Source of the DNA: Lophium mytilinum
Lineage: Eukaryota
DNA length: 64,000 nt
Assembly (NCBI GenBank): GCA_010093605.1
Contig: MU004181.1
Coordinates: forward strand, 2,418,001-2,482,000
Reading direction: 5' to 3'
In this document: positions 1 to 64,000 of the stretch, piece after piece
How the letters are laid out: the number at the start of each line of letters is the position of its first letter
Numbering within the stretch: position 1 is the stretch's first letter
Notes under the pieces: generated by a model
The model's database searches: none
The model's input: the letters and a program-made list of their open reading frames with translations, nothing else
Told to the model about the DNA's origin: nothing
Made by a program: the position numbers and the translations under genes

Positions 1-1819
1 ACTACCGCGCTTTCATTGGAAACCTCTAGTAAGCATTCCTTGTCGCCAAATTCTCATACCTGCTAATGGATTGGGTAGTTGGAACAATATTTCCCCACAA
101 GTATGGCGCTATGTCGCTGACCGTACCGGCATCTTGTCCTATGCCAACCTTCCCCTCCTTTGGATGTTCTCTGGCCGCAATAATATATTTATTTGGGCGA
201 CGGGTTGGAGCTTCTCTACTTTCAACATCTTCCATCGTCATATTGCTCGGATTGCTACCCTGCAGGCCATCGTTCATTCCATCGCATACACAGAAATGTA
301 CTTGATAGGTAAGCTGACATCATATGTCGAGAGCGAGACACTGGCTAATCATCTTGCTAGGGGGTTACTATAAAGAAGAGTACGATGAACTCTGGTTCAT
401 CATGGGAGTAGTAGTCAGTGCCTTCTAATGCTACATGCTATCCTTAAAGTGTTCGCTAGCTAACACTAATGCTTAGGCTACTGTTCTGATGAGCTTCTTG
501 CTTGTATTCTCATCGGTGTGGCTTCGGAAGAGGTACTACGAGGCCTTCTTGCTGATCCATATTGTGTTCTCGATCGTGGTCCTTGTTGGCCTCTTCTAGT
601 ACGTGCAGATCTTCTCTCCATGTAAAGCTAGGCGGCCAGTATCTAAACTTTATGTAGTCACACCGACATTTATGACGGAGAATACGACCCCTACCTCTGG
701 CCTCCAGTTGCTATCTGGGCCTTCGACCGATTCCTTCGCATTGTCCGCCTCGTATTTTGCAACCTCAATCTAAGATTCAGCGGAAAGAAACTACAGCATA
801 CCAATACTATTGCAAGCTACAGCAAGGAGACAGACGCTGTTAGACTGGAGATCATCCCCGGGTCTGCATTCCTCAAACCTAATCCTGGACAACATTACTT
901 CTTGTACCAGCCATTGAGCTGGAAGGGTTACGAAAACCATCCTTTCACATTAGGGGCCTGGACGTCCGCGTCCGAAAACGATGCCTCTACACCAACCCAC
1001 ACAACCTCATCAAAGAAAATGGAAAGCGACATCATAGTCTCCACCGCCGCCGTCTCATCCGGTTCCGGTTCCGCCTCAAGCCACTCAGACCACTCCCCAA
1101 CCTCCGCCCCAAGCGACATCAGCCTCATCTTCTGGGTCCGCCCCTTCAACGGCTGGACGCGCCGCATGCGCAACGCCTGCCTAAACGCCCCCAACGGCAT
1201 CGTCACGCGCTCCAACATCCTCATCGAAGGCCCCTACGGCGAGCGTGCGCCCGTGCACAACTACGAGACCGTCATCCTGATCGCCGGCGGCACCGGCATC
1301 GCCGCCGCCGTGCCCTACATCCAAGACCACATCCGCCGCTCTTCACCCCGCCAAAAGGACGGCCAGCTCACCTTCTCCACCCGCACGCGCCGCATCGAGC
1401 TTGTCTGGACCTGCAGGCAGGCCGGCCTCATCAAGAACATCGCCAACCGCGAGCTTGCGCCTGTGCTGGCCCGTGATGACGTGCATGCGGCGTTCTTCTG
1501 CACGCGGGATAGTGGCGCGATGACGACGACGGCTTCGAGCGAGGCGGCGTCGGAGATTAGCCCCGTGGAGGATAAGGAGTTTTCGATGGCTGCGGCACGC
1601 GATTGCGATATCAAGATTGAGCATGGGCGGCCGGACGTTAGGGGGACTATTCTGCAGACTGCGCGTAGTATCACGGCGGAGGGCGCGAAGGCTGGGAAGA
1701 TTGCGATTTTGGTCTGTGGCCCGGCTGGGATGGCGGATGAGGCGAGGGCTGCGGTGCATACTGCTATGAAGGAGGGGTGTCGGTCTGTTGAGTATATTGA
1801 GGAGGCGTTTGGGTGGTAG
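1..1819 (+). CDS. Ferric/cupric reductase transmembrane component (FRE family), 5' end outside the window, multi-exon
   Basis: Spliced exons (introns about 29-78, 309-360, 413-476, 599-657) give the ferric-reductase TM segment (YVADRTG...GRNN...[10 protein letters not shown]), FAD-binding HPFT, NAD-binding EGPYG / LIAGGTGIA and C-terminal VCGPAGMAD...EEAFGW. Confidence 0.9.
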
Positions 1820-2731
1820 GTGGAGTCGGTTGGACTTTGGGATTGAGGAAGGGTTGAGTTTGGATCTTAGATAGATCCGATGAAGGGAACATTTCGTAAA
1901 TGTTGCGAGATAGTGGTGTTCAATGCCATACTCACTACCTCTGAATAGCCCCGGCATACTCCGCAGGTGACGGCTTGCATACACCTCTACTAACCAATCC
2001 GTTTATACGAGCCTTTTGGAACGCTTCCCGTAACGCTGTATAGTACGAACGAGAATTAGGCCTTGAATACCCACGTGATTTTGGCGATAAGCGAGATCTA
2101 GCGCACCTACACGTGCTAGCGGCACGTGACGTCGACTGAGCAAACGTAAGAGAGAAGCCAACATTAGATACAGCGAAATCAAAGTTACATGGAGAGCGCT
2201 CAATCCCATCATCGGTATAAACGACTGTATTGACCACCTCCACCACAGCACCTATACACACTACCGGCTCACTAACATATGTACTCCCCACAACAGCATG
2301 CCACCCACCCCAACACTATGAAAACAACAGCTCCCAAAAACTCAGCCAACAGGAGCCGCAACAAAACGAGGGTATGAGAAAAAGAGAAACAGGAGTGCCC
2401 CTGTGATGCAAGTATCCGTACCCAGCCCACGCCCACCAACTCGACTCTACACAACCAACAAACACAACTCCGTTCGCTGATGCAACAGGAAAAAAAAAAG
2501 GAAACAATGAAAGTCTCGAAGGAACAGAATGTGTGTGTATGCAAGGGAGGGGGAATCTTCGCTTTCGCTCTCGCTCAAAAAGGGATGGTTCTGGAATGTA
2601 AAAGGGCTGATGTAATTTGGCACATCTTCATTCCGACACAAAGCAAAACTTTTTCTCTTGACTCTCGTCTTTAGTATTTGAACATATGCCACTGATATTT
2701 CTTTCGTTCACTCACTCGCTCAAGAACAAAT

Positions 2732-4955
2732 TCATGCCCATCCGAGGCTGTCGAGGAGGCGTTTCGTTTCTGGAGGCGGCATGCCGAGGGCGCCGAGTGC
2801 GCGCACCTGGGATCCGCGGCGTAGTTTCTGCAGGCCAATGGCGACCTTCCAGCTCTCTGCGTCGGCGATGATAAAGACGTATTTCTTGCCCTCGGGATCT
2901 CGGATGCTGGCGCGGAGTAGATGTTTGCCATTACGCTCGCCGGTCTGTGAGTAAGCATGTTAGTAACGATACATTGATTGACAAGGTAAGGAGCTGATAG
3001 CTTACCTCGACGAGCTTCATAGTCCAAGCCTTGATATCCCACTCGCGCTGTGCAACACCTCTAACATCATCGTCAATGAAGAGACCCTCGGTTGTGATCT
3101 TCAATATCAATCCATCAGTGACGGCACCGATACCGGCAACCAATTGAGCCACTGGCTTCGGGAACAAGTCGTTGAAGAGATAGACAGCCTTGATCTGGAT
3201 CTTGTCGGGGTCATTGGTACTGTATGCACCCCGTTGGCTGGGCGGAGGTGTGGTCCGAGATGTGCTTTGGGAGGGAGCATAGGAAGATTCAGAGTAGGTG
3301 GACGACTGAGGCTTCGCTGGACGCTTGGGTGTGTCGTAAGGACGGAAAGAGTGGGCGTCCACATCTTCGGTGCCGAGATATGACTTTGCGGAAGGTCGCT
3401 CGTAGTTCTTCTTGGGCGATGAAGTCACTTTGACGGTAGTCTTCAGAGGCGAGGAGCGAGTGGAAGTAACTGAGGGTGTAGAAGGACCTCGACCAAAGAC
3501 ATCCGTTCGCTCTCCGGCACTCATCCCATACGTCGCAGAGCGTCGTCCGGTCACGCTGGCTGCAAGCCGCTCTGCTGCAATCCGCTCTGCTTCGGCTTTC
3601 TTTGCTCTTTCTAGACGCTCTTTCTCCGCACGTTCGCGAGCAGCCTTGAGACGTTCGGCACGGATCTTGTCTGCTTGTTCTTTTGCTTCCTTGGCCGCAG
3701 CATCCGCCTTTTCTTGTGCTTCCTTGGCTGCAGCATCTGCTTTGTCCTTCTCAGCTTTGATCTTAGCTTCCTCAGCTCTGATCTTGGCTTCCGCAGCTCT
3801 GATTCTGGCTTCCTCTTCAGCTTGGAGAGCTCTGGCCTTAGCTTCCTCCTCTGCCTTGAGAGCTCTAGCCTTAGCCTCCACCTCAGCCCTCAGTCTCTGC
3901 TCGGCCTCCAGCTTCTCTCTGATCTCCTTCTCGATCCTGATCCGCGCTTCAGCTTCCCGCGCTTCTCGTTCTCGGGCATCATTCTCCCTCTTTTCCTTCT
4001 CCTTCGCCTGGCGCTCTCTAGCGATACGCTCTCTTGCTTCACGTTCACGTTGCTCCTTCTCCCGCGCCCGCATCTTTTCCCACTTCTCCTTTTCGGCTTG
4101 AGCACGAGCTTTTCGTTCAGCTTCGTCCTTCTTCTTCTGCTCCTCATCGCGCCGCCGCTTGGCTTCATCAGCTCGCTTCTTTTCTTCTTCCTTTTTCCGT
4201 GTTTCTTCGCGAGCATTTTCCCAGGCGGATGAGGCAGAGGGTGGAGGCTTTGACCATGAAGGCTTTGGCTCCGGCTTCGGTTCGGGCTTTGGTTCTGGCT
4301 TTGGTTCCGGCTCTGGTTCGGGGTCGGGCTCCGAGGGGGGTGGCGGCGGCCGGGGAGGTGGAGGTGGAGGTGGTGGTGGAGAAGGAGGACGAGGAGGAGG
4401 AGCTTGCTGGTGTTGATGTTGGTGAGAATGGGGCGGTGGCCCGTAGCCAGGCTGCGGTCCCCCTCCCGGTGGACTCTGGGGAGTGAAGCCAGCTCCCGGA
4501 TAGCCATTGGCGGACGGTCTTGCTCTCTGATAGCCTGGTGGGACCCCTCCAGCTGTTCCATGAGCGCCATCAGCATTCCCACCTCCCGCAGGCCTTCCAC
4601 CACCCCAAGCTCCTTCTCCTTGTGTCTTGCCCCAGGCCCAACCTAGTACTCCAACTGCGACTACGAGGATAATGACGCCCGTCCCGCCTGAAGCTACACC
4701 CTTGCTGATCATGGCAACCCATTGCTTCACGGTCGGCTCAATGACCTGCCACAAGCCCAGGGCAGCGAGCGTTGCAACTACTCCCGCCAGGAAGCTGTTT
4801 CGCTGGGGCGTCAGAGACGGCAAGTAGACGAAGCCGCCACCAGACGAGTGCGGCGGTATTATGAAGATGTCGTAGTTGCCTGGCGGTAGGCCACCTCCTC
4901 CCGTGGACTTAGGGTTGGCGCCATGCGGAGGCGGTGGAGGCGGAGGGCCGTCCAT
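2732..4955 (-). CDS. Fungal protein of unknown function: two N-terminal TM segments, Pro-rich/PEPK repeats, long charged coiled coil, C-terminal globular domain
   Basis: 674-aa ORF; intron about 2945-3005 (GTAAG...ACTAAC...CAG on minus) adds a last exon TGERNGKHLLRASIRDPEGKKYVFII...LLDSLGWA with stop at 2732-2734. Confidence 0.75.
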
Positions 4956-6327
4956 GGCAGGCGGTCGTGCGGCAGCCTCGAGGCCGCGTCAGAGTCGAGC
5001 GACGCTATAGGGAGCGGTGTTGAAGAGAGTGTCGCAGGAAGCCTGGAGGATGAGGTTGGCGTATTCGGGGTGCTGGGCCGGTGGGTCGGAGAAAAAGCAT
5101 AAGGGCAATTTCCAGCTTGGGGTCAGCGGGTCGCGAGATGACGAGCTGGGATGCGGCGAGTCAGGCGGTTACGGAGACATATAGATGGCAAAACAAGACA
5201 ATGCGGCGACCGGGAGCGCCAGTGTGCGAGCAGAGGGCGGAGGTGCTGTACAGAGGGCGGTGATGGCGGTGTGGTGGTGTGTTTACTGAGTGTTGATGGC
5301 CGTGTTTTGGCGAGCTAGCGGTGCAAACGGGAAAGCGATGGTGTGGGCCGGTCCGCAACTCGGTGCCAGTTTCCAAGGTTGATGCCCGGATATTCTCTCC
5401 CAGGTGCAACGCGGCAGCAGACGACGAGGCCTTAAGGCTGCTTTCCTGCGTGCTGGCTCTCGGTGGGCGGTGGTTTAGGCCTGGCGACGCGGGACGCGCT
5501 GTGCTTTTTGATCCCCGCGAGCGTCGGAAATCCAGTAGTGGCGCTGGGATTTGTTGTCTCCCACAACACGCGCAATCGGGCGAATGGCGCGGCCGCACGC
5601 AAGCTCTCGGCCTCTACTGGCCTGCACCGTGATATCGTGTGAAGCCGAGTCATCCAGTGCATCTCGTGGCCGAACGCGTCGTGCTGTGGTTCGTCCAAAG
5701 GGCGAGCCGGCCCACGCCTCTGTCTTTGCTAGACAGGCTCCCGCGAATCTGCATCATGCTGCAGCGGCACCCGGTCCGCTACCAAGCTGAGGGAATAGCC
5801 CGTTCTCGTGCCGCCATGCAGGCCTTTCCTTGACCGGCCCGCGTTACATGGCAAACGGCCGGAAGATAACTGGCCTTCCCGCGGGGCAATGGGGCACGCG
5901 CTGCTGTCTCGGAACCCTGGAGGAGTTTAGCAAGGCCGCCGAACAGGTCGACAGCCTCTGCTGTCTGAGACGCAGAACGAGTGGCTATAGCGCAGGTATC
6001 GATAGCTGCGGAGAATATATGTAAACAACGGCAACGGCGATGCGTTGGCGCTGCATGCGAAATTTATGCCCGGCTCGGCTAGCCCTGCTGAATCACGTTT
6101 TGATACCAGGGCCTCTCCCGCTCCGCCGTCATCGTTAACGGTCAACGGCTTGCCGTGACAGAGTGCTCGTCCAATTGTTGCACGCTGGCACGAGCATCAT
6201 CTCTGCTCGAGTCCTCGTGTGCGACGACGCGTCCCTTTCTGCCATCTGCCATGAGTTGGGACGATTGAGGACCATCATGGGTCCACACCGCCTGACTCCC
6301 TGGTGACACCGAGCTTGGCCGGCCGAT

Positions 6328-8210
6328 ATGGAAGAATACGAGCTTCACCCGCCAGCGCCGCCTGCGATCCCGCCCAGCGCCATGCCCGGCGACCTCATGG
6401 ACCAGCGAAGAGAAGCCTTGCTGAACAAAAAGACGGTCCGCAAGCTTGATCTAATTTTGCTGCCTTTTCTTGCCCTGTTATTCCTGTTCAACTCGCTCGA
6501 CAAGTCCAACGTGAGCCCCACCAGCTGCAGCCTCCAACATAAACTAACAGCTTCAGATTGGAAATGCCGAGTCCGCACATTTCACGTCTGATATAGGGCT
6601 GGATAAGGAGGACATCAATACAGCTGTTGCCCTCTTCTTTGCCTTCTTTGTCAGCCTGCAGCCTCTAGGGGCCGCCCTGGGCCGGAAGTATGGCATGGTA
6701 CGCTGGGTCCCGTCTTGCATGATAATATGGGGTGTTTGTACGGCACTACATGTCTGGGTGCGGTCGAAGTGGCAGCTGTTCATTCTGCGTATCATTATTG
6801 GGGCGTGTGAGGGTATGTAGCTCTCTCCGATCCATGAACAGCTGCTAACGATATTCACCAGCTGGCTTCTATCCTGTGACTGTAGTATATCTATCCGTAT
6901 TCTATACACGATTCGAATTCGCCCGTCGATTGAGCTTGTTCTATGGTCAAGCAGCTGTGGGAGGTGCCCTCGGCGGTATACTCTCTTACCTAGTCTTCTC
7001 CCAATTCGGCGACGAACGGACAAACCAGCCCGACGATACTGGCGACGAAGGTTGGAAATCCTGGCAGGTGCTCTTCCTGCTTGAAGGATGCTCCACGGTT
7101 ATAATCGCCTTCGCTGGCTACTTTTGGCTCCCACACAGTGCCAAGACAGCGTGGTTCTTGACGCCAGAAGAGCGAGAATGGGCAGAACTGCGCATCCAGC
7201 GTGATATTATAGGAGAGACCAGCCACCATTCTAAGGACGACCAAACGGAAGACGACGACGACGACGAAGAGCGCCCCGACACCTCCGGGTCCGAGTCTCA
7301 CGGCCTCCTAAACCCCACCGCTCCGACTTCCACGAAAGTCCTCACAGACGACCGCGGCATATCCCCCCACGACATCCTCTCCGCCCTCACGTGCCCCAAG
7401 ATCTACCACATCCTCATCGTCAACATTCTCTCCGCGATTCCCGCCATGGCCTTCCAAGTCTTCCTCCCTCTCGTGCTCGCCCCATTAACCTCGTCCACCG
7501 ACGACCCAAACGAACCCGGAAAAACAAACCCAGCCCTCACAAACCTCCTGACTGCACCCCCCTACATCTGCGGCGCCATCACCCTCTTCGCCTTCGCCGC
7601 CTACTCCGACCGCCACCGCAAGCGCCTCCCCCCGATCCTCGCCGGTCTCTGCCTCCTCCTCTCCGGCCTCGTCCTCGTGGTCGTGATGCCGCAGACGAAA
7701 GCATGGGCGATCCCGCGCTACCTCTCCCTCAACGTGCTGCTCAGCGGCACCTTCATCGCTAGCCCGCTCACCGTCGCGTGGATTTCCGGGAACACGCCGT
7801 CGCCCGGGAAGCGCGCGGTGCTGCTCGGTATCAACGGCTGGGGAAATCTGGCAGGCGTGTTCTCGGCGCTGCTGTTCAAGCCTAAGTACCAGAAGGAGGG
7901 GTATATCACCCCGTTCTGGTGGACGCTGGTTGCTGTCAGTGTGGCGGCGGCGGGTTATGTCGTTTTCTGGCTGAATCTGCGGAGGGGAAATGAGGCGCGG
8001 ATGGCGCTGGTGAGGAGTTGGGATGCTGATGATGTGGAGGCTGAGCGAAGAGATGGGAGGGGGCCGGTTGGGCGGAAGAGAGGAGTTGCGTTGGGGTTGG
8101 CGAGGTTGCTTGCAGAGGTCAAGGGGTTCGCGGGGTTGGCGGAGTGGGTCGAGAAGGCGAGTGAGGGGAGAGAGGGAGATGAGAGGGTTACGTTTGTTTG
8201 GGGGTATTAG
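6328..8210 (+). CDS. MFS transporter, allantoate permease (Dal5)/anion:cation symporter-like
   Basis: VRKLDLILLPFLALLFLFNSLDKSN|IGNA start motif, YLSVFYTRFEFARR, WQVLFLLEG, AWFLTPEER and many TM helices; introns about 6511-6557 and 6813-6861. Confidence 0.9.
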
Positions 8211-8817
8211 AGTATTGAAGGCGTTTTGGTGCAGTAATTTCTGGTGTTCTTGGTGGCTGTTTGTTGAAGCATGACGATACCCGTGGGATCATATCTAAGC
8301 GTGAGACTTATAGGTTATGGATGGTTATTATTTGAGAGAATAGTTAGCTGTTTGCGAATGACTTGCGTAGGGTGAGGTATGTGAATGTCACGACGAAATT
8401 TTATGTGTACTCTTGAATGCTATCATGTGGACGGATATATTTTGGACACTGAAGAAGCGTTCTTGGCAGAGGATAAGGTTGTAACAGAACAAGATGAAAT
8501 AGCGCGAATGGGGATACCGAGGAAACTCTACTCTGCAGGAGTCTGTCGCAGTGACAGATCATGAGACTATTTCACACTCCTTTGCCACTGCCTGGGGTCC
8601 TACCACAAGATCTCATAAATCCAAGGGCGACGTCATGTTCCAGGCAGTGCAAATTAGACTGCCTGTTGACGGACTCGCGATTTAGTAGCCAGGCGACCCC
8701 TTATAGTGGTGTTGAGTAAGCAAGACTCGAACCGTGGTGTGCTGGATTCGTGTCCCCAGACTTATGATCTAGTACTGTACCAAAAGCCGACCACTGAATG
8801 GTTTTCTAGATAAGGCT

Positions 8818-11738
8818 TCATAGGTATGTAGGCATGGACCATGCGTCTGATGCTCCCCATGCATCTCCAAGAAGTCCGTTCTTCCATAGGCGGTATGCAA
8901 CATGCTTCCTCCAGCTAAGTTCGCGTGCCGAAGGATACGGGGCAAATCCATTATCGTTGTGCTCGCTGTGCTTGCATGTATGCTTCTTGACCCAGTTTGT
9001 GCAAGGCTGCCCAGCGGAATGATAGTCGATGTGGCTGTGTAACGAGCCTTCAGAGCCATCGACAAGATAGCTTCCATACAGATCAAACGGCGCTTGCCAC
9101 GACTGCCACACCCGTTGGCTTCCGCAGCATTGACATGAGCTTCCGTCGGTTGCAAACTCCTTCAGCTTTTTACTTTCGGGCAACTCAACATCTTCATGCT
9201 CTGCGACAACAGTATGGTACTTCTCGTCTATTTCGTTTTCTAGCCACTCGACACCGTATGCCTTGTCGTCTTTCTGAAGTATTTGAGCGACCTCGAGACC
9301 AGCTTTCTCAAGACACTCGCACCAAAGGGTCCAGGATGATGGTGACATGAATCGGTCTGACGGTGTGAATCCATAAGCGTTTTCAGAATTTGGGTCGCAT
9401 CCCATTTGAAGAAGTGATACGATGATTTCGCTTATTTCTTCGTACCATGCGGCACCTGGTCCATGGACATCACAGACCGTAAGTGGTGAAGAAATCCTGT
9501 GAAGGATTCCATCGGCGTCGTCATCGATGGCGCGTGTATCTGCTCCATACTTGAGGAGCAATCTCATCACACGCGGAAGCGCGCTAAAACAGAGATAATC
9601 TGTAGCAGACAGCAAAGGAGTCTCGCCCCAACCGTCTCTCACTTCTGTATCAGCACCACGTTGGAGTAGAAGTTCCAAGGATTGACAGGACTCGGTAATT
9701 GCATCATTGCTAGACCAGGAGCGAAAAAGCCACTGGATTGCGCTGTGAATGATCCCTTGAGTAAAGGTTCCAGTAATAGTTCCATCCCAATCGAGATGCC
9801 TTTCACATTCCACAACATCGGCACCTCCGGCAGCGGTGAGAGAACGTGTGGTATCTAAAATTCTAGTACCATGCTGCTTTTTTCTTGTCATTCGTTTATA
9901 GAAGATAGATAATGCCGAGGAGCCGTTACTGTGATATTTCCCATCAGAACTTACATTGTCGAAAGGAAAAGGGATGACTTACGAGTCACAGTCTAGCGTA
10001 TCAGCGCCTTCGATTAATAGTAGTTGCATGATCTCTACTTGGTGATAGTATGCCGCACACTATATATATGTCAGCGTTGCACATATTTGAAGGCAGCCAG
10101 TTGCTTGTCAACAATGAACGGTGTCTCACTCCCAGTAAGGTGTCTCCGTCGCGATTATCTCGGTCATTTAGGTGAACGCGATGGTCCCCCAACAGATCGC
10201 GGACACCATCAATGTGACCACCTGCGATGTAGCGCCATATGTCATGATCCGGCGGTAGGACTCCAAAGGTTGAAAGCAGAGGCGACATTGTGGGTGTCGG
10301 CGCGTTATTCGCAAAGGAGGCCGCAAAGCCACACACTGGAACTTCGGCTTTTGGGAAAAACAGCACTCGAAATCCTCCGAGTTCGGAGCCGTTTGACAGA
10401 AGAGGGTCGTTCTCGGATATGAAAACTGTTACCCTTCCGATAGGGCCAAGGTCTACACTGATTTTGGTTTCTCGAATTTCTACTGCTTCGCGACGTTTGG
10501 ACCTTTTCTTGTGGTTCCTTACGCTCGCTATAGTACGGAAATATGACGGATTGTTTCTCAACATTTTTCGGAGTGCGATAGGCTGGGATGGTCTGTACCT
10601 TCCAGCGTAATTTGACTGTTTCTTGTTTGAAGTAATCTCGTGGTAAGCCTGAGCATGCAAGATCGCTAGAAGAGATCTGAAATTATGGACAAGAATGCCC
10701 GCTCCGCTTGAAGAAGGCAGGACGTTTTCCGGGGATTGATGTAGTGAAGCAGCTGCGATTTCTTCGAAATGCTTTGAGAGCAGAGATAAAGAGGTCACGG
10801 CATCTTGGGCAGAGCCATTCATTATCACTTGATCTCCCAAAGAGGGCAGCTGGAGTGTGTTAAGACTTTCAACCAAGCCAGCCAGCCGGTCCAACTTATC
10901 CGTATTGGTGCTGACATGCTTTGAGAGTTGTTGTATCATTCCTTTCGATGTGGTACTATCAGAACGAGTTGCTGATAAATGGTCACAGGCAGTCGAAAAT
11001 CCCGTGACTATGGTGGACTTCAGCTCCTCTTGGCGGGTTGTGATTGTGGATAGGCTCAGGGTCTGTGAAGAGACTGTTTGAACGAGGGTTTGTGATATCT
11101 GGCGTTGATCGCGGCGCGTATCGCGTTGAGTCTGAACGATAGCATCGAGCTTGAGATGCGTTGTCGTATCGTTGCTTTTGAGATCGGTTTCCAGATTTTC
11201 TTGAGACTCTTGGATCGCTTTAAGACGTACTTGTGTCTCTAGATCGTTATGGCTGCGCAGCGTCAGTATCAGACTTTACTTAACACTAATATACTGACCG
11301 CCCAATACTAGACAGAATTTCAGAGATGCCCAATCTCCGCCGTTCCAACCTTCCCGAAATTTTACTCAACTCTTTTTCCTTGAAGACAGACTTTACTCGC
11401 TTCCCAAACCGGTTGAAGGCATGCTCGGCGCTGGACTCCGGGCCTCCGAGTAGGCTTTTGAGACGGGCCAGATCCTGAACGAAGAGCTTGAGCTCTTCGT
11501 CGAGATCATCGAAGGCTGACTGATGTAACGGTGCAAGCGATGAGTTCGAATATGACTGTTTAAGTGTTTTGCTCCGAATGAGCGCCTTCTCTAGGCCGGC
11601 AAGATGGCGATGGAGGTATCTCAGCTCCGCCGATGCTTGGCGCAAGGCTGAGATGAACTTGCACGTCTCTCGAATGGCTCTGAGACTCACGTCGAGAAGG
11701 CTGATGGACGCTGAAACGATAGAGAAGGGTTCGGCCAT
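8818..11738 (-). CDS. HeLo-like/SesA-type N-terminal domain protein with ankyrin repeats and a Cys/His-rich tail
   Basis: N-terminus MAEPFSIVSASISLLDVSLRAIRE...ELRYL matches the fungal STAND N-terminal (HeLo-like) pattern. Intron 11253-11298 joins in frame to ORF 10001-10939. Ankyrin-like units: NDRDNRDGDTLL, LLLQRGADTEVRDGWGETPLLSA, LLLKYGAD, LLQMGCDPNSENAYGFTP. Further short introns at about 9925-10130. Confidence 0.75.
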
Positions 11739-12515
11739 ACTTAGCTCGTAGGCTCAAGGGCTGGTGCTTGTGATGTAGGACCAGCTGAGGCGAGTGGGAA
11801 GGGGAGTAGACTTATCTAGCCCACAAGGCTGACTGGTGTTTCCTAACAGGTCGGCGAGCGAGACTCGAGCGGGATTTGCCTTGCTGTATGTACATACATG
11901 TTTCTGCGTTGGCATACTACACAAGGCTGAATGCATAAACTGTCTACAACGTCATCAGAAAGCATATCTAAATCACTGTAGGATATGTTAACTGCAACAG
12001 CTTTCTCCACAGTTCTTTATGATAAAGTCAGATCCTAGCGTTCTATCCGTTCAAAGAGCCCGCCATAGGAGGTAGAAGCTAGTGTGTCTAGAGGCACCAA
12101 AGCAAGCTACATGGCTCCCAGAACTAGTCAATACTGCCTTCCATGGTACCCAACTACGCAATGGTTTCTTTCGAAGGCTTTCAGAAAGGTGCGATGCAAA
12201 GGTTGGTAGATGATGGGGTTTAGAGGGCAGAGCACTGCGATGGAGACGATCATAGGCTGCACGTGATAGTCCTAATTTGTGTTAGTGGTAAAGTCTTCCG
12301 CAACCCCCATATGCCTCGGCTCCTGATTACTCTTCAGCGGTTATCGATGTGGACTCCATACATCGTGCTGATTCCCCTCTAGGTTTGAATTGGCTTTAAA
12401 AATTTACTAACTGTGCGACTTCCTGTCCTTTTCATCCGTCTTCTCTACTCACTACCTGCATTCATTACCTATCAACCCCAAGGTTTCGACTTTTTTTCTT
12501 GCCATAGCATGCGAG

Positions 12516-13496
12516 ATGGTGCTCGCCGCAACCCTGCCTGATCAAGTAGCCTTAAAAAAGATCTCCGAAGATCACTATGTCACTCTATTTAATCCGGACA
12601 AGATGGGGAACGCAGCTAACATTGCTTATGGTGGATGTACCGTTGGGGTTGGAGTAAATGCGGCCTATCAAACCATCAAACCTGGATATCATTGCTATTC
12701 CATCATGGGCAACTACCTTGGGCCCGCTCTCACAGACCGGAAATTGTTTTGCAAAGTTCGGCGATACAGAGACACTCGGACTTTTGCAAGCCGGCAGGTT
12801 GAAGTCAGTCAGGAGCAAGACGATGGAACACACCGTCCCTGTCTCATCCTTTTGGCTGAGTTCCAAGTCCAAGAGCCCGGCACTCTTTTTGATTATTCTG
12901 CGCCGCCTGCTTCCAAATATGCTCCTGCCGAGGACTCTCCTACCAGAGATGAAGTTACGAGTGCACTGGTGAAAGAGGGGAAAGTGTCACAAAAGATGGT
13001 CGACGTATTCAACATAGTATTCGGCCTCATGGCACGCTTTTGGGAATCGAGATCCCCGCCTGGTACCGTTATGTCGGAAAAGCTATACGGAATGGCGAAG
13101 CATCTAAAAACAACACAAGACCACTTGCCAATCACTTCGAAAACATCTGCTGAATGGGTACGGAGCAAGTCGAAACTGTCGACAGAAGCTGAGAACATTT
13201 CAGCACTCTCTTTCTACATGGACGGGGCCTTGTCGTTCATTCCTCTTTCATATAGTAACTTGTTTCTGCAAGATGCTGCCGCTTGTTCGACGCTAGATTT
13301 CGCTTTGCGCCTCTTTTCGAATAAGGTTGATATGAACCAGTGGCATATCAAAGAGATGAAAACGATTAATGGAGGGGAAGGGAGGACATACAATGAGGCG
13401 CAGATATGGGATCAGCAGGGAAACATGATCGCTTCTATGACACAGCAATGCATCATGCGACCACATAAGCCAAAGCCGGTGAAAGCGGCGCTTTGA
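12516..13496 (+). CDS. Acyl-CoA thioesterase II (TesB-like, double HotDog fold)
   Basis: Intronless 326 aa with AYGG, GNYLGPA, RDTRTFASRQVEV, FYMDG, STLDFALR and GRTYNEAQIWD...IASMTQQCIMR motifs. Confidence 0.85.
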   Translation: MVLAATLPDQVALKKISEDHYVTLFNPDKMGNAANIAYGGCTVGVGVNAAYQTIKPGYHCYSIMGNYLGPALTDRKLFCKVRRYRDTRTFASRQVEVSQEQDDGTHRPCLILLAEFQVQEPGTLFDYSAPPASKYAPAEDSPTRDEVTSALVKEGKVSQKMVDVFNIVFGLMARFWESRSPPGTVMSEKLYGMAKHLKTTQDHLPITSKTSAEWVRSKSKLSTEAENISALSFYMDGALSFIPLSYSNLFLQDAAACSTLDFALRLFSNKVDMNQWHIKEMKTINGGEGRTYNEAQIWDQQGNMIASMTQQCIMRPHKPKPVKAAL

Positions 13497-13958
13497 TTGG
13501 CCTGAGAATTGGTGAATGGAGAAAGATAATGGGAGTAAGGCTATGAACCGGGGATCAGTTTCGAACATCTATAGAACCTTGAACAGTCAAATCTCGTGCT
13601 CTTTCTGTTTTTGGTTACTCCAACTGATGGTGTGTTCTAACTCCACATCTTGAATTTGGTGCTCGTTACATGATCAAGGTAAAATTCGAAGATGAAGCTG
13701 CTAAAGGTTGGCCAGCACAGACCAAACAAGCACGAAAACGGTTCGCGTGTCGGGCACGTGACCATTCTGGCTCCGTTCTGCCAGAAACCTCATCCGAACC
13801 GCATCTTCAACCAGAGCTCAATCTCCAACAACGCCATCGAATCTCATCTCCCGCGGGCCCTGATCCACAAACCAGTAAGTCAATTCTGCACTCTGGAGCT
13901 CCCTTCGCCTTCAATTCGCGCCCTGGACGATGCTAACAAAGGTACCGCAGAGGCCGTC

Positions 13959-14322
13959 ATGAACTCCACCCGTGTCTTCCGCCCGCTCGCAAGGGCCGTT
14001 CAGCGCCAGCCGGGCATGCTGCACGCCTCAGCAATGGTCCGCCCTACTCTGGCCGCCACCCAGATCAAGACGAAGCAGACCGAGACTGCAGCCAAGCCAC
14101 AGGGACTGGTATGTAATTCACGAGCCGATGAAGCCGGGTACGGCTAACAAATTGCAGATGATGTACCGCGCGGCGATGCCCCAGCTCGTCCCCTTCTTCT
14201 TCGTCAACGAGACCACCGTTGCCTTCATTGCGCTCCCCGCCCTCATCTACGTCTTCTCCAAGTACGTTCTACCAGCGAAGGTCCGCACCCAGGCTGCGCG
14301 TCTGTTCATCAGCAAGCTATAA
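13959..14322 (+). CDS. atp8: Nucleus-encoded mitochondrial ATP synthase F0 subunit 8 with N-terminal targeting presequence
   Basis: Exon 1 13959-14108 (MNSTRVFRPLARAVQRQ...QGL), intron 14109-14157 (GTATGT...GCTAAC...CAG), exon 2 14158-14322 encoding MMYRAA followed by the 48-aa MPQLVPFFFVNETTVAFIALPALIYVFSKYVLPAKVRTQAARLFISKL, which has the fungal Atp8 MPQLVPF start, SKYxLP and FISKL end. A 5'UTR intron lies at 13875-13950. Confidence 0.9.
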
Positions 14323-14792
14323 GCATCGGATGGATATCAATGGGCGACTTAGTGAAGGAATAAGGGAGATATCTTTGCGGGTAGCAGCGGGTGTTGATTG
14401 TATATAAGGTCCTTTAGCTGGGCTAGACTTGCGTCAAGAATCAAGCTTTGGTTGAATCTATCTTCAACAGTATTATTGAGTGGTTTATGATCCGATTAAG
14501 ATATTCGCAAGCTACTGAATACTCCGCGCATTTCTCGAAAGCAGGTCTCGTGATAGCGGAAGGCGTCTGGTGTGAGCAGCTACTGCCAAAATTCTCTGTA
14601 AGTCATTACTGATTACCTAGGTATAGACTTCTGGACGTTACTCTCATACGCCATCCATCCGAGTTCATCCCAATCGCTCAATCCAACAATATCCCAACTA
14701 CTCTCGCCGTCGCTCTACTCATCAATATTTCAAACGATCGCGGAATAACCACTTCTTTTCCTTTTGCAGCGGCCTCTCCAAGGACAACCACC

Positions 14793-15263
14793 ATGTCCTC
14801 CTTATCCTTCCACTTCCGACGTCTCATCGCCCACCCAGCACTCCAGCTCTTCCTCGATGCCACACTACCCTCGCCCCGCGTTTCTTCCATCATTCTGTGG
14901 CTCTTATTCGGCATCGCCGGCGCCATGGCTGCAAGAACCATCCGCGCCAGACGCGAGCTCGGAAAGAGAAGGTCACGACTCCCAGACCGCATACCGGGCC
15001 CTATTGACAGAACTTCCGTGCTTCAGATTCTACATCTTTATCTCCGACCTTTCGAGACGACTATTTGGGCTAGGAGGTATGTTGAAAAACTGTTATGCTT
15101 TGAGGGATGATCGGCTAACCGAGCAAGGCTAAAACGATTCTTCTTCCCGCGGCTGAGCCATAACAGACCTAATTTTAGTGGCGATGAGGGATGGGAGGGG
15201 GTAGACGATTGTGTCGTTAGGGCGCGATTTGTCTTGTTCTGGTGGCATGATAGGAAATGGTGA
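14793..15263 (+). CDS. Small hypothetical single-TM protein
   Basis: ATG 14793, hydrophobic IILWLLFGIAGAMAA segment followed by a basic stretch; putative intron 15077-15127 (GTATGT...GCTAAC...AAG) restores an open frame to TGA at 15261-15263. Confidence 0.45.
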
Positions 15264-16336
15264 CAAGACAGAAACGAGATTGAGTGATATTGGATGTTAT
15301 TGGCTGTTGATAGGCTTGGTTGGGCCTTTGGCGTATTCGATATTCCGGCGTTCTGCGGAGGCAGATGGCGCTGCTAGGAGTTCACTGTTCAATGAGGGTT
15401 TGGAGACGTGTCACCGTTCAGCGTCATATTGCTATCAAAATGCATTGCCAGAGCCAATGGCCATTCAATTGACTTGTCAGAGCAGTTACAGTAGTGAGTA
15501 CTATTCGAGGCTCTCTTACTCACTTGGTAGGAGGCAGTCCAAGCGTACTCATTCAATCCCATAGCGTACTTGTAAGTACCGCTGGGATTTGCGGTCATCG
15601 TAGTCCAGATGTGTGATCACTAGTGAATATGTAGATACTCAACACTAGATGGGTACCAAAATGCCAGTGTTCTGGTCCGTATAGTAGTGCTACAGGCTTA
15701 TTATCTCGGACTAGCGGAAACTCGACAGGCTACTTCTAGAAACTTGGGCCAACAGCTTTTACTTCTAATGTGCATAGACCCATCTACCTATGTCTAATAA
15801 TACAATGAAGCACTCTAAACAGTAGTAGCAGACAACTCACTCCTCCATGCCGAGTCATTACAAGTCGGCTATTCGGTAGAACACGACCTTAGACTTTTGC
15901 ATGAACTTCGGACTAATTTCGCCAACGTATAAAAAGTTCATCAAGTGCGACCCGGCTGTCTGTTTATACGAATGTTGTGATACCAAACCCCGCATCATTT
16001 GTTGCCCTGTTGTTGTTCAGTCGGCCCATCCCGAAGTTAACGTCTCGTATGCATGTGCCCCGTTTCCGAACCGACTCATGGGTCAAACTCACTTACTCTA
16101 GGATATCTGGCCCAGCCTGAAACGAGTTAAAACCGCCGTTGCACTTTATTAAAGTAGGCAGGTACGGCAAAGCAAATCCGAGAAAGTAGATAAGTACTGG
16201 CACACGAAGCTAGTTGGTAGAGAAAAAACAAAAGTCAATTCTACTCGAAGCAACTATATCGACGTTCTCAATTCGAGATTACAACACTTCTTCAACCTCG
16301 AGATCCCGGGACCAATCAATTACCAGCAACCGGACC

Positions 16337-17083
16337 ATGGGCAGACTAGACGGAAAAGTGGCCATGGTCACCGGCGCCGGCCAAGGAATGGGAGCAGCGC
16401 ATGCCCGCAGAATAGCGTCTGAAGGCGCAAAAGTCGTCCTGACAGACATCGACGCCGCCCGCGGCTCTCAAGTTGCCAAAGAAATCGGCCCAAACGCGCT
16501 TTTCGTCCAGCACGACGTCGCGTCTATGAGCGACTGGACCCGGGTGGTAGCCGAGGCAGAAAAAGCCTTTGGACCGGTGACAGTCCTAGTGAACAACGCC
16601 GGCATACTGGGCCCGGTAAAGAACATTATCGATTTGTCTGTAGACGAGTACATGAAGGTTGTGGCGGTGAACCAGCACTCGCAGTTCTACGGCATGAAGG
16701 CTGTTGTCCCGGGCATGAAGGCGGCGGGTGGGGGCAGCATTATCAACATCTCTTCCATTGCGGGACTGGTTGCGTCGGTTGGGGCGCCGAGTATTGCGTA
16801 TGTGGGGAGCAAGTTTGCCAGTAGGGGTATGACGAAGCAGATTGCGGTGGAGTTTGGTCCCGACAAGATCAGAGTGAACTCGATACATCCGGGATATATC
16901 AAGACGCAGATGATGGAGGCTGCAACGGATAAGGAGGGTGGAGGTATCGCGAGTGGGTTGGCCTTGAGGAGGATGGCGGAGCCCGATGAGGTGAGCAAGG
17001 TGGTGGTATTCCTAGCTAGCGATGATGCTAGCTATGTGACTGGTGTCGAGCATCCTGTAGATGGAGGGTTTACAGCGGTTTGA
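16337..17083 (+). CDS. Classical short-chain dehydrogenase/reductase (3-alpha(20-beta)-HSD / glucose-1-dehydrogenase-like)
   Basis: [19 protein letters not shown] (TGxxxGxG), LVNNAG, INISS, YVGSK (YxxxK), IRVNSIHPG and [13 protein letters not shown]; intronless. Confidence 0.9.
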
Positions 17084-17594
17084 GGGCATCACATGTCTTA
17101 GAAGATGAAACACTTGAACAGTCTACGATTGGAAAGGGATCTCAGCTAAAGGAGAGAGGACGTAGGAAACATCGTCATTGTCGAAGGCCTGGTTTTGAGA
17201 GCGTGATCTGAGTGACAGACTTGACCCTGAACTATGAACTTCAAAAAAAGAGTGATGAGTTTAGCGAGGTGGGTGATGAACTTGACAACCATTTCGAGGC
17301 AGTGGACCAATGACTAGTCGCCCCGCAGGGCAGAGAGGCAGCTGCAATTCAATATGCCTCGCATGCACAAATGGGTACACTATAAATCCTACACATGGCC
17401 TTACTGAGGTAAGAAAAAAATCGTCCGTTTAATACATGATATCCCTAAAAACTGGTGTATTTCAATCCCTCAGCGATCTTCTAATGCCCATAGGAAACAG
17501 TCCAGCATATAAAAACCCCATCCGAAATAATTCGCCGACCCCTTGCCCTCCTTCATTCTTCTTGACCACCTGAAGGGATCATTTTTCCTCAGGC

Positions 17595-17846
17595 CTAACG
17601 TCCGTTGTAGTATTTCTTCTCATCTTCCGGGTAGCGGTTTTGCGGAGGTGCCTCTTGATAGTATCGTTGCGGAGGCGCTTCTTGATAGTATCGTTGTGGA
17701 GTATATTCTGGCTCGCGGCCTGTCCGACGAACAGGCTCCTCGTAGCGCGGAGGTGGAGGCGGAGGTGGATTGCTCTCTTTGGAGGAGGAGCTTTTGCCAA
17801 GTTTGTAGGCACCGAGGCCGAGGAGACCGAACTTAAGCTTGGTCAT
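17595..17846 (-). CDS. Small hypothetical Pro/Tyr-rich protein with a 9-aa tandem repeat
   Basis: 83-aa ORF with poly-Pro and a PQRYYQEAP repeat (27-nt period, frame-preserving); TATA-like CATATATA about 40 nt upstream on the minus strand. Confidence 0.4.
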   Translation of the reverse strand: MTKLKFGLLGLGAYKLGKSSSSKESNPPPPPPPRYEEPVRRTGREPEYTPQRYYQEAPPQRYYQEAPPQNRYPEDEKKYYNGR

Positions 17847-19229
17847 ATTTGGTAAGGCAAAGCGAGGCGGTTGGGTTGAATATATATGTAGTGGGCCGTG
17901 GGTTTTGGTTTCAATATGAAATTGTGATTTGTGAGGCGGAGGTCAAGCTTTAGATCGTATAGCTGCTGATGTGTTAATGAAAGGGAGGATGGTCAGTCTT
18001 CTTATAGAGAATGAGGGTCCGTAGAGTCCTTGGAACGCGTTGCATGATGCCGCGCGGATCCCGAATACGTAGGGCTGTGAGGGGTCGATCATGATGGCTG
18101 AAGACCACTGCGGCGTGTTCCAACGTCACCAAAAGTCGATGCTCAATAGTCGTCGCATTCGCTCCATGTTCATTGGGCTGATGATCCGTTGAGGCAGTGC
18201 TGCTGTTTGAAAGAACAAGGAACGGACTTTGGACGTCGGAGAGCACGGTGAGACTCGCCGGACGACCAATCAGGGGCGATTACCAGTTTGGAGCAGTGCC
18301 ACGAAAACACAACATCGACATCGCCTCTATAGTACATGCCATTAACGTCTAGAGGCTCAAGGTTCATACGTCTGGAAATTTAACGCTCGTTGCTAAACCC
18401 TCCCTAAGAGTTTGACTTGTTTATCAAGGCAGAGCATCTAAAGGTAGGAAACTTCACTACCGGCCTTTCTTCCAACTCTACAAGTAACTATCGATGTCTG
18501 GTTTCATCAGCATGCTGTCTCCCCGAACTCACACGCCTTGTCCAGAGAACACATCGTTGTATACCTGGACTTGGTGAATCTCCTAGCCCTCAACATCAAA
18601 TCTTACTATTCACTACAGCCTTCTCAAGATCGTCAATATGTCGCTCCGCGCGGGTCCATCATCCGAAGTATCTATGGGTTCACTCAAAGCTTCTCACTTT
18701 GATAGCCGCGACGTTGTATATTTCGGTCTGTGGTCAGGCGATGCGGTAAGATTGCTCCAATCCCATAGACATATCTGACAGCGTAAAAGAGCAGCGATTG
18801 ATGATATGCTTATTGGCTAGCCAAGTAAAGTTGGCGTGGATCGGCTTGAGTGTCATTGTAAGACGACACTGGAAGAGCTGCACAGCCTTCAATCAGGCGT
18901 TGACACATGGCGTAGAGTAAGAGGTCCCACGTCAAGACACAGGTCTACCCGTGAAGTTGGAAAATCATCGACTCCATTTGCGGGTAGAGTTGCGTTCTTA
19001 TGCGAAGCAACAACACAGTTCAGGTCTTTAGCCACATGAAACATGAATAGGGTCATAGTGCTGATCGTTCGGAATGCACACAGAAGTCACTGAATGAAGT
19101 TTGACAGGGAGAGGGTATGAAACCATGCATAACAAGGAAGTTTTAAGAAACAGCTTAGCCCGATGGATCAACTTGCTTAGTCTTTACCTATGATGCCCGA
19201 GGGAGCTGACATTGAATAACAACTAGACC

Positions 19230-20595
19230 CTACGACATGTAGAGCGAGAAATTAGTGCCCTTCCATCCATCCAAGTAGAGCGCGTCCTCCAAAGCGATTA
19301 TGCTCATGGATTGGCGGAAAAAGCTATTCACCGGGTTGTTCGAACCGCGCAATTCGAGAGACGCGCCTGCGTTAGCTACAACCTTCTCCGCATACGCTGC
19401 TCGTAGGGCTCTGAGAGCCATCTTCCGGCCATGACGAGACATTCCTTTGGGGAGATTGCCAAGATGTGGGGTCGTCGTTACGGTAGTCTTGCCAACTCGC
19501 ATGTCCGCGATGCGTTGCTCCATCCGCTTGACGGGCCCGATATCGTCTTGTCCATCACTTACCCTCAGTTCAGCTGTATTTCTCGCCAACATCTCCATAT
19601 CATCGCCGGTCTTTGTAGAATCCGCTACCTTTGACAAGACTTCAAGGTAGGTCATCAGCGTATGTGCTGTTCCAATCTGCGTATCACTCATTTCAGGGAT
19701 GTCTTCGTCCACTGTGGGATACATGGCACAATATTTCTCCCGCGCTGTAAAGAATCCAGGATTGTGCATGTTCTCGAACACGGCGTCGCGAAAAGCTCCT
19801 AAGAGAGGTGATACGTCAAGCCCGAGACGTTGCTTCGCAAACGCAAACATTGCCCACCATAGACCGTGAAAGGTACGGAAGGAACGTTTGCCATTAAGAT
19901 CGCCGAAGTGGATCATGCGAGTTGTTTGAGGATCTTGGCCCTTGTAGACGTTGAAGCGTTCAAGCAGCGCTCGGAGTCGTATCTCATTGTTGGCAACATA
20001 GTATTGGAATGTGCAATCGGGAGGTGACCTGAATGATCAAGCATTTCGCATTTAGCCTGGACTGGGTTGGCAAGATATAGTTTGCTTACAGGTAGCCATG
20101 CTCGCATAGCTCTTTGAAGTGGATTTCCTCCCTGTTGTGATTATGTGTGTCAATGCCGTTTGTAGGTACGAGAGACGCAAGTGTTCCTACTCCGACAGCT
20201 GGTATAGGGTTATGGGCAAGTTCCTCGTCGCATCAATCAGAATCTCTCTCCATCTCCTCTCTGCCACTTCCTCCTTTTGCTCCTCGTCGTGTTGTGTTAG
20301 TGCCCTGCCGCGCCTGTTTCCGCGACGCTCCATTACACGGTCTGGTGCCCCGGCCAAAGCAAGCCGAGGGATCGGGGTGGTGTGAATAAGAGTGGAAGCG
20401 GTTGAGCGAGACGAAGAGCTGTAAAGAAGATGAGGTAGGTGTTTTGAAATTGCGAATGGAGGTCACGTGGAAAGGCAGCAAACCAGGCTTTCGTTTGGGT
20501 ATCGTTGCTCTCGTAGTTGAGATCTGCACCTCCTCTTCCACCACTATCTTAGTCAGTTCAGCAAGATTACTTTTTACCAGAGCAATCTCGTTCAT
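19230..20595 (-). pseudogene. Hypothetical gene whose upstream part is interrupted by stops; possible pseudogene
   Basis: The 228-aa ORF (19230-19916) extends upstream in frame to a plausible intron (about 20030-20089, GTAAGC...CAG), but both candidate upstream frames contain an in-frame stop (TGA at 20233-20235 or TAG at about 20187). Confidence 0.35.
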
Positions 20596-21315
20596 AATTA
20601 TGAAAGCGCATCAAGGCTCTCTAGGTGGCAGCAGAGGCGCGCACGAAGATCTGTGACAAGGTATGTAAATCGCAAAAATGACCCGAATTACCTGGAAAAG
20701 GGCTGTGATAGTCAATCATCTGTTCCCTGCCTCTCGCTCACCATGTACAATGCAACTACTAACGTACTTACGGCCACCTCTTCCGCTAGAACGCATGGAA
20801 GCATCCAGTGCTGAAGAAGCTGCTGTCCATAAGGGAAGGCAGGTTTACAGCCCGCATCATCTTGATATACTGGGACTGAAACTATGCACTTAAGTTATGG
20901 GACAACATAATATCAAGCTTCTCGTAGAAAGGAGGAACAGGCCATATGGGGTTCTTTTCAAGTTGGCGGGCGCGGGAATGGTGGTGAAATAGCTTTGTAC
21001 ACTGTTACAGACAGTTTCACGCTCTTCCAGCTAATGTCCTGAGACGTTGAAATAGTTGCTTCTTCTTTTTGTTTTGTGAGACGGCAGATGATGAGGTTGA
21101 GATGAAACCGTGCCAAGACTGGGGATAATTTAGCAGATCCCTGCACATTTTCTCCCTCGCGTCTGACTTCACCCGTCGACGCGCGACAAGACTCGAAAAT
21201 CTTCCCAGCATACCGCCTCACCCTTGTGTCGACCAGCCCTCACCTATCCTCATTTGCACTGCTGTGACCCTTCTCCAGCTTCTCGACCTCCGTACTCCAC
21301 CCCGACGCCCTCGCC

Positions 21316-22655
21316 ATGGGCTCCCGACTGCACAACGCCCCCATTGTCCTGGATAATGGCAGCGGGACAATTCGGGCTGGGTTCGCGGGACAAGATGTAC
21401 CGAAATGCTACTTCCCATCATACGTTGGGCGCCCGAAACATGTGCGGACAATGGCAGGCGCATTGGAAGGCGATGTCTTCATCGGACCCCAGGCACAGCA
21501 ATATAAGGGGCTATTCAAGATCAACTACCCACTAGAGCACGGCATAGTCACAGACTGGGACGACATGGAGCGGATATGGCAGTATGTCTACACAGAGGAG
21601 CTGAAGACAGTGAGCGAAGATGTATGTGTCTCTTAGCAACACCTAGATGTGGCTTGCGCCTCAAGGGGACCACTGAAGCTAATCAAAGCCCTGCGCTATG
21701 TTACAGCATCCCGTGCTGCTCACAGAACCGCCCCTCAATCCGCGAGAGAACCGCGACATGGCTGCCCAAATCCTCTTCGAAACCTTCAATGTGCCCGCGC
21801 TATATACCTCGGTTCAGGCCGTGCTCTCCCTCTACGCTTCCGGCAAGACAACAGGCATCGTTCTAGACTCTGGCGATGGCGTGTCCCACGCTGTCCCAGT
21901 CTTCCAAGGATTCGCCATTCCAAACAGTATCAGGAGAATAGATGTGGCAGGCAGAGACGTGACGGAGCATATGCAGCAACTGCTGAGGAAAAGCGGCAAA
22001 GTTTTCCACACCAGTGCGGAGAAAGAGACTGTCAAGCATCTCAAGGAGACGACCAGTTATGTTGCGCTGGACCCGGTGAAAGAGGAGAAGGAATGGTCGG
22101 GCAGCTCGGCAAGGACGGATGGGAAGAGCGTCGAGTACACGCTGCCCGACGGACAAAAACTAAAGGTGAGAGTCCAAGCAGTGTAACCTGCTCGAGCAGG
22201 TGCTGACACCGTGAAATTCAGATTGGCGCAGAGAGGTTCCGGGCTCCAGAGATTCTCTTCAATCCCGAGCTCATTGGCCTGGAGTACCCTGGCGTTCACC
22301 AGATCGTTGTTGACGCCATCAATCGGACGGACATGGACCTGCGGAAGGCCTTATTCGGAAACATTGTGCTGTCTGGAGGCTCCACACTCACCAAGGGCTT
22401 TGGAAATAGGCTGCTCAACGAAGTGCAACGGCTCGCAGTCAAGGATATGAGGATCAAAATCTTAGCGCCTCCTGAGAGGATATACACAACGTGGACCGGA
22501 GGCAGCATTCTCGCTGGCCTCAGCACTTTCAAGAAGGTCAGTTCCCCTGTGTCATGGACAGGGGCCCAGATGCAGCGGCTAACCGTGCGTAGATGTGGGT
22601 TGAGAAGGATGAATGGCAAGAGAACCCCGACATTATCCACACAAAATTTGCGTAG
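21316..22655 (+). CDS. ARP1: Actin-related protein 1 (centractin, dynactin filament)
   Basis: [101 protein letters not shown]; three introns; ends [20 protein letters not shown] then TAG at 22653-22655. Confidence 0.93.
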
Positions 22656-24188
22656 ATGCAGCATGGCTCCGCAATGTCGCAATTCGCCGCAAGCATTAGA
22701 TTCTTCTCCGCTTGTAGCCTTCCCGCCCCCGCAAACGCGACTTTGACACACTTTCGGGACAGCTGCAGGGCGAGTTGGTTGCGCTTTAGTCATGGAATCG
22801 GACAATCCGATCCGGGTAACGGAGAGCCACCGAAGCGGCTTTCCCGCAGCGGATCGACGTGTCATGGCGGCATATGGGCGCAAATCCTGAACGCCGCAGC
22901 GCGCTACATGTTGTTTATTTCCCCGCATGCTGACCGCACTTTCGATTGTTGTTACTAACTTCGCTGCTGGAAGGCTGGCTATTTGATGAGCGAGATGCGA
23001 GCAGGGCATTGCGTGCTGGAGTGCGTGCTGGAACGTGTGCTGAACTGCATTTATGGCGTTAGTCTGGCTGTTTCGTGGCATAAGGATACCCTATGGGAGC
23101 ATGTAATGATTCAGGACTGTTAATATTAGCTGAGCGCCGGCGTCGAGACTCGTGTTGCCAAGGATCGTGAGTTTTCTCAAGCTGGGGGCTAAAGGCGCCG
23201 TGCCCCGGCCAGGTGACGGTACCAGAAACAATAGCTGGGCGTAGCTTGCATAAGCGACGCGCTTTAGACGATTCTAGTCAGGTTCTCAGACGGCACTCCA
23301 GCCGCCTCCGCCTTGGACAGCTGTCGCGACGAGCTAAACAAGTCCTGTGACGGCCATCACGGCTCAGAATGACCAGCAAATGGTCACCGCCTGACGGGCC
23401 CAGCGCGTCGGCAGCCGAAGCAGGGCGCTCGCCGCTGGAATGCCCTGGCGGCGTCTGGAAGACCACCGACGGGCCTGACGCAGCAGTGCTGTTCCTGCGT
23501 CGGATCATCGACTGGACAGCAAAAGCAAAGGAGGCATCGCGAGAGCTCATGGCCCACCAAAAAACAGAGATTTGCGCAGATTAACGGCTAGGGCTGCACA
23601 ATAGTACCGCCGCGCGGTGTGGAGCGCCCAGAGCACGTTTTTCAAGCGCTGGGTTCCATCACAGGGAGGGATATTTCGAGTCGCCATTCTATTACCCCCA
23701 GGAAACTCCCGCCAGGCACCGAGGGCAGTCAGGTGGTGCTGCAGGCCCTCGCGCCGGCCAATGGGCGGCCGGCATTGACTAATTTAATGGGTGCTCATGC
23801 GTGGCGGCGCCAGGTTTTGGCCGCTTGCCGAGTTGCTTTGTTGGAATGATCATGCTTTCGCCTTGTAAATCCGTTAACTGCAAAGCGCCCTCAGCAGCTC
23901 TCATCGAATCTGAGCCAGTTTACTACGGCTGCTGTTGCGTGACACGCAATTTCTCCTCCGCTTTGTGTCATGATTATTCAACGCAAAAATTTCACGATGC
24001 CCTCCGCTACTATAAGACCCGTCACTGACCCGCCATTGATGCAGCACATAACATTCAGACTCACATCCACCTGAAGCAGACACCAGTCTTCATACCCTAC
24101 TCGATCAAACTCCCTCAAAGCAATTCAAGTAGCCATTCTTCTACAAATTTCAACTCCTCCACATATCATCAACCCTCAAAACATCAAC

Positions 24189-24647
24189 ATGTCATCCTAC
24201 CAGATCACCGAGCCGCACCCATCTGTTCCTGCTAGCAACTACTACCATGCCGGCAGAGGAGGCGCAGGAAACGTCACTCGCGTCAACCCCAAGAGCGTCA
24301 CCGCCGGCCCTGATGCCACCGGCCCTGCCAGCGTCGTCAAGATCGCTCCTCCACCACAAAACGCCTACTTCATGAGCGGACGTGGCGGTGCCGGCAACCT
24401 GCACCGCGAGAAGGAACGCGCCATTTTCAGCTTCGACGAGGAGCTTGCCCAGCAACAGCGTCTGATGGAGCACGCTGCCCCCGTCTACCACATCGGCCGT
24501 GGCGGCGCCGGCAATCAAGTCTACGACGGCACTGCACGCACAAACTCGGCCAGCTCGACTTTGAGCGCAGACAGCCATGCCTCCCGAACCCGCACCAGCA
24601 TCGAGGGTGCGTGGCACCGCGTTAGCAAGAACTTCTCACGGAACTGA
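24189..24647 (+). CDS. DUF3602-like protein with three GRGGAGN repeats
   Basis: 152 aa with HAGRGGAGN, MSGRGGAGN and HIGRGGAGN plus SFDEEL; strong C-ending codon bias; TATAAG upstream at about 24011. Confidence 0.85.
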   Translation: MSSYQITEPHPSVPASNYYHAGRGGAGNVTRVNPKSVTAGPDATGPASVVKIAPPPQNAYFMSGRGGAGNLHREKERAIFSFDEELAQQQRLMEHAAPVYHIGRGGAGNQVYDGTARTNSASSTLSADSHASRTRTSIEGAWHRVSKNFSRN

Positions 24648-26628
24648 GAAATGAGCGCCTCTGCTCTTTGCTGACTGCATTTTCCTTTGGGCTGCATCTA
24701 CGGACTTTCTTATTATGCATTGCGAGCTGGTTCTGATTCTCGCATTCAAGCATGGTGTTGGGCGGCTATTCTGTTTTCTTCCGAGCTCCATATTTCTCGG
24801 GAGTCATCATCACTCTGTGTAAAACAACAAAAAGTGGTTTCGGTTTCATTTCATTTTAGCGATATCACAACCGGCGGAGGAGCTTCGGGAAGGGAAAGCT
24901 CCTTTCGTGACGAGGGCTGCAGCGACGAGCTGTTTCATTTTTGCATATTATACCACAACCAGCGGGCAGATATACCCACATACCCCGGTGAGGGCTCCAG
25001 AGAGACTCTGGAACATTCTTGATTTTTTGGGTTGGAGGCTTTAGGCTCGGGAGGATACTTTGGGAGGTAGCCTGCGACGATTATTGTCGTCGATAATGAA
25101 AAGCTTCTATGTCTTCAAATTCATCTTGATGCCATTTTGCGTGATACTGACGCCTTCAAAGTTATGCAGATGCAACCTTACACAAGCCATCATGGCAATC
25201 TTGCATCATATTGACAATTTCGAGACCATGGAGTTGACCTTCGCTACTGGAAATGGGAGTGATAAACCCCGCTGGACTACCCCAGATCTTCACAGCAAGA
25301 GAGGAATAGCCTGAACCCCCTAGAACTTCAAAGTCTAGTTTGCCCATCTCATCTCATCTCATCTCACCACACTCCGAATCACCTCTAACCACCAGACCTA
25401 GGGTAGACACGTAACTTATGGAATGGCGTGCAGCGAGTGACACCATCCAACAGGTCTCGCCACTCCCGCGCTGTGGCTGGTGTCGTGCATCGCAGAATTT
25501 TCTTTTCGGGTCGGCCCACTAAAAAGCTGGAAGCATCGCCGCACGACGTCACACATTGAGATTGTTTCTAAAAGCTATTCCCGCGGGCCGACTCTGAGGA
25601 CTCGGTAACCCGAGCCCGAGCTAATCCCGCCTGCGGCCATTGGTAAACATGAAACTGCTGTACTACATAGCAAAACTGAAGCTAACGGCCTTCTCTGTGC
25701 TGACAAAACGGTATCCTCTCTCGAGTCCATTCTGTCGGCATCTACGGTTAACCTGGGGCCTTTTGCTCTTTGTAATGCACCGAGTGGGATGCTGTGTTGT
25801 TCCGATTCTTCTTCATGATGTTCAGGGCGCATCAGTGCACGAATATCTCGCTGGGTTGGGCCTCGAGAAGCTGCTTCCTAATGCAAAGAGGGAACACGTA
25901 ATCCGAGGGCCTGAGTGCCATTGGATGTAGCTAAAGTCCTTCAGCTATAGGCTGTCAAGGATGTGCATCCTCTCCAACGTCTTTTAGGCACTTCGATCTC
26001 CAAACTAATGCCGCGAGCCTGCCGAGTTTCCAGCCTTATCTGCAGGTAGTCCGAGTGCGGTAATTGGTGTTTGGCCTAAAATTTAGGCTAGCATCTAAAA
26101 CTATAGATCCCCGCCCTGTTTTGCTACCAACCCGCCCTTATCATCACTCAAGCCTTTCCCGGAACCCTCGGCCACTCAAATGGAGCTAACATTACCCGTT
26201 CGATCTATCTTTCGCGTATCTAGATACACAAATACGAGACTACTAGTTTTAGAACCATATACGGGGGTTTTCATTCGTCTGTCCTCTCGAAAACGTGCAA
26301 CTGCCGGCCCCCGAGGAAGAAAATTTATACACGACACGTCATGTAGGGTATTCACACTTTTCTATTCCCATCAATCGTGACCCACTATTATGCAATCCCG
26401 TTGACCTGGGAAGTCTGTGAAACTGCCTCAGGCTCCGTACTCGGAAGGTCAACTACGGTGAACATCCACATGCTATTATTAAGCCCAAACATATATAAAT
26501 GGTGTCATTATCCTTTGATACTGCCCCATCACCATCTTTTAGCATCACAAGCCTCCACTCTTCTCAATTGACCAACGAACATCTAGTTCTCCCACACCCT
26601 GAATATCCTTCCCTCCAAATCCCCAAAA

Positions 26629-27742
26629 ATGGTCTCGTTCACAGTATTCAAAGGCTCCAAGGATGGCTCCATCCAAAAGAGCACCACTTCCAAGGCTGCA
26701 CTCACTGGCAACCAAGTCCGCGTCCGCGTCACCGCCTCCGGTGTCTGCGGCACTGATGAGCACTATCGAGAGCTAGACATGGTCCTCGGCCACGAGGGCA
26801 TGGGTGTCATTGAAGAAGTTGGGCCCGAGGTCCAGCACTCCAAGAAAGGCGACCGCGTTGGATGGGGCTATGAGACTAATGCATGTGGACATTGCGAGTT
26901 CTGTCTCTCTGGCCGTGAGACGTTCTGCCCAGAGCGTGAGTTGTACGGGACTGGCAACTTCGATCAGGGGTAAGTGGACTTCAGAAATTGGAGGAAGTTA
27001 TCATTTTGCTAAGATCGTTTTCACAGATCATTTGCCCACCAAGCCATATGGAACGAGAGCTTTCTTTTCAAGATCCCGGATTCCATCCCAGACGAGGAGG
27101 CTGCACCCTTGATGTGCGGCGGTGCGACTGTCTTCAATGCTCTCCGCATGTACGACATCCAACCTGACTCACGAGTCGGTGTGATTGGAATTGGTGGGCT
27201 CGGTCATCTGGCCATCCAATTCGCGGCCAAGATGGGATGTGAAGTCGTGGTTTTCAGCAGCTCCGAATCGAAGAGAGAGGAGGCTATATCCTTTGGCGCT
27301 ACCGAGTTCTTTGCCACAAAAGGGCTCAGGGAACTCGATATCGGGAGGAAAATCGATTGCTTGTTGGTCACGTCCAGCTTTCAGCCTGGTAAGCGGCGAC
27401 TACCCTTACCATTGTTTAATTGGGGTACTAACAAGATGGATAGACTGGACCTTCTACCTCCCCCTGATGAACATGGATAGCGTCATCTTCCCCCTATCCG
27501 TCTCATCGGGTAATTTGGAAATCCCATACATGCCGATTATCGCACAGGGCATTCGTATTCAGGGAGCTCTTGTCGCCAGTCGCGGTATACATACGCGCAT
27601 GCTCGCGTTTGCCGCTCAGCACCATATCAAGCCTACAATAATGACGTACCCTATGAGTGTAGATGGGATCACGGAAGCAATGCAAAAGCTTAACGATGGG
27701 AAGATCAGGTATAGGGCTGTTTTGCTGCCTGAAAAGGCGTAA
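26629..27742 (+). CDS. Zinc-dependent alcohol dehydrogenase (cinnamyl-alcohol-dehydrogenase-like MDR)
   Basis: GVCGTD, GHEG, structural Zn CGHCEFC...C, APLMCGGATV, GIGGLGHLAIQFA and GKIRYRAVL; introns about 26970-27027 and 27389-27443. Confidence 0.92.
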
Positions 27743-28041
27743 GGGTGTGTTTTTTGGTTCAGTGGGCTTTTGGGAATGAAGAACAAGCGAGCATTTTCTT
27801 ATATCTCTTCGATCTTGCATTTGGTAGCGTAATGATAGCATTTCCACGTATGACCTAATCGTCCTTATGCAGCGGAATTGCCATAGAATTGGTAAATGGC
27901 GCCGTTCTTCATTCCCAAGATAGGTAGTTCAAGGGCACACTTTTCCAATTTCAAACGCTGTGCTCATATGGCCAAGAGCTTTCACAGCAGCAAACATCAA
28001 AAAAAGGCACAATCATATCCTAGGTTCTCTGCAAGCCCTCA

Positions 28042-28831
28042 CTAGAAAACAACATCTCCATCCTCCAAGACCTGTTCCACCGCCACCTTAAACCACTCCC
28101 TCGCCATTCCCCTTTCCGCATCCAACCCATTAGCCAGCCTCGACGACATGCTCACGCCGCAAACCCCCTTCCCTCTCTCATACGGAAACCCCTCACCCCC
28201 TTTCCCCAGCTTCCGGCTACATACCCCGTCCAGAAACTCACACCACACCACCCTCCTCCGCCGCATTAAGCAACCAAAACTCTCCCGCCTTCTCACTATT
28301 CCACACACTCACATACCGATCCCGCGCGACGAAGCTCGCCGGCTCCTCTCGCGCCTCCGCCATTGCAGCCGCGAAGGCGGCGTGCAAAGGCGTGGGATTA
28401 TGCGGGTTTAAGTCAATGATGTAGTGGCGCGCTGCCGCGTTGAGGAGGGCGCGATTGAACACGTTCTGCAGCGAGCGCGGGTTCAGGTTGTGCGCAGGGT
28501 CGAAGCCGCGATACCAGACCATACGGACCGCGGAGATGTTAGGGGATTTGCGGGCTTTGTAGTTCCAGCGCGCGATGATGTTGCGGGTTGTGGTGCGGGC
28601 TGGGTCGATGTAGTCGGCGTGGGTGCAGCCTGGGGGAGCACTGGGAGGGAGATCAGCGAGGGGATCTCGAGGTTAGGGCATTGGTAAGAGCGCTCTTGGT
28701 GTAGGTGGTCGGGCGCTGGGAGCTTACTTATGCTGCTTGTCTATCTCGGCGGAGAGGGCTTCCATGAATGTGTTTCGCTTTTGGTCAACGGAGAGCTTTT
28801 GACGGCTTGGGAGCGCAATGTGCTGCGCCAT
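28042..28831 (-). CDS. Hypothetical protein, spliced
   Basis: ATG at 28831 (MAQHIALPSRQKL...), intron signals at about 28641-28727, continuing open frame (HADYIDPARTTTRNIIARWNYK...VWYRGFDPAHNLNP); 3' end uncertain. Confidence 0.45.
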
Positions 28832-29067
28832 TGTATAGGAGGTGAAGAGGTGAAACTAAACCCCCCATTCAGAGCGAGGTTGTTATGAGGTTGGAGGGGG
28901 AGAGTGGAAGGTGCTCAGAGACGTCACCACTAGACCAGCCGAACAGAACACTTACGGGTGGCCGCATACAGATGCACAGCAATAGAAATAGGAAGAGATC
29001 TCAATGATAACTTATAGGTTTATGCACAAGAATATCTAGAGTAAAAAAAACATACATCGCCATTAGC

Positions 29068-30013
29068 TTACAGCTTCGCATTGATCACGGTGCCTCCGTC
29101 AAGGGTGATGGTCGCTCCATTTACAAAACCACCAGCCTTGCTCCCTAAGAATAAACATGCGCCTGCAACGTCTGTAGGCGATCCAATCCTGCCTAGAGGT
29201 GATTCGCTCTTGATTTTATCCCCAAATTTCTTCAGTGTTGCCGCCATCATCTTACTCTCGAAGGGTCCACATGCTAGCACGTTGGACGTTATATTACGCG
29301 GGCCGAGGTGTACAGCGAGCACGCGGCTCAGGTGGTGTAGACCGGCCTTGCTGGCAGAATATGCGAAAGTAGAGAGAGCTGGCACCCGTAGGCCGTCAAT
29401 GCTACCGATGTTTATGACACGCGCGGGGTCTTCGGGGGTGGCCGCGGCTTCGAGGAGAGGAGTCACTTGCTGAGTGATGGTGAAGACGCGCTTGAGGTTT
29501 AGTGTAATCACGCGGTCCCAGGCGCTGTCGGGGTAGGTATCGTAGGGTTCGCCCCAGTTGCTGCCGCTGTTGTTGACGAGGATGTGGAGTTCTGTTAAAA
29601 GTCCAAAGTAAGCAATGGCCTTTCAAGATCTGATTTTCTAAAGCGGAAGGGCCACTGTATGTGGAAAAGTAGAAACATACTCTTTTCTTTCTTCTTCAGC
29701 TCATCAGCTAGGTTCTTGCAGTCCCCTTCCTTGTAGAAGTCCGCGGTAATGTAATGGGCGCTTCCTTTGCCCAAAGCATTGAGTTCTTTACATGCCTGTT
29801 CGCATGACTTCGCGTCTCGAGACGCTATGTACACCTTTGCGCCGTTTTGCACGAAGCCCTCTGAGATCATACGTCCAATGCCCTTGGCGCCTCCAGTGAC
29901 CAGCACCACTTTGTCCTAGCTAACGTCAGTTGTTTATTCCTAAATCGAGAAAGCGCGGGCTGGTCGCGTAGAAGAGTGGTCACCTTAACGTTGAACAGGT
30001 TCTGGATATCCAT
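29068..30013 (-). CDS. Short-chain dehydrogenase/reductase (RhlG-like 3-oxoacyl reductase family)
   Basis: MDIQNLFNVK|DKVVLVTGGAKGIG, HILVNNSG, INIGSIDG, AYSASKA, SPLGRIG and NGATITLDGG; two introns. Confidence 0.9.
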
Positions 30014-30417
30014 CTTCAAGAGCAGAATTAACAGTAGGGAAAGGAAAGAGAAGCAGAGACAGCTTTCATGTCGGAAGTACGAACCATCTATTGCTCGGGA
30101 TTGAAATCCGATGAGAACCCGGGGAACAAACCGAGGCTCGGACCGAGGGTTTTTCCACCCCGAAGGAACCTCCTTTTAGTTGCATATGGCGTTCATCAAC
30201 AAGAGCCAAGAGTCCTCGAGTTCCATCAGATTAACGTTTTCGTGATCCATTGTACTCAATGTACTTGTGATCATAATGCTCGGAAAGACGCGGTGGATGT
30301 TTGCTCCGCGAAGCCGCGTGTAGCCATCTGCTGTGCGATTGTCTCTCTTGGCTGCACTACTTCTACGACTGACCTCGCAATCCTCACCCCGCCTCAAGTG
30401 CAATCGTGGCTACCAGA

Positions 30418-31658
30418 ATGCTCCCCAATGATGTTCTCATTCTGCTGTTCTCAGAGCTAGACGTTGACTCTCTCCTGAACTCACGCCTAGTTTGTCAGCT
30501 ATATCATGATTTGATTCAAACCCACATATTCTCTCTTTCTCGAGCCGTGGCTAGGAACACATTTCCAGGCTCTCCACGAATCCTTCTACCGCCGGATGAT
30601 GGCATCTACAACCTACGATGGCTAAAGCGTCTCCGACGCCAACAGATGGGAGCCATATTGATCGAGTGCGGAACCAGAACTTCATACTCAAAACGGCCAC
30701 ATTATTGGGCCTCAGCCGAAGAACCCCGTTATGATGATCTCAAGAATCAGATCGCCTGCGGGCTTGAAACACTAGCACAGTTCTCTCGTATTGCGAAAGA
30801 GGTTGATGCCTTGGCTCCTCATGAGCTTCGCTCAACGAAAGAGATTGACTTTCCTATCACTAGTGCTGAGATCAAGGATAAGATCGGAGACGAAGATATA
30901 CGAGAGCGCGAGCGGGATATGGGTAAGAAGTTTGCTCCGCCTTGAGATTGTGTTCTACTAACTTACTATGCACAGCTACTCAGCACTACGGTACAACTGT
31001 TAGAAGAAGGCGGATCGCTCATAGCTTGTTCGGGAAGCCACATAACCGGCCAACCATACTCGGCACTAAGAATTATACCTTGAGCGACGATATCGAAATG
31101 GTCTGGCGCCGAGAGTGGGAAATATGTCGTCTGAGAATCGAGTTTGCAAGAAGCCTACCACTAGAACGCCTCAAGAACTTTCTCATCATGTTTGAATGCC
31201 TTGGAGCCTCCTTTGGGAGTATGTATATGAGATGGAATCTCGATCCTCCACACTCTAGATGGCTTCTTTTGTCGGGAAAGAAGTCGAAGATCGATCGTTC
31301 ATATACTACTTGGGCTGGTTGGTGTGTACTCAAAGAGGGACCACAGATGTTTTGGCATCAGTGGTGGAAAAATCGCGAGCTAGGTTCTTCACATTCTACC
31401 CACTACGTTCGCGATACAATATACCACTGTTGGGACGACCGGAGCTTTCTTCAGCGAGCCGTTGAACAAGAGGTCTGGGCAGATACTCTTTGGGCGCTTA
31501 AGATACTTAGAAAAATGGTTCCTCACATATATCAAAGGAGTAAGGGCTTGGGAGATACAGGGGTGCCACAGACATTGCCAGATGTCCCCTTTCTGGTCGG
31601 TCTGGAGGCGGAGTACTTTGTCAATGCCGATAGTAGTGTGGTGAAGTTCTTCTTTTGA
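30418..31658 (+). CDS. F-box domain protein
   Basis: N-terminal LPNDVLILLFSELDVDSLLNSRLVCQLYHDLI fits the F-box consensus; intron about 30923-30975 (GTAAGA...CTAAC...CAG) joins the two ORFs. Confidence 0.75.
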
Positions 31659-34276
31659 ACCATCATTTCCGTAGAAGACTCTTACTCTAGGGATCAAGCT
31701 ATACTGAGAGGGAAGTACAAGGTAATGCTTGACTTGGTTTCATCATTAGGCTACAAGATTGGGCACGCGGATATCATACCATTTGCGTGTCAGACTTGAC
31801 GATCAGATGACGCCGCTAGGAGTAGCTCAACTATATAGCCTAATATTCGTCAAGATATTACCCGATATCCATCGTTACAAATTTGACTTTATGTTTGTAC
31901 CTTGAAAGCCCATGGGGACACCCCAGGCGGTGACAAACGAGTTTACGAACGTCGGCAAGACACCTACTCGATTCTTGTTCTCTTCCTAGTCTGGGCCAGA
32001 CAGCTATTTGAAGGACTCCAAGCCTAGCCAAACTACAAGCTTCATAATGTCATATCTGCGGGCCTGCGAGTTGGGCGCAAGCACCTGGTGATTGAATTTT
32101 GCTTTACATTGTTCATCACTATAAATTGGAAGAGTGTTGCGATCGTTTTGATAAGCTAGATAGCTGTCTAAGGGCTCCGAGCCTTCCAGTGGTTTGATGT
32201 GTCAAAAAGGTGACTGTATGGCCAATAAAGACAGCTCGAGACGCAATAGGCATAGCCTGGCTTAGACTCCATCAACTTACCTACCCACCCATCTGCATTC
32301 GTATTCGGCACGGGCGGATAGTGGGCGTCGGATATGGCTTTGGAAGCTTCCAAAATGCTGTGTGACGTTCGTTCACCTGAGTCAGCGGGCCAGGGGGTGT
32401 ACACCAAAGCCGAAGACGGTCGTCATTCTGGGGCTGTGGAAAATATTGAAAAGGCAGAAGAATACGATCCTGGCGAGGATCGATGATATATCAGTCCCGA
32501 TGGGAACGTTCGTCGGTGTTAGTAGACTTGGGGCCTATTAATGGAGGTGGGTTGCAGAGGGGCTCTGCTCCCGAGGTCGTCTTCATGCATGCGCGCCCTG
32601 GGCTGACTGCGATCCAACAGGGCCAGGATGAAGAGATGCGGTGATTGGGCGACAGCGAAGCGCCCTCTACTCTCACGGTCTGTTGGTGGAGGGCCGTGTT
32701 CTTTTCTATCATTATTTCGAAACTGTCGAACGACGATATGACGACAGCTTTGGCGCTTTCTGAGACAGGAGACGGCGATCTTGACTCCACTGCTCTGTAG
32801 TTGCATTTGGGAGTGGGACTCTATACGTGGTTCTATGGTTGAGGCTGCGTGCTTCCCGTTCTGCGAGTATTTACATTGTGCCTTGTGCCGGCTGTCTTGC
32901 TGGTTCTCATGCCGGATTTGAGATGCAATCTTGCACAGCGTCTGCAGAAGAAGGATCCATGTGCAGTACTAGATGAATTGAATCATGCACGGAATGCAAA
33001 GAAAACACCTTGCGAAGCAGGACGATGGTGGGGCTAGGACTGGCGATGCATGCCCCAAAGTTCAGCTGCCCCTCTTGGGTAGGAGTATGAGATGCAGTGG
33101 CCACACAGCCGCAGTTTTTCAATACCCGCCGGCAGCAGGTCCCACGTCAGCTGGGCGCCGAACCCTTCGACTTCTCTGCGCGGTGCCGGAGTTGGCGCCT
33201 CTGGCGTGTTGCTGGCGATACTGGTGATGCGGCATCGTGGAGGAGGGCGTGCTGGGGTGGAGCAGAGCAGCATCCACTAAGAGGGCTTGCGGGCCTCGCC
33301 GCCAACACTGGCACATTGGCCCGCTCGAATGAGACGGCTGTACGTAGCGCGGGCGGGTGTTGAAACTGTCACGACGATGGATGGCCCGAATAGGGCCCCA
33401 GTGTCCATGTGAAGCTCCTCCGAATCCCCCTCCAGAGCGCTGCCTACATCCCGCTGCTGCCGCCCATCCTCACGCCTCCTCTTCTGCCTCTCTTCTTTTC
33501 TGCCTCTTCAGCCTCTTCTACCTCCTTGCCTTCTCGTCTGCCTCCTGTGTGTGCCGCCTCAGGATTCGGCCCCCAAACTCCAATCCTGCGGGCTGTCCCA
33601 TCCGCCGTGCCGCCGCCTTGCTGCCTTGCCCAATTCTCGGCCAGGGCTTGCACGCGCCTCAACCTCGAGCCCGTTGTCCCGCTCTCCAAACCCCAGCCTG
33701 AACCACTCCTCGACGCTCGACGCTCGACACTCTGTGCTGTGGACACACTGACGAGTAGTCTCCATTGCAGAACGGTACGCAGCTTCAGTTCTCAAGCTTC
33801 CACTGCCCCCCGCGACTCGTGCTCATCCCACTATCTAGGCAGGCCGTGCTTCGATCGACCGACGGTATCTCTATTCACCCCACGATAACCGCTCTCGCGG
33901 CCCTCCTCCTTCGTTGTTGCGCCAGACCGCTATATCTCCACCTTCGAGTCGGTCAGAGTCGTCGGCTACGTGCAGCGTCCCAGGAACCAAGCAACGCGCG
34001 TTCAGCATTACACAAACAAGAGGCCGACACCCCTCCTCCGTCACTCGCTCGAGAGGCTGGCCGAAACCCTAGGACACGGCCATCCATACCAACAGCTTGC
34101 CCTGCCACAGAGTCACAGTACTCTGACGCACAGTCTACTCTACACCGCCAACCAAGCTCTCCGTTTGGCCGAGCCTTCATTATTACTGAAAGCCCTATAT
34201 CTCTAGCTATAACTTCTTAGTTCTTCGCAACGACGCAGATACGGATTATACTCTGAATTAAAACCCTCCGCTTAAC

Positions 34277-35841
34277 ATGTCTTCTCCCGCCCCCCTCCTA
34301 CGGCCGCCAATTCCTGGCGGGCGACCTAGTAGAGGGCCACCTCGCCTAGGTCTCTCAATACCGCCCTCGCCAAACGCGAGACCTGTCGTCAACGGAAATG
34401 ATAACGCGCCTCAACTCTCTCGACCACAGCTGCCCCAACTCCGGTTAGCTACACCCATGGGCAGTAGTCACACTCCATACGAGGGCCGTCCTCAGCCCAA
34501 GGGACTGCCTCCACTTCAAATCGGAACAGGGGCAGGCCTCTCAGCAAGCGGCTCCAGCGACGCAAGCGGACATTCGAGATCGGGAAGCTTTGGGGAGAAC
34601 GGATATGCAAATGGCGCAACGTCAGCAGTCTCGTCATACTCGCAGGCTTTAGGGTTTCCGGGGCTGCAGAGAACAAACGGCTCTGACCCCATATCAGCAA
34701 TATCTCAAGGCGGGAGTGAAGGTGCACCGGCTATGGAAAGAGAAAATAGCATGGGGCCGCTGCCTGACCTGGAGCAACTTGCTAAGGAGAAGGGCCGACC
34801 CCTGGATGTGGAGGACCTGGATGATGTCGGCTGGAGAGCGGCGAGTTCCAAAGGCCTCATTCAAGAGAAGGGTAGTCTAGGAGAAGGAGCTGGAGGTGCA
34901 GTCACAAAGTGTGTGTTACAGGGTGGAAAGACAGTCTTTGCTTTGAAGGTATGATAATGCGTGAGAGACCACCGTACCATGCTGACCACATTGCTAGATT
35001 ATAACGACGAACCCAGACCCTGACGTCAAGAAACAAATCGTGCGAGAACTTTCGTTCAACAAGAACTGCGCTAGCGATCATATCTGCCGCTACTACGGTG
35101 CCTTCATGGATGATAGCACCGGCACTATCAGTATTGCTATGGAGTTCTGCGAGGGCGGTTCTCTAGACTCGGTCTACCGTGAAGTCAAGAAACTTGGGGG
35201 TCGAACCGGCGAGAAGGTCCTCGGCAAAGTTGCCGAAGGAGTCCTCAACGGACTTACCTACCTCCACTCTCATCGAATCATCCATCGGGACATCAAGCCA
35301 AGTAACATCCTCCTGTGCCGCAATGGCCAGGTCAAGCTTTGCGATTTTGGTGTGTCTGGAGAATTCGGCACGAAAGGCGACGCCAATACCTTCATCGGAA
35401 CTTCGTACTATATGGCTCCTGAGCGGATCACTGGCCAGAGCTACACCATCACCAGTGACGTATGGAGTCTGGGCGTCACTTTACTTGAGGTTGCACAGCA
35501 TCGCTTCCCGTTCCCGGCAGACGGGACCGAGATGAACCCACGGGCAGGACTCATTGATCTGCTTACGTATATCGTAAGGCAGCCGATTCCAAAGCTAAAG
35601 GATGAGCCGGAAAGTGGAATCAGGTGGACGGAGAATTTCAAATACTTCATCGAGTGCTGGTATGTTCTTCCTCGTCGTGTCCTTATGAAACCCTCTCTAA
35701 CCTCTTGGTAGTCTTGAAAAAGAACCTCCCCGCCGAGCAACACCATGGCGCATGCTAGAACACCCTTGGATGGTGGAAATGAAGGCCAAGAAGGTCAACA
35801 TGGAGCACTTCCTCAAGCAAGTGTGGGATTGGAAGGAATAG
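34277..35841 (+). CDS. MKK1: MAP kinase kinase of the cell-wall-integrity pathway (Mkk1/Mkk2 type)
   Basis: Pro-rich N-terminus, [60 protein letters not shown]; introns about 34949-34997 and 35660-35711; stop TAG 35839-35841. Confidence 0.93.
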
Positions 35842-36810
35842 GTCGATACACAGAGTCGACCTTGACTAACCTTTCCCAAATTCGCTGCGGCATTATCGTC
35901 TCATCCTTTGCACGCATGACGCCTTTTTCCGTTCTCATCTATCTTGAACCCCGAGATCTTTGTGTGTCATGTGCTGGACATAGACTATTCGGAAAAGAAA
36001 ATGACGCAATTGTTCTCTCGTTTGGCGGCGCTCATGGAAGACAGTGAGCTTCGCTTGAAGGGCAGGTTGGGAAGAAGGCCCACTTTTGGGCCATGAGGTG
36101 GGCATCATTGGAATGGGAGCGGTGTCGGCAGGCACAGGTAAATGGAGGTGGCTAGAACGAAGGGTTAGCAGCATTGGGTGGGCGTTAGGGTCTTCGCACT
36201 CATCCTAAGATTTGTAGGTTGCTGGACGCTCGCGCTGCTGCCATGTGCTATTCTTAGTTAGGTACCAGTTCCGAATCACGCGTCCGGCGGTTGAAACAGG
36301 CTTGATTATCTGTATTGTCCTTGCTTTGATGTTCATGTTGCCACCGACTTGTACGAATCTAACTTCGCTCACCGATTCAAGTCGCTTTCGCTGCATGTTC
36401 AGTAAGTTTTAGTAACTTCCACCGCAGCTCCTAATCCGACTCTCGTTAATGCATACAGGTTGTCCAGAATTTGCTAGCGGCCTTCCTCCTGAAGTTAGAG
36501 CTATAAACTGAACACAACGTACGGAGTAGGGGTCTCACTCTACGCACATGGGCGACGACACCCCTCGATCTCGCACAACATCGTACAAGACTAACGTAGC
36601 ACTTCATCTAAAGCATTCCCTATCAAGCTAAAACCATTACGCGTCCTCGACTCGAAATAACCTCAAAAACTTGCTCACTAATTGCCCAATCACGCCGTCT
36701 CAAATCCTGCTGCCTGAACCCCACGGCGTCTATGTAAATAGCCTCGAAACCGCAACCACGGGTCCAATACAGTGTCTCAACTCAGGCTCAATGCACAAAT
36801 CCTTGTAATC

Positions 36811-37639
36811 ATGGCTACCAATCAACAAAAACCCCTCCACATCGGCGTCCTCATCCTGCCCCCGGTCCAACTCCTCGACATCTCCCCCATCGACCTCTTT
36901 GGCATGCTCACCCCCGAGTACCTAACCGTATGCAACCTCCCGGCACCTCTCCTCGCTCTCAGCGTCCCTATAAACATTACCTACATCTCGCCAACTGGCG
37001 ATTCACCGGCGCTCTGTACCGCCAACGTCGGCATCCGCATCGACGCCTCCATCGCGTCCCCCGACGTCGCGCCGGGGAAGCTGGATATCCTGCTCATCCC
37101 CGGGCCAGAGCCGAGCGCGGTGCCGGCAGCGCCGGCGCTGGAGTTTGTGAGGGGCCATGTGGAAAATGGGGCGGATTTGCTGAATGTGTGTACGGGACAA
37201 CTTGTAGCAGCGTATGCGGGCGTGCTGGATGGGAGGGTGGCGACGGGGCCAAGGGGATTGTTAGGGAGGCTGAGGGGGGAGTTTCGGGAGGTAAAGTGGG
37301 TAGAGAGGAGATGGGCACGGGACGGGGGGGTTTGGACGAGTGGTGGGTCATTTTTCTTTCCTTCCTTATTTCGTATTTTCATTTTCAGGCGAGGAGAGGA
37401 TTGAGTGTAGATTGCTGACTATGGGTGCTCTAGGTGGGGTTACGAATGGGCAGGATATGGTGGCGGCGTATATACGGCAACGGTGGCCGGGGCCGCTGGC
37501 GGAGGTTGTGTGTAGGTTGGCGGATGTAGGGGATAGAGGGGTGGAGTATGAAATTGGGGCGGTGAGGGAGAATGGGTTTTGGCTGTGGCAGATCTTGAGG
37601 GCTGGGATTGCTGGGCTTTGGAAGGGGAAGCAGGCTTGA
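36811..37639 (+). CDS. DJ-1/PfpI (class I glutamine amidotransferase-like) family protein
   Basis: HIGVLI..PVQLLD, LDILLIPGPEP, nucleophile elbow NVCTG, RWARDGGVWTS|GGVTNGQD; one intron about 37345-37432. Confidence 0.85.
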
Positions 37640-38308
37640 GAATTTGTTGAGAGCATTCAGTGCTGAGTGTGCGCACACTCGCTACTCTGGCTTGCGATGC
37701 GTGGTGGATGGGTGTGAGATATACACAGTACGGTGCGAGTCTTGACTGTAAGGAGAATACTGAGTATTTTCAGATTTGAATACCCTCGTTGCTCTTGCAG
37801 GGTCAAATTCTGGAAATGTGTGCGAGAGGTTTGGCTTGCTAAATGTGAAGAGAGTATAGAGCCAGGACAGGAGGCTTCGAATGCGGACAAAGCACGTAGA
37901 ACAACAAGTGGCAATTAAATCTAATAGGATGAAGAGGCATAGATATGAGTATCGGTCCAGATATACTTTCGTGTTCAGATGTATGTGATGTCGGAACTTA
38001 AGGATGACAATCTCGATGTTCTATCTAGTCACTCTCATGGTGATGTGGTATAGGCAGGCTCACAGCTTTGATGTACAATATGAGGAACGGAATGTTGACT
38101 AAAAGGGAGAAAGGGATGGAGGAGAGGAGATAACCTATCGGAATATTAACCGGATCGGCGAAATGTTCCTCCGACCCCTGCCAAAATTTGATGCTGCAAA
38201 CTCGGAAGAGTCCAACACCATCGACTCCCACTTCAGAGCACCTCAACAGCCAGGAACTGCTCTACTTGCTACTAACAGAGCGCCTCGTCGAGGACCATAG
38301 TTGCCAAA

Positions 38309-40030
38309 ATGCAAAAAGAGCAATCCCCGTTCACATCTGATCAAGAGTCGGATAGTAACCAAGATTCGAGTACCTGGGACTCAGATGCACAAGACGAAGC
38401 GCATAACGATAGCCCTCGGAAACGAAGAAGGTTGTCTGATCCTTCAGATGAAGAAATAAAACCATCTCAGCCTTCACTACCATCATCTTCATTATCGCGC
38501 ATAAAAGCCAAGAAAATAGGACTCCTTGACCTAGAAGCTGAAAGACTGGACCCTGCGTCTGGTTTCGTAACCAAGCAACAAAAGACTACCTTCTCTGATA
38601 TTGGGGTCGCGCCATGGCTAGTGGCGTCTCTAGCAGCCATGCAAATCACGAGACCCACTGGAATTCAAGAGACTTGCATTCCCGAGATCATTAAAGGGAG
38701 GGACTGTATCGGCGGAAGCAGAACCGGGTCTGGAAAGACTGTGGCTTTCATGACGCCGATATTGCAGAAGTGGGCGGAGGATCCAGTCGGGATATTTGCC
38801 GTAATCCTGACACCTACCAGGTTGGAAACTTCCCTCATTGTAGTAGACCGATTTACTGATGCTCTGGCAGAGAATTGGCACTTCAAATCTTCGAACAAGT
38901 TAAGGCAGTGTCGTCACCAGTTTCGCTCAAGCCGTGCCTGATAACAGGTGGGAGTGATCACCGTGCACAAGCACTTGCGTTATCGCAGCGACCTCATGTA
39001 GTCATTGCAACTCCAGGTAATACCAACCTAAATAGGATGTTTTTCAGCAGGGACTAAATCGTTTTATAGGGCGATTAGCCGATCATATCGACACTTCCGG
39101 AGAAGACACTATCGGTGGCCTTCGAAGAGTTCGATTTCTCGTGCTTGATGAAGCCGATCGGCTCCTTGCAACTGGCAATGGCAGTATGGTTCCTGACCTC
39201 GAAACTTGCCTGGATATCTTACCACCGTCGACCGAGCGTCAGACTCTTCTCTTTACCGCTACTGTTACCCCAGAAGTAAGAGCTATCAAGGAAAATCCGC
39301 GTCCGGCAGGGCGACCTCCATTCTTTGTATGTGAGGTTGATACCGAAGTTCTTGCCATCCCAGCCACACTAGAGCAGAAGTATCTGCAAGCCCCGGTCAC
39401 TCACCGCGAATCATTTCTTCATATTCGTAAGTCGAAAAAGCATCTTTTTGACTGTTTGAGCTAACCAAAACAGTTCTCCTCACCCCATCGAACCTCACAA
39501 AGAGCATTATAATCTTTTGCAACAGGACTAGCACAGCGACCTTCCTTGAGCATATGCTCAGGCTGTTGGAGCACAGAGTGACCTCACTACATTCAGCATT
39601 ACCGCAGGCTGACCGAGTATCCAATCTCGCCCGCTTTCGTGCTAGGGCAGCAAGAATCCTCGTGGCTACAGATGTCGCCGCGCGTGGTCTTGATATCCCC
39701 GAAGTCGCGATGGTCATTCACTACGACCTTCCGCGAGACCCCGACGACTATATCCACCGCAGTGGACGGACAGCAAGAGCTGGGAGATCAGGTGAGAGTG
39801 TGAGTTTCATTGGCCAGCGAGATACGGGTCTCATTCTTGCGATCGAAGAGCGGGTCGGGAAGAAAATGGTAGAGTACGAGGAGGAGGGTGTCAGCATCGA
39901 AGGGCGGGTCATCAGGGATGCTTTGAAGATTGTTGGCGAAAAGAAGAGGGAAGCGATGCTACAAATCGAGGAAGGCAGGAATGTTGTGGGGAAGAGGAAG
40001 AAGGGAATGCAGAAACGTGTCAAGGCCTGA
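38309..40030 (+). CDS. DBP8: DEAD-box RNA helicase Dbp8 (40S biogenesis)
   Basis: Q motif [51 protein letters not shown] and [12 protein letters not shown]; three introns. Confidence 0.9.
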
Positions 40031-40265
40031 AATAGGTCGTCGGAAAGTAACATTAAATCACAGTATGTTCATCTCAAAGAGTGTATCCACCTTGAATGTA
40101 TGTGTGGCTTTTGTAACTCTATAGAGTAATTCAGTGAGCAGGGTTCTGAATTCCTATGCAGGTTCTGCTGATAACATGAGTGAAGATACAGAAAGCAATA
40201 GCCTTTGTCATTGCCCTATGGAGAAACCTCGCAGAGGAGCCTCTTCCTATTGCCCACGGTGATAT

Positions 40266-41070
40266 CTACCACAAGCCTAAAAGCTTCTTCCGTTGTGGCA
40301 TGGCTTGGAAGTCCTCGCACTCACCGGAGTTGTAGGCTTCCTTGCTCTCGCGATATGCCGCCTCATCATCGCGATCGAAATCTCCCTCAGACCCAGAGCT
40401 GCCTTCGATGACCTCGCGTCCACGGCGCGCGGTATCGGGAATCGGTGCTTTGTCGTTCTCCAAGGGCTTCTGAAGGGAAACCGACGGAGCGAGTTGAGCA
40501 TGGTCCATCTCTTCTTCGGGATCGACATCATCGTCCAACTGTCCGATACTCTTCAGATACGCGCTACGATCAATCCTACGGTCGATGTAGCCACGGCCCG
40601 GCATCTTCGCCATATACACCCAGCTGTGGCCCACCTTTGGCTTGACGTGGAAGACAATTCGAGCACCTCCTGACTTGTTATCGTGGACCCAGTAAGGCCT
40701 GATCGCCTGCGTGGTGCGAAGCCCGGCTTTCTGGATGATGCTGGCATGCGTGTAGATCTGTTGACATATTAGCATATTCGCCGTCAACCTTCGTATATAG
40801 TGGACTTACCAGCAGGCTCACGATCCCTTCATAGCGTGGGTCATCCAGATCAAGCTCTCCCTTCTCATTGAACCAGCTGGGCTGGAAGAGGTAATCGACG
40901 TTGATGTTGTTGTATGCGCTCTTGCAGAGGGACGGCCACCAGTTCTGGCGGATGAAGCAAATTACAGAGGTGAACCCCGGACTGGCGCCATCTTCAGCGG
41001 AGGTGTAGGCAGGAGGATTTGTTGGCGGTGACTCTGGAGGAGTAGGCGGAGGAGTCAAAGAGCGCGACAT
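40266..41070 (-). CDS. Hypothetical protein
   Basis: ATG 41070; canonical intron 40758-40809 (GTAAGT...GCTAAT...CAG) joins the two ORFs; no recognised family. Confidence 0.6.
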
Positions 41071-41558
41071 TGTTGGTAGTTCGGTGGGTCGACGTGTAGA
41101 GAGGGTGGTTCTGAGGGATGTCGTTGTAGGTTCCTGAAGTAGGAGGTCTGTGGGGCACCGGCACTGCTTTTGTACGCGTTCGAAGAGCAGATTTGACCGT
41201 TTGTTAGTCGGCGAAGCCCTCCCTCTAAGGTGAATGACTACTTGGTTCTATGCTCCATGCTTCGGTTGGCCGTGGATGAGCGGGTGGGATCGGCTTTTGT
41301 CACGTGGATGCAGTGACTGTCTGCAAATGCTCATGAAACGAACGGACTGTAATGGATCAACAGTAATCGTCGACCTGAGAAACCCTAACTCAATCCGGTA
41401 GGTTCAGGCCTAGTGAAGTGAAGGTTTGTCTGTTTAGCGACTACGTCGTGAACAACGGGCGGTTAACAAGACAAACCATGACGCCCACGTAGGACCTAAC
41501 CCACCCGCCTCGCTTTATAAAAGCTCCAGTCCTTACAAGCGCTACAATTTAGCAACAT

Positions 41559-42589
41559 TTGCGTATTACTGATTTTCAACGGGGGCCCCTTTTCGAAGAC
41601 ACGATGACTGTCTATCTCAGTACCGGTGTTGACGGGTCGATGCTTCTTGAAGGGCCAACCATGACGGTAAGATGCTGGAACATTCATAATAAGCACACGG
41701 ATATTCCGAACGTACCAAAGCGCATGTGGACGTACTTCTCTCGCAACCCTGAGGGGCTCGAAGCGGACGACTGGTCAGAAGAGTTCGTGGATATCATGCC
41801 AAACCAAGGGAGCTTGCACAGTATCCGTAAGCGCGTTCCACCTGGATCAAAGTCGTTCTCTAACCATGACTTACTACTATAGGTTACATATTGAGCTGGA
41901 TCCTAGATATGTGCACGAACGGGGAACATGACCTGACGTTGCTCACGTGTGAAGACAATCTTCAGCTGTATGTCACGGCTGTTCATTGCAACTTCGGAAG
42001 GGCGGCCACATACCTCCTCGGATATCTTCACAATCACCTTTTTCGGGACTCGGTCCTTAACAACAACGATATATACAATCTGAGATTCCTTCCGGATAAC
42101 GATCCTCTGCTCAAGTGCGCAGCTCCCAGAATTTCGTCGTTGCCTTACTTCTCCTTCGAGGAATGTAGGTTCTCTTTGCTGTCGGATCCGCGAATGCTAT
42201 GTCTGGTCTATGAAGCAAATATGGAGCAGATGAAACATCAGACTGCCGAGGAGCGACAGCAAGAGGAATTCCTGGAGCGCTACAGGTGGCAAGAATCTTT
42301 AAAGGCTCGGAAAGAAAAGATTGACGATACTATTAGAACTTGGAAAGGCAAGCTGCCATGGAGAGAACTTGATTGGTATAGAGAGCAGCTACGAATCAGC
42401 CGTAACCCTAGGAAGGACGAATATGAGGATGGCCCTTGGTTACTCGGACAGAATGATGTATGGTTCAAGGGACAGTGGAGTGCAACTTGGACGAAGCACG
42501 GCGACGTTGAGCCGGTCATGGTGGATGGGATTCGGCGAGCCAAGCATGAGGGCGAGAGGATTCGAACGACGCGGCCGGAAGGTGTCTGA
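41559..42589 (+). CDS. Hypothetical protein, start uncertain
   Basis: Two adjacent ORFs (41559-41882 and 41891-42589) linked by a GTAAGC...TAG intron at about 41827-41882; no recognised family. Confidence 0.5.
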
Positions 42590-43256
42590 TCTTAAGAATA
42601 CTTTGGAATGTAGGCGAAGGCTTTGGGCTGATCTCACCGGGGTAGAATGTAATGGACGAATATGGGCGAGCCATTTGAAAGGAAAAGTATTCTATGGTAC
42701 TGTATGGGGCATCGATGCTTGCGGAGGGGTTGATTCTATGTCCGACTAGCAAACAGCAATCATTTGGAGAGTGATAAGGCCCGGTGGTCTGCCTTCTTGT
42801 GCTTCTTTCTCCTTATTTAGTGAGCTTGGATATAAGGAATTCGGTGGTGCTAGCTGGTCTTTTCGGAAATATTATCTGAGAGGTCTGTTAGCAGTGCAAC
42901 TCTCAAATCGACCTACTATTCCTGAGAACCATCCATTCACTGAATAGGCTGGGCCACCTACAGCAACTCGCTATAGGAGTAAATATATACCTTCACTGAA
43001 TTGTGCGCCCTATTTATACCTGGCCCCTATCGCGCTGCTGGCTTTCAACACACTTACAAACAATCCCGAAGCCTTGAGACCAAACGTCAGATAGCACTGG
43101 ACCACGTGGACGCCATTCTCCAGGACAAAATACTGAATACACTGACGGAACTCGAAAGATACTTGGCTGCAATCAAAACACATAATCTGAACCCTTTCCT
43201 CACTACCAACCGCCACGCAGAAAGCTACCACCACCAGATTGAGCTAGGAAGCCGAA

Positions 43257-44195
43257 ATGTCGTATTACCTTGAGTTTCCTGCCTCCGTGTACCCTCTTCC
43301 TACCAATATAATGGCGAAACCATATGCCCACATCTCCATCGGCACCAGGGATATTTCCTCCTTGCTCCCGAAATTGATTCCCATTCCGATGCTCCTCCAC
43401 TTCGCACCAGCCCTTCAAAAGTTCCTAGGGCCACCAGAGCCAGCTGATAGTCTCACGAACCGCATCCTCAAACCACACCAACGCCTCACTTTTCCCCAAG
43501 GCTCGGTGGGCAGGTATGGGGTCGAGGACATCATCAAGCGGATGATGCAGATTGCCGGCGGCTATACCCCCTCACTTTTCAAACCACCACGACCAAACTT
43601 AGACGCTGCAGTCCTGGTTCTAGAGGCCTGGATGATATTTGGACAGAAAGCAGTGGGTAGTGTACAGCTTAGAGACTATATCCTGAGTCGTCTTTATGCT
43701 GGACCGGTGGATGCGTACGACATCAAAGCAATATGGGAACACTTCCACCATGATAGCGATCTGGCGGAGGCTATGATATCAAATGTCGTCGAAAACTGGG
43801 CGAACGGCGAGCTTAGCGATAGAGAAAAGTTGATGATCATGCGCTATGCACAACCAAAGAAGGAGCTTGAGGAGAGAATCTTTCAGGCGAATACGGAGTT
43901 TCAAAAGAAGGTTGAAGCTCGAAAAGCCAATCGGCTTAGGCAATTTGAATGGAACGGCGAAGTCCGCACACAGCAGCCACTGTCTGCGCGGGTAAAAGAC
44001 ACTCGCGAACTGCACATCATTCCTCAATCAGGGCGATTGATTCCAAATCAGTCAGAGCAGACGGCGAGTCTTGACAATGACCGGGCTTCTCGAGAATCCT
44101 CCGTGGAGACTGTAGTCCATCGCCCAGAAAGCTCTTCGAATACCGGCGCATTAGTCAACGATAATAAGCCCATCAACCCTCGTCTCCTTTCGTGA
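43257..44195 (+). CDS. Hypothetical protein (possibly with a degenerate BTB-like N-terminus)
   Basis: Intronless 312-aa ORF with natural composition; the BTB-like assignment is weak. Confidence 0.55.
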   Translation: MSYYLEFPASVYPLPTNIMAKPYAHISIGTRDISSLLPKLIPIPMLLHFAPALQKFLGPPEPADSLTNRILKPHQRLTFPQGSVGRYGVEDIIKRMMQIAGGYTPSLFKPPRPNLDAAVLVLEAWMIFGQKAVGSVQLRDYILSRLYAGPVDAYDIKAIWEHFHHDSDLAEAMISNVVENWANGELSDREKLMIMRYAQPKKELEERIFQANTEFQKKVEARKANRLRQFEWNGEVRTQQPLSARVKDTRELHIIPQSGRLIPNQSEQTASLDNDRASRESSVETVVHRPESSSNTGALVNDNKPINPRLLS

Positions 44196-44530
44196 ACTGT
44201 GCGCCTGAGTCTGGGCACGGATTCAGTTGACAACAGCTCTAACCTGCGACCGCCAGATGATAGACCGGATCGGTAAAGGTGGACCGGGAAGCTTTTTGGA
44301 GGGTCGAATCGTAACATCAAAAGAAGTGCAGATTATTCGAAACTCATGCGGTGAAGTTGGAACATGGTGAGATTTTTGAGACTCACCTTGTAGGCTTGAT
44401 GCGACACCTAGAACACGAAGATTTTTGTGAGGCACATGCTATACAAAATTGGCGAATTACTGATACTGTTCAACAAGCTACTTCTAGTAGGAGGCCGTCT
44501 AAACTTTTAAGCCACACTTAATGTTCTTTT

Positions 44531-45664
44531 CTAGTCCTTATAGATTGGAATGCACCAGTACATTATCCCGTTTAGGATTGCGGCAGTGATGTCTCCGAGC
44601 CAATGCACGTAATGGTAGTCGAAACGTTCTTTTGAGATGTCAGATCACTGCGACAGAGAGTCAAGAGCATTCAAGCTTACCAGCTGCGGCCATGAGACCA
44701 AGACACCTGGCTGGATTCAGGGAAGCACCTGAAAAGCCCGGAGTGACAAAGCCGGTGGAAAAGGTACAAAGCCCTAGAGCGATTCCAACCAGGATTGGGG
44801 ATAGTGCCGGACCAAAAACCACGCGTTGTCGTGGATCGAGACCGACTCCGAAGGCTACAAATATCAAGGCGAAGGCAGTCATGAACTCAAAAGTATATGC
44901 TTGCCCAGCGTTGACCAGCGAGGTGTCAACATAGCACCCTGGTATCTTCTCCAGAGCGGCTGCAGGCAGACCCAGAGCAGCTCGCATTAAGAACCCGCCA
45001 ATGACGGCACCGCTACATTGAAAAGCAACGTACAATGTTGTGCGTGGTAAGGTTGCTAGTCTCGCAAAGAAGGTTGCGATTGTGATGAAAGGGTTGAAAT
45101 GCCCACCTGAAAAGTAATTAAGCTACGAGAAAGAGCAAGCTGGACTGGCAATGTCCCTTACCAGAAACGGGCCCTCCGGCAAAAATGAACAGTGATATGA
45201 GGACTGTGTTTGCAATGGCTCCAATAGTTGCTGGCAACAAAGGGCCTAGAGACGTTTCTGTGATGGCGGAGGATAACCCGAGGGAGAAAAGGCCAGAAAG
45301 AAATATCTGCAAGCCAGTCCCCACGCCTTCGATGGTTGCTTCTTTCCATAGTTCTAGGTCAGAGAAGCCCCGCGGGTCGATGCTTGCGTGCCATGAGAAA
45401 TATGTAGCTGCATCGGGTGCCTTTCTGGTTATGGATTCAAATTGAGACTGCAGTGGCCGACCCACGATTAGCTTTGTTCGCGTTGTTCTCGAGGTCAGTT
45501 GCTCCTACATCGTCACGAGAGACGGTGAACTGCTGGTTACCACCAATACGCCCAGCGAATGGGCGAGACACCGTGTTATGCAAACCCTGCTGCTCGACAT
45601 CTCTAGTAGCTTCAGGGGCCCCTGTGGATTCGAGGGAGTGGACGTGCTTGCGTGAGGTTGACAT
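44531..45664 (-). CDS. Major intrinsic protein (aquaporin), XIP-type
   Basis: SRPFAGRIGGNQ N-terminus, LWKEATIEGVGT, loop B SGGHFNPFIT, loop E GASLNPARC, YHYVHWLGD; three introns including about 45448-45508; stop at 44531-44533. Confidence 0.88.
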
Positions 45665-46096
45665 GGTGAAGGGAATCTGAAGATAGAGGTTGCAAATAAA
45701 CTATGGGAGAACTAGTCGACAATGAGAGAAGGATGGCGATGTAGGACTGGCCGTGGAAGTATTCCGTGCTCCATGACGAAGCACAACGGAGAGGCTTACT
45801 GAAGTATTCAAATCACGCTAAGTGCTTCATCCCAATTGCTAGCGAAATTGGCTTACTGCTGTGAGGGTTTGCTTAATTGCTGGCTTAGTAAAATGTACAT
45901 AAGGAGTTGTGCCGATCGAGAAGACCTCCGGAGCGATCTCGACCTCGGATGGGAGACAGGGGGGCCTGGAGATTCTCTTGGCATAACGCCATCCACATCT
46001 GGACTAGTGCCTCTCGCTAAACTTTAATCCACCCCACAGCGCGGTGTTCGTTGGAAAAACCACCGCGACATCGACACTCTCGACACCACCGCCATC

Positions 46097-46924
46097 ATGT
46101 CGTCGCCCTCGTTGAACAAGATTGCGGCCAACAGCCCGTCCAAGACGAAGCCCTCCGAGATCGAGACCAGCATCGCCAATGCTCTCTACGACCTCGAGAC
46201 CAACATCCCGGACATGAAGAGCTCCCTGCGACCTCTGCAGTTCGTCTCTGCTCGCGAGGTAAGATGAACCACTACCTTCAGAAACAGGAAACAGCCTCCC
46301 AGTCGATCCAATGCGCCGCCGGCGTCAGAAACCGTGGCGTTGCGGACGATGGGGTCAGGTTGAATATCGAAGAGGCGGTGGGCACTGGGCAGCTTCAGCA
46401 CGCTGACACCAGGATTCTTTAGATCGAGGTTGGCCACGGCAGGAAGGCGATTGTCATCTTCGTCCCTGTTCCCACGCTCCAGGGCTGGCACAAGTCTCAG
46501 CAGCGGTACGTATTTCCCCGGCTCAAATTTGGCCAGCGCTTGACTGACCTTTGACAGCCTCACCCGCGAGCTCGAGAAGAAGTTCTCCGACCGTCACGTC
46601 CTGATCATCGCCTCCCGCCGCATTCTCCCCCGACCCAAGCGCTCCAACCGCTCGCGTACTACCCAGACGCAGAAGCGCCCACGTTCGCGAACCCTGACCG
46701 CTGTGCACGACGCCATTCTCCACGACCTCGTATACCCTGTCGAGATCGTCGGCAAGCGCATCCGCACCCGCGAGGACGGCAGCAAGATTCTCAAGATCGT
46801 GCTCGATGAAAAGGAACGTGGTGGTGTTGACTACAGGCTGGACACCTACTCGGAGGTCTACAAGCGGTTGACCGGCAAGGGCGTCAACTTCGAGTTCCCC
46901 CAGAGTGCTCCTACGGACTATTAG
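46097..46924 (+). CDS. RPS7: 40S ribosomal protein S7 (eS7)
   Basis: [75 protein letters not shown]; introns 46259-46422 and about 46506-46557; strong codon bias. Confidence 0.96.
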
Positions 46925-47157
46925 ATGGGTATTTGACGGGGTGCAGGTTAGGACGGGGGCAATGTACTCGACACAAAAGCTACTCGGCATGAAATCCATT
47001 GTGCCACAATACCAAGACGGTTCAGACTTCTTCATATTTGTTCGGCTATATGCAATTGTGATGTTCTTTTTGATTCATCTAAGTCCTGCTGACATATGAC
47101 TTCTCCCACCTTATAAAGTTCCATCGCAGCACGTCGTCGTATTCTGGCCGAGGTTCC

Positions 47158-48026
47158 TCATTGCCTGTCCAGCTCGGGATAATGGCGGAAAATACCCTGG
47201 CCGTAAGGCAGCCTCCTCTCGCTAGCTAAATACTCCTTGAGGTGTTCTTGCTCTTTTACCGCTGGGTAAAATGTATCAAACAGCAGGGGATAGTCCGCTT
47301 TCCGCGCTTCGATTTCTTTCGGGAAGGCAAACTGCAATCCATTTACAACATGCCACAGCGTCGTATCAGCAAACGTCAGCTTCTCTCCGACCAAATGTTT
47401 GCCCTGCCCAGCCTTCTCGTTGCTCTTTAGCACACGCTCAAAGAACGAAAAGAATTTAGGAATTCGGATTTCGCGGACGTTCTTTGCTTTCTTGAGGGCC
47501 TCTTCTTTCTGGTCTGGGTGACGTTAGCGATGCGGGGTTACTCCTACTCGCACGAGCTAATCCTAGCCTATGTGAGGATTCCGTATGTTGTAGATAGCCT
47601 ACCTTCATAGTAAAGTATATTCGCAATGGGGTGGTGCGAGTCGTGGGCTTCGTTGTTCAAGTCCAAGGCCGTGAGGGCGTAAGCATTGACAGCCCACTTG
47701 TCCGCCTCCTCGCTGCCCGCCAGTCCTAGCTTTTCCCCTAGATATAGCAGGATGTTCGGTGTCTGGTATAGCACCAGCTCGGCACCATCTTTGCCCTCTC
47801 CGGCCACCTTTAGCAGTGGAGGTGCGAAGGCTGGGTTTGTCTCGGAATTGAGGGCGTCCATGACAGGGCCTCGGTCAGGCTTAGGTCTATTGCAGATGTC
47901 GGTGTATGGCGTTGCGGTAGCTTCGAGCACGAGACGGATGAACTCGCCACGGCCGGGGAGGGTGGGCCAGTAGACGAGGGTATAGAGAGGCGTCGTGCGG
48001 GCTTTCTTGGCTGAGGGCTCAGACAT
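47158..48026 (-). CDS. Glutathione S-transferase
   Basis: YTLVYWPTLPGRGEFIRL, FAPPLL, QTPNILLYLG, DLNNEAHDSHHPI, LTFADTTLW, GLQFAFP and IFRHYPELD; one intron about 47514-47601. Confidence 0.9.
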
Positions 48027-48368
48027 GGTGATGCAAATGGAGTGAAAGAGGGCGATGGAGGGAGGACGAGTGTTCTAGACAATGTCAACGTTGTTTCTCG
48101 TCAATGCGTGCTGTACTTATCAGATGTCTTAATAGCTGTCTCGGGATTGAAGTAGAAAGAGTGTGATGCCCCATCGGTACCGAAAAGGGGATCCATTCCA
48201 TCATGCTGGGAGGGGCAGCAAATGATCATTGACAGGGATATATTGGGCCGTGCACTACTCCAAACCAACGGTTGTTTTTGAGCTGCCTGACTGCCTTCAG
48301 CCCTCTTCTACACCAAACACCTCGCCCACTCTGCCCTGGGCTTCACTACTTACCATCTTTTACCCAGT

Positions 48369-50400
48369 ATGAACGGGTACATGGATAGTAGCGCCGTTCT
48401 GGCCCAGATCGAGGGCTTCAAAAAGTCGGACGGCGACCGTGAATCCCTGCTAATGGTATGCCTCACTCTACAAATTCTCCGCTGCACGACACAAGCTAAC
48501 GTCAGCTACAGAAACTTATTAAACAGCTCGAAGACCTGAAGGAGAAGTACGAGGAGAAGTGCGACGACCATGAAAATGAGAGACAGTCCCGAAGGAGATT
48601 ACAACGCAACTGCGACGATATGAAGGCACAGGTTCGTATCTGCCCGCTCAGCTACACGTTGGACTATGCTAACTCACCCAAAGCTCACTTCTGCGAGACA
48701 AACTATGGAGTCGAGCCCCTTCGTTCTAGCGCTCATAGACGGAGATGGTCTAATAGTGAGTGACCTCCACACTACGCACAACTTGCTCTCCATACTGATA
48801 TTTCCTCTCTTCCTAGTTCCAAGACATGCTCCTCAGCGCCGGACGCGAGGGCGGAAGCGATGCTGCTCATCGACTAAACGCTGCTATTCGGACACATATA
48901 CTTAGTTTGTACGAGAACGCGGGCCAATGGGCGATTATGGTACAGATATTTGCGAACTTCGAGGGCCTCTCCCACAAGCTAGCTTCACTCAATATCATAA
49001 AGTACCCGACCGAGTTGAACGCGTTTGCGCAGTCGTTCAGTCTCAACCAACCCCTGTTCAGTTTCGTGGATGTAGGCAGAGGCAAGGAGAGAGCCGATGT
49101 ACGTGTCTGCCTGAGAGCCAATTAAATACTCAACCATGCTAATCAATCCACAGCATAAGATCAAAGGTACGCTTATAGCATCCCTTTCCTAAACTCTTCT
49201 CCTTCCAACTATGTGATACTGCGAAAATCTACCTGTTAGCGTGGAAACTTTGGTCAAATGCTGGCTGGATTATGCAGAGCAGCTTTGTTCTAAGGTTGTA
49301 CACAAGTTGCCCCAAACTTCTCTTTTTCTTCCCTCAGCACGAATTCTACCGCTTATCTCCTTCCTCTGTCTACTTTACACGCGTTTCTATTTTCTCGGGT
49401 CATATTCACTTGCCATCCACGGGACGAAAACCACGCTATCACGTGATGATTTACTAACATGCATGGCAGAGACTTTACGAGTGTTCATCGTGAACCCTTC
49501 TTGCAAACATATATTGTTCGCTGGATGCCATGATTACGGATACCTACCAAATCTGGAGCCCTACAAGCATGATCCAGCCATGTCATCCCGAATCACGCTG
49601 GTGGAATCTACCCCAGCCCAGCCTGTTTACTCCAGCCTAAATATGAAGATCATCAGCTTCGACGATATCTTCCGTAACACTCCTCTACCAGAGCGGGCAT
49701 TTATGCCAATGCAACAGCTTAAAAGCTCACTCCCACCCACCCAGCCAAGTTCAGTAGCTACGGCGCCACCACCTGTTCAGCCACCGCCTGTTCAGCCACC
49801 GCCTGTACGTGCACCTGTTATTGCGCAGCCTGTTGCTAAGAGCCCAACTCCTCCTGCGGATTCCACCTGGGCCAGTGTCGGAAAGACTGGTATCACCGAG
49901 AAGAAGATTTCTATTGCATCAAACAAAACACCTCGGAGATACATCGTCTTCAATGCAGACGGCGAGCGACTCGATCTTCCAATTGCAAAAGCGGACCGTG
50001 CGTCCCAGGACAGTCTTCATCAGCGCATCAAGAAGGGGAAAGTGTGCAACGACTATCATCTCAAGGGCAGGTGCGAGAACATCGGCTGCCCTTACTCGCA
50101 CGCGCCTAGGCTCACGCAGATGGAGACGCTCGTGCTGCGGAACAAGGCTCGCGGACTCTCGTGTGTTCAGGGCAGCGACTGTTTCGACTTTAATTGTTAT
50201 TTTGGACATGTATGTGCTAACTACTATTGTGACGGAGGCCCTCAATGCTACTTCGGTCACAGGCACAAGGATCAAATGGATACTGTAGGTTATACTCTAT
50301 TACTCAATATCCTGCAAAGAAGAAACTAATTGAATAACAGGCACCTGCCAAGAAGTATTACGAAGACGGAACAGAGGAGGATGTGCCTTACCCTGGGTAG
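48369..50400 (+). CDS. CCCH zinc-finger protein with an N-terminal coiled coil and a central LIDGDG-type domain
   Basis: Multi-exon; PFVLALIDGDG, FVDVGRGKERAD|HKIK|E, CKHILFAGCHDYGY, and C-terminal CNDYHLKGRC..GCPYSH and C..GSDC....CYFGH; last exon 50341-50400. Confidence 0.85.
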
Positions 50401-50965
50401 TAAATTTGTGCGGGACTATGATGGTGCTTACACCTTTAGCTCTTGCTTGATTATATGATGGTCTCTTGGTTGCGGTGGGCGGTTTTGGTATAAGCTGTTA
50501 ACATAATTTAGCAAGCGGAAAACTACGTCGGGGAAGTAAGTAATTAGCTCTCTAGTAAGCCGCCAAACCTCTCTTTCGTACTTACATCTTCCATGCTTCA
50601 TGTGTCATTAACATTGGACTAACTCCTTCGCTAACCCATCACGTGAGTATATGCGTAGTAAAAACGTAGGTAAGTTTCGGTATTCTGTGACATAGTAGTC
50701 AAACCTCTCCTTAGATTTCTCCAGCCCTTAGATAGAATCCAAAATCCACCTTCCCATATACCCCGTAAACACTCCCCCGCTAAAGACCAGACATATCAGA
50801 CACTCCCCCAACTAACCCCCCATATTTCTTTATAATCCGAAAAATGTTATCAGACGTCCATTCCCATATGCACGTTTTCTAGATCCGAAATCCACACGTT
50901 ATACACCTAACACTCCTTACTCCTTTAGATACCACCCGTGCCCGCTTCTCCCCGTTCCACTACTG

Positions 50966-53900
50966 TTACGACCCCATCCCACCCCCTTCATCCATCACAT
51001 CTCCCGTCCCCACATGCGGCCCACCAAACCCCCACGCATCGCCCGCGAAAACGCCGTCGTCGCCCAGCGTGGGCGGCTCCATATTGAACGGCATGAACCA
51101 CGCCATGCTCTGGTCGGGAAAGAAGCCGTTCCCCATACCACCCGTATTCGGCATACCCCCGAGATCCAGGTTCCAGAGATCCGGGGCGGCCGAGCCCGCG
51201 AACGCGGAGAGATCGAGCGGAAGGAGCGAGTTGGTCGCCGTGGCGTGGTTCATGAGGCCGATGTTCTGGGCATGTGACTGCGGCGGTTGCGGCTGGCCCG
51301 GGATCTGGGCAAAGGGCGTGGGGAACGACGCGTTGGCGGGGTTGGAGGCGTAGTACGCCGGGTCGAAGTTCTCGACGACGTCGGGCTGGAGGCGCATTTG
51401 GTGGAGGTCTTGTGGCGGGTGTTGGAGGGGCGTGTGCTGGGAAGGTGAGAGCTGGGGTTGGAGCTGAGCGGTGGCGTCGATGGAAGGAAGGTCATCGGTC
51501 TTGGGTTTGGCTTGTTTCTTCTTTTTCGCCATCTTGCGCTGGTGTTCTGCCCGAGATGGTGGCGAGAGGCTTGCGAAGAACTCTTCGACGCTTTGTAGGT
51601 CGGATTTCTGGCCGAGGACGGCGTCAGTGCCCGGCTCTCTCTTGACCTTGGTAGCTGGGTCTTCGTAGTCGGTGTTGGAGACGCCGTGGGGATAGCGGTC
51701 AAACCAGTCGCCGTATTGGAAGATCTGCTCCTGTCCTTTGCTGTTGCCTGCGGCAGGTCCCCGCAAGGCTGCATCGGCGTGCTGCCGATATAAGTCTTTC
51801 AAGTTCTCTGCAATGTAATGAAACATGCCCCAGTACTTCTTCATTTTGGTCAGATACTTGACGTTACTAGCCAAGTATTTCTTCGATTGCTCTTCCAGTT
51901 GTGGGTTTTTGCTGAACACCCCTCGAATGTGAATAGTGCTTGAAAAGAAGGCCGAGTATCCCACAAATGGAGCGACGACGTTGTGGTCCATGGACGCGCT
52001 GATCACAATGGAAACTTGTTCTGCGGCTTCTAAGGCATTACGCGCGGCTTCGGCGAGGAATTCCTGTGGTACTTCGTTCGGAGTATGGGCTCCAGAATCA
52101 GCCAAACGGGAGGTTCTACGCAATTTGGGAATGCTGTCCCCACTCGCGGTAGATGGGCGAGCGAACCGATTCAGGAAAAGAACGCTCTGGTAGTACAGGA
52201 TATGCAGGTATAGCAGCTGGTTTGCAGATCCCTCAATGGCGTGGCTCTTGAGATTCTCCTCGTTATGATGCAGGGTTTCCGGTAACGTTTCCTTGAATTT
52301 CTGAAGTCGGCCCTTGATGCAATTGAAAGTAGATTCGGGATCCCATGTCGGTACCGTCTCCCTTTCTAGCCCGCCAAGATTTAGGTATTTGATCAGCTCG
52401 CCCCATATCGAAACCAAGCGAATCAAATATGCCATGACTCCCATATTGGCCGTCGTGTCCGTCAGCTGCTCCGAATTTGACGTAGAAGCACCACCGTCCA
52501 GATCTTCAGTAGACCCTGCGATTTCATCAATGTACAGTTGCTCTTTAACCGGCAACTGAACCTGGATGAACTGTTCATTAACGAACAGTGGGCGCTCTGT
52601 GCCAGAAGAGTTGAATCGATCCATGAGGAAGCACGACCACATTGTTCTTCTTCTTATTTCTCGATCGATGAAGCTGAGCTTCTTCCTCTCTCCATTCTCG
52701 CCACCTAGTGGGTCGTAATCGAGGTCCCTATGAAGTTGCAAGGCATAGGCCATTCTCTGCGCCATACCTCCGAACATCCAGCTTCGGCCTCCTTGGCACG
52801 TTCCAAACTCATGTAGCCCGAGTAAGAGATACACTATCAGAATCGTAATATTGGGGGCGTCGTATCGTTTGAGGGCTATCTCGCGGGCTTTCGTGGCCCA
52901 CTCTTCGCCTCGAAGAAATGCAGGCTCTGTCCGAAGCTGTGGATGGGTCGAGAATCTTGCGGAAATGGCACATATTGCCAGTGTTAAGACTGGAGGGACG
53001 TTCCCAGCAGCTAGCCTGCGCATAAAGCTGGGTTTGTGAAGAAGAGGGTAGCTCTGGCCGTATACGAAGTCAAAATAGACTTCGGCGAGATGTTCTTGCA
53101 TCTCTTTTGATGGAAGGCTTTCCACTCCCTCGGTAAGTAGCTTGCCTTCCTCCGTAGTCCGTGCTTTTGATGTTGCCGTCGCATTCTCTTCAACTTGCTT
53201 GGAGGCACCCGATTTCGACCAGTCTTCCAGGTCATTCCCAAACGCTTCGTCCGCCGCCCGTTTCTTAGTAGCCGAAGGCTTCGGAACGGTGCCGGGGAGA
53301 GGTGGTTTGACGACTGACCTCCCCATCGGTGGGACAGATCCGGCGTTTTCCTTTGGGATCAGCTTTATCACCCGATCTTCCATTCTTTTAAGTCGTTTGT
53401 CCAGCATGGCCATATAGTCGGTCCTCGGCGCAGCTTTGCGGGTGGTAACTTTGTAGACGCAAGGTATGCGTGATCGCAAACAGTGTCTGCAAGCAGGCTT
53501 CTCTCCAGAGCATCTGATCTTCTTCCTCCGACAGGCGATGCAGGCTAAAGGAAGCCGTTTCCGCTCCTTGCCCGCTTTAGTCTTCATTTCGCTCCATGGC
53601 GGTGGCTCCAGATTGCCGTCCTTGTCCTTTATCGAGCCTTCGCCTCCGTCTCCGCTGACACTGCCATCAGCTCTAGTCCCCATCGAGTCGTTCATTGTCT
53701 CTCCTACTCCCATGACGCTTAGCCCCAGACCACTCTCTGGACTTGTGTTTTGGTCCAAACCATCTCTTTGCTGACTGAAGTCTCCGATGGTGCTAGTGCT
53801 CAGTCGGTGCTGTATGCCAGATGCAACAGAGCCTGGGCCTTCGCTGAAATTCGAGACAGGTGTACGGTGCTGGGTGAAGGAATGGCTCTTCGTCGCCGGG

Positions 53901-54154
53901 GATGGTATTTGGGCCCGGTCATAGGATGTACCGTAAGACTGGTAGTCGCGCGATCCGTTGGCGAAGGCCATATCAGAGTATGTTGGTACCAGGGCAGGGT
54001 TGGGAGGCATGGAGGGCGACTGCGAAGCCGGGTGCGCATTCTCCATGTGTTGATGCCGCATATTGGAGGCAACGTAGCTGTTCAGGCCTAGGGGATCTTC
54101 GGATGATTGGTCTGCGAGGCTGTTATCCGGCAAAGGATGTGAATAGTTCGCCAT
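50966..54154 (-). CDS. Zn(II)2Cys6 transcription factor with fungal-specific TF (middle homology) domain
   Basis: RKRLPLACIACRRKKIRCSGEKPACRHCLRSRIPCVY binuclear cluster; YPLLHKPSF, MAYALQLHRD and EIRRRTMWSCFLMDR; 1062-aa ORF. Confidence 0.95.
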   Translation of the reverse strand: MANYSHPLPDNSLADQSSEDPLGLNSYVASNMRHQHMENAHPASQSPSMPPNPALVPTYSDMAFANGSRDYQSYGTSYDRAQIPSPATKSHSFTQHRTPVSNFSEGPGSVASGIQHRLSTSTIGDFSQQRDGLDQNTSPESGLGLSVMGVGETMNDSMGTRADGSVSGDGGEGSIKDKDGNLEPPPWSEMKTKAGKERKRLPLACIACRRKKIRCSGEKPACRHCLRSRIPCVYKVTTRKAAPRTDYMAMLDKRLKRMEDRVIKLIPKENAGSVPPMGRSVVKPPLPGTVPKPSATKKRAADEAFGNDLEDWSKSGASKQVEENATATSKARTTEEGKLLTEGVESLPSKEMQEHLAEVYFDFVYGQSYPLLHKPSFMRRLAAGNVPPVLTLAICAISARFSTHPQLRTEPAFLRGEEWATKAREIALKRYDAPNITILIVYLLLGLHEFGTCQGGRSWMFGGMAQRMAYALQLHRDLDYDPLGGENGERKKLSFIDREIRRRTMWSCFLMDRFNSSGTERPLFVNEQFIQVQLPVKEQLYIDEIAGSTEDLDGGASTSNSEQLTDTTANMGVMAYLIRLVSIWGELIKYLNLGGLERETVPTWDPESTFNCIKGRLQKFKETLPETLHHNEENLKSHAIEGSANQLLYLHILYYQSVLFLNRFARPSTASGDSIPKLRRTSRLADSGAHTPNEVPQEFLAEAARNALEAAEQVSIVISASMDHNVVAPFVGYSAFFSSTIHIRGVFSKNPQLEEQSKKYLASNVKYLTKMKKYWGMFHYIAENLKDLYRQHADAALRGPAAGNSKGQEQIFQYGDWFDRYPHGVSNTDYEDPATKVKREPGTDAVLGQKSDLQSVEEFFASLSPPSRAEHQRKMAKKKKQAKPKTDDLPSIDATAQLQPQLSPSQHTPLQHPPQDLHQMRLQPDVVENFDPAYYASNPANASFPTPFAQIPGQPQPPQSHAQNIGLMNHATATNSLLPLDLSAFAGSAAPDLWNLDLGGMPNTGGMGNGFFPDQSMAWFMPFNMEPPTLGDDGVFAGDAWGFGGPHVGTGDVMDEGGGMGS

Positions 54155-56014
54155 TGACGTCGCGGGTGAAGGAAGCGCTCACATCCCCACCAATGCTCAG
54201 GACAATTGTTAGTCAACACAAGGGTATAAGTATACGGGTGTTTGGTTGGGAGTGTAGCGTCGCGTAACTGCGCAGATCATGTCGGATGCTGCTCAGTTGC
54301 CAGCATCGCCGTCGATCCGAGCGAAGGGTTTTCCTCCCGCAGTGGCGATGCGCGCGAGCTATACAGCCAAGCCAGCAACGAGTGATGAAAGCAACGTTGG
54401 TGTAATCGGCGGTCCGGAGCAGCCAATGCTTGTCCTGTTATCCGTGTGCCAGGAGGTGTCGAGGCTGAAGAGCGGTCAAGGGGGCGTTCGGACAAGAGGT
54501 CTGTTCGGTGAATGGCGAGGAGGGGCAGCGGGAGAGCTTCGAGGCCGGAAGCTGGCGCGATGGTGCAGGGCGGGTATAGGCAAGTGGACGAGCAGAGAAT
54601 CGAGTGAATGGGCAAAGGGCGAGGTCGGTGTCGGGCGGGCGTGGCGGTGGCAGCGGTGGCATTGGACGCGCGCAGTGGTTTGGACGACACAAAGACCCGC
54701 CGAGGTTCTTCATTCTTAGGTGTGCGTAGCACTGTTCGCGGGCCTGCGTAGCGCTGTTCGACCGGCCAGAACTTGCACCACGGGCGCCGAATTAGTCAGG
54801 CCTGCCCCCGCAAGCTCGTCTCTACCCGCAGCAGCCATCGCGATGCCTGCACGCCCTGGTCGTCCAGGGCTTTGCCGCGTCAACGGCATGGCACAGAGAG
54901 CACCACATGCAGATAGCTTGCGTGAAGGCAGCCACAGTCGCACCATCCACGTTCCCGCCCGAAGCCTCAAAGCGCCCCGCACTGCTTGGAACGTCGACGT
55001 CAGGCCCCGGAGAACTCGCCAACACCAGTGCCTCGCAGACGCAGGCACTGCAGGCACAGCGTACAAATTCGCCGTGAGAACGCCGACACCTTCAGGCGTG
55101 CAATCTGATGAACAAATGACAGCGATGATCGTGTAATGTGCTAACCTGCGGCGCCATCCATCCCGCGTCGGCGACTATGGACGAAGCGCCTTCAGCCATT
55201 TCCCATTCAGCTTGAAGTCCGAAACGGCGTCCCAAGTCTGCAATGACGGTGCTCCATGCTATATGCCAGGGCCCTGGTCGCCCGGTGCGAACCCTATTCG
55301 CCTGCGGCCCGGCCATGACTGCCTCCAATGCGGCCGACCGTTCGCGATCGCCAGAGTTTCATGAACAAGAGCTTGGGTTTCGTGATACGCACGACGTGGG
55401 GGCCGAAGCACGATTAGATTATTAACATGGCAAAGGGATTGGAGATAAGTGCGTGCTCTTCTAGGGAATGACCCTGTTTTGGGCCTGGACGGACCATGTA
55501 CACACTTCACGGTTGCGCCATTCGGTGGTCCCTGTACTGTGCGTGCATTGCAGTCTAGGCGAGTTTGGCCTTCTAGAGTTACGTGGAGTGCATGCATACT
55601 TGATGGCTGCGTCGCGAATGCATTTACACTGTGACACGTCATCATATGATAGCCTGCGAAGGAATCTACTGCCATGTAGCAGACAAACACTGATGAGTAA
55701 CATTACAGACACCTCAAACGTTCAAGGAAACCAGGCTGAGGCTGCATAAGAATCAATTCGTCATTTAACCATATAAACTAGCCCGTTGCAACTGCATACT
55801 CATATATAAAAGAACGACTAGAAGAACGCGCCCACATGTCTCAGCGCCACACCACTACACTACCACAATCAGTTCCCTGCTGCAGTCGTGTGTCTCGTAT
55901 AACCCCCATTTGCGTGGTTGACCTGGTGGCAACACGTCAGCAGTGTTACTGTCTTCGCCAGTGGCCTTGCATATAAGCCTACCGCACCTGTATTACTCAC
56001 GTCTTTGAGGCCTC

Positions 56015-56962
56015 TCAAGAGGCATTATTGCCTACGTTGGCAGCGGCGGCCTCTTCCGCATTCTTGTATGTCTTGTAATCCGAGTAATGAACGTAAGGTC
56101 CGTAGCTGCCGTAGTCCTCCTGAACATGACCATCGCCAGCTTCGTCCCGCTTCTGCTTTTGGGCAGCTTCTTCCGCTGCAGATCGATACGCTCCGTACGA
56201 AGCATACGGCCTGTAGCTGCCATAGTACCCGAATGTTGATTCAGTCTTGGCGTTGTCTGCATTGTTGCGCTTCTGGTTTTGGGCCGTCTCTTCTGCTACA
56301 GATCGGTACGCTCCGTATGAGGCATACGGTCTATAGCTGCCGTAGTAGCCGAATGTTGTTTCAGTTTCGCCCTTGTCTGCAACGTCGCGCTTCTGCTCTT
56401 GAGTGCCTGATTCCGTCTCTGATGCCTCAGTCATAGCAGCGGCCATGCTGCTGCGCTTCTCATTCTGCGCGGCACCATCCATAGCTTTCGAGTAGCTTCC
56501 ATAATATGAGTATGGGCGATAAGTCCCGTAGACGCCAAACGTTGTTTCTGTCTTTTCAGTAGCCACATCACCGCGCTTCTTGCTCTGAACACCGTCTTTC
56601 GCTCCAGCTCGATACGCTCCGTACGAGGCGTACGGCCTGTAGCTGCCGTAGTAGCCGAACGTTGCTTCAGTCTCGGCGTTGTCCGCATCGTTGCGCTTCT
56701 GGGCCTGTTGCGTGGTAGCGTCTTCCGCGGATGAGCTGTAATGATCATAAGACTTGTATATTGCATATGGTCGGTACCCAGTGTAAGTGCCATACGCAGT
56801 GAAGGTAGTCGCCTCTTCTGATCTGGGGATAATACTCCATGCTCGTGAATCAGCTTCCCTTTTCAATGGACTGATGAGACCCCCACTAGCAAGTGGAGCA
56901 GCAATGACGGCTGTCGAGGCACCAATCACCAAGGCGGCGATGAGATCTCGCGTGAGATGCAT
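56015..56962 (-). CDS. Kex2-processed repeat protein / dikaritin RiPP precursor with Tyr-rich cores
   Basis: Signal peptide (MHLTRDLIAALVIGASTAVIA-AP), seven KR sites, 40-aa (120-nt) repeats with acidic leaders; three identical TFGYYGSYRPYASYGAYR cores and three variants. Confidence 0.88.
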   Translation of the reverse strand: MHLTRDLIAALVIGASTAVIAAPLASGGLISPLKREADSRAWSIIPRSEEATTFTAYGTYTGYRPYAIYKSYDHYSSSAEDATTQQAQKRNDADNAETEATFGYYGSYRPYASYGAYRAGAKDGVQSKKRGDVATEKTETTFGVYGTYRPYSYYGSYSKAMDGAAQNEKRSSMAAAMTEASETESGTQEQKRDVADKGETETTFGYYGSYRPYASYGAYRSVAEETAQNQKRNNADNAKTESTFGYYGSYRPYASYGAYRSAAEEAAQKQKRDEAGDGHVQEDYGSYGPYVHYSDYKTYKNAEEAAAANVGNNAS

Positions 56963-58739
56963 GACGAAAGTGGAGGAAGCTGAATTCTCTCAAACGATCT
57001 AAGAGATGAGGTAAGCGAAAGGCCAGAGACTCTGAGGAAGTAATCTGGGTTGGGAGAGCCAATATTTAAATGGAATACACATCTTGTAGTGATAGAATTC
57101 GATAGGGAAGTCGGCGATATGAGCACCGACACTACACAGGTATACAATTGATAACTCCATGATCCCACAGTGTCGTATGATGCTAATCGAGCAAAACTCA
57201 AATTGCAGCTCGCGGATTCTTTACCAGCTTCCAATGATTCCAGTGCTGTCCCACTGTTGAGTAACGCTTGGAGGCACCATCTAGCAATCAAAAGAGACAA
57301 AGTAATACCTCATAATAGACCTGAGATTAGCACGGACGTGGTGAAGTCTGTAGACCGTATTGGATAAATGATTGTGATACTGAGCAAAGACTTGGAATAT
57401 ACGGGAAAGGGTCCGTGGCTATCCTAAGAACCCTTCTTTTTAACTGGCAAAGCACGACAGAGACGTCCAAATTCACGCCACGATAACCAACGTACTAGCG
57501 GGAAGACGTCCCACGGAGCAATTGGCAAAATGCGGTGAAGATGCTGTGCCGCGGAAAATGGCCATGTGTTGAGCCCACAGGCAACGACAGGCGGATTAGG
57601 AAAGTGTCTGTCAACCTATGGTCTAGAATCAAGATACTTGCTGCGAGAACCCGAGTGTCTGTAACGTGTTCCCCATCAGGATGGACGTGTAGTGCTTTTC
57701 TTTGTCGAGAAACAAAGCGGAAGGTTGATGAGGGGGTCCGGCTTAGAGGATCTTGATCGTACCAATCGGATTGGAGATTTTCCGGTCCGGTGGTAGAGCT
57801 AGCTTTGACACCTCCTTCTATGAACCAACCACAAATTCTGAGAGCTCCAAATGTAGCACTGTAAGTCCGTTAGTGGACTCCTGACATCGGGATCCCGCAG
57901 CCATGCACTTGCTGATCCACAAAATCCCAGATGGCATCGCAAAACTCGGGAAGGCCGCGTGATCTTGTCTGCCTCCACTGCATCAGCTGGGACGGAGATC
58001 CCAGCGTGTCCGTGTACTACTACTGCTTGCAAGCGGCCGAACGTTGTCCCTGGCTTTTGTGGTTTTGAAGGTATATCGTAGGTATATCGAAGTACTGTTA
58101 TTAATCAAGAAGTCAGACGTTTCGCAAAGCTTACGGTAAGGTCAAGGAGGTAAGGACCTTAGTGCGCAAACACAAACCCCCCATTCTTTGCCCCGTCCTG
58201 ATTGCTAGGTACTTTCTCCTGGGTTCCGTGAGTCTAGTAACCAGTCAGTTAAGAGCGTCAAACATCTAGTTTAGATTTTGCTGTGACCAGACTGACATCC
58301 AAGGTATTGTTTTGGACAATCTATCAATGCACCACACGCAGTCATCAAGTAAACACAGGAATTGATGATCAGTCACTGCAGCTGGCAAGTTCTGCAAACT
58401 TTAGAGGATAAGAGCGTAAGGATTTGACTAGTTCGAAGTTTTGTACTATTGCACTCTTTGCTGAGTCTAGCAACGACAAACGTCAGCCCACGGAGATGGC
58501 GTTTCACACGGATGCTTGCAGGAGCGGTGAGAAAGTCATCAATTTCAATGAACTGGTGAATGACACTTGCGGTAATCTGTGCAATCGAACTGTTAGTCTT
58601 CTATACTTGCTTCGCTTTGTGCTCAAACATTGTTAGTAAAGCTCAGCAGATGCTTTATTCCTGTCTTTCCATTCATCCAACACAGCCCCACCCTTCACTT
58701 TCTATTTTGTTCTTGATACTCATGCAAGCTTCGACGTGA

Positions 58740-59813
58740 ATGTTCACCATGTTTGGTCCACTTGTAAGAAATTCTACCAAGTTCACACCAGTCTCTCAGG
58801 AAGAAGACCATGAGGCTCTACTACCGTGTCCTTCCTGTAGCGCCTCCTCTGAAATCAAACGATCACCTCGACCCCCCGGAACTTGGTACTTTTTGAAAAC
58901 ATACGCTCCTCTCGTCCTCTTGATATGTGTTTCGGGACTGTTTGGGGTATGGTTGGGCAACAACTGGGTTTTGAGACCCGACAGGTTTTGCATTCGGCAC
59001 ACTTCCCAGTATTGTATGACATACTGAATTTGACGTGGACCAAGAGTTAACATCCAAACATAGCCCCTATAGTCAAGGAAGTCGACCTTTACTATGAAAC
59101 GGTTCGCTTCAACGGCTCTTTGCTGAAAGCCAATATTTTCAGGGGGCCTGCGAGCCCCGAGGTCGATGCAGCATGGGAGTCATTGGGGGTGAATTGTAGG
59201 TATCAAGGCAATGCTTTTGACAGTCAAGATCACTGAACCTATATTCAGACCGCGCCGTGGTAGTTCCAGTAGATCAAGCAACTCAGTCCGGCATCCGTCC
59301 GGATCAAGTGAAAGTCAGTCAGCGCTACGGGGGTGGATTTCCTGCCAATGTGGAAGGTTTGCATCACTTGCACTGCTTGGTGAGTTCTTCTTCAAATTGC
59401 TGGACTATTCGTACTTGAGCCAATGTTAGTCATGTTTTCTAATCATTCCGATACAGAATCTCCTCCGTAAAGCGTTGACATGGAACTACGAATACTACCA
59501 CAAGCAGGGCGAGGGACCGTTCACGAATTCAGACTACGTGATTCGGTATCACGTCACGCACTGTTTGGACGTTCTCCGTCAACAGCTCATGTGCACTGTC
59601 GACGTTGGCGTACTAGGGCAGATCTGGTATCATCCCGAAGGCTATCCAATGGAGCCGTTTGTTGACTTTCACACAAATCACAAATGCCGGAACTTTGAGG
59701 CAGTAAGAGCATGGGCGGAGAAGCATCAGTTGCCTCCCGAAGAGAATGTCGATATGCAGCATTTCTATGAATTGCCGAAAGAGGGAGACAGGATTGTTTC
59801 CGAGATTCCATGA
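58740..59813 (+). CDS. DUF3328/UstYa-family oxidase (fungal RiPP cyclisation/oxidation enzyme)
   Basis: Exons 58740-59013, 59064-59195, 59249-59379 and 59457-59813 give 297 aa with an N-terminal TM helix, YSP, FNGS...FRGPASPEVDAAW, VEGLHHLHCLNLLRK, YHVTHCLDVLRQQLMCTVD and HKCRNFEAVRAWA (two HxxHC motifs). Confidence 0.93.
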
Positions 59814-60071
59814 TTCTAGAGTTCACGGTATTGATAGATTGAATGTATCGATTTCCAACCATCTCTGCAGGAGAAGCATGATTCTTGATTCTCTGAAAAG
59901 CGTTCAGCCAACTTTATAATAAGTCTCATAGGTAAACTTGCCCCGCGTATCACGTGATAATGTGAAATATATCTCGCCAAGAAGAATCCAGTCACCTCAA
60001 ATCTTCAAAAGTTGAACTTCCCCGAGGACGACACCGTTCCTTCAGACTTCGACACTCGCAATCCCTCGACC

Positions 60072-60680
60072 ATGGCTACCACTGCTGCGACCTCGCTTCC
60101 AACACCGTCTCCTCTTACGAAATTCTTCTCTTCCAACCCCACCAGTAACCCCCTCCAAACCCTCGCCCTCCAAATCCAGCACAACCTCACTCACCAACAC
60201 GCCTGGACCGCAATCCGCCTCCACACACACTCTACAATCACAAACACTCCTCTCCCGCGCCCACTACTCTCAGGCCTGCCCCCGCTACGGCTATACACCC
60301 ACCCAGACGAGCAAGTGCAATTGCTGAAAGAGGCGGAAGCGAGGAGGAAAGCCGGGAGGACGAAGCAAGCCGAAAAACACACCGACGCACAAGAGGAGAC
60401 AGACGGAGCAGAGCCGGAAGGACTGGACGTGCAGGCTGAGCCGGAGCGCGAATGGGTATTACCGACGCGGCTGAGCGAGCGGTGGAGCTTGAAGAGGCTG
60501 GCGGAGGTGTTCGATGCGATCGAGCTTAGTCCTCCGCCTGGCGCTGAACACGGCGCAGATGAGGAGGAGGGGAGCAAATGGAGGACGACGAAGAGGGTGG
60601 TGCTCGCGACGGTCGATTCGGATAGCACGGTGGTTTATTATATCGTGCATGATGGGGTTGTGAAACCGAGGCAGAATTGA
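60072..60680 (+). CDS. SEN15: tRNA-splicing endonuclease subunit Sen15
   Basis: IQHNLTHQHAW, RPLLSGLPP..LYTHPDEQ, EREWVLP, WSLKRLAEVFD and KRVVLATVDSDSTVVYYIVHDGVVKPRQN. Confidence 0.88.
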   Translation: MATTAATSLPTPSPLTKFFSSNPTSNPLQTLALQIQHNLTHQHAWTAIRLHTHSTITNTPLPRPLLSGLPPLRLYTHPDEQVQLLKEAEARRKAGRTKQAEKHTDAQEETDGAEPEGLDVQAEPEREWVLPTRLSERWSLKRLAEVFDAIELSPPPGAEHGADEEEGSKWRTTKRVVLATVDSDSTVVYYIVHDGVVKPRQN

Positions 60681-61315
60681 GGAGGTGGAGAGGAAGAGTT
60701 GCACTATAAGGCTATCATGCCTCGGAGGCCACACGGCGCCGCCCCGTTACCGCTCCCTCTTACAACTTTAGGATCGGCCGCAAAGAAAGCATTGCAATGC
60801 ACGCGCTTCTACGGGTGGTAAGGAACACCTATGTGATCTTAGAAATTGGGTGCAGGTGGGCTAGCTGCAGAGCACCTCTGCAAGTAGAGAGGTTGAGGGT
60901 CGTGCCGGGTGCAATAGCTCGCGCTAATTGAGTGGCCCTTGACTGGTGAGAGAAGATGCCAGAGACTAGGCCTTCAAGACCCTGAAGCATACGAGAGCTT
61001 GAGGAAACACCAATCTGAGAAACTACCTCACAATCTAGAACTAAGAGGGTAAGTCCGTTCTTCTTTCAAATATAGGAGGTGGACATCATATCGTAACGTC
61101 ACTGAATCTCTGTCTTTTTAGTGACTACGATTTGATTAAGTCCAGCTCATATACCAGAATCAATACGAGACTCATTCTTCCATCATCGGTCTATTATTAT
61201 GTGAACTTCATTTATCTTACAATGACTCGTCAAAGGAATCTATACACTCGTTCAACGCTGCTGGAGAAGGACTGTAGGAGGTAGTATTCTTAGCGTTCCG
61301 AATGAGAGAGAGGGT

Positions 61316-61725
61316 GGGAGTTGATCTTGGTGTTGGGAGATATGTGAGCCAGAGCCAGCCAGTCCGTGTGGTTTGAAGTTGGGTTTTTGGTGTTATTGGC
61401 GGATCTCTTGAATGAGGCCTGAAAATTTGGGTTGGTCTTGAGGGTGCGAGATGTTTGAAGTGGAGCCAGTCCGTTCGATCTGAAGCTGGTTTTGGCATAC
61501 TATTGGCGAACGCTTGACATCAGGCTTCAGATATGGGGTCAATCTTGAGGGCGCGAGATGTATAAACGGGAGCCAGTCCGTGCGATTTGAAGGTGGTTTT
61601 GGCATATTATTGGTGAACGCTTCAAATCAGGTCTGAGGATTGGAGTTGATCTTGAGGGTGTGAGATGTATAAACGGGAGCTAGTCTATGCGATTCGCAAT
61701 TGTTTTGGGCATGTTATCGACGAGG
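61316..61725. repeat. Diverged tandem repeat, about 4 copies, 107-bp period
   Basis: The AGC(C/T)AGTC anchor recurs at 61357, 61464, 61571 and 61678, with shared TCTTGAGGG.G.GAGATGT, TTTTGGCAT and TATTGG.GAACGCTT blocks. Confidence 0.9.
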
Positions 61726-62155
61726 TCCATGATTTAGGCTAGGAGCCCTGTACAGCATCTTAGACTACTAGTAAACTCGCGAGCCCACCCGACAGTGTCA
61801 ACATATTTTACGCAGATCCTAGTGTTTTCTCTGTGCCCGGGTTCTTTTCAATCCCGTCACCCCCTGTATATGCACCTGTGTCATATTTGGTAGTTAGTGA
61901 ATGGATAAAATGCTTGACCGCTGAGTGTCAAAAGTATCCATATCTCCCGCAAGGATGCTGCAATATCTTTCAAGCAAGAGCATCTCCCAAGAGACTTTTG
62001 TATTCATAGTATCGTGCACACATAAGGATAATAGACGCCAAAGAAGGACAAGTCTATCGCTCCACTTCGCCCTTTACGCGGGGACTATGCCAGCCGTCAT
62101 GTCCTCACTGTTGCATAACCCCAGCTCGTGATATGGCCAACACCCTTTCGGCAAT

Positions 62156-62910
62156 CTACCACTTCGCCTCCTTCCGCGCCAAGAACTCTTTCAGGACAGT
62201 CACATCCTTCTCCAGCGCCTCAAGCCATGGCACGAGCGCCGCCTGCACTTTATCTTGATCCGCGCCCAGCTTCGCATAGAAGTCCTTCCGGTACGGCGTC
62301 GCGCCCATAGCGGCGCTGAAGATAGGTTTAATCAGGAAGGAGTGGTGCGGCTTGAGGGTGTTGGAGTAGGCGGAGCGGAAGGAGGCGGAGAGTTCTTCTG
62401 AGGAGTTGTTTAGGTTGGCGCGGAGGGCTTGGGCGGTGAAATCGAGGCCACTGGTAACATGTTAGTTATCTGGTATAGGGAAGTCTGGGGTGGAAGGGGG
62501 GCTTACCGGACTAGCCATAGGAGCCCCTCGGTGGCTGTGTGCTTCTTCTCCTTCAGCTCGTTCAAGACGAGGTCTTGGAGCGTCTCGGACAGAGTGGGAG
62601 CGGCGAGTTGGCGGTCGCGGATCTTCTTGACGTTGCCGAGCATGTCGTTCTTGACGGGGTTGAAGGCCATGGAGCCTAGGACGTCTGCGGGGGGAGAGAT
62701 ATTAGCATTGAAAACGAGCTCTATTACATAGACCTTGAGGATATTTCTGCAGTCTTGAAACCTACCAAACAGTGTAGTCAAGCTCTCCGCAGCCTCGAGG
62801 AACTCGGTGGTTGGAACAGCATTGTCCTTCCCCGACTCGACTGGGACATCGACGAAGCTCTTCTTGAGCGTGTCGAAGAAAGTTCCGTTGGGAGGGTATG
62901 CGGCAGCCAT
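62156..62910 (-). CDS. HET-C2: Glycolipid transfer protein, HET-C2 homolog
   Basis: TFFDTLKKSFVDVP, TTEFLEAAESL, FNPVKNDMLGNVKKI, TATEGLLWLVR|GLDF, LKPHHSFLIKPIFSAAM and PYRKDFYAKL; two introns; stop at 62156-62158. Confidence 0.92.
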
Positions 62911-63223
62911 GATTGCTATGCTTAATTGTATTTCTTTTGAGGTTATAAGGGAAAGTTTGAGGTTTCGTGGAGCTTGAAGAAGACGAAGCTCCCTTGGAAA
63001 GCGGTGTGCGAGGGGCTGGCGCGGGGGCCATCTCCAGACCAGACAGGGACCAGATCGGTCAGCTAGTGGGGCCGCACGTGCAAATATAGATAGCAGTGAA
63101 AGGTCTTGAGAATACACTATCATTACTTTATTTGAAATTCCCTCCAACTCCTGGCCAATCTAAATGGTATCAAATGCGCTGTGCTCGCTAAACAAAATCT
63201 TGAAACATCCCAGAATCTCTCAA

Positions 63224-64000
63224 TCATGCGAAAAAGCGAATCGCGAGCTTCTTCCCCTTTGGTAATACCAACAACCCACTGACGCTCTCTAGCGCTGTCA
63301 TTTTGTCACCAAATCCCATGCTGTCACTGAAATCTCCAGCCATTGTATTTGCGGCTGGGGTCAGGATCGACGCGACTGTGCTCGCTGTTTCCGGTAGTAT
63401 GGCAGCGGTTTTTGCAAGGAGGCTGGCGAGAACAGCCTTGAAGCTCTGCTGATCCAGGTCGCAGTTGTTGCCTTTTTCGCAGAACGGCTCGTAGAGGTTT
63501 CCGTTGAGAGTAAAGGTGTCTTTGATGTGCCCCAGGAAGCCATTGACGCGATCGATCCACTTGTGGTCGCCGGTCTGTGTTGCCATGACTGCGGAGCCGT
63601 ACAGGACTGTTGCGATATTGTAGCTCCATTCATTGTGGTTGACATCAATGCAGCCTGATCCCTTCGCGTCGTCCGTCCCATCAAAAACCGCGAATGTTTT
63701 CACGTCGATTAGACCAACACTGACGAGCCAGTCATACGCCGCGTCGGCAACTCCGGAAGCAGCTTCGTCCTTATTGTAAAGGGCGAGGCGGGCAGCTAAC
63801 TCGAAGTAGCCAGCCGTCGCAATGGTAGATTTGTAGTCGTAGCCGTCTTCTCCAGGGTTTATTTTCCACTTCATGCCACCCTTGCACCGAGTTGTGTCCC
63901 ATCTGCCTTTCTGCTCGTTGTAGACGTTTGTTGCAAAATCGACCCACTTCGGTTGTCCAGCAGGCGGGTCGGAAATCTTATATTCAGCAGCCGACATGGC
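63224..64000 (-). CDS. Glycoside hydrolase family 76 (DFG5/DCW1-like), N-terminus outside the window
   Basis: AMSAAE, RWDTTRCKGGMKW, GYDYKSTIA, LAARLALY, VFDG, WSYN, LYEPFCE and DQQSFKA motifs. Confidence 0.88.
   Translation of the reverse strand, partial: AMSAAEYKISDPPAGQPKWVDFATNVYNEQKGRWDTTRCKGGMKWKINPGEDGYDYKSTIATAGYFELAARLALYNKDEAASGVADAAYDWLVSVGLIDVKTFAVFDGTDDAKGSGCIDVNHNEWSYNIATVLYGSAVMATQTGDHKWIDRVNGFLGHIKDTFTLNGNLYEPFCEKGNNCDLDQQSFKAVLASLLAKTAAILPETASTVASILTPAANTMAGDFSDSMGFGDKMTALESVSGLLVLPKGKKLAIRFFA

Follow-up and report, generated by a model that had tools for sequence, protein, structure and literature searches.

A spliced nuclear gene for ATP synthase subunit 8 in Lophium mytilinum and its relatives among the Dothideomycetes

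The gene for ATP synthase subunit 8 (atp8) is carried by mitochondrial DNA in most fungi. Analysis of a 64,000-nucleotide stretch of Lophium mytilinum DNA (the window) revealed a nuclear atp8 that is transcribed and has both of its introns spliced, encoding a precursor of 104 aa in which Atp8 is intact. The best explanation, to which we give a probability of about 0.86, is that this is a working nuclear subunit 8 gene that moved, probably in a single early event within one branch of the Dothideomycetes, that it is the ortholog of the Pleosporales gene and that its product is imported into the matrix. The Lophium gene adds one more case to a relocation already published, and the basic fact has been reported and annotated before. 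What is new here is the breadth of the clade, a likely sorting adaptation in the protein and an apparent uncoupling of atp8 from atp9.

Structure and expression of the gene

All features of the gene lie on the forward (+) strand, and its anatomy is that proposed in the earlier note, a leader, an Atp8 core and two introns, with coordinates and translation borne out. The first, non-coding exon occupies 13825..13874, with RNA contigs of two relatives (X2 and X3) starting at 13825 and joining onward from 13874, although a contig start cannot prove the true 5' end of the exon. It is followed by a 76-nt GT..AG spliceosomal intron in the 5'UTR (13875..13950) with a donor, a branch site at 13933 and an acceptor. 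Coding exon 1 (13959..14108, ATG at 13959) encodes residues 1-50 of a presequence-like leader that is conserved in relatives and amphipathic over residues 5-15. A phase-0 leader intron of 49 nt, also GT..AG and with a CTAAC branch site at 14144, lies at 14109..14157. Coding exon 2 (14158..14322) opens with the last six leader codons (14158..14175) and continues into the 48-aa Atp8 core and its TAA (14176..14322), in which the membrane helix spans approximately 14197-14268 and the codon for Pro21 is at 14236-14238. The spliced frame thus gives 104 aa, a 56-aa leader and a 48-aa core.

The identity of the core is well supported. The search with a fungal subunit 8 HMM that had been proposed for it matched PF05933 along all 48 positions of the model (E 1.3e-19, 70.5 bits, curated cut-off 26.1), and the family alignment matched the solved Atp8 6b2z_A (E 1.6e-14). 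A predicted-structure model of the 104-aa product has helices at 64-87 and 90-103, with pLDDT 82-87 in blocks 71-100, that is, one membrane helix and then a C-terminal helix as in fungal Atp8, and a leader without confident structure; the ESM Atlas returned no usable match. The protein resembles the fungal family (PF05933; 6b2z_A) in its 48 residues, MPQL start and two helices, and differs from it in being nuclear-encoded, spliced, made as a precursor, less hydrophobic and in having Pro21 in the helix. The spliced product is letter-for-letter identical to P0001, a record with a Mytilinidiales label that its sources name "ATP synthase protein 8".

Evidence for transcription came from contigs of four RNA runs (X1, X2, X3 and X5) out of 14 listed. 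These belong to four studies, and X2, X3 and X5 represent relatives that are 90-99% alike. Both atp8 junctions were present in the contigs of all four runs examined. The junctions of both introns are exact in X1 (more than 99% alike) and X5. In X2 the second junction is exact and the first differs by three letters, and X3 joins at both intron sites with differing letters. The leader intron at 14109-14157, whose junction the earlier note had singled out for checking, is therefore skipped exactly in X1, X2 and X5. The RNA status of X1 is a program's guess, and as X1 may be the source behind the assembly or annotation it is not independent; two further GT..AG stretches, near 14970-15125, are missing from it, as expected of spliced RNA. 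The contigs give no expression level, and their depth was not used for that.

The surroundings of the gene gave several further observations. One X1 contig (12419-14338) runs unbroken across an upstream acyl-CoA thioesterase gene (12537-13496, PF13622/PF20789), a 300-nt gap and spliced atp8. This may reflect overlapping transcripts or read-through; a contig does not equate to a single transcript. Spliced X1 contigs also occur at 14657-15300, with joints near 14970-15025 and 15075-15126; a 165-aa open frame in this region had no Pfam match, and the region may be a small gene of unassigned family or a non-coding RNA. Farther downstream there is an ordinary short-chain dehydrogenase gene (16214-17083, PF13561). 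Comparison of positions 8000-22000 with eight nuclear atp8 loci gave one match outside atp8 (in L016), and within these short contigs the neighbours of atp8 are mostly not common to the eight loci.

Candidate regulatory elements were found at both ends of the gene. A CACGTG box (13755..13760, + strand) is a candidate promoter element within 400 nt of the ATG; such a box occurs in this position in 4 of the 7 loci with upstream DNA (the window, L013, L016 and L017) against a background of 12 of 159 400-nt windows, for a motif picked after inspection. A 5'UTR intron of matching type was present in 4 of the 6 nuclear atp8 loci with enough upstream DNA. In the 3'UTR, TGTATATA (14399..14406, + strand) is a candidate Puf3 element, with the motif given as UGUA[ACU]AUA in the accessible text of PMC4654594. 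The segment around it (14393-14454) is conserved in the metatranscriptome relatives X2 and X3, where the only letter of the motif that varies is the degenerate one at 14403. The exact Puf3 8-mer was observed in 3 of 9 nuclear atp8 3' regions, two of the three being near-identical (background 6/852 windows), and the TGTAYA core in 8 of the 9 (background 44/852); TGTAYA sites lacking the exact 8-mer may be Puf4-type. Since the motif was picked after inspection it is a lead only, and we suggest weakly that the predicted element may tie the atp8 mRNA to mitochondrial post-transcriptional control.

The nuclear copy and the state of mitochondrial atp8 and atp9

The earlier note had read the gene as a relocated and expressed nuclear atp8, as opposed to a raw NUMT, and this is supported by the PF05933 match, the splicing, the nuclear codon use and the identity to P0001. 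The locus lies on G000:C1 among nuclear genes, and it was the only atp8 match in the 43.4 Mb assembly with each of three queries (its own core, the Pfam model and a mitochondrial-type Atp8). A raw NUMT is AT-rich, unspliced, often broken and mitochondrial in codon use, whereas this gene is intact and spliced, with a core GC of 0.57 and GC3 of 0.83. Among the best 80 of 527 confirmed metagenome atp8 loci, eight were GC-rich (GC3 0.66-0.94) and 72 were AT-rich and mitochondrial-type (GC3 0.06-0.27). In one of the mitochondrial-type sequences (L038:3001) atp8 has no stop and, translated with table 4, continues into a frame of 371 aa; in L036 an identical core ends after 48 aa.

The genome does hold NUMTs, and it could be asked if the gene is a pseudogene derived from one, or arose by chance fusion with a reading frame upstream. 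The real NUMTs of this genome are, however, of a different kind, as its atp9-like pieces are broken and 26-36% GC, and the alternative does not fit the spliced transcripts, the nuclear codon use or the conservation of leader, intron and open frame over many genera. The splice junctions and this conservation have already refuted it, and its probability is negligible.

The mitogenome is not in the assembly, in which searches for atp6 and cox1 gave nothing over cut-off, and so the loss of mitochondrial atp8 from L. mytilinum is something we infer. The absence of the mitogenome also leaves room for a dual-copy state, in which mitochondrial atp8 persists and the nuclear gene serves as an additional copy for particular conditions or stages. 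Several filamentous ascomycetes have such an arrangement for atp9; Podospora, for example, has two differentially expressed subunit 9 genes (PMC3420929, in part). Published mitogenomes speak against this. Atp8 is described as missing from all reported Pleosporales mitogenomes in the accessible text of PMC8956966, its loss is also noted in the corresponding portion of PMC7225605, and it is not among the genes listed for Macrophomina in the portion of PMC8451660 available. More indirectly, PMC12804741, as far as its text was accessible, applies the same 12-gene threshold to mitogenomes of the Mytilinidiales, Phaeotrichales, Venturiales and Pleosporales. Lichen mitogenomes, including those of Arthoniales, keep atp8 (PMC6467859, in part). 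The assembly contained atp9 NUMTs and no atp8 NUMT was found in it, although this is a weak argument because NUMTs sample little of a mitogenome. Overall, we consider a dual-copy state improbable, and loss of the mitochondrial gene the better reading.

A GC-rich nuclear atp9 was not found in the assembly with a mitochondrial Atp9, the nuclear Atp9 of a Mytilinidiales relative (P0155), two families and two motif patterns as queries; only broken, AT-rich copies were recovered. These are atp9-like NUMTs at G000:C5:464829-464978 (L098, L107) and G000:C21:184669-185727 (L095, L097, L105), and one of them adjoins a nad2-like piece. TIGR01260 gave nothing over cut-off in the assembly. PF00137 gave three multi-hit loci, which are presumably V-ATPase proteolipids. 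The two matches to the first motif pattern were set aside as chance, as a control pattern also gave two, and one pattern recovered the C5 copy and served as a positive control. The lack of a GC-rich nuclear atp9 suggests that atp9 is still mitochondrial in L. mytilinum, although it could possibly reflect an assembly gap or heavy splitting of a nuclear gene by introns. If real, the combination of nuclear atp8 and mitochondrial atp9 would mean that the relocation of atp8 was apparently uncoupled from that of atp9, and would resemble the condition of those Botryosphaeriales mitogenomes that have atp9 and lack atp8 (PMC8451660, PMC4366305).

Relatives, leader and number of transfers

Longer relatives were sought among 55 candidates, of which 49 proteins qualified; 39 have a taxon label. 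The earlier note had suggested that annotation could easily overlook this gene; with that many relatives returned and the identical protein already on record under its proper name, this was not borne out. The labels include Mytilinidiales, Phaeotrichales and Trypetheliales, whose lineages were checked, and further labels that we assign to the Pleosporales and Botryosphaeriales. The atp8 precursors therefore span labels of five Dothideomycete orders, a breadth that is added here. Pleosporales-labelled precursors are ~56-65% identical to the Lophium protein over the whole alignment and have the leader in common with it.

The leader is a candidate mitochondrial presequence, with a composition and hydrophobic moment that fit a basic, amphipathic signal of that type. 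Its 56 residues include A10, T6, R6 and K3, giving nine basic residues to one acidic, with no acidic residue in the first 30, and the hydrophobic moment of 1.00 at residues 5-15 was reached by 0 of 2000 shuffles. For comparison, the nuclear Atp8 of Stemphylium lycopersici has a TargetP presequence score of 0.916 in the accessible part of PMC5626475. There is no conserved Arg before the mature Met, position -3 being K in 28, Y in 5 and R in 2 sequences (n=37). Most of the relatives, 37 of which were aligned, share the leader, and a profile built from eight sequences scored 19.7-82 bits on 42 of the 49 Atp8 N-extensions. The seven without a score were three Trypetheliales leaders and four unlabelled records resembling mis-called or partial sequences. 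On the profile the Trypetheliales leaders (P0038, P0043 and P0170) gave -0.8 to 0.6 bits, and the cores behind them are nuclear-type; it is possible that the leader was replaced or independently gained in that order.

Attempts to trace the leader to a donor gave no candidate. A word search with exon 1 covered only proteins of 27-88 aa and was hence uninformative, and a search of the Lophium genome returned only atp8 itself. The leader profile had 21 matches among 1.84 billion representatives, including P0008, and all were rejected as donors, as they resemble atp8 precursors or atp8 exon 1 with intron read-through. Nuclear Atp9 was likewise rejected (hhalign probability 0.1%; no profile score above 10.1 bits among 108 Atp9 extensions).

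The acceptor of the phase-0 leader intron precedes the mature Met by 18 nt in seven of eight nuclear loci and by 21 nt in the eighth, with positions reconciled from two imperfect acceptor-picking passes. This agreement in intron position among the nuclear copies examined points to a single old transfer. A 48-column tree separated the 39 nuclear cores from 47 mitochondrial cores by one branch with support of 100/81; the bootstrap was unsettled, and support dropped to 98/64 when P0190 was added (P0027, P0035 and P0047, which are without a clean 48-aa core, were left out of trees and hydropathy counts). With a homologous leader, a common intron position and a common grouping of cores, the gene belongs to the Pleosporales-type nuclear atp8 orthogroup.

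These data can also be read as a working gene with at least two separate transfers or leader captures, the Trypetheliales, for example, standing apart from the Pleosporales, Mytilinidiales and Botryosphaeriales. The lack of a profile score for the three Trypetheliales leaders fits this, and nuclear cores that adapted to import convergently could be drawn together in so short a tree. Against it are the position of all nuclear cores on one side and the intron 18 nt before the mature Met in 7/8 loci, including the divergent L019 and L020, in a sample from outside the Trypetheliales. We regard multiple events as unlikely, and a single old transfer as the simplest reading of the sequences, with Trypetheliales the undecided case. 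The mapping across orders that the earlier note had called for was in this way run in part, with five order labels for which one transfer is simplest.

One record stands apart from the others. P0190, an Atp8 precursor of 131 aa without Pro21, has a homologous leader (37.8 bits). It is labelled Pyrenula, a Eurotiomycete, and its source is a metagenome-assembled genome. Mis-binning may explain it; a correct bin would push the transfer, or a lateral copy of it, outside the Dothideomycetes.

Membrane helix, sorting and significance

Comparison of nuclear (n=39) and mitochondrial (n=47) cores revealed lower hydrophobicity in the former, with a GRAVY of 0.94 versus 1.24 and a best 19-residue hydropathy window of 1.76 versus 2.23. 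Proline occurs within core residues 8-29 in 38 of 40 nuclear cores versus 1 of 47 mitochondrial ones, and Pro21 is present in 37 of 39 nuclear cores. The nuclear cores are kin, and the contrast in hydropathy and proline may hence represent one event and not 39. Native Atp8 is oriented N-out/C-in, with its N-terminus outside the matrix, so that a matrix-bound leader combined with simple stop-transfer would leave it the wrong way up in the membrane. A proline in a membrane segment works against arrest and promotes transfer to the matrix (PMC2171449), and a relocated Atp9 needed lower hydrophobicity (PMC3420929, in part). Given the helix prolines and lowered hydrophobicity, we infer that the protein enters the matrix, is cleaved there and inserts from within; the less hydrophobic helix with its Pro21 is likely a sorting adaptation that would fit such a route.

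We hypothesize that the precursor passes TOM/TIM23 by virtue of its basic, amphipathic leader, and that the less hydrophobic, proline-bearing helix escapes stop-transfer, allowing Atp8 to reach the matrix. The precursor would lose its leader there, and Atp8 would be inserted from the matrix side by conservative, Oxa1-type sorting. Such insertion would give the native N-out/C-in orientation in the Fo stator, beside the mitochondrially made subunit a.

The closest known system is that of S. lycopersici and other Pleosporales; in S. lycopersici both atp8 and atp9 are nuclear with predicted presequences (Franco et al. 2017, PMC5626475, in part), and atp8 transfer is also stated for Shiraia-like fungi (PMC11881002, in part). 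The Lophium and Stemphylium genes are alike in being nuclear and in having a presequence-like N-extension before a full Atp8. They differ in that the matching record here is Mytilinidiales-labelled, splicing is seen in RNA contigs and searches of the present assembly did not recover a nuclear atp9, which in Pleosporales is nuclear as well. The claim of a relocated and expressed copy is supported, but not as a novelty, the Stemphylium gene having been published with its TargetP call. The nuclear atp9 genes of Podospora (Atp9-5 and Atp9-7; PMC3420929, in part) are comparable in that a subunit of Fo was relocated, acquired a presequence and has a membrane segment of lowered hydrophobicity, but the subunit is another one, with leaders unrelated to this one by the hhalign and profile scores given above. 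Engineered allotopic ATP8 is likewise nucleus-encoded; it carries a presequence, is assembled into ATP synthase and works in yeast (PMC3420929, PMC13684279) and in mice (PMC11629202). The engineered versions have a borrowed presequence and an unchanged core, whereas the natural gene combines a leader of its own with a remodelled helix. The earlier note had also offered the gene as a model for allotopic expression of ATP8. Its value in that role is limited, since a presequence and recoding sufficed in yeast (PMC3420929) and the approach works in mice.

With the basic fact published and ATP8 among the easiest genes for nuclear expression, the gain here is incremental. In the open-access literature, no report was found of nuclear atp8 mapped across orders, of nuclear atp8 in Mytilinidiales or of its proline. 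Natural atp8 transfers are rare, numbering fewer than six according to the accessible text of PMC10809612, and a well-sampled clade therefore shows the changes that accompanied a successful move. Taken together, the observations might tentatively be read as a move of atp8 that took place once before at least five Dothideomycete orders split, independent of atp9, and that was fixed by a leader without a traceable donor, by a new proline and lower hydrophobicity that send Atp8 by way of the matrix, and by a Puf-type site in the 3'UTR, although in this full form we consider the reading doubtful. If it were true, L. mytilinum would be in an unusual split state, nuclear atp8 with atp9 only in the mitochondrion. 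Species with nuclear atp8 and mitochondrial atp9 would show that the two relocations were separate events, and Pro21 with the softer helix would offer a direct test case for hypotheses on hydrophobicity and sorting.

Follow-up and report, generated by a model that had tools for sequence, protein, structure and literature searches.

A divergent gene pair in Lophium mytilinum encoding a tyrosine-repeat precursor and a UstYa-family oxidase, a probable minimal ribosomal-peptide module

Within the window, meaning the whole 64-kb stretch of Lophium mytilinum DNA that was analysed, two genes lie head to head between positions 56015 and 59813, one on the minus strand encoding a tyrosine-rich repeat protein and one on the plus strand encoding an oxidase. 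An earlier note, made from the sequence letters, had placed the pair at exactly these coordinates, and its estimate of a spacing of about 1.8 kb agrees with the start codons of the two divergent genes, which are 1,777 bp apart. The features are listed below, with the evidence for each in brackets.

56015..56962, minus strand: coding sequence of the precursor, 315 aa with seven KR sites and Tyr-periodic modules (covered by RNA-derived contigs)
56897..56962, minus strand: putative signal peptide, residues ~1–22, probably cleaved between ..AVIA and AP (hydropathy peak at residues 7–21)
56693..56857, minus strand: precursor module 1, 55 aa, with the divergent core ..AYGTYTGYRPYAIYKSYDHY..KR (KR segmentation, module alignment)
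56573..56692, minus strand: precursor module 2, 40 aa, core TFGYYGSYRPYASYGAYR, ending in KKR (KR segmentation, module alignment)
56453..56572, minus strand: precursor module 3, 40 aa, core TFGVYGTYRPYSYYGSY (KR segmentation, module alignment)
56387..56452, minus strand: precursor spacer, 22 aa, bounded by KR and without a Tyr core (KR segmentation)
56267..56386, minus strand: precursor module 5, 40 aa, main core (KR segmentation, module alignment, tandem repeat)
56147..56266, minus strand: precursor module 6, 40 aa, main core (KR segmentation, module alignment, tandem repeat)
56018..56146, minus strand: C-terminal module of the precursor, 43 aa, degenerate core DYGSYGPYVHYSDYKTY, without a closing KR (segmentation, alignment)
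56736..56795, minus strand: optional in-frame intron of 60 nt in the precursor, GTATGG..TTACAG (contig joint 56735>56796, CT..AC ends)
56999..57308, minus strand: intron of 310 nt in the precursor 5'UTR (joint 56998>57309, CT..AC ends, depth bins)
57716..57974, no strand: gap between the divergent transcripts, candidate shared promoter (contig cover falls after 57715; the UstYa contig begins at 57975)
58740..59013, plus strand: UstYa exon 1, N-terminal tail and predicted membrane anchor, residues ~46–74 (hydropathy, contigs, public protein P0002, AlphaFold2)
59064..59195, plus strand: UstYa exon 2 (PF11807 profile positions 55–90, E 6.6e-6; contig joint)
59249..59379, plus strand: UstYa exon 3, with the first HxxHC motif (HHLHC) at its end (PF11807 profile positions 95–137; contig joint)
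59457..59813, plus strand: UstYa exon 4, with the second HxxHC motif (HVTHC) and the stop codon (PF11807 profile positions 138–220, E 3.6e-25; 100% identity to P0002)

Joined in this order, the four plus-strand exons form a coding sequence of 894 nt which encodes 297 aa without internal stops, and the three introns (50, 53 and 77 nt) all have GT..AG borders. The contigs of run X1 join exactly over all three introns, and the public protein P0002 (Lophium mytilinum, 294 aa, NCBI), which carries a precomputed PF11807 assignment, corresponds to residues 4–297 of the model, bearing out what had previously been read from the letters, namely a four-exon gene for a 297-aa protein with a transmembrane anchor, HHLHC (at residue 174) and HVTHC (at residue 211). 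A PF11807 search, proposed in the earlier note as a check, gave 26.6, 30.2 and 89.5 bits for exons 2, 3 and 4, all above the gathering cut-off of 25 bits when each exon was scored separately, and the three matches are collinear on profile positions 55–220. An N-terminal membrane anchor is predicted from the most hydrophobic 19-mer of the protein (residues 55–73) and from the AlphaFold2 model of P0002 (whole-model mean pLDDT of 78.6), in which a helix occupies residues 46–74 with a pLDDT of ~92; the topology assumed for it below is putative. The PF11807 score, the two HxxHC motifs and the anchor together assign the protein to the UstYa/DUF3328 family. Searches with the AlphaFold2 model returned no Foldseek match in the PDB at E ≤ 0.001 and no VIA-align match among 48,161 chains at Z ≥ 5, the top rows of the latter covering the membrane helix alone (residues 44–87), so that neither search yielded a solved structure resembling the catalytic domain; a new fold does not follow from these null results.

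The minus-strand gene encodes a protein of 315 aa with a hydrophobic N-terminus, the most hydrophobic 15-mer among the first 40 residues beginning at residue 7. Seven KR sites (residues 34, 89, 129, 169, 191, 231 and 271) divide it into segments of 35, 55, 40, 40, 22, 40, 40 and 43 aa, and 37 of its 315 residues are Tyr. As many KR sites were obtained in one of 20,000 shuffles of the same protein, whereas the number of Tyr–Tyr pairs at a spacing of three (27, against a shuffle mean of 4.2) was reached in none of them. When six of the modules are aligned, G13, Y15, Y18, Y21, Y24 and Y27 are invariant, and at the DNA level Tandem Repeats Finder reports a period of 120 nt at 56143–56401 (2.2 copies, 81% matches). 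The previous description of a precursor with seven KR sites and modules of about 40 aa therefore stands, being confirmed by the ORF translation, the shuffles and the module alignment. With at least three similar KR-separated repeats and a putative signal peptide, called from hydropathy and likeness to relatives, in which the ..A(A/V)AP junction recurs, the protein has the make-up of a Kex2-processed repeat protein. By eye, no wall-anchoring signal is evident in it, and its structure, modelled in the ESM Atlas with a mean pLDDT of 0.44, is predicted to be mostly disordered.

Spliced RNA-derived contigs cover both genes and establish their splicing and gene models; these contigs come from one run (X1) whose RNA type is presumed, and they were used for the joints that they bridge, their depth not being used to rank genes. 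In the precursor they skip two to three introns with GT..AG borders. Removal of the optional 60-nt intron, for which a spliced contig (depth 19.9) occurs beside an unspliced one (depth 40.7), deletes residues 57–76, i.e. the first core, and the reading frame was checked. The 310-nt intron separates the coding exon from an upstream 5'UTR exon running from 57309 to ~57715, and since there is an in-frame stop at 56990–56992, the ATG at 56962 stays the start of the precursor. The interval at 57716..57974 may serve as a shared promoter, contigs being unable to fix transcript ends.

A word-index search with the whole precursor gave one match among 2,145 candidates, and profiles of the modules were used instead, which found seven relatives among 1.84 billion representative proteins and 50 with a wider profile. 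Those with names belong to six classes of Pezizomycotina and share the core Y-x-x-Y-x-x-Y-x-x-Y-G-x-Y. The relatives' precursors at metagenome loci have signal peptides and KR sites, the latter often followed by EAEA or EPEA spacers; in many relatives Gly follows Tyr and poly-Pro linkers are present, and in one (P0144) the protein that contains the Tyr modules also has a Cys-rich domain. In most relatives KR directly follows the last Tyr, whereas in the window ~10 spacer residues precede it, which makes the identity of the released peptide uncertain.

On the oxidase side, neither HxxHC motif varies among 30 UstYa orthologues, at least two such motifs occur in 114 of 120 UstYa matches, and conservation across classes amounts to 50–69% identity. 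A toxin cluster would not usually be conserved to this degree, and a physiological or structural role would be just as compatible with it. The hosts of the pair include lichen-formers, black yeasts and plant-associated species. One orthologue has been named 'cyclochlorotine biosynthesis protein O' by automatic annotation, and databases still label this widely conserved gene 'Tat pathway signal sequence'.

Conservation of the linkage was assessed in 80 metagenome loci with UstYa orthologues, which collapse into 62 non-redundant groups; linkage was scored as at least two Y..Y..Y matches within 4 kb upstream, in the 23 groups whose upstream sequence reaches 2,500 bp or more. A precursor with Tyr-x-x-Tyr repeats lies upstream and on the opposite strand in 20 of these 23 groups, compared with two of 23 with Y..Y..Y repeats upstream on the same strand and none of 19 with a Tyr-repeat precursor downstream. 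The density of Y..Y..Y matches per kb is 1.66 on the upstream-divergent strand, as against 0.07 upstream in the same orientation; downstream, the two strands have 0.02 and 0.01. Two of the three groups failing the linkage threshold still have a variant precursor, and at the remaining informative locus (L020) no precursor was seen. As the loci were picked by motifs specific to this UstYa clade, these counts describe that clade and say nothing on others. In named genomes, adjacency is based on Amylocarpus encephaloides, in which the UstYa protein (KAG9232725.1) and the precursor (KAG9232726.1) have consecutive accessions on one 72,057-bp contig, and on a flag in the catalogue of Umemura 2020 discussed below. 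The divergent pairing of the two genes is thus conserved, as the linkage check suggested in the earlier note had anticipated.

The flanks are not conserved in the same way: no other ORF recurs beside the UstYa orthologues in more than three groups, and no transporter, peptidase, reductase or self-resistance gene recurs there. The Zn2Cys6 transcription factor and Sen15 neighbours of the window are common to two of the 80 loci, both close relatives. A role for the Zn2Cys6 factor as regulator within the conserved module was considered and rejected, the two loci that have it also sharing Sen15. From the conserved linkage, the lack of a third recurrent gene and the presence of relatives in six classes, we conclude that the locus represents a minimal module of two genes that is widespread.

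That the two genes are neighbours by chance, or that the precursor ORF is not a real gene, is barely credible in light of these data. The exact 315-aa sequence has no copy in a collection of 15 billion proteins, and a Pfam search of the protein matched no family; nevertheless, the sequence is present in the ESM Atlas, homologues exist, spliced contigs cover the gene, its KR count and Tyr periodicity far exceed those of shuffles, and the linkage seen in the metagenome loci and in Amylocarpus already contradicts such a reading.

The same linkage bears on whether the precursor is an ordinary Kex2 repeat protein giving unmodified, linear signalling peptides of the alpha-factor kind, with the UstYa enzyme acting elsewhere. 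In the available part of PMC7329392, 78% of catalogued Kex2-repeat proteins lack a DUF3328 neighbour and the mating factors are linear peptides, the relatives have alpha-factor-like KR-EAEA processing sites, and a feature search of the Atlas lists alpha-factor precursors at a score of 0.78, which is under the level above that of a mere lead. However, the adjoining pair is kept while its other neighbours change, and the residue that recurs in the cores, Tyr, is the one that UstYa enzymes crosslink according to the available text of PMC7329392 and PMC6514808. Such strict divergent pairing would be difficult to account for if the genes were not functionally coupled, and we consider the linear-peptide alternative quite improbable.

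The locus is in our view probably a minimal two-gene ribosomal-peptide module in which one precursor and one UstYa enzyme make a modified Tyr peptide. The precursor would enter the secretory pathway via its putative signal peptide, and the membrane-anchored UstYa protein, with its domain containing the two invariant HxxHC motifs facing the lumen, would oxidise the periodic core tyrosines. Kex2 would then cut after each KR to give approximately six modified peptides per precursor molecule, with EA/EP spacers possibly also trimmed by a Ste13-type peptidase in many relatives, and the modified peptides would be secreted. With asperipin-2a as the model (one UstYa protein, a core with Y-T-G-Y and no tyrosinase), the likeliest chemistry would be the formation of ether macrocycles between a Tyr oxygen and the beta-carbon of a Tyr three residues away, and rings of this type could be serial along the five-Tyr array; Tyr crosslinking and all other product chemistry are proposed here on the strength of that analogy. 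According to the available part of PMC12048977, the reach of UstYa proteins is not limited to ribosomal-peptide pathways, and they also catalyse hydroxylation, chlorination and transacylation. This wider role was counted against the preferred reading, as were the inferred status of the product chemistry, the missing dikaritin genes, the core length and the uncertain released peptide.

The composition of the family also raises the question of whether these Tyr/Gly/Pro-rich peptides are instead a scaffold of the wall, spore coat, an adhesive or a pigment, the UstYa enzyme hydroxylating Tyr or crosslinking it between molecules into a polymer. Tyr at every third residue, the Gly and poly-Pro features of many relatives, the predicted disorder of the precursor and the embedding of modules beside a Cys-rich domain in P0144 would be in line with a material, and the retention of the pair at the level of classes, the high UstYa identity and the lack of a recurrent transporter or self-resistance gene would suit a physiological role. 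On the other hand, the regular KR sites and the Ste13-type spacers of relatives argue for short released peptides and not one long chain, the reactions characterised for UstYa proteins in the available text of PMC12048977, PMC7329392 and PMC6514808 are intramolecular tailoring steps, and the window precursor has no evident wall-anchoring signal. We regard this explanation as unlikely. A broader and tentative proposal, possible though not one that we favour, is that the pair is an ancient Pezizomycotina module with a product that is not a small toxin-like macrocycle but either a serial Tyr i+3 'ladder' of at least four fused cyclophane rings or a crosslinked Tyr-rich material or developmental factor.

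UstYa/DUF3328 oxidases are confined to fungi, and few of their substrates are known. The Lophium pair offers a very simple test system, consisting of one enzyme and one precursor without accessory genes, and the strictly periodic motif of the precursor, being easily mutated, makes it a handy substrate. Should serial crosslinking prove true, fungal ribosomal peptides would extend from rings of 4–6 residues to multi-ring peptides of at least 13 residues. A role in the wall, in spores or in development, if true, would provide a physiological function for a widely conserved gene. A ladder peptide, or else a Tyr-rich material or developmental factor, would belong to a structural class new among fungal ribosomal peptides and would add a new role to those of the UstYa proteins.

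In order to compare the locus with known clusters, 16 + 59 ORFs of at least 110–130 aa were scanned across the 64-kb window, a scan in which genes with many short exons could be missed, and which found no tyrosinase domain, methyltransferase, second UstYa/DUF3328 gene or reductase, nor a transporter or peptidase adjoining the pair; the sole MFS ORF of the window (6849–8207) lies ~48 kb away. The five-gene definition of dikaritins (Ding et al., as quoted in the available part of PMC12048977) comprises a precursor, tyrosinase, methyltransferase, multiple DUF3328 proteins and a transporter or peptidase, of which the locus has the precursor with repeated cores and, among the ORFs scanned, none of the other elements in the form defined. 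The earlier note's description of a dikaritin-type layout thus holds in a wider sense, that of a precursor adjoining a DUF3328 gene with conserved linkage, in which the locus would qualify on its gene content, but not in the sense of the five-gene definition.

The ustiloxin and phomopsin clusters, as described in the available text of PMC7329392 and PMC12048977, share with the Lophium pair the signal peptide, the KR-bounded repeated cores, the HxxHC DUF3328 enzymes and Tyr as the crosslinking residue. Unlike the Lophium core, theirs are Y-x-I-x tetra- to hexapeptides cyclised from Tyr to Ile, and they need a tyrosinase, 2–5 UstY genes, a methyltransferase, P450/FMO, a peptidase and a transporter, none of which accompanies the pair in the window or recurs next to the orthologues. 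Precursors of the yeast alpha-factor type (Kex2 and Ste13) have in common with the family a signal peptide and KR-separated repeats, and, with the Tyr-ladder relatives, EA/EP dipeptides after KR, while the spacers of the Lophium precursor are not clean runs of X-Ala/X-Pro dipeptides.

Part of the family has been catalogued before. Table S2 of Umemura 2020 contains the Kex2-repeat type #105 of Pseudogymnoascus, with the flag 'DUF3328 in vicinity' (10 entries, at least four of them Pseudogymnoascus, in the part of the table available), and two of its proteins, KFY36835.1 and KFY51272.1, share a 90% cluster with P0148, a relative with periodic Tyr that the module profile had picked up. Part of the Tyr-ladder family is therefore already publicly listed, as precursors that have DUF3328 genes nearby. 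The catalogue consists of accessions and type numbers, and connects them neither with a product nor with the wider family or a single UstYa clade. Its supplementary tables make no mention of 'Lophium', Table S2 lacks the accessions of the Pleosporales relatives, and the motif strings are absent from the supplementary material of both Umemura 2020 and Le Marquer 2019, Table S2 giving accessions and not sequences. No characterised cluster or product with a Tyr-ladder core was found in the literature searched. Of the refuting conditions set out in the earlier note, those open to computation were all checked, and none spoke against its reading. The claimed novelty of the locus consequently survives for the product but not for the Pseudogymnoascus relatives, and the claim of a long uncharacterised core survives with the correction that the family core is shorter than the 18-mer first proposed. 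To our knowledge, a 13-residue core with five Tyr is still far above the length of any characterised dikaritin core.

The closest counterpart appears to be the asperipin-2a cluster of Aspergillus flavus (aprA, aprY, aprT and aprR). In the available text of PMC6514808, the Tyr side chains of its core FYYTGY are joined to beta-carbons by ethers, and AprY, the sole UstYa protein, is essential, with sequential oxidative macrocyclisation being proposed. The Lophium pair, its likeness to AprY resting on this published description, differs in having no adjoining reductase (aprR) or transporter (aprT), as judged from the ORFs scanned, and would for this reason not be classed as an asperipin-2a-type cluster. 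In place of a hexapeptide it has a core of at least 13 residues in which the five Tyr keep a strict i+3 spacing. Both, however, combine a Kex2-repeat precursor with a single UstYa protein and no tyrosinase, and both have a Tyr-rich core built on a Y-x-x-Y unit, by which analogy the locus is closest in its logic to asperipin-2a.

The peptide locus consists of a precursor gene and an oxidase gene of the UstYa (DUF3328) family, which are divergent and 1,777 bp apart, as expected from the head-to-head arrangement of about 1.8 kb in the earlier note. Its features and closest neighbours are:

50966-54178, minus strand, 1,070-aa open frame with Zn2Cys6 and fungal transcription-factor domains, adjoining the precursor
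56015..56962, minus strand, precursor ORF, 315 aa
56736-56795, minus strand, optional in-frame 60-nt splice in the precursor (joint 56735>56796, GTATGG..TTACAG)
56999-57308, minus strand, precursor 5'UTR intron, 310 nt (contig joint 56998>57309)
join(58740..59013, 59064..59195, 59249..59379, 59457..59813), plus strand, UstYa gene, 297 aa, three GT..AG introns
60072-60680, Sen15

The precursor is indeed built from KR-delimited modules of about 40 aa, as had been claimed: KR sites at residues 34, 89, 129, 169, 191, 231 and 271 divide it into a leader (35 aa), a first module (55 aa), four modules of 40 aa, one spacer (22 aa) and a tail (43 aa), and only one of 20,000 shuffled versions of the protein reached seven KR. 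Of the 315 residues, 37 are tyrosine; pairs of tyrosines number 27 at spacing 3, against a shuffle mean of 4.2 and a count never matched in the 20,000 shuffles, and 21 at spacing 6. The DNA contains a 120-nt tandem repeat, and G13, Y15, Y18, Y21, Y24 and Y27 are invariant in the alignment of the six modules. A Pfam search of the precursor gave no family and its exact sequence was not found in a 15-billion-protein collection; the ESM Atlas includes the sequence, with a largely disordered model.

The spliced oxidase carries a hydrophobic stretch (residues 55-73) and two HxxHC motifs, HHLHC at 174 and HVTHC at 211, confirming the proposed four-exon gene with a membrane anchor, and exons 2-4 match consecutive parts of the PF11807 profile, each over the cut-off, which was the family check the note had called for. 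An exon-4 search with 167 candidates gave 129 proteins, the top one being a 294-aa protein of Lophium mytilinum itself (Dothideomycetes, Mytilinidiales), 100% identical and equal to residues 4-297 of our model. Structure comparison detected no solved relative of the catalytic domain, so structure gives no hint on the type of modification. Most public orthologues carry the misleading legacy name 'Tat pathway signal sequence'; one was auto-named 'cyclochlorotine biosynthesis protein O', and another (P0049, 419 aa), perhaps a fused model, is named as a dioxygenase.

Both genes are transcribed, as seen in contigs of one public sequencing run (X1), whose type is only guessed as RNA; splice-like joints also occur in neighbouring genes, and the contigs thus derive from spliced RNA. 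The joints 59013>59064, 59195>59249 and 59378>59456, with GT..AG ends, are exactly the three UstYa introns. The precursor start stays at the ATG at 56962 because of an in-frame stop at 56990-56992, and its 3'UTR has one or two splice forms. The 60-nt splice removes residues 57-76, exactly the first, divergent Tyr core, in a contig whose depth is about half that of the unspliced one, so two isoforms may arise from this gene. The UstYa contig begins at 57975, about 765 nt 5' of the ATG, and the two transcripts appear to start no more than about 260 bp apart (57715 and 57975, though contigs cannot fix ends), which suggests a candidate bidirectional promoter common to both genes.

A precursor search alone found one weak relative, and many ascomycetes have a UstYa orthologue at 50-69% identity, a disparity that first hinted at a lack of linkage; this was overturned by the DNA flanking the orthologues. 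Metagenome contigs were scanned with a 30-sequence UstYa alignment: of the 551 stretches that matched, 230 encode a relative, and from these the best 80 were taken, giving 62 groups once near-identical loci were removed. Among these best 80 of 230 loci, all Y..Y..Y..Y ORFs lie upstream of the UstYa match on the opposite strand. Counting groups with at least 2,500 bp of flank, two or more Y..Y..Y hits were found upstream and divergent (within 4 kb) in 20 of 23, upstream on the same strand in 2 of 23 and downstream in 0 of 19; in total, 182 hits fell in 109.8 kb of upstream-divergent sequence against 8, 2 and 1 in three control compartments. The three misses comprise one locus with a single NYGDYGSY exon (L045), one with a signal-peptide protein bearing five GGYKxY repeats (L060), and one with no precursor-like sequence found upstream (L020). 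In Amylocarpus encephaloides, the orthologue KAG9232725.1 and the precursor KAG9232726.1 have consecutive accessions on one 72,057-bp contig. The divergent pairing of precursor and oxidase is therefore conserved, a linkage whose absence the note had named as refuting its reading.

Clustering of flank ORFs (at least 90 aa, loci of at least 4 kb, low-complexity filter on) gave only two recurring sets: one, seen in 25 groups, is UstYa itself and the other, seen in 13, its antisense shadow; no other cluster spans more than 3 groups. The window's Zn2Cys6 factor and Sen15 stand beside the pair only in its closest relatives among the best 80 of 230 loci, L072 and L044; the factor was accordingly rejected as a module member, its presence being local synteny in loci that retain Sen15. 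With no third recurrent flank gene, the conserved unit is the pair. Other genes nearby are a CCCH zinc-finger gene, GST and MIP fragments, GLTP and GH76. Elsewhere the window encodes ferric-reductase-like, MFS, thioesterase, SDR, actin, kinase, DJ-1 and DEAD-box helicase proteins; a scan of its ORFs of at least 110-130 aa revealed no tyrosinase, methyltransferase, second UstYa or peptidase. The overlapping minus-strand ORFs 61217-61498 and 61393-61605 have near-identical starting peptides, indicating a short tandem duplication, and RNA-derived contigs at 61047-61605 join 61047 to either 61121 or 61235 and have several loose ends at 61553-61589.

In the metagenome precursors there is a signal peptide, and the modules resemble GYGKYANYGSY-PPPP-GGYGKYANYGTY; KR comes immediately after each module, with EAEAEPEA-type spacers next. 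Introns split many of them; at L029:3-1007, L031:67-830, L025:5075-5859 and L015:5560-6088 the precursor lies in many short exons, roughly one per module, a layout that simple ORF finding and gene calling will probably overlook or model wrongly. A profile of the window modules matched 7 proteins among 1.84 billion representatives, each either a 'hypothetical' Pleosporales protein or unnamed. With metagenome modules added, Y15, Y18, Y21, Y24, G25 and Y27 are invariant (core Y-x-x-Y-x-x-Y-x-x-Y-G-x-Y), and this wider profile found 50 proteins at E <= 0.01 among 7,999 scored candidates. The ten named relatives inspected all share the architecture, and named relatives span Dothideomycetes, Leotiomycetes, Geoglossomycetes, Lecanoromycetes, Sordariomycetes and Eurotiomycetes, the class being presumed for part of the genera. 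Two Pseudogymnoascus members of the 90% cluster of one relative (P0148) are entered in Table S2 of Umemura 2020 as Kex2-repeat type 105, which has 10 entries there, with 'DUF3328 in vicinity'. Many relatives have a conserved tail past the last KR, such as KRAVDFIKRLWS, KRAVGDFMRKIFG and KRALGYLVKRLWS (proteins P0135, P0143, P0159; loci L035:6148-6255, L055:5866-5994, L060:6158-6463), which may act as a recognition or follower peptide and is absent from the window's precursor. In P0129 (Aureobasidium melanogenum, 517 aa), which may be a merged gene model, a Tyr-periodic precursor at the N-terminus runs on into some 370 aa of unrelated sequence; P0144 (Acephala macrosclerotiorum, 211 aa) has a Cys-rich domain flanked on both sides by Tyr-periodic modules.

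Gene structures and conserved divergent pairing support the note's reading of the locus as a UstYa-coupled ribosomal-peptide pair with putative product chemistry. The precursor would enter the secretory pathway, undergo luminal tyrosine modification by UstYa and be cleaved by Kex2, with Ste13-type trimming as well in relatives. In asperipin-2a the second ring joins the two tyrosines of the Y-T-G-Y unit, and if this holds, an i/i+3 Tyr array could by analogy be stitched serially. Asperipin-2a needs no UstYa other than AprY, the single homologue of that cluster (core FYYTGY, containing the Y-T-G-Y unit; PMC6514808). For ustiloxin, phomopsin and asperipin-2a, ether bonds on Tyr are described as the work of UstYa enzymes (PMC7329392, PMC6514808), so that ether bonds would be the modification expected by analogy. 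Counting against this, UstYa proteins are also described as hydroxylating, chlorinating and transacylating, and as present in non-ribosomal clusters (PMC12048977).

The arrangement of a DUF3328 gene next to a Kex2-repeat precursor is of a well-known kind, such a neighbour being reported for 1,758 of 7,878 Kex2-repeat proteins (Umemura 2020, PMC7329392). The strict five-gene dikaritin definition, as quoted in PMC12048977, does not cover the window locus. The asperipin cluster has a reductase and a transporter, whereas this locus is without both. Nagano reportedly has 94 Aspergillus candidates, and relatives may be among them. The full-text literature searched, which covers few subscription journals, yielded no paper on a product or the core motif. 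New with respect to the literature found are the tie of one UstYa clade to one strictly Tyr-periodic precursor superfamily, a module of two genes only, and a pairing that extends across six classes.

What the first reader, a model, noticed from the sequence alone, without database searches (positions are those of the whole stretch)
56066..56803. Strict aromatic-every-third-residue (Y-x-x)n code in all six cores
Seen in sequence: F54-Y57-Y60-Y63-Y66-Y69-Y72-Y75 in unit 1, F102-Y105-Y108-Y111-Y114-Y117 in unit 2, F142-Y145-Y148-Y151-Y154-Y157 in unit 3, the same in units 4 and 5, and Y284-Y287-Y290-Y293-Y296-Y299 in the last unit. The intervening residues vary (GS, GT, RP, AS, AI, KS, DH, VH, SD, KT) while the spacing does not. 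Inference: the spacing is the selected feature. It could direct iterative i/i+3 Tyr crosslinking into a polycyclic ladder made by a single oxidase, or trimming to short YxxY macrocycles, or a dityrosine-crosslinked or self-assembling extracellular material rather than a small toxin.
Basis: partly seen in the sequence, partly recalled or inferred. Interest (0 to 1): 0.72.

Follow-up and report, generated by a model that had tools for sequence, protein, structure and literature searches.

The report
Tyrosine-every-third fungal peptide with partner oxidase
A fungus makes a secreted protein whose peptides carry a tyrosine at every third position, next to a copper enzyme that probably stitches those tyrosines into stacked rings; the same gene pair recurs in many other fungi, and no product of it was found described.

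Summary
Observation confirmed. The minus-strand ORF 56015-56962 is a secreted Kex2-processed repeat protein with six Phe/Tyr-every-third runs; three cores are identical, so four are distinct. It lies head-to-head with one intact, spliced UstYa/DUF3328 copper-oxidase gene (58740-59813). A search with the enzyme alone recovered the pair: 18 of 20 metagenome locus clusters with enough upstream DNA have a divergent secreted (Tyr-x-x)n ORF. All 18 enzymes keep the four copper histidines; the 2 exceptions have lost some. Tyr-Tyr gaps are 3 in 122 of 148 cases and never 1, 2 or 4. Spacers are not free: they are mostly Gly and small polar residues, and identical across three window cores despite synonymous change. 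No third gene is conserved. Best reading: a dikaritin-type two-gene cassette in which the oxidase joins Tyr(i+3)-O to C-beta of residue i, as asperipin-2a chemistry suggests. Ring number and function are unshown. Genes beside the Aspergillus enzyme relatives are catalogued as KEP type 17, which may be the asperipin lineage (untested). A 60-nt in-frame intron can delete core 1.

The parts
56015..56962 (-). Precursor CDS, 315 aa (P0001): hydrophobic N-terminus, seven KR sites, six Phe/Tyr-every-third cores; single copy in the genome
   Evidence: no Pfam family
56900..56962 (-). Probable signal peptide, about aa 1-21 (inferred from hydropathy; no SignalP run)
   Evidence: hydropathy; conserved A21/P23
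56738..56803 (-). Core 1, F54-Y75, 8 rungs
56736..56795 (-). 60-nt in-frame GT..AG intron inside core 1; splicing removes Y57-Y75 (295-aa isoform)
   Evidence: joint 56735-56796, depth 19.9; retained form inferred only from bin arithmetic
56612..56659 (-). Core 2, F102-Y117
56492..56539 (-). Core 3, F142-Y157
56387..56452 (-). Aromatic-free KR-to-KR unit, aa 171-192
56306..56353 (-). Core 4, F204-Y219 (same residues as cores 2 and 5)
56186..56233 (-). Core 5, F244-Y259
56066..56113 (-). Core 6, Y284-Y299
56999..57308 (-). 310-nt intron in the precursor's 5' UTR
55923..56000 (-). 3' UTR intron with two donors (55923-56000 or 55923-55987)
57710..57974 (.). Gap between the two divergent transcript contigs: probable shared promoter (contigs cannot fix start sites)
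   Evidence: records 2 and 3
58740..59813 (+). UstYa/DUF3328 oxidase gene; exons 58740-59013, 59064-59195, 59249-59379, 59457-59813; one transmembrane-like helix, two HxxHC motifs; equals database protein P0013 from its second Met
   Evidence: (all three introns spliced in an RNA contig)

Best explanation
A two-gene, dikaritin-type ribosomal-peptide cassette. Shown: the precursor and the divergent UstYa gene are both spliced in an RNA run, and the pairing and the 3-residue Tyr period recur across fungi. Inferred: the precursor enters the secretory pathway, where the membrane-anchored dicopper DUF3328 enzyme oxidatively joins the phenol oxygen of Tyr(i+3) to the benzylic C-beta of the aromatic residue at i, and repeats this along the run. 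Kex2/Kex1-type proteases cut at KR to release cross-linked peptides. An N-terminal Phe can be the first rung because that position gives only a C-beta. Small spacers, mostly Gly first, let the ring close. Period 3 puts all Tyr on one face of a polyproline-II or 3-10-like backbone (structural reasoning, not modelled). I put i,i+3 cross-linking by this enzyme at about 0.7, and closure of most rungs into a fused ladder (up to 5 rings per core, 7 in core 1) at about 0.35.
For: Enzyme-first search: 61 loci, 39 clusters, 20 with at least 2,100 nt upstream. 18 of 20 have two or more i,i+3 Tyr pairs within 45 aa on the divergent strand, against 0 of 11 and 1 of 11 downstream; periods 2, 4 and 5 give 2, 2 and 3 of 20. 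All 18 enzymes keep both HxxHC motifs. The two exceptions are L054 (three of four His lost; its Tyr-rich neighbour is spaced mostly 4-6) and L069 (frameshift, stop, one His lost). In 18 gene models 162 of 166 Tyr have a partner at +/-3; there are 120 pairs against 31.5 +/- 4.5 in 5,000 shuffles, maximum 48. By inspection, none of the 14 stretches fetched around the genome's other UstYa genes holds such a secreted ORF. Phe stands just before 7 of 66 runs and after 0 of 66. Precedent, read as passages: asperipin-2a (core FYYTGY) has Tyr-to-beta-carbon ethers made sequentially by one DUF3328, AprY (PMC6514808), including Tyr-O to Phe-C-beta at a dicopper site (PMC12186524). The HxxHC pair is essential for activity and is the copper site (PMC12435403).
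Against: No product or activity was measured. The Phe polarity rests on two proteins (window 5, L033 2), and many runs start with Tyr. DUF3328 enzymes also halogenate and hydroxylate, and GigB links through another ring position (PMC10540207), so the bond type is open. L068 has only single YxxY pairs, and 5 of 143 gaps in the nine protein homologs are a +1 register shift, which fits separate rings better than one ladder. 15 of 18 small precursors have 0 or 1 KR/RR site, so Kex2 release is not general. The 20 clusters are related, and the two-exception match was noticed after the fact. Models were scored for Tyr count, and four (L035, L082, L085, L086) are probably incomplete or mis-spliced. 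19 of 39 clusters were dropped for short upstream DNA. The nine protein homologs were found by similarity to the query (circular for spacing) and their neighbours were not seen.
Confidence: 0.68

Rival explanations
1. The enzyme closes separate, non-fused YxxY rings (alternate rungs), and general proteases trim the cores to short mono- or bicyclic peptides like asperipin-2a. The long run just multiplies the units.
For: L068 carries five isolated YxxY pairs between Pro-rich linkers; 14 of 80 runs have only two Tyr; +1 register shifts occur in P0003, P0005 and P0008. The asperipin cluster also lacks a peptidase (PMC8703953).
Against: Runs of 5-16 Tyr keep one register; odd-numbered runs (3, 5, 7) are common; no peptidase or transporter is conserved in the flanks of 21 loci.
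Confidence: 0.35
2. The product is an extracellular structural or adhesive material. Tyr residues aligned on one face are cross-linked between chains (dityrosine or isodityrosine, as recalled for plant extensins) or stack into fibrils on the wall, spore or hyphal matrix, with DUF3328 as a dedicated cross-linker.
For: The enzyme is 41-69% identical to 61 of 62 selected relatives (89% to the closest) across several classes of filamentous ascomycetes. The pair sits in unrelated gene neighbourhoods with no export or tailoring genes. Small members have Pro/Thr-rich linkers and often no KR repeats. Unmodified structural KEP peptides exist (Rep1; PMC7329392).
Against: The characterised DUF3328 RiPP enzymes in the passages I read close rings within one peptide. 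Window cores are flanked by acidic helical-looking segments and KR sites, as in RiPP precursors. A single-sequence fold of one unit was uninformative (pLDDT 57). This rival can also be true downstream of the best explanation.
Confidence: 0.2
3. The peptides are secreted unmodified (signal, metal- or radical-scavenging peptides) and the neighbouring UstYa acts on something else.
For: About 78% of catalogued KEPs have no DUF3328 neighbour, and some DUF3328 proteins act on non-ribosomal substrates.
Against: Head-to-head linkage is kept in 18 of 20 clusters, and loss of copper ligands coincides with loss of the Tyr period.
Confidence: 0.08

Closest known systems
Asperipin-2a pathway (AprA precursor, AprY DUF3328; Aspergillus flavus)
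   Same: One DUF3328 acting more than once; Phe-first aromatic core; Tyr-O to C-beta ethers. One of its two rings spans Tyr to Tyr three residues apart (positions recalled, not read).
   Different: Asperipin has a 6-residue core with two rings, plus a transporter and a reductase. Here runs hold 6-8 aromatic residues (2-16 Tyr in relatives) at a fixed period of 3, with no accessory gene. Whether this enzyme is an AprY orthologue could not be tested: no AprY sequence was obtainable.
KEP type 17 of Umemura 2020 (PMC7329392, Table S2)
   Same: For 6 of 7 Aspergillus relatives of this enzyme, the accession one number away is listed as type 17 with DUF3328 nearby. A. flavus NRRL3357 has one, EED56824.1.
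   Different: The table gives no sequences, so the type-17 motif was not seen. The main-text parts read (1-5 of 8) do not discuss it. 12 accession prefixes beside non-Aspergillus relatives gave no row, nor did EOA88465 or a neighbour of OAL52345; I did not check that each of those genomes was in the survey.
Dikaritins generally (ustiloxin, phomopsin, epichloecyclin, victorin)
   Same: Signal peptide, KR-separated repeats, adjacent UstYa with two HxxHC motifs.
   Different: Those form one ring per short core and need further cluster enzymes (tyrosinase, methyltransferase, peptidases). None is seen next to this pair.
Plant cyclopeptide-alkaloid burpitides (selanine A, arabipeptin A)
   Same: Copper-enzyme Tyr-O to C-beta ethers, 17-membered rings, and a fused bicyclic case (PMC11253845).
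   Different: Different enzyme family (BURP), plants, one or two rings.

Membership tests
KEP (Kex2-processed repeat protein) | ER signal peptide | tested here: inconclusive
   Hydrophobic N-terminus shared with homologs; no signal-peptide predictor was available.
KEP (Kex2-processed repeat protein) | Three or more repeats separated by KR/RR | tested here: met
   Seven KR sites and six related cores. Most small relatives do not meet it: 15 of 18 have 0-1 site.
Dikaritin RiPP | UstYa/DUF3328 gene next to the precursor | tested here: met
   PF11807 at E 8e-23, about 1.8 kb ATG to ATG, divergent; kept in 18 of 20 clusters.
Dikaritin RiPP | Intact double HxxHC copper motif, membrane anchor | tested here: met
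   Both motifs in the spliced gene; helix 45-72 in the model; two motifs in 114 of 120 homologs.
Dikaritin RiPP | Tyr side-chain ether macrocycle in the product | not testable with these tools
   Needs MS/NMR.
Ustiloxin/phomopsin type | YxIx core and clustered tyrosinase/methyltransferase | tested here: not met
   The Tyr cores do not follow the YxIx pattern; Pfam scans of long ORFs in the flanks show no such genes.
Asperipin-2a type | FYYTGY core with clustered transporter and reductase | tested here: not met
   Cores differ; neighbours are a Zn2Cys6 factor, Sen15 and GLTP.
Asperipin-2a type | Enzyme orthologous to AprY | tested here: inconclusive
   57% identical to an A. coremiiformis protein; type-17 row in A. 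flavus; attempts to tie that accession to AFLA_041400 failed.

The most novel reading that the evidence does not exclude
One copper enzyme turns each core into a rigid ladder of 5-7 fused aryl-ether rings (up to about 15 in relative L033), programmed only by a Tyr-every-third code. The cassette is an old, widespread part of filamentous-ascomycete biology (wall, spore or signalling) and not a patchy toxin, with asperipin-2a perhaps a two-ring offshoot. In this fungus alternative splicing switches the longest ladder on or off.
Probability: 0.3. Interest if true: 0.85.

Novelty: new variant of a known kind. Interest (0 to 1): 0.62.

Why it matters
Few dikaritin products are known (five in a 2022 review, PMC10512285), and those in the passages I read carry one or two rings. 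A strict 3-residue Tyr code tied to one slowly evolving DUF3328 subfamily gives a minimal two-gene system for asking how often such an enzyme can iterate, and a possible tool for multiply stapled peptides. Enzyme relatives occur in many filamentous ascomycetes, including lichen, saprotrophic and plant-associated species. That makes the open question of what fungi use cyclic KEP peptides for (raised in PMC7329392) testable with a single knockout. Most small members have too few KR sites for KEP pipelines to list them.

Tried and rejected
Artefact or chance: rejected. A second copy in the genome: none by protein search; a motif search gave one hit inside a long unrelated ORF and one 9-nt repeat array. 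Collagen-like (Gly-X-Y)n: rejected, since Gly is not fixed in the window cores and runs are short. Shared promoter motif: best 7-mer in 12 of 18 regions against a null maximum of 10, and real flanks scored alike; inconclusive. Enzyme tree: only the quick tree finished, on 91 columns with intron residue in some rows; it puts 8 of 10 own-genome paralogue rows behind one long branch but resolves little and is not used as support. Single-sequence fold of one unit: pLDDT 57, no structure. Enzyme against PDB: no sequence match at E<=1 and no Foldseek match at E<=0.001. Atlas look-ups: all feature hits under 0.9, leads only. Profile search with the precursor alignment added only one protein. No enzyme relatives in viral or prokaryote collections. 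No run on record as RNA was listed; the one holder (X1) is a guessed RNA run and may come from the same source as the genome. Literature: ten full-text searches listed no paper describing a Tyr-every-third fungal precursor. The library lacks most subscription papers, including Nagano 2016 (not seen) and Chiang 2025 on AprY (not held). Le Marquer's KEP table is an external link and the CctR supplement was unreadable; these could already show the motif. Earlier scan notes: nothing.

Full report
Observation. The coordinates fall in a 315-aa minus-strand ORF, 56015-56962. Shuffling only the core residues reproduces the run in at most 22 of 20,000 trials, and nothing comparable occurs elsewhere in the window. 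Five runs open with Phe. Cores 2, 4 and 5 are identical in protein, so four cores are distinct. The protein has a hydrophobic N-terminus, seven KR sites, one aromatic-free unit and no Pfam match. It is single-copy in a 43-Mb, 49-contig genome.

Surroundings. The window is fungal. About 1.8 kb upstream, on the other strand, lies a four-exon UstYa/DUF3328 gene with two HxxHC motifs. It equals database protein P0013, which its source names as a Lophium mytilinum protein. Other neighbours are a Zn2Cys6 factor, Sen15, GLTP and a GH76; among the 14 ORFs or exons scanned there is no tyrosinase, methyltransferase or peptidase. Contigs of one run (X1, RNA by guess, but spliced) confirm all three enzyme introns and show the precursor transcribed with a 5' UTR intron and a 3' UTR intron. 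One contig also skips 56736-56795, a 60-nt GT..AG intron that deletes Y57-Y75 in frame. A retained form of similar depth (about 25 against 19.9) is only my arithmetic on depth bins; contigs measure levels poorly.

Related sequences, precursor first. Two searches with the precursor and one with its alignment gave nine distant proteins; the five with organism names are from Pleosporales. In them 148 of 152 Tyr have a partner three residues away and 114 of 143 gaps are 3, with five +1 shifts. This set is circular for spacing and has no genomic context.

Related sequences, enzyme first. Exon 4 of the enzyme found 61 metagenome loci, which collapse to 39 clusters; 19 were dropped for having under 2,100 nt upstream. 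Of the 20 left, 18 have two or more i,i+3 Tyr pairs within 45 residues on the divergent strand. Downstream controls gave 0 of 11 and 1 of 11. The upstream same-strand count, 8 of 20, is mostly the antisense shadow (7 of 8 overlap the precursor). Periods 2, 4 and 5 gave 2, 2 and 3 of 20. Gene models show small proteins (48-148 aa) with signal-like N-termini, runs of 2-16 Tyr and often Pro/Thr-rich linkers. 122 of 148 Tyr gaps are 3 and none is 1, 2 or 4; there are 120 pairs against 31.5 +/- 4.5 in 5,000 shuffles (models scored for Tyr count, four probably imperfect). All 18 partner enzymes keep four His. The two loci without the code are the two whose enzyme has lost His ligands: L054, whose Tyr-rich neighbour is spaced mostly 4-6, and the broken gene in L069. 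That match has a 1-in-190 chance by simple draw (my arithmetic, post hoc, related loci). Pfam scans of 118 ORFs around 21 loci show no shared third gene. By inspection, the 14 stretches around the genome's other UstYa genes hold no such secreted ORF; two carry different KR repeats. 129 database proteins match enzyme exon 4, from Dothideomycetes, Eurotiomycetes, Leotiomycetes, Lecanoromycetes and others by their source names (class assignments are mine); 114 of the 120 listed have both motifs.

What is conserved. Across the family it is the period. Spacers change, but within limits: Gly fills the first spacer in 87 of 122 steps and Thr, Ser, Asn or Asp the second in 87 of 122; no Phe, Trp or Tyr occurs there in the enzyme-found set. 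Within the window, cores 2, 4 and 5 have 4-7 synonymous and no amino-acid differences while their flanks have drifted to 11-15 of 24. 'Spacing alone is selected' therefore overstates it.

Mechanism. DUF3328 proteins are membrane-anchored dicopper oxidases whose HxxHC pair is essential (PMC12435403, passages). AprY alone makes both rings of asperipin-2a as Tyr-O to beta-carbon ethers on the core FYYTGY (PMC6514808, passages), one of them onto Phe (PMC12186524, passages). That the other ring joins the Tyr residues three apart is recalled. Extending this, each Tyr would give its oxygen to the C-beta three residues upstream, and only the first rung could be Phe. Phe does stand before 7 of 66 runs and after none, though in just two proteins. 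I rate enzyme-dependent i,i+3 cross-linking at about 0.7 and a near-complete fused ladder at about 0.35. Isolated YxxY pairs (L068) and register shifts favour separate rings; the wide conservation and bare two-gene layout leave a structural role open. No step beyond transcription and splicing is shown.

Comparison with what is known. The locus works like the asperipin-2a pathway and meets the testable dikaritin criteria; it fails the ustiloxin and asperipin core criteria. It is not wholly uncatalogued: beside 6 of 7 Aspergillus relatives of the enzyme lies a gene listed as KEP type 17 in Table S2 of PMC7329392 (main text parts 1-5 of 8 read; table parts 1 and 3 read, the rest searched by term). 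The table has no sequences. A. flavus has one type-17 gene, which might be the asperipin precursor itself (cluster AFLA_041370-041400, PMC8703953, passages); I could not settle this. Twelve accession prefixes beside non-Aspergillus relatives gave no row. Ten library searches listed no description of the Tyr-every-third code, but Nagano 2016 and Chiang 2025 were not available and could bear on it. Other papers were seen as passages only (PMC9632046, PMC12048977, PMC7099791, PMC9233826, PMC11253845, PMC10512285, PMC10540207, PMC11763372, PMC3410928); of PMC6339444 I saw passages, section 10 and supplement 2.

Verdict. A real, expressed feature and a new variant of a known kind: a widespread two-gene dikaritin-type cassette with a strict Tyr period, unknown product and a simple decisive test. 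Interest 0.62; 0.85 if the fused ladder is real (probability about 0.3).

Noticed in passing
window 56736-56795 (-): In-frame intron that removes core 1. In several relatives an intron instead interrupts a Gly codon after Tyr (phase 1), so this one may be newly made from coding sequence.
   Followed up: partly
L054/L055, enzyme near 5930-6350 and divergent ORF near 2900-4400 (-) in L054: Subfamily enzyme lacking three of four copper His, paired with a secreted Gln/Asn/Asp/Tyr-rich protein with Tyr mostly every 4-6 residues: possibly a repurposed pair.
   Followed up: partly
L069/L070 near 3300-3800 (L069): Pseudogene of the enzyme (frameshift, stop); no precursor seen in the 3.4 kb upstream.
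   Followed up: partly
L092 (G000:C2:1306800-1316700), about 3000-3614 (-): Another KR-repeat precursor, with five copies of a Trp-containing, Tyr-free core, beside a UstYa gene.
   Followed up: no
L095 (G000:C12:1798000-1807900), about 6500-7000 (+): Another KR-repeat precursor with four near-identical units, among three UstYa genes.
   Followed up: no
L071-L077 precursor ORFs: Closely related strains differ in unit number (78 versus 142 aa), showing recent gain or loss of a whole repeat.
   Followed up: no
L041, L045, L047, L049, L078 downstream of the enzyme: A 2EXR-family gene lies downstream of the enzyme in five loci; probably local synteny in one lineage.
   Followed up: no
L103 (G000:C24:269572-269628): 9-nt tandem repeat that reads as (His-Pro-Tyr)n on one strand and (Tyr-Gly-Trp)n on the other.
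   Followed up: partly
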